From a virus (Duplodnaviria > Heunggongvirae > Uroviricota > Caudoviricetes): DNA of 5,163 nucleotides. Numbering within the stretch: position 1 is the stretch's first letter; each line of letters starts with the position of its first letter. The stretch lies in IMG/VR virus record IMGVR_UViG_2667527792_000002. One strand, written 5' to 3'. The notes under the pieces are model-generated. The model saw nothing but the letters and a program-made list of their open reading frames with translations. It was not told where the DNA came from and searched no databases. This document shows positions 1-5,163 of the stretch, piece by piece. The translations under genes and the position numbers were made by a program.

Positions 1-141
1 GATGATGGCTCTTTCTGGCCTGTACTGGAAGGTATCCCGGCAACAGAGATGTTCAAAGTGATTCCACAGGCACCGGGCCATGCCTACGGGATGTTTATGG
101 AACGTTTTAACGAGTTATCGGAGTTACGCAAATGCGCATGA
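1..141 (+). CDS. 3' end of unknown prophage protein (partial, start lies upstream of window)
   Basis: Open frame 1 from the window edge to TGA at 139-141 (...FMERFNELSELRKCA*). Its stop overlaps the start of the next ORF (ATGCGCATGA), suggesting translational coupling. No family recognised. Confidence 0.4.
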   Translation, partial: DDGSFWPVLEGIPATEMFKVIPQAPGHAYGMFMERFNELSELRKCA

Positions 142-494
142 ATGTTTTCGAAATGGAAGGGTTTCTTCGTGGGAGATGTGTACCGCGAGATCTGAAAGTG
201 AATGAAACAGATGCTGAATACCTGGTGCGTAAATTCGATGCGCTTGAAGCTAAATGTGCAGCACAGGAAAACAAAGTAATACCAGTGTCAACTGAACTGC
301 CACCAGCAAATGAAAGTGTTTTGTTATTCGATGCTAACGGAGAAGGCTGGCTAATTGGCTGGCGTTCTCTCTGGTACACCTGGGGACAAAAAGAAACCGG
401 AGAATGGCAGTGGACATTTCAGGTCGGGAGCCTTGAAAACGTCAATATCACTCACTGGGCAGTAATGCCAAAAGCACCGGAGGCTGGAGCATAA
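132..494 (+). CDS. DUF551-like phage protein (120 aa), function unknown
   Basis: 363-nt ORF, start overlapping upstream stop. C-terminal W-rich region ending in ITHWAVMPKAPE resembles the DUF551 signature (THW.PLP) as I recall it from phage accessory proteins. Not verified by search. Confidence 0.5.
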   Translation: MRMNVFEMEGFLRGRCVPRDLKVNETDAEYLVRKFDALEAKCAAQENKVIPVSTELPPANESVLLFDANGEGWLIGWRSLWYTWGQKETGEWQWTFQVGSLENVNITHWAVMPKAPEAGA

Positions 495-592
495 TGACCA
501 CTTTTACCGACAAAGAACTGATTAAAGAAATTAAAGAGCGTATCAGCAGCCTTGNCNTGNGNNANNATNTTGAAATCTTAAGGGTAAGATAA
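494..592 (+). other. Short coupled ORF (about 32 codons, MTTFTDKELIKEIKERISSL...) interrupted by ambiguous bases; possibly a truncated gene
   Basis: ATG at 494 overlaps the TAA stop of the preceding ORF (TAATG). Frame runs through the N-containing stretch 555-570 and stops at TAA 590-592, so the reading is unreliable. Confidence 0.2.
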
Positions 593-675
593 AAGGTCAT
601 TAGACAGAATGACACGTTTTATTAATAAATAAAGCTATTGTTTCATTCGTGTGTTTTTCTTTACAAAAGTAATCC

Positions 676-704
676 TTGCTATGGTTGGTTAATCATGCGT
701 TAAT
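676..704 (+). promoter_or_regulatory. Putative sigma70 promoter for cspI (-35 TTGCTA 676-681, 17-bp spacer, -10 GTTAAT 699-704) with AT-rich UP-like region upstream
   Basis: Hexamers resemble the cspA promoter (TTGCAT / CTTAAT). A start near 711 would give a ~145-nt leader, the long 5' UTR typical of cspA-family cold-shock genes. Sequence-based prediction only. Confidence 0.3.
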
Positions 705-855
705 GGTGTTCTGGTTTGTTACAAAATTATCTGAAGCAGTCATTGTTATAATTTTATTATTTGTACCTCTTGAGATTTCCTTGTTGGTTTTTCTCTCTGA
801 TATTTTTTTTCGGACCATTCTGCCCAAGGGCTAACTTCTTCAAAAGGTAATAATG

Positions 856-1068
856 ATGTCTAACAAAATGACTGGTTTAGTGAAATGGTTTAACCCTGAA
901 AAAGGTTTTGGTTTCATCACGCCGAAAGATGGTAGCAAAGATGTGTTTGTGCATTTCTCAGCTATTCAGAGCAACGATTTCAAAACGTTAACTGAGAATC
1001 AGGAAGTCGAATTTGGTATTGAGAACGGACCTAAAGGCCCTGCAGCTGTTCATGTAGTGACACTTTGA
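856..1068 (+). CDS. cspI: Cold-shock protein CspI (CspA family, 70 aa)
   Basis: Translation [70 protein letters not shown] has the RNP1/RNP2 cold-shock motifs and the [14 protein letters not shown] signature I recall for CspI of the Qin prophage. AAGG RBS 8 nt upstream. The ORF track starts one codon earlier (853); the second ATG matches the known N-terminus. Confidence 0.9.
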
Positions 1069-1272
1069 GGTAGAAAATATTACAAACCATATTCACTTTA
1101 GATGCCCGTGTTGCCATGGTTCTCAGTATAGAACATCATCTTTTGATGTTTCTGACAGAAATCCTTTCGGGGCAAAATGTATCTTTTGTAAATCAATGAT
1201 GATTACATTTGATAATATTTCACAATACTTAAATGTTAGCCATCTGTCGTTAGATTTAAGAAAGTGAAAATG

Positions 1273-1298
1273 AAGGCTCCTTCGGGAGCTTTTTTGCT
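1273..1298 (+). terminator. Rho-independent terminator candidate (stem GGCTCC / GGAGCT, UUCG loop, then TTTTTTGCTT)
   Basis: Hairpin at 1275-1290 followed by a run of six T. About 200 nt downstream of the cspI stop. The opposite strand also has a U-rich tail, so it may act in both directions. Confidence 0.5.
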
Positions 1299-1339
1299 TA
1301 GTGTCTAGTCGATGGATACTCACATATTACGGTAACATT

Positions 1340-1570
1340 ATGAAAAAAATAATAGTTTTTTTTAACTCTGAACCAGCAATGGTAGTGCCAGTGATGACCG
1401 GAGTTAACACCATCATGCGTGAATATCCAAATGGCGAAACAACACACCTCACTGTAATGGCTGCAGGGTTTCCATCTCTGACCGGAGATCATAAAGTCAT
1501 TTATGTAGCAGCGGATCGACATGTAACTTCAGAAGAAATTCTGGAAGCAGCAATGAGACTCTTGAATTGA
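1340..1570 (+). CDS. Small hypothetical protein (76 aa), possibly YmcE/YnfN-like
   Basis: ORF MKKIIVFFNSEPAMVVPV...EAAMRLLN from ATG 1340 (the track's 1301 start is a GTG inside the terminator tail). Weak RBS. It sits between cspI and a gns gene, as ymcE does in the cspG-ymcE-gnsA locus; the similarity claim is positional and by size, not sequence-verified. Confidence 0.45.
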   Translation: MKKIIVFFNSEPAMVVPVMTGVNTIMREYPNGETTHLTVMAAGFPSLTGDHKVIYVAADRHVTSEEILEAAMRLLN

Positions 1571-1742
1571 TTTGATTCTAATGCATTGATAATAAATGAT
1601 AATCATCTTTATCTGTTTGTGTGAAATTTAGACCGTCGTATGTTGATTATTGCGATGTTTCATCTTATCTTTTATACGTTTGCTCCATATAATTGACACT
1701 ACTGTGTACCAGGACAGTCATAACAGACTAAAAGAGGAAATG

Positions 1743-1916
1743 ATGAACATTGAAGAGTTAAAAACAAAAACAGAAGCAGATATTTCTGAATATATAACAA
1801 AAAAAATCATTGAGCTTAAGAAAAAGACCGGGAAAGAAGTTACCAGTATCCAGTTTACTGCACGGGAAAAAATGACTGGTCTTGAAAGCTATGATATCAA
1901 GATTGATTTAATCTAG
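1743..1916 (+). CDS. gnsB: GnsA/GnsB-family protein (57 aa)
   Basis: MNIEELKTKTEADISEYITKKIIELKKKTGKEVTSIQFTAREKMTGLESYDIKIDLI matches the Gns family (conserved TAREKMTGLESYD). AGAGGA RBS upstream. The track's longer ORF from 1650 is an upstream extension without RBS support. gnsB rather than gnsA is inferred from the prophage context next to cspI. Confidence 0.75.
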   Translation: MNIEELKTKTEADISEYITKKIIELKKKTGKEVTSIQFTAREKMTGLESYDIKIDLI

Positions 1917-1978
1917 CATGTTTATAGTATTAGCATCAATTTCTCATCAGATGCTATTCAACAATACAAATTATCCAT

Positions 1979-2006
1979 AAACCTCGTTTTTACGGGGTTT
2001 TGTTAT
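1979..2006 (+). terminator. Possible intrinsic terminator downstream of gnsB (stem AAACCUCG / CGGGGUUU with one G-U pair, then U-rich tail)
   Basis: Hairpin at 1979-2000 followed by TGTTATATTT. Part of the U-run is used in the stem, so this is weaker than the 1273-1298 candidate. Confidence 0.35.
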
Positions 2007-2211
2007 ATTTAAACATTACCGAATAGATATAAATCTCGATTGTCGATGGTATTGGTTGTGTGACAATACCTAGTCTTTCCGGTATGCCTGAAGAGAATAC
2101 AAACGACAGATTATGTAAGGGAAACGCGCTGAAACTTTCACTCTTTCATGCTGAGTGATTTGACGTTATATTTTTAGCCGCAAGTGAAGAGCAAACGAAT
2201 GGAGCGACAAA

Positions 2212-2418
2212 ATGCATAAAGATCAATACACTGATGCCCCCTCCCAGGAGCAGGTTCGTGTAAAAACTATGCTTAATAGCACCATTTCGATGGGTTACCC
2301 GGATGTTGTAATTGCATGTATAGAACATCAAGTATCTCTGGAAGCATTCAGGGCAATTGAGGCCGCGTTAGTAAAGCACGATAAGAATACGAAGGATTAT
2401 TCCCTGGTGGTTGACTGA
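2212..2418 (+). CDS. Hypothetical small protein (68 aa), prophage moron
   Basis: [43 protein letters not shown]... with GGAG RBS about 7 nt upstream of the ATG. No family recognised. Confidence 0.45.
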
Positions 2419-2781
2419 TCACCATAACTGCTAACCATTCTGACCATTTCACAAGTGACAGAGTCAATATCGTATTCTGTCACTGTAATGCTAATACAGT
2501 ACTGCAATTCAACTACAGCAATGCCTCGTATTTAGGTGAATTTACAATATCGTCCAGTTCGGATGCCGGCTGCATTTCTGAAGATAAGGCATTTCGGTTC
2601 GCGTATTTTCCCCTCATGCTCGTCAGTCCTGCGCGTAGTAAGAAACAGGACACTCACACTAATTTGTGTGAGCATGCTGTGATGTCCTTCTGAATTATCC
2701 CCATGCCATTATGTAACGCTCTGTTTCAGATGCTCGTCACGGTTGTCAGGCTGTCGGGTCCTCCCAGTGGGGGTCCCTGCC

Positions 2782-2801
2782 ACGGGGCGGGAGCGTCGCG
2801 G
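2782..2801. other. cosN-like cohesive-end site of a lambdoid phage (ACG|GGGCGGGAGCGT|CGCGG)
   Basis: GC-rich island in AT-rich DNA. Compared with lambda cosN (ACG GGGCGGCGACCT CGCGGG) it shares the ACG flank, the first six bases of the 12-nt overhang and the CGCGG flank. It lies about 196 bp upstream of the small terminase start; lambda cosN is about 190 bp from Nu1. Confidence 0.5.
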
Positions 2802-2847
2802 AAAAAGACTAGTTTTTGCATTTCCATGGCGGCGGCAGCATGTTTGG

Positions 2848-2860
2848 TAATTTATTGATA
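2848..2860 (-). promoter_or_regulatory. IHF-consensus-like site (WATCAANNNNTTR on the minus strand) within the putative cosB
   Basis: Plus strand TAATTTATTGATA matches the reverse complement of the IHF consensus. Its position between cosN and the direct repeats parallels lambda I1. Such matches are common in AT-rich DNA. Confidence 0.25.
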
Positions 2861-2877
2861 ATTAAAAGTTATTTCTC

Positions 2878-2964
2878 TTTTCACCTGTACAATATTTTTT
2901 TCTCCCTGTCATTAGACCAGTTTGCAATTAATTGAAATATATAAATAAACCTGATTTTCACCTG
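2878..2964 (+). repeat. Two 10-bp direct repeats TTTTCACCTG (2878-2887 and 2955-2964), candidate small-terminase binding elements (cosB R-like)
   Basis: Exact 10-bp repeat 77 bp apart, the second ending just before the small terminase start. Spacing from cosN resembles lambda R2 and R1. A 10-bp perfect palindrome CAATTAATTG (2925-2934) lies between them. Confidence 0.4.
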
Positions 2965-2980
2965 CCAGATGGAGTTGCTT

Positions 2981-3508
2981 ATGTCAAATGTGAGCGGGAT
3001 CGGTGATGCTTATTACTGGAGTGTTTTTAAAATCGCCGAGGCCTTTGGGCTTCACCGGGACACAGTAAAAAAACGGCTCCTCGCGGCCAACACTCCTGTG
3101 GCTGCGACTGTCAGGGGGAACCCCGTTTACGCCCTGCAGCATGTCGGGCCCGCCCTGTTTAGTGTGAAGCATGAGGCAGCAGACTCTGTTCATGATCCAT
3201 CCCGTATGGAGCCGAAAGAGAGAAAGGACTGGTACCAGTCTGAAAATGAAAGGATCAAGCTGGAAAAGGAGCAGCGAAAACTCATCCCAGTTGATGAAGT
3301 AGTCATCGTCTATTCGTCCATGAGAAAGGCTGTCGTCCAGGTTCTGGAGACAATTCCGGATGTTCTTGAACGCGATTGCGCCCTGACTCCTCAGGCCGTC
3401 GGCGTTGTACAGCAGGCCATTGATGACCTGCGATACACTCTTCAGGAAAAATCCTACGAGGCTTGTGCTGCTGAATTAATTCCTGATGAGGAAGGAGAGA
3501 GTCTCTAG
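2981..3508 (+). CDS. Phage terminase small subunit (Nu1-like DNA-packaging protein, NohA-type), 175 aa
   Basis: ORF immediately upstream of a gpA-family large terminase and downstream of a cos-like site. N-terminal HTH-like segment (IAEAFGLHRDTVKKRLL) then a charged coiled-coil-like middle, the same layout as lambda Nu1. Start placed at ATG 2981 (GGAG RBS at 2971-2974) rather than the track's 2969. Confidence 0.65.
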   Translation: MSNVSGIGDAYYWSVFKIAEAFGLHRDTVKKRLLAANTPVAATVRGNPVYALQHVGPALFSVKHEAADSVHDPSRMEPKERKDWYQSENERIKLEKEQRKLIPVDEVVIVYSSMRKAVVQVLETIPDVLERDCALTPQAVGVVQQAIDDLRYTLQEKSYEACAAELIPDEEGESL

Positions 3509-3516
3509 GAGGAATA

Positions 3517-4962
3517 ATGGGTTTTTCATCAGCCCGAAATTTGGGAAGGGACATATCGGCAGGATTTTCCCCACCACGTCGCATGCCGATTTCGGAGGCT
3601 GTTAAAAAATTCATGCGTGTTCCCAAGGGGGCTGGTAACTCGGTGCCATGGGATCCTGAACTGACACCCTACATCATTGAGCCCATGAACTGCCTGGCAT
3701 CGCGTGAATACGATGCGGTGATTTTTGTTGGTCCTGCGCGAACAGGGAAGACCATTGGTCTGATCGATGGATGGATTGTCTATACCATCGTTTGCGATCC
3801 TTCGGACATGCTCGTTGTGCAGATGACCGAAGATAAGGCCCGCGAGCATTCTAAAAAGCGCCTTGACAGAACGTTCAGAAGCAGTGCGGCGGTAAAGAAA
3901 AGAATGAGTCCACGTCGTAACGACAATAATGTCCATGATAAGACGTTCAGGGATGGCTCGTTCCTTAAAATTGGTTGGCCCTCGGTCAATATTATGTCGT
4001 CGTCGGATTACCGGTTTGTCGCCTTAACCGATTACGACCGTTTTCCGGAGAATATCGACAGCGAGGGTGATGGTTTCTCCCTGGCCTCAAAACGTACCAC
4101 CACATTTATGTCCGCCGGGATGACTCTGGTGGAGAGCTCGCCGGGACGTGACATCTGCGACAGCAAATGGCGACGTAAGTCGCCTCATGAAGCGCCACCG
4201 ACGACTGGTATTCTTTCCCTTTACAATCGTGGTGACCGCCGCCGCTGGTACTGGCCATGTCCGCACTGCGGTGAATATTTTCAGCCAGCTATGGATGCCA
4301 TGACCGGCTACCGTAATGAACCGGATCCCTTTAAAGCCAGTGAGGCGGCGTATCTACTTTGCCCGCACTGCAGCGGCATTATCACTGCGGAGAAAAAGCG
4401 TGAGCTCAATAGTGCAGGAGTCTGGTTGCGTGAAGGTCAGGTCATTGATCGTAACGGCAACGTTTCCGGTGAACCGCGCCGCTCCCGTATCGCCAGTTTC
4501 TGGATGGAAGGGCCAGCTGCTGCGTATCAGACCTGGGCGCAACTGGTTTACAAATTACTGACTGCAGAACAGGAGTATGAAGCGACAGGAAGCGAAGAAA
4601 CACTCAGGGCGGTTATCAACACCGACTGGGGATTGCCTTATCTTCCTCGTGCCAGCATGGAGCAACGAAAAAGTGAACTGCTTGAGCAGCGGGCAGAGCC
4701 AGTTCCTTCCCGCAGTGTTCCGGATGGCGTTAATTTCCTTGTGGCGACAGTGGATGTGCAGGCGGGACGTCATCGCCGTTTTGTGGTTCAGGTAACGGGC
4801 TATGGCAGCCGTGGCGAACGCTGGATTATTGATCGTTACAACATCACGCAGTCATTGCGCAGTGACTGCGACGGGGATACACGGGCGGGACCATCGGGAT
4901 GCAGCGTTCCGAGCAGGGTTATATTCCGGTGTCAGGTCATCTACAACGCCAACTGGCGCTGA
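3517..4962 (+). CDS. Phage terminase large subunit, lambda gpA family, C-terminally truncated (likely non-functional)
   Basis: AGGAGG RBS overlapping the upstream stop. Walker A-like VGPARTGKT, and [12 protein letters not shown]...LLCPHCSG resembling the lambda gpA Cys/His motif. About 450 residues of phage homology versus 641 in lambda gpA. After about 4860-4877 the frame reads through host ansA sequence out of frame to TGA at 4960-4962. Confidence 0.8.
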
Positions 4963-5163
4963 TGCCGGAATTCCATCGCCCGGAGATGCCAGATTTCACC
5001 ATTCATGAATATACGCCGTTGATGGATTCTTCTGATATGACGCCGGAAGACTGGCAGCATATTGCTGAAGATATTAAAGCGCACTATGACGACTATGATG
5101 GTTTTGTCATTCTACACGGTACCGACATGATGGCGTATACCGCCTCTGCGCTGTCGTTCATGC
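4899..5163 (+). CDS. ansA: L-asparaginase I (ansA), 5'-truncated; native start codon and first ~9 codons absent; continues past window end
   Basis: Frame-0 translation from 4878, [40 protein letters not shown]...[16 protein letters not shown], is near-identical to E. coli AnsA residues 10 onward as I recall them. Upstream in frame is a TGA at 4863-4865 with no ATG/GTG/TTG before the ATG at 4899 (native Met16). A product starting there would lack the catalytic Thr14 of the TGGT motif. Confidence 0.75.

Follow-up and report, generated by a model that had tools for sequence, protein, structure and literature searches.

The Qin prophage of Escherichia coli K-12 carries the gene series cspI-ynfQ-ynfR-ynfN-gnsB (b1552-b1550). 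The same genes, in the same order and orientation, are found in the window, i.e., the whole stretch of 5,163 nucleotides analysed here, and an Rz-type lysis module flanks the cassette in its complete-genome match as it does in Qin. CspI, YnfQ, GnsB and the C-terminal 51 aa of YnfN are 93-99% identical between the two prophages. However, ynfN is frameshifted and encodes 51 aa in K-12 (T7 run), whereas it is intact and encodes 76 aa here (T8 run). Conversely, a TAG shortens ynfR to 12 codons here. The 3' flanks also differ, with a 68-aa phrog_657 gene and DUF1441/gpA terminase genes here and a ydfO/ynfO/nohA remnant in K-12.

A second K-12 locus, cspG-ymcF-ymcE-gnsA, is paralogous to this cassette (about 80% amino-acid identity between CspI and CspG, about 68% for ymcF/ynfQ and 65% for gns). 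Both loci have a hairpin terminator after ymcF or ynfQ, and a conserved block and a Shine-Dalgarno sequence before gns. The cspG locus differs in that it lacks ynfN, while its YmcE has no detectable similarity to the 76-aa protein and its ymcE overlaps both neighbours and shows zero protein-level constraint. The preliminary description of the window saw in it a mirror of cspG-ymcE-gnsA. This holds for csp, ymcF/ynfQ and gns, whose positions are paralogous, but not for the middle genes, which are not homologous according to BLASTP, tblastn and NCBIfam models. The lambdoid cassette CSD-YmcF-like-YnfN-Gns of Citrobacter is comparable in its four genes, in its slot between Rz (DUF2514) and terminase, in its 76-aa YnfN (72-74% identical) and in its Gns (84-89% identical), but it precedes a Nu1-type small terminase subunit instead of a DUF1441-type one and its spacers have diverged.

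Toxicity of GnsA is a claim reportedly made by Wei et al. in 2015. The proposal, mentioned in the preliminary description, that YmcE-GnsA forms an antitoxin-toxin-like pair is indeed found in the literature, since ymcE-gnsA appears among E. coli type II toxin-antitoxin (TA) systems in two publications (PMC8484670, PMC6265476), both citing Wei et al. 2015. According to two studies (bioRxiv 10.1101/2024.03.27.586906, PMC10607373), which both refer to Sugai et al. 2001 for Gns, overexpression of K-12 GnsA/GnsB leads to more unsaturated fatty acids and suppresses fabA6 and secG-null. Mutants short of unsaturated fatty acids grow again when they carry gnsA or gnsB on a plasmid, and gnsA expression brings back 16:1/18:1 levels (bioRxiv 10.1101/2024.03.27.586906). 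ASKA clones of gnsA and gnsB rescue the growth of fadR relA mutants, and that of gnsA rescues the growth of lapC190 (bioRxiv 10.1101/2024.03.27.586906; PMC10607373). The molecular mechanism of Gns action is still unsettled (PMC10607373). As for ynfN itself, next to nothing was found in published work.

Type II TA operons such as relBE and yefM-yoeB resemble the ynfN-gnsB part of the cassette, as they consist of two small same-strand neighbours on a mobile element; in addition, the family of the downstream gene is here labelled "toxin" in Pfam. They differ from it in several respects: here, a long spacer with a promoter-like block separates the two genes, YnfN has no recognisable DNA-binding antitoxin fold, the co-occurrence of ynfN and gns is not obligate and, according to published work, several mutants benefit from overexpression of the "toxin" family.

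Gene content and genomic context of the cassette

Positions 570-4877 of the window have an exact counterpart (100% identity) in a prophage that E. coli ATCC 43896 carries in its chromosome. The whole window is a composite, which leaves 570-4877 unaffected. On the identical DNA, RefSeq annotates the lysis genes essD, ydfR, rrrQ and rzpQ, then cspI, ynfQ ("cold shock small protein YmcF"), a pseudo-ORF labelled "too short", ynfN (76 aa, WP_000720960.1) and gnsB, followed on the 3' side by a 68-aa hypothetical gene, a DUF1441 protein, the terminase large subunit and a portal gene. The ORFs of 76 and 57 aa of the preliminary description were both found where it had placed them, at 1340-1570 (+) and 1743-1916 (+), and this placement is right since RefSeq annotates the identical DNA as ynfN and gnsB. 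Judged by this annotation and by the purifying selection on ynfN (see below), both ORFs are true genes and not chance ORFs.

The cassette has an A+T content of 65%, compared to 47% for the terminase genes, which fits an acquired accessory cassette. The separate AT-rich region that had been noticed upstream of each of the two genes is not distinctive, as the spacers have 60% and 69% A+T in a cassette of 65%. The 76-aa ORF had also been described as following cspI; cspI does lie upstream, at 856-1068, but not directly. Three features overlooked at that stage, ynfQ, a ynfR remnant and a hairpin terminator, all lie between them.

The cspI gene (856-1068, + strand, 70 aa) encodes a cold-shock protein (Pfam CSD, 1.6e-31; RefSeq annotation of the identical DNA), which is 98.6% identical in a tblastn search to the csp protein of the gnsB-type locus of the K-12-like E. 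coli ECDA1023. The segment 698-1114 (+), which comprises its leader and coding region, matches the cspA thermoregulator model over its full length (Rfam RF01766, model positions 1-428; 107.4 bits for a gathering score of 78, E 1.4e-27), as is typical of a CspA-family cold-shock unit, in which such a leader precedes a CSD protein. Next comes ynfQ (1079-1267, +), annotated by RefSeq with an ATT start, which encodes a 62-aa ymcF-like small protein with a CxxC...CxxC Zn-ribbon. YmcF/YnfQ was detected by tblastn in all gns loci (66-100%), and the Citrobacter orthologue of ynfQ matches Pfam YmcF-like. The ynfR remnant (1270-1308, +) has 12 codons, a TAG replacing codon 13 of K-12, where YnfR has 21 aa and is strongly induced by cold shock (PMC6001520).

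Between ynfQ and ynfN, a hairpin with a UUCG loop is followed by a U6 run (1272-1295, +; -12.4 kcal/mol, z -2.3), forming a putative intrinsic terminator or attenuator; the YnfR reading frame runs through it. An equivalent stem and U-run recurs in all lineages, among them four Citrobacter loci and the cspG locus of K-12, but the stem sequences differ. Csp proteins themselves were reportedly described as antiterminators by Bae et al. in 2000. This activity is also mentioned in a study of K-12 (PMC11228462), in which AZT induces cspI, ynfQ and ynfN almost equally (6.5-, 5.9- and 5.8-fold, respectively) and the dependence on SspA is 38-, 42- and 51-fold.

A PADLOC search gave no matches for YnfN, GnsB, YnfQ or the 68-aa protein, and a role as a defence system was discarded on this basis.

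Identity of the 76-aa protein

The 76-aa protein encoded at 1340-1570 (+, ATG start) matches phrog_3425 over positions 1-76 of 76 (E 1e-55), and its residues 26-76 are 94% identical to the 51-aa YnfN of K-12. Its exact sequence bears the name "protein YnfN", and the exact 57-aa sequence that of "GnsA/GnsB family", each being found on at least 1000 contigs. This full-length family match identifies the 76-aa protein as YnfN.

It is not related to YmcE. BLASTP aligned the 76-aa protein with YmcE nowhere at E<=100; the NCBIfam scan gave no match at E<=0.01 for the 76-aa ORF, YmcE itself scoring 187 bits on the YmcE model NF007379; the best tblastn match of YmcE on the window (E 0.27) lies outside the region, which contains no YmcE-like frame; and tblastn of the 76-aa protein on the K-12 cspG locus yielded noise only. 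The 76-aa ORF was thus rejected as a YmcE homologue on BLASTP, on tblastn in both directions and on the NCBIfam YmcE model (NF007379 / PRK09891), and the length of 76 aa that it shares with YmcE is a coincidence. The homology with YmcE that had been envisaged for this ORF is consequently abandoned. The similarity searches proposed at that time gave positive results for YnfN and for GnsA/GnsB and a negative one for YmcE; a lack of similarity to YmcE/YnfN, which had been named as the outcome speaking against the idea, was found for only one half of that pair, because the ORF is YnfN and not YmcE.

An AlphaFold2 model of the 76-aa form (pLDDT 86) has five strands and a C-terminal helix, so that YnfN is predicted to be a small beta-rich protein.

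Full-length YnfN and the truncated allele of K-12

It should be noted that the K-12 reference annotation gives YnfN only 51 aa, which raises the question of whether the 76-aa ORF is over-extended, the true product starting at Met26 (position 1415 of the window). Besides this annotation, a 51-aa profile exists (phrog_4911) and a GGAG motif lies 11 nt 5' of the ATG at 1415, the ATG at 1340 being preceded by only a weak GG at about -10. However, the K-12 Qin DNA is collinear with the window through the whole N-terminal extension and the sole difference is in a T run (1356-1363, +), which counts eight T here and seven in K-12. Owing to this T7, the frame of the upstream ATG reads MKKIIVFLTLNQQW and then a stop in K-12, and the 1-nt deletion accounts for the short form of 51 aa that is left there, the upstream ATG being out of frame.

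Comparisons with other genomes also argue for the longer form. Full-length homologues of 75-76 aa are found in Citrobacter (71-74% identity) and among more distant sequences (59% and 51%). In the latter two, Met26 is replaced by Cys; more generally, distant members with Cys, Arg or other residues at this position still begin at the equivalent of residue 1. Seven N-terminal residues (M1, K3, V6, F7, F8, N9 and V16) do not vary among 13 homologues. When 1.84 billion representative proteins were searched with a profile, only 46 relatives were retrieved, and the complete ones have about 75 aa and align from position 1. The dN/dS ratio is 0.07-0.10 for codons 1-25 (three computable comparisons among five Citrobacter orthologues) and 0.08-0.18 for codons 26-76 (versus five Citrobacter orthologues). 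The first 25 codons are therefore as constrained as the rest and, by these ratios, ynfN is under purifying selection along its whole length. In the structural model, residues 2-7 form strand 1, and the pLDDT of residues 1-10 averages 89. Conservation and dN/dS led to the rejection of Met26 as the real start, and a 51-aa native product appears extremely unlikely. As judged from this conservation, the 76-aa form is a genuine conserved protein and K-12 carries a truncated allele, which could interest curators: the reference YnfN of 51 aa is the frameshifted version of a conserved family of 75-76 aa associated with cold-shock genes.

The gnsB gene and its upstream region

The 57-aa ORF was presented as GnsB-like in the preliminary description, and it is gnsB. 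The gene (1743-1916, +) encodes a protein of the GnsA/GnsB family, whose residues 1-54 cover positions 1-54 of 54 of the Pfam profile PF08178 (GnsAB_toxin), with 114.5 bits for a gathering cut-off of 27 (2.1e-33). The protein is 93% identical to K-12 GnsB and 65% to GnsA, and it matches the sequences of the GnsA crystal structures 4XO2 and 4XO1 (7.9e-20 for 4XO2). A Shine-Dalgarno sequence, AAGAGG (1732-1737, +), which is invariant in all loci, precedes the start codon with a spacing of 5 nt. On the 3' side, a putative intrinsic terminator (1979-2010, +) with a 9-bp stem and a T-rich tail is kept in sequence in K-12 Qin.

About 65-100 nt upstream of gnsB, a block TTGATTATTG ... TTTATA (1643-1678, +) is conserved upstream of gns genes, its columns being nearly invariant in loci of both gnsA type and gnsB type. 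It could include a sigma-70 promoter, with TTGCGA (1650-1655) and TATACG (1673-1678) separated by 17 nt, or TATAAT (1688-1693) as an alternative -10 element. The block was not called by a simple promoter scan, which detected no + strand site in the two spacers and no more sites than expected from shuffled sequences. For the gns leader of 14 loci, RNAalifold predicted just 3 pairs, with -1.2 kcal/mol and zero compensatory changes, and a conserved RNA structure or thermosensor in this leader was discarded from this result. As the leader is conserved as primary sequence, a promoter or binding site appears more likely than an RNA structure.

Distribution of the cassette in genomes and phages

With one genome taken for each GTDB species, 25 gns loci were obtained in all, and each was searched for the neighbouring genes. 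A csp gene and ymcF/ynfQ lie immediately upstream of gns in 25/25 loci, and the order csp-ymcF/ynfQ-[ynfN or "ymcE"]-gns fits them all, except for one (L027) whose slot holds neither ynfN nor a ymcE-like stretch. The slot between ymcF and gns is occupied by ynfN in the Escherichia gnsB-type loci and in most Citrobacter loci, and by a ymcE-like stretch in the Escherichia cspG locus, with a partial one in Citrobacter sp. NCU1. In Citrobacter prophages, the genes for CSD, YmcF-like, YnfN (76 aa) and Gns proteins lie between DUF2514 (Rz) and a Nu1/gpA terminase. Furthermore, YnfN and GnsB occur together in seven phage records (phages 2H10, mEp460, HannyBb, Tritos, PhiR63_1 and PhiR42_1); in phage 2H10, the cassette lies close to the end of the record, after an Rz-like spanin gene.

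The cassette thus shows the features of a phage "moron", being located between lysis and packaging genes, with a distinct base composition and its own terminators, and being present in isolated phages. The series cspI-ynfQ-(ynfR)-ynfN-gnsB is a conserved phage accessory ("moron") cassette occupying the Rz-terminase slot of lambdoid phages and prophages of Escherichia and Citrobacter.

Members of the ynfN family are also found in loci devoid of gns. In an enterobacterial chromosome, ynfN follows csp-ymcF and a second paralogue of 80 aa lies upstream of csp (L004-L008); in phage PHB10, it follows a cold-shock gene. Other family members are divergent from a CSD gene (L048) or from a YnaE gene (L044), or occupy the slot between Rz and terminase in a different type of prophage (L045/L046). 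The occurrence of ynfN without gns beside csp, CSD or YnaE genes indicates that its steady companion is a cold-shock gene and not gns. The small proteins encoded 3' of distant YnfN homologues were considered as cryptic Gns relatives and turned out to be unrelated, one of them being a CxxC zinc-ribbon.

The ymcE reading frame of the cspG locus

The K-12 cspG locus has a gap of just 195 nt between ymcF and gnsA, and the ymcE annotated there overlaps each of these genes. At the DNA level, the 5' end of ymcE aligns with the 3' end of ynfQ and its terminator, and its 3' end matches the DNA that precedes gns in ynfN-type loci (64% over 173 nt in C. braakii). The ORF includes the conserved hairpin and U-run that follow ymcF, and the block TTGATTATTG...TTTATA that is kept upstream of every gns gene. 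E. albertii, Escherichia sp. MOD1-EC7003 and one E. coli strain have lost the K-12 start codon of ymcE, this E. coli strain also having an in-frame stop, and the ymcE of Escherichia sp. E1V33 carries a frameshift.

Selection on ymcE was analysed by four pairwise comparisons within Escherichia, with 6-18 substitutions each. These substitutions are spread evenly over the codon positions (5/8/5, 1/3/2, 5/5/0 and 1/5/1) and dN/dS is 0.84-1.4; between E. coli and E. albertii, the ratio is 0.02 for gnsA, 0.12 for ymcF and 0.07 for cspG. The overall divergence of the ymcE region is about 8%, compared to 24-43% of synonymous divergence in the neighbouring genes. The most economical reading is that this region is kept as regulatory DNA, i.e., terminator plus gnsA promoter or leader, and not as a protein; because the genomes are few and the counts small, this reading is a lead and not a proof. 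The absence of protein-level selection on ymcE and its coincidence with the terminator and the gns block suggest that the "addiction module toxin" label, which is passed on to every Gns protein, is weakly grounded. The ymcE ORF is widely listed as the GnsA antitoxin and its coding status appears doubtful, which could be of use to curators.

Relationship between YnfN and GnsB

Considering all these data, ynfN and gnsB are probably separate, already annotated genes, the last two members of a phage cold-shock cassette that would work as proposed below, and probably do not constitute a TA module of the YmcE-GnsA type. It had been suggested that the window holds a prophage-borne paralogous cassette for cold adaptation or of TA type. 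The cold-adaptation content is present (cspI with its thermoregulator leader, ynfQ/ymcF and GnsB), but the spacing of the genes and their independent occurrence speak against the TA part. Under such a TA interpretation, GnsB would be the toxin of a type II-like pair in which the 76-aa protein would be a non-homologous substitute for the YmcE antitoxin. This is in line with the label that Pfam and RefSeq give to the family ("GnsA/GnsB toxin / addiction module toxin"), with the type II listings of ymcE-gnsA (PMC8484670, PMC6265476), with a TA survey in which the partner of GnsAB_toxin is always upstream (PMC10790755) and with the small same-strand ORF upstream of gns in most gnsB-type loci. Yet, unlike in a tight operon, the spacer between ynfN and gnsB measures 172 nt and contains the block conserved upstream of all gns genes. 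Moreover, the two genes do not strictly co-occur, as gns is found without ynfN in gnsA-type loci and L027, and the ynfN family is found without gns. K-12 has a truncated ynfN beside an intact gnsB, YnfN shows no recognisable antitoxin fold (RHH, HTH, AbrB, Phd/YefM, HicB...) and the supposed archetypal antitoxin, YmcE, is itself devoid of protein-level selection. Lastly, overexpression of gnsA or gnsB is tolerated and even beneficial (bioRxiv 10.1101/2024.03.27.586906, PMC10607373). A TA pair therefore seems quite unlikely.

YnfN and GnsB could also be functionally coupled in another way, YnfN modulating Gns, for example, or both acting on a common lipid or membrane target during cold adaptation. 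Indeed, most gnsB-type loci of Escherichia and gns loci of Citrobacter have the two genes side by side, as do all seven gnsB-carrying phage records. In one distant species, genes of the YnfN and gns families lie 2.6 kb apart in a stress-gene island, amid HSP20 and Mn-catalase genes. However, each of the two genes also occurs independently and the csp, ymcF and ynaE genes are steadier neighbours of YnfN, so that such a coupling, although conceivable, is rather doubtful. A bolder proposition would make YnfN the true Gns partner, a new non-homologous neutraliser or modulator within an ancestral csp-ymcF-ynfN-gns cassette, the YmcE "antitoxin" being an annotation artefact over the ymcF terminator and the gnsA promoter or leader. 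This proposition is unlikely as a whole; if it were true, the database entry for the Gns toxin-antitoxin system would have to be recast with YnfN at its centre, and K-12, the reference strain, would be a natural hypomorph for ynfN.

Proposed functioning of the cassette

In the preferred reading, that of separate genes in a cold-shock cassette, the cspI promoter and its cspA-type thermoregulator leader would ensure cold- or stress-induced transcription of cspI-ynfQ. A part of the transcripts could pass the hairpin and U-run at 1272-1295 into ynfN, and antitermination by CspA-family proteins may assist this passage. The gnsB gene would be expressed at least partly from its own promoter within the conserved block, with transcription ending at the terminator 1979-2010. 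By analogy with K-12 GnsA/GnsB on overexpression, GnsB would increase the share of unsaturated fatty acids. At low temperature, the lysogen could thus gain RNA chaperoning from CspI and membrane fluidisation from GnsB; YnfN, for its part, travels with cold-shock genes of the csp/ymcF type and not specifically with gns. If these steps take place as proposed, the cassette would be a lysogenic-conversion module aiding the membrane and RNA metabolism of its host in the cold. As it is carried by viable lambdoid phages, it offers a case in which cold adaptation conferred by a phage can be tested.

This Qin-type cassette is found in thousands of genomes. Reference annotations already contain its genes, their order and their paralogous relation to the cspG locus, and the finding itself adds little to them. 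The truncated ynfN allele of K-12, the doubtful ymcE and the repeated association of YnfN-family genes with cold-shock genes could together be of use to curators.

As regards the transcription of the region, co-transcription of ynfN and gnsB by read-through may occur. On the minus strand, promoter-like sites are present at 1625-1596 and 1602-1575, antisense to the 3' end of ynfN, in a number that is within the expectation from shuffled sequences (6 found, 8.1 expected).

Length of YnfN and the K-12 allele

The 76-aa ORF at 1340-1570 (plus strand) is ynfN, whose conserved product is 75-76 aa long, whereas the reference YnfN of E. coli K-12 has only 51 aa. This latter is a 5'-truncated allele resulting from a one-base deletion, the run of eight T at window 1356-1363 being reduced to seven in the K-12 Qin prophage (L003 4137-4184, minus strand). 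Of the beta strands predicted for the conserved form, the first two are missing from the K-12 protein. On the minus strand, within 1575-1625, two sigma-70-like matches that overlap each other (TTCACA/18/TATCAT, 10 of 12 positions; TTATCA/16/TAGAAT, 9 of 12) are directed antisense at the 3' end of ynfN; across the region, the total of promoter-like sites does not exceed that of shuffled sequences.

The preliminary description placed this ORF after cspI. The order is right, but two unlisted elements, ynfQ and a remnant of ynfR, lie in between (1079-1308). ynfQ (1079-1267) has an annotated ATT start and encodes a 62-aa protein with a zinc-ribbon-like CPCC...CIFC pattern. The remnant is limited to 12 codons and stops at a TAG where K-12 ynfR has TAT, which gives in that strain the cold-shock-induced YnfR of 21 aa.

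Coding status of ymcE and the conserved block upstream of gns

The ymcE ORF of the K-12 cspG locus (L002 2848-3078), listed as "antitoxin of GnsA", was compared with its counterparts in L029, L030, L033 and L034. Its dN/dS ranges from 0.84 to 1.4 and its substitutions display no third-position bias. In four Escherichia lineages with an intact gnsA, the ORF is disrupted by loss of the start codon, by a new stop or by a frameshift. Furthermore, the ORF overlaps both the terminator hairpin of ymcF and a conserved block upstream of gns. The ymcE ORF may not be a protein-coding gene.

This block, TTGATTATTG-N(about 18)-TTTATA (window 1643-1678), is kept upstream of all the gnsA-type and gnsB-type genes, with equivalents in the loci L003, L009 and L019-L034. 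No conserved RNA structure was found at the block, which could serve as a promoter for gns or as a binding site for a protein.

Genomic neighbours

Cold-shock or stress genes are recurring neighbours of YnfN-family genes in otherwise unrelated contexts. Two YnfN-family paralogues lie on either side of csp-ymcF in the enterobacterial locus L004 (5037-5279 and 6001-6228). Other members are divergent from a YnaE gene (L044) or from a gene encoding a cold-shock domain (L048), and one island (L041) combines a YnfN-family gene with HSP20, Mn-catalase and gns genes.

Between gnsB and the DUF1441/terminase genes, the window carries a 68-aa ORF of unknown function (2212-2418; phrog_657, 4.6e-48) conserved in other Escherichia loci. 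The record of phage 2H10 ends within this ORF, at the equivalent of window position 2317, which reflects either an arbitrary linearisation or a phage genome end (cos) inside the ORF.

Composition of the window

The window is a composite of segments with different best matches. Positions 1-554 match another prophage segment, from the yfdR/yfdT neighbourhood (99.6%); after a run of N-containing bases (555-570), positions 570-4877 are 100% identical to the prophage of E. coli ATCC 43896, and positions 4878-5163 match the chromosomal ansA (99.7%). Neither junction is spanned by any complete E. coli genome, which points to joins made in scaffolding or by misassembly, or else to a remnant that has been rearranged. 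Because of this composite structure, the large-terminase ORF at 3517-4962 is an artificial fusion of 481 aa. The first segment encodes a DUF551 protein of 120 aa (132-494; phrog_583, 1e-81), after which begins a yfdT-like ORF that is broken by the N-run.

Follow-up and report, generated by a model that had tools for sequence, protein, structure and literature searches.

Among lambda-like phages the 7-bp cosQ is highly conserved, as is the CG at the nicks, whereas the right half of the overhang often varies, without measurable consequence for cos cleavage (PMC4669245). In lambda, initiation of packaging requires a TerS matched to cosB, while termination requires cosQ and cosN only (PMC4669245). 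The Salmonella phage Gifsy-1 is counted among the lambda-like cos phages (PMC4669245); unlike the locus described here, it has a Nu1-type TerS and a lambda-like R sequence (CCGTTCTTCTT) after its cosN. Closer to this locus stand the phages cdtI (AB285204 / NC_009514) and Tritos (OV696610), whose TerS is 100% identical to the one encoded here, and, at a greater distance, the mEp460-type phages (mEp460, mEp460_ev081 and Ayreon), which share a TerS of the DUF1441 family with it at only about 42% identity. Tritos is a plaque-forming siphovirus from E. coli LF82 (PMC9928086); the paper describing it contains neither a description of cos nor a statement of how the genome ends were set. The authors of the Ayreon study likewise left cos unmapped (PMC5764929). 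Our literature search found no published subsite analysis of the cdtI/Tritos cos, returned incidental mentions only for DUF1441 and, when made with the 12-mer GGGCGGGAGCGT, gave one unrelated mammalian paper and nothing on phage.

The DNA analysed here, called the window throughout, is a stretch of 5163 bp that constitutes the entire contig CDRT01000581.1 of the fragmented draft assembly GCA_001373215.1. The contig consists of three pieces, and not one of 5426 complete genomes of E. coli has them next to each other. The central one is the late region of a lambdoid prophage, with the gene order cspI, ynfN, gnsB, a 68-aa open reading frame, an intergenic region, a DUF1441 protein and a large terminase of the GpA family. 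Upstream of cspI there is an Rfam match to the cspA thermoregulator, the only Rfam match obtained. The features used below are the following, with signed distances counted from the nick:

1-554: prophage early region of the yfdR/yfdT type (99.6% match)
555-570: first joint, N-riddled, between the early and the late region, with Ns only where the two source loci differ
570-4877: lambdoid prophage late region carrying cos, 100% identical to intact prophages in complete E. coli genomes
2756-2762, plus strand: cosQ-like heptamer GGGTCCT, which lambda, phi80 and Gifsy-1 carry at the corresponding position
2780-2801, plus strand: cosN of 22 bp, CCACG GGGCGGGAGCGT CGCGG, placed by alignment and by the ends of phage records
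2785-2796, plus strand: predicted 12-nt 5' cohesive end GGGCGGGAGCGT, from homology and deposited phage ends
2797-2829, plus strand: most conserved block, CGCGGAAAAAGACTAGTTTTTGCATTTCCATGG, in the alignment of relatives
2830-2846, plus strand: group-specific element CGGCGGCAGCATGTTTG (+46 to +62), candidate R3-equivalent TerS site
2848-2860, minus strand: IHF site with the exact core consensus WATCAANNNNTTR (TATCAATAAATTA on the minus strand), at +64 to +76
2878-2887, plus strand: first copy of TTTTCACCTG; six diverged loci all have its T2881, A2883 and CTG 2885-2887
2905-2939, plus strand: conserved block CCCTGTCATTAGACCAGTTTGCAATTAATTGAAAT, with the core ATTAGACCAGTT, kept among relatives
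2955-2964, plus strand: second copy of TTTTCACCTG, 77 bp after the first and just 5' of the terS ribosome-binding site
2981-3508, plus strand: small terminase gene, 175 aa, DUF1441 / PHROG 141, with an HTH-like N-terminal segment WSVFKIAEAFGLHRDTVKKRL
3517-4877, plus strand: N-terminal 454 codons of a large terminase gene, GpA family, 100% identical to intact 699-aa genes
4878-5163, plus strand: piece from the interior of host ansA, starting near codon 11, joined bluntly to terL

We propose, with a probability of about 85%, that positions 2756 to 2980 are the complete cos (cosQ, cosN and cosB) of a common lambdoid prophage of the cdtI/Tritos type, and that the junction of terL with ansA is most probably chimeric. 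The proposal is carried by the homology of the core to lambda, by the coincidence of the nick with deposited genome ends, by the conservation of the subsites and by the families to which the two terminase subunits belong. As a packaging site the locus is already known, since it is that of a widespread phage type whose ends are in GenBank; prophages of this type cover at least 80% of the window in 390 of the 5426 complete E. coli genomes. What is mildly new is only the comparative map of cosB for terminases of the DUF1441 type.

The window was compared with lambda, phi80, N15 and Gifsy-1 in alignments anchored at the nick. From -32 to +46 it is identical to lambda cos at 52 of 78 positions, a score that none of 1000 dinucleotide shuffles reaches, and both the CGCGG that follows the overhang in lambda and its T-rich, GCTA-containing flank are also found in the window. 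The heptamer GGGTCCT, which lies outside the 2782-2964 segment on which attention was first centred, is separated from the top-strand nick by 22 bp, against 23 bp in lambda, phi80 and Gifsy-1. The heptamer does not vary among 68 different upstream sequences that go with the same TerS; everything to the left of about 2750 is mosaic in them, conservation starting at cosQ. Searched with the composite pattern GGGTCCT-N(18-26)-CGGGGCGG-N6-CGCGG, the window gives one match and 200 shuffles give none, so that there is a single cos on the 5.1-kb contig.

The position of the nick is indicated by homology together with the way in which related genomes were deposited. The records of cdtI and Tritos both open with GGGCGGGAGCGT, corresponding to window position 2785, and both finish with ...CTGCCACG, the equivalent of the bases up to 2784; to open a genome at its left cohesive end is the lambda convention. 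Read in this way, the nicks would lie at 2784/2785 on the top strand and at 2796/2797 on the bottom strand, both flanked by CG, and virion DNA would bear the 12-nt overhang GGGCGGGAGCGT. This overhang is identical to that of lambda, GGGCGGCGACCT, at eight of 12 positions, including all six of the left half, with mismatches at positions 7, 8, 9 and 11, and it differs from the Gifsy-1 cohesive end, GGGCGGCAGCGT, by one mismatch, at position 7. Among relatives of the window the cohesive-end sequence is highly variable. [quoted passage not shown]

From cosN to terS, cdtI and Tritos are 98.7-99.4% identical to the window, and upstream of about 2745 they carry a different mosaic. Counted from cosQ to terS, Tritos differs from the window at 4 bases and HannyBb at 2. 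The block that follows cosN (2797-2829) has the consensus CGCGGAAAAnGnCTAGTTTTTGCATTTyCATGG among relatives, and is equivalent to the cosN right flank and I2 segment of lambda by position and partly by sequence. Within it, the window carries an A at position 2808, which is the minority allele in 78 related loci (G in 64, A in 14); G is present in all the diverged relatives and in all three isolated phages, and besides this position cdtI and Tritos show a few other single-base differences from the window. The A could weaken the cos site, although the same allele recurs in those 14 loci. The right-hand limit of the shared core is marked by mEp460_ev081, which matches the window from cosQ through cosN at 98% up to position 2824 and then continues into a different cosB, built of two 98-bp units in tandem, and into a TerS only 42% identical; the conserved post-cosN block and an IHF consensus are present in it as in the window. 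This switch is a natural exchange of modules that marks the boundary between cosN and cosB.

Beyond +46 the likeness to lambda cosB ceases. The segment from +47 to terS aligns with lambda no better than chance (473 of 500 shuffles reach the score), and no lambda R-like sequences (CGTTTCCnTTCT-type, +50 to +160) are present in the window alignment, which fits with a TerS of the DUF1441 type and a divergent TerL. For the anatomy of cosB, relatives with a TerS 54-95% identical to that of the window were compared. In these, the element at 2830-2846 takes different forms according to the predicted recognition helix of TerS: as GGCGGC(GGC)AG it goes with the helix HRDTVKKRL, as GGGACACCACCA with DRKAVKRRL or DRKSVRRRL, and as ATCGCATCATCAGCA with DRATVRKRI or DRATVRKKI. 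Since the element occupies the place of lambda R3, we favour it as candidate for the main site of TerS, to which the TnAnCTG cores may also contribute; as the match between helix and element extends over three clades only, it may reflect either co-variation or shared descent. A shared GGCAGGTG motif linking 2830-2846 to the reverse complements of both TTTTCACCTG copies was considered and judged too loose.

The IHF core consensus next to this element has the same orientation as the I1 core of lambda (+79 to +91) and is about 15 bp closer to the nick. Taken alone, the consensus is not enriched in the window; it is found at the same place in the loci L094, L096, L186 and L012 and in mEp460_ev081, and IHF would be expected to bind and bend the DNA at 2848-2860. 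A second IHF-like site, with one mismatch, is contained in the conserved block at 2905-2939 (2925-2937, minus strand). No sigma-70-like promoter is found in 2400-3100, and an interpretation of the conserved blocks as a promoter was dropped for that reason. The distance from the cosN overhang to the ATG of terS is 183-185 bp in six diverged loci, and its fixity despite heavy divergence points to a geometric constraint; measured from the nick, terS starts at +197 in the window and at +191 in lambda. The cosB of the Trabulsiella locus L012 shows a clear tandem duplication with a 78-bp unit. Tandem Repeats Finder reports no repeat in the cos of the window.

The two exact direct repeats of TTTTCACCTG at 2878-2887 and 2955-2964 are probably functional in some way. 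That both of them are cosB binding sites for TerS, equivalent to lambda R2 and R1, is a tentative reading which we regard as possible and rather doubtful. The copies are exact, 77 bp apart and located on the terS side of the IHF site, and L095, with a TerS 75% identical, has the same pair at the same spacing. Besides the invariant T-A-CTG of the first copy in six diverged loci, TCACCTGCCAG is retained in the second copy in four of six relatives. The 77-bp units that end in TTTTCACCTG align better than 99% of shuffles, a hint of an old duplication of the module, and clear duplications of cosB modules are known from L012 and mEp460_ev081. Nevertheless, when this AT-rich stretch of 184 bp is shuffled, an exact 10-mer direct repeat appears in about 6% of cases, and loci whose TerS is identical differ from one another at 2882 and 2884, the second copy showing no matching change. 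L094, which has the same recognition helix, contains only the degenerate TTTTATCTG and GATCGCCTG, and an unbiased search for 8-mers that recur two or more times in each of the four loci with that helix gave none. Conversely, L095 and L096 retain the motif despite a different recognition helix. The TTTTCACCTG motif, being kept across helices, therefore does not track specificity, whereas the element at 2830-2846 does. The second copy, moreover, abuts the ribosome-binding site of terS and could serve translation control instead.

The open reading frame of terS begins at an ATG at 2969; the conserved start at ATG 2981 is preferred because homologues begin there and a GGAG (2971-2974) is placed six bases upstream. 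The protein is, by profile comparison, a remote relative of Nu1: TerS hits the Nu1 PHROG at 1e-9 and lambda Nu1 hits PHROG 141 at 6e-8, weak hits that are reciprocal. BLASTP of TerS against lambda Nu1 gave no significant similarity, and a profile search of PDB sequences gave no match. The large terminase, which shares only 26% identity with the gpA-type TerL of phi80, matches the profiles GpA_ATPase (2e-81) and GpA_nuclease; the fragment in the window contains the ATPase domain in full, whereas its match to the nuclease profile breaks off after 117 of 294 positions.

The features that the earlier note had read from the letters of this region are all present where it placed them, while its interpretation is borne out in part. 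The cosN core ACG-GGGCGGGAGCGT-CGCGG is present at 2782-2801, its overhang departs from lambda at the four of 12 positions listed above, the IHF-consensus site lies at a lambda-like distance, and the TTTTCACCTG pair is exact. The same note had staked its proposal of a lambda-like cos on the region aligning to known cos sites over more than a short G-rich core. The alignment does pass that core: the similarity takes in cosQ, the CG beside each nick and the flank that resembles I2. The predicted nick also coincides with the deposited ends of cdtI and Tritos. The description of the layout as cosN plus a cosB-like module needs to be divided, since the lambda-like part extends to +46 and the IHF site is kept, but the rest of cosB is unlike that of lambda. 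Similarly, the site may be called essentially intact, with the exception of the minority base at 2808 in its most conserved block.

The arrangement around the cos site is another matter. Across the first joint (555-570), the yfdT-locus continuation and the sequence upstream of the late region can be overlaid: every position at which they agree is called and each N is a disagreement. This pattern reads demonstrably as a consensus forced over reads of two different loci, and the joint occurs in 0 of the 5426 complete genomes. The second joint (4877/4878) is blunt, with zero shared bases, zero Ns and no overlap signature. It too is found in none of the 5426 genomes and in no other recorded contig, and the 481-aa fusion of terL with ansA that it creates is recorded on CDRT01000581.1 only. 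In a genome with 100% identity to 570-4877, terL runs on to 699 aa, with genes for portal and protease-capsid proteins downstream of it. Taking into account that (i) the joints are missing from complete genomes, (ii) the Ns of the first joint follow the disagreements of two loci, and (iii) terL is intact in identical prophages, the truncation of terL and its fusion to ansA most probably arose in chimeric assembly and are not biology, misassembly at the second joint being a strong suspicion short of proof. Gene truncations and neighbourhoods on CDRT01000581.1 are, with a chimeric contig, unsafe to interpret.

The same evidence bears on the alternative advanced in the earlier note, a real decayed prophage in which terL was deleted into ansA while cos and terS stayed intact, so that a matched superinfecting phage would package the ansA-side DNA. 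At face value the contig does carry the fusion, across a joint without ambiguous bases, and in cos and terS it matches intact prophages at 100%; besides, packaging of a passive prophage cos by a helper is established for lambda, 21 and N15 (PMC4669245). We nevertheless consider this alternative unlikely. The fusion is peculiar to a short contig that also bears a joint of demonstrably two-locus origin, and the ansA-side DNA is probably not adjacent to cos in the real chromosome. The terminase sequence does end at 4877, after 454 of about 699 aa, as the note had observed, but the break is likely an artefact of assembly, and the prophage without a functional large terminase next to ansA that was deduced from it is not supported, given that its joints occur in none of the complete genomes and identical DNA is intact elsewhere. 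The further step, that the region would be packageable in trans like a cosmid, was overstated, since it needs both a helper with a matched TerS and a second cosQ-cosN downstream, with the two cos sites oriented alike and separated by roughly a genome length, or else a concatemer (PMC4669245). Because initiation in lambda and 21 is specific for the pair of cosB and TerS (PMC4669245), lambdoid phages in general would be unsuited as helper, and only one with the cdtI/Tritos TerS would be able to start here. A single cos would moreover allow initiation without the cosQ/cosN-dependent termination that finished particles require (PMC4669245), and with one cos on the contig and no downstream finishing site the comparison with a cosmid would fail. 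The window shows no sign of a special arrangement for trans-packaging.

Two other origins of the site deserve even less credit. Gram-negative phage-inducible chromosomal islands (PICIs) have a helper-like cosN with a different cosB (PMC9026076), and the cos could on this ground be ascribed to an island that hijacks the terminase of a helper. Such an ascription is very improbable: the upstream neighbours are moron genes of a late region (cspI, ynfN, gnsB) and lysis genes, terS, terL, portal and protease-capsid genes follow downstream in identical prophages, the site forms the ends of two complete phage genomes, and integrase, alpA and an rpp-like gene are absent nearby. A fortuitous resemblance to cos within G-rich intergenic DNA has nothing in its favour except that the core motif is short; with no shuffle reaching the match, with phage genomes ending at the site and with its conservation, that explanation is refuted for practical purposes and is the least credible of all. 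On the other side of the balance, the points counted against a complete cos of the cdtI/Tritos type are the cosQ spacing of 22 instead of 23 bp, the A at 2808 and the reliance of the nick position on homology and on the way records were deposited. Against the chimera stand the lack of Ns and of an overlap signature at the second joint, which could, with lesser probability, be a real rearrangement peculiar to the strain.

For a complete cos of the cdtI/Tritos type we envisage the following course of packaging, by analogy with lambda. The DUF1441 TerS would bind cosB between cosN and its own gene, at bases predicted from the comparison of relatives, and IHF would bend the DNA at 2848-2860. The GpA-family TerL, positioned in this way, would nick at 2784/2785 on the top strand and at 2796/2797 on the bottom strand, leaving GGGCGGGAGCGT. 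Packaging would proceed rightwards through terS, terL, portal and so on, and GGGTCCT at 2756-2762 would signal termination once the following cos of a concatemer is reached.

The map obtained here (cosQ, cosN, flank, group-specific element, IHF site and TnAnCTG cores) could guide the annotation of genome ends in phages of the cdtI, mEp460 and Stx types, many records of which are opened arbitrarily. It also suggests a broader picture, to which we would give somewhat less than even odds, namely that phages with a DUF1441 TerS form a large uncharacterised branch of lambda-like cos phages, with a shared cosQ-cosN-flank core and a modular cosB of 184 +/- 1 bp, sometimes tandemly duplicated, whose segment from +46 to +62 co-varies with the TerS helix. 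If this were true, there would be at least three or four packaging-specificity groups in the prophages of E. coli, Klebsiella, Trabulsiella and other enterobacteria; cosQ and cosN being common to the groups, prophages of different groups that share a cell could therefore terminate, but not initiate, on the cos of one another. The scan of genome contigs with TerS gave only two loci, one of them on a contig of an E. coli phage that had been assigned to a Veillonella MAG in binning. The IMG/VR scans returned mostly near-identical E. coli loci and added three informative relatives.

The contig under study is most likely a chimera of three parts. Over window positions 555-570 (CTTGNCNTGNGNNANNATNT) the sequence contains dispersed Ns, each of which is placed at a position where the continuation of the yfdT locus disagrees with the sequence upstream of the late region. 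Since the Ns occur only at the mismatches between these two sequences, the stretch is a consensus built across a false overlap.

The cspI-ynfN-gnsB moron cluster is located between the lysis genes and cos, and strong expression of cspI and ynfN has been reported in lysogens of phage Tritos (LF82 paper, PMC9928086). The following features were assigned in the window, the two ORFs also lying between the lysis genes and cos:

698-1114, Rfam match to the cspA thermoregulator (RF01766, 107 bits), covering the prophage gene cspI in both its 5′ leader and its coding sequence
1340-1570, small conserved phage ORF (PHROG 3425/YnfN)
2212-2418, small conserved phage ORF (PHROG 657)

At position 2808, within the most conserved block after cosN, a G stands in every diverged relative as well as in the isolated phages Tritos, cdtI and HannyBb; the window has an A, a minority allele that 14 of the 78 related loci carry. 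The record of mEp460_4F5 (LR595868.1; loci L263/L264) opens 5 bases ahead of the inferred nick, at CCACGGGGCGGGAGCG-CGG, and lacks the TCG present in its relatives. This start looks like an assembly break or an error at physical ends; it is consistent with genome ends at this cos site, but does not constitute clean evidence for them.

In mEp460_ev081 (LR597641.1; L265, 230-425) the entire cosB module is present as two identical tandem copies of 98 bp each, the unit extending from GGCTAGTTTTTG to the IHF consensus inclusive, and hence this phage has the presumed TerS/IHF binding region twice after a single cosN. A tandem duplication of the cosB module is also observed in Trabulsiella guamensis (NZ_JMTB01000011.1; L012, 645-790), with a 78-bp repeat present in 1.9 copies with 83% matches and taking in the group-specific GGGACACC element and an IHF-like site. 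The length of this repeat nearly matches the 77 bp that separate the two direct-repeat copies of TTTTCACCTG in the window.

Two further related loci, L093 and L182, encode a TerS 89% identical to that of the window and retain the terS-proximal 130 bp (ATTAGACCAGTT ... ATCACCTGCCAG). In both, cosQ/cosN and the conserved flank are absent over 1.5 kb upstream, and that stretch is occupied instead by three minus-strand genes. The window's E. coli phage terS was also found, at 99% identity, on a contig labelled as a Veillonella parvula metagenome-assembled genome (L011, JAGZPX010000007.1), which is probably a binning contaminant.

Follow-up and report, generated by a model that had tools for sequence, protein, structure and literature searches.

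Near the right-hand end of the DNA analysed here, a phage terminase gene passes abruptly into the host gene ansA, and the question that this locus raises is whether the transition reflects a rearrangement of an Escherichia coli chromosome or arose when the sequence was produced and assembled. The window, by which we mean the whole stretch of 5163 bp, is the entire contig CDRT01000581.1 of the draft assembly GCA_001373215.1, which comprises at least 581 contigs. A first-pass annotation, made from the sequence letters, had proposed a deletion scar and had named an assembly chimera as the fallback. Our results favour the fallback: the junction at 4877/4878 is probably a chimeric join in a short contig of a fragmented draft and not a chromosomal feature.

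Composition of the contig

Three blocks, referred to below as a, b and c, make up the window, and they map to three separate, non-adjacent loci with an identity at or near 100% up to the breakpoints. The blocks, the joins and the truncated genes are located as follows.

1-573, plus strand: block a, from the end of the early region in a thrW-site prophage; it contains the 3' end of yfdR (1-141), a DUF551 gene (132-494) and ~26 codons from the start of yfdT (494-573)
555, 557, 560, 562, 563, 565, 566 and 569, no strand: eight interspersed N, within the last bases of the yfdT fragment (555-569)
570-573, no strand: first anomalous join, at the bases 'ttga' common to yfdT and the rzpQ-cspI intergenic region of a Qin-type prophage
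570-4877, plus strand: block b, a segment of a Qin-site lambdoid prophage, identical at 4308 of 4308 bases to ATCC 43896 (NZ_CP024278.1, 1,952,308-1,956,615)
3517-4877, plus strand: gene for a gpA-type terminase large subunit (terL; Pfam), codons 1-453 plus 2 nt; the intact homologue has 699 aa
4878-5163, plus strand: block c, ansA for cytoplasmic L-asparaginase I (Pfam PF00710), codons 10-104 plus 1 nt, up to the end of the contig

The order of genes in block b is cspI, ynfQ, ynfN, gnsB, a gene for a 68-aa hypothetical protein, a DUF1441 gene in the small-terminase position and the 5' part of terL. The same block is identical in several further strains, including W284.

The terminase gene and its junction with ansA

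The window contains 1361 nt of terL, which breaks off at position 4877, on the second base of codon 454 out of 699. According to Pfam, the GpA_ATPase domain (PF05876) is complete (residues 40-303, profile positions 2-247 of 247, E = 2e-81), whereas the GpA_nuclease domain (PF20454) is cut at about 40% of its length (residues 325-448, profile positions 1-117 of 294); of what a functional gpA-type terminase would have, the ATPase domain is thus present, and the complete nuclease domain and the full length of ~640-700 aa are lacking. In its first 453 residues the product resembles the large subunits of the gpA family (mEp460, HannyBb and lambda gpA) in having the whole GpA_ATPase domain and the start of GpA_nuclease, and its DNA is 98.7-100% identical to that of phages mEp460 and HannyBb, but about 60% of the nuclease domain is missing from the copy in the window, as is the C-terminal part of the 699-aa homologue. 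The earlier estimate that the homology stops at about residue 450 of an expected ~640 therefore holds for the point of truncation, now placed at codon 454, and not for the length of the intact protein. At 699 aa, the intact homologue also speaks against a natural full-length terminase of ~450 aa.

When megablast alignments were combined with a reading of the parent sequences beside the window, the homology to terL was found to end exactly at 4877, within the interval of ~4860-4877 given by the first-pass annotation, and the homology to ansA to begin at 4878. The junction connects terL nt 1361 to ansA nt 28, which is the first base of codon 10 (tac), in agreement with the proposed start of AnsA at about residue 10 in another frame, and the abrupt, out-of-frame fusion of a truncated TerL to a 5'-truncated ansA was in this way confirmed to the base. 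Positions 4500-4877 are 100% identical to E. coli prophage terL, and positions 4878-5163 are 99.7% identical to ansA (285 of 286 bases). Around the breakpoint the parent sequences read gacgggga/gagcc in terL and cgtcgcc/tacacggg in ansA, and the window reads gacgggga/tacacggg, with 0 nt of microhomology, 0 unassigned bases and no filler. A search at 4877/4878 for microhomology or a common k-mer gave none, no repeat flanking the junction was found, and there was no IS end, att core or target duplication; terL or ansA accounts for all of the bases on both sides, which upholds the earlier statement that mobile-element sequence is absent from the boundary. A direct repeat, ACGGG (4871-4875 and 4880-4884), was considered as the site of joining and was rejected, both copies being still present.

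The two reading frames differ at the junction, with codons of ansA starting at positions of remainder 0 modulo 3 (4878) and those of terL at positions of remainder 1. The fused open reading frame encodes 481 aa; base 4878 completes its residue 454, and residues 454-481 are ansA read out of frame (28 nonsense residues), up to a TGA at 4960-4962.

A near-perfect palindrome of 24 nt in terL (4847-4870; CGCAGTCATTGC/GCAGTGACTGCG) ends 7 nt ahead of the junction. Its 12-nt arms are 92% complementary with a spacer of 0, and the predicted DNA hairpin has a free energy of -10 kcal/mol (z = -3.0). The palindrome is native, as it is present in the intact terL too, and by a rough estimate a random position in terL would have a chance of ~2% of falling this near to it. 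In E. coli, palindromes are known to be sites of breakage in vivo, and they may also cause polymerase artefacts in vitro; because both are possible, the palindrome does not discriminate between a real event and an artefact.

The ansA fragment

The ansA part is identical at 285 of its 286 bases to the alleles of ATCC 43896, W284 and E2865. Upstream of the fragment, the ansA frame is closed by a TGA at 4863-4865, and the first in-frame ATG codons are those of M17 (4899) and M38 (4962), both of which lie past the TGGT motif with T14, which we take to be the catalytic nucleophile in this motif of the EcAI structures (PDB 2P2D/2HIM). A start codon, a ribosome-binding site and residues 1-9 in an open frame, as a functional AnsA would have, are therefore not found here, and there is no in-frame start upstream of the TGGT motif that the first-pass annotation could have missed. 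Its statement that ansA has no promoter, RBS or start codon is upheld, and a scan for a fusion-created promoter of the truncated ansA gave none near the join; the only matches, two weak ones of 9/12, lie well within ansA. The stop of the fused reading frame overlaps the ATG of AnsA M38 in the sequence TGATG (4960-4964), and the public annotation calls a second gene at 4962-5162. A product started at M38 would be without T14 and Y24 and should be inactive.

The sole difference from the ansA of the relatives is a C to T change at 5128, which leaves 35 nt to the end of the contig; by this change the conserved motif HGTDTM of functional AnsA becomes HGTDMM (T93M); apart from this T to M change, the protein fragment is identical to that in PDB entries 2P2D, 2HIM and 6NXC. 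The change was absent from the 4133 complete E. coli genomes matched, from the JGI metagenome contigs and from the species-representative genomes. An error at the end of the contig is its probable origin, which would fit with support that is thin and prone to errors in that part. However, we give this argument little weight because a similar argument, made for positions 429-430 in block a, proved wrong.

The first join

Block a presents a second anomaly on the same contig. All non-N bases of 1-573 are identical to those of six natural prophages, in which yfdT is intact and is followed by xis, int, proA, proB and phoE, and positions 1-554 are 99.6% identical to many complete E. coli genomes. 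The non-N bases of 555-569 follow yfdT, and this stretch reads ACGTGCGAGACGATA in all 120 natural alleles found. Two origins of the eight Ns were considered and rejected. Positions at which yfdT alleles vary, as at a repeat boundary, do not account for them, since 120 of 120 alleles are identical there; nor does a simple consensus of yfdT and the Qin-type sequence, since the two parents differ at 14 of the 15 positions and only 8 are N.

In natural sequences yfdT runs intact into xis-int; this holds for all 10 of the contexts in which the exact block a allele occurs naturally and for 120 viral contigs. In the window the truncated yfdT is instead fused to an intergenic site, and all of the lambdoid phage genes between the early-left end and the lysis module are omitted. 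This join was absent from complete E. coli genomes and from the 2.9 million viral contigs of IMG/VR.

Within block a, the DUF551 protein, identified by Pfam, has GA changed to AG at 429-430, which puts an S at a residue that is D in every complete RefSeq E. coli genome and in 114 IMG/VR alleles. These positions were at one point taken as a contig error, and this view was withdrawn, as an exact-protein look-up found the allele in 250 index blocks, which include genomes outside the RefSeq complete E. coli set, and as natural prophages match block a.

Arrangement in related genomes

Two complete genomes, ATCC 43896 and W284, have a block b that is 100% identical to that of the window and also the same ansA allele. 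In ATCC 43896, terL is located at 1,955,255-1,957,354 on the plus strand and ansA at 1,732,091-1,733,107 on the minus strand, ~222 kb apart; in W284, block b is located at 2,367,203-2,371,510 on the plus strand and ansA at 2,150,475-2,151,491 on the minus strand, ~220 kb apart. In both, the prophage occupies the canonical Qin site beside ydfJ, with its late genes directed away from ansA, so that terL and ansA are divergent with 220-223 kb between them. In ATCC 43896, the tail genes of the prophage abut a truncated ydfJ, which is followed by ydfI, dcp and marRAB.

The flanks of the junction are thus not collinear in either relative, as they would be in the undeleted parent of a deletion scar, and they are head-to-head with respect to the parent, as at the breakpoint of an inversion: in ATCC 43896 coordinates, the window follows the plus strand of the parent to 1,956,615 and continues with the reverse complement of the parent to 1,733,080. 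With genes that are divergent and on opposite strands, deletion of the intervening DNA cannot give this join. Given the layout of the relatives, the join would be obtainable only by inversion, translocation or artefact.

Occurrence of the joins elsewhere

Among 5,426 complete E. coli genomes, none spans the terL-ansA junction and none has block a or block c beside block b. Exact scans for the junction found it absent from the species-representative genomes, the viral contigs and the JGI metagenome contigs, and no phage or plasmid record spanning it, such as a transducing or captured fragment would give, was found. The fused protein of 481 aa occurs in one contig only, CDRT01000581.1, in an index of 153 billion genes that includes the Logan re-assemblies of public runs; as a negative result for Logan this is weak, since the reads of this sample may be missing from Logan, although E. 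coli phage proteins derived from Logan do appear. When the junction peptide was compared with 5.8 billion protein clusters, only ordinary terminase fragments were matched, and none covers the out-of-frame tail. The 90% cluster of the fused terminase (3517-4959) has as its representative a tail fibre protein of 1050 aa and contains 5479 members of mixed identity; this cluster is apparently chained or mis-seeded and is uninformative on the fusion.

Origin of the junction

The segments of the contig are non-adjacent in the relatives and their joins are not reproduced elsewhere, as expected of an assembly chimera. The short contig, the second, N-bearing join at 555-573 and the uniqueness of the joins together make a chimeric origin of 4877/4878 the likely one, so that what the first-pass annotation had held in reserve becomes the favoured explanation. 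No more than 4.3 kb separates the two anomalous joins, and 8 ambiguous bases stand ahead of one of them. If both were real, a 4.3-kb piece of the Qin-site prophage would have to be placed between yfdT and ansA; as these loci differ in region and orientation in the relatives, several independent, homology-free rearrangements with endpoints within 4.3 kb would be needed. Therefore, at least one of the two joins is almost certainly artefactual, and this raises the prior probability that the whole contig is misassembled. Furthermore, illegitimate recombination in E. coli usually uses short homologies, and the 0 nt of microhomology at 4877/4878 fits ligation in vitro better. Some points speak against a chimera: a seamless join free of N normally implies that it was contained in one or more reads or fragments, which a genuine rearrangement would supply too; a private and recent mutation would equally be expected to be missing from other genomes; and the exact pattern of the 8 Ns is not accounted for by it.

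The main rival is a genuine inversion, which we regard as unlikely. It would have inverted ~223.5 kb of the chromosome between terL nt 1361 and ansA nt 27 (1,733,081-1,956,615 in ATCC 43896) by rejoining without homology, with both genes inactivated, and the reciprocal junction, in which sppA and the 5' 27 nt of ansA meet the antisense 3' part of terL, would be found on another contig. The orientation of the join is exactly as such an inversion predicts, the join is seamless as if it were supported by reads, a hairpin-forming palindrome of terL ends 7 nt from the breakpoint, and the event costs no essential gene. Its endpoints, however, are without any homology, a second, unrelated and N-marked anomalous join lies on the same 5-kb contig, the contig stops 286 nt into ansA rather than continuing into pncA, and the join is unique across all of the collections searched. 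The corresponding history, to which we give only a small chance, is that of a natural isolate near ATCC 43896 and W284 in which a break at the palindrome (4847-4870) and end joining in ansA inverted ~223.5 kb within one replichore, with loss of asparaginase I and with the Qin-site prophage locked in the chromosome. Large inversions mediated by prophages, for example those in O157:H7 lineages, are similar in that one endpoint is in a lambdoid prophage, in that hundreds of kb are involved and in their position near the terminus. Inversions of this kind, however, are products of homologous recombination in which long stretches of similar prophage sequence take part, whereas in the present case a housekeeping gene forms one end and no bases are common to the two endpoints.

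Two further explanations would place phage DNA at ansA itself. Composite phage DNA, consisting of blocks a and b or of block b alone, may have been inserted or translocated into codon 9/10 of ansA by illegitimate recombination, with 4877/4878 as its right end. Such an insertion would put both joins on one contig without a large inversion, and ansA is dispensable; nevertheless we consider it very unlikely, as block b is base-for-base the resident Qin-site prophage of close relatives, and a short-read contig would as a rule stop at the edges of a second copy of 4.3 kb and not run through it. The join between blocks a and b, moreover, omits needed phage genes and coincides with uncalled bases, and no such element was found in 2.9 million viral contigs or in phage records. 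The deletion of the first-pass annotation, which would have taken away the distal part of the terminase gene, the genes for head and tail and the 5' end of ansA, is rejected on the geometry of ATCC 43896 and W284. To retain it, a prophage would have to have been located just upstream of ansA and pointing to it, and to have lost its distal terminase, its head and tail genes and attR together with the 5' end of ansA in one deletion. A single deletion is the simplest event that truncates two genes together, and lambdoid prophages occupy many sites, so that a copy near ansA in the source strain is conceivable. Still, both complete genomes with the identical block b and ansA allele have the prophage at ydfJ, 220-223 kb off and divergent; terL is within ~3 kb of ansA in 0 of 5,426 complete genomes; and the left side of the block is abnormal too, with the truncated yfdT fused upstream of cspI, which makes such a scar highly improbable. 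A small remainder of probability was assigned to no named reading.

Under the chimeric reading, the contig would string together a thrW-site prophage end, 4.3 kb of a Qin-site prophage and 286 nt of ansA that are not neighbours in the chromosome. The join between blocks a and b would fall in a stretch that the assembler could not call (8 Ns). Since the join between blocks b and c has neither N nor overlap, some read or fragment probably carried it, and a chimeric library fragment and a mis-resolved assembly graph are the candidates. Elsewhere in its assembly the strain would have both ansA and terL uninterrupted, and neither 'gene fusion' would be functional. The chimeric reading is further favoured by the inverted orientation of the terL-ansA join, across 220-223 kb, relative to two complete genomes with identical alleles, and by the stop of the contig just 286 nt into ansA, a single-copy core gene.

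The contig resembles misassembled contigs of short-read drafts, of the 'relocation' and 'inversion' classes, in that it is short, belongs to a fragmented draft and consists of ~100%-identical segments from distant loci, and also in its sharp breakpoints, the ambiguous bases at one join, the involvement of a prophage repeat family and joins that are not reproduced. The terL-ansA junction differs from these in having no N or common k-mer, which sets it apart from a simple false overlap and from a scaffold gap; for this reason a chimeric template or read must be postulated.

Nothing in the window departs from known biology. As an artefact, the junction is a matter of curation only: the public record contains a 'terminase' of 481 aa whose tail is nonsense, together with an ansA fragment truncated at its 5' end, and such entries give rise to spurious proteins and to pseudogenes called in error. 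A real join would provide one isolate as an example of an E. coli inversion that is associated with a palindrome and independent of homology; its interest would be modest, and it would open no long-standing question.

The Qin-site prophage segment

The prophage of the relatives is at the same site beside ydfJ as Qin of K-12 (cspI-ynfN-gnsB-ydfO-nohQ region) and has the same cspI-ynfQ-ynfN-gnsB module. Qin of K-12 is a genuinely decayed prophage that has lost its packaging and head genes. In contrast, the prophage of the closest relatives is complete, from the terminase through the tail fibres, and the truncation in the window lands in ansA, 220 kb off and on the other strand, unlike a local deletion in the course of decay.

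Some minor features of block b were also noted. The cspA thermoregulator of Rfam (RF01766) matches positions 698-1114 with 107 bits, which covers the leader and the coding region of the prophage cspI (853-1068). Positions 1079-1267 correspond to ynfQ in the annotation of ATCC 43896, a small YmcF-like product rich in cysteine pairs; its annotated start, ATT at 1079, is not ATG, GTG or TTG, and hence the gene is absent from the list of open reading frames. In the gap of 550 nt between the gene for the 68-aa hypothetical protein and the DUF1441 and terminase genes there is a G+C-rich patch (~2740-2830) with A+T-rich flanks, the position of which would suit a predicted cos or packaging site.
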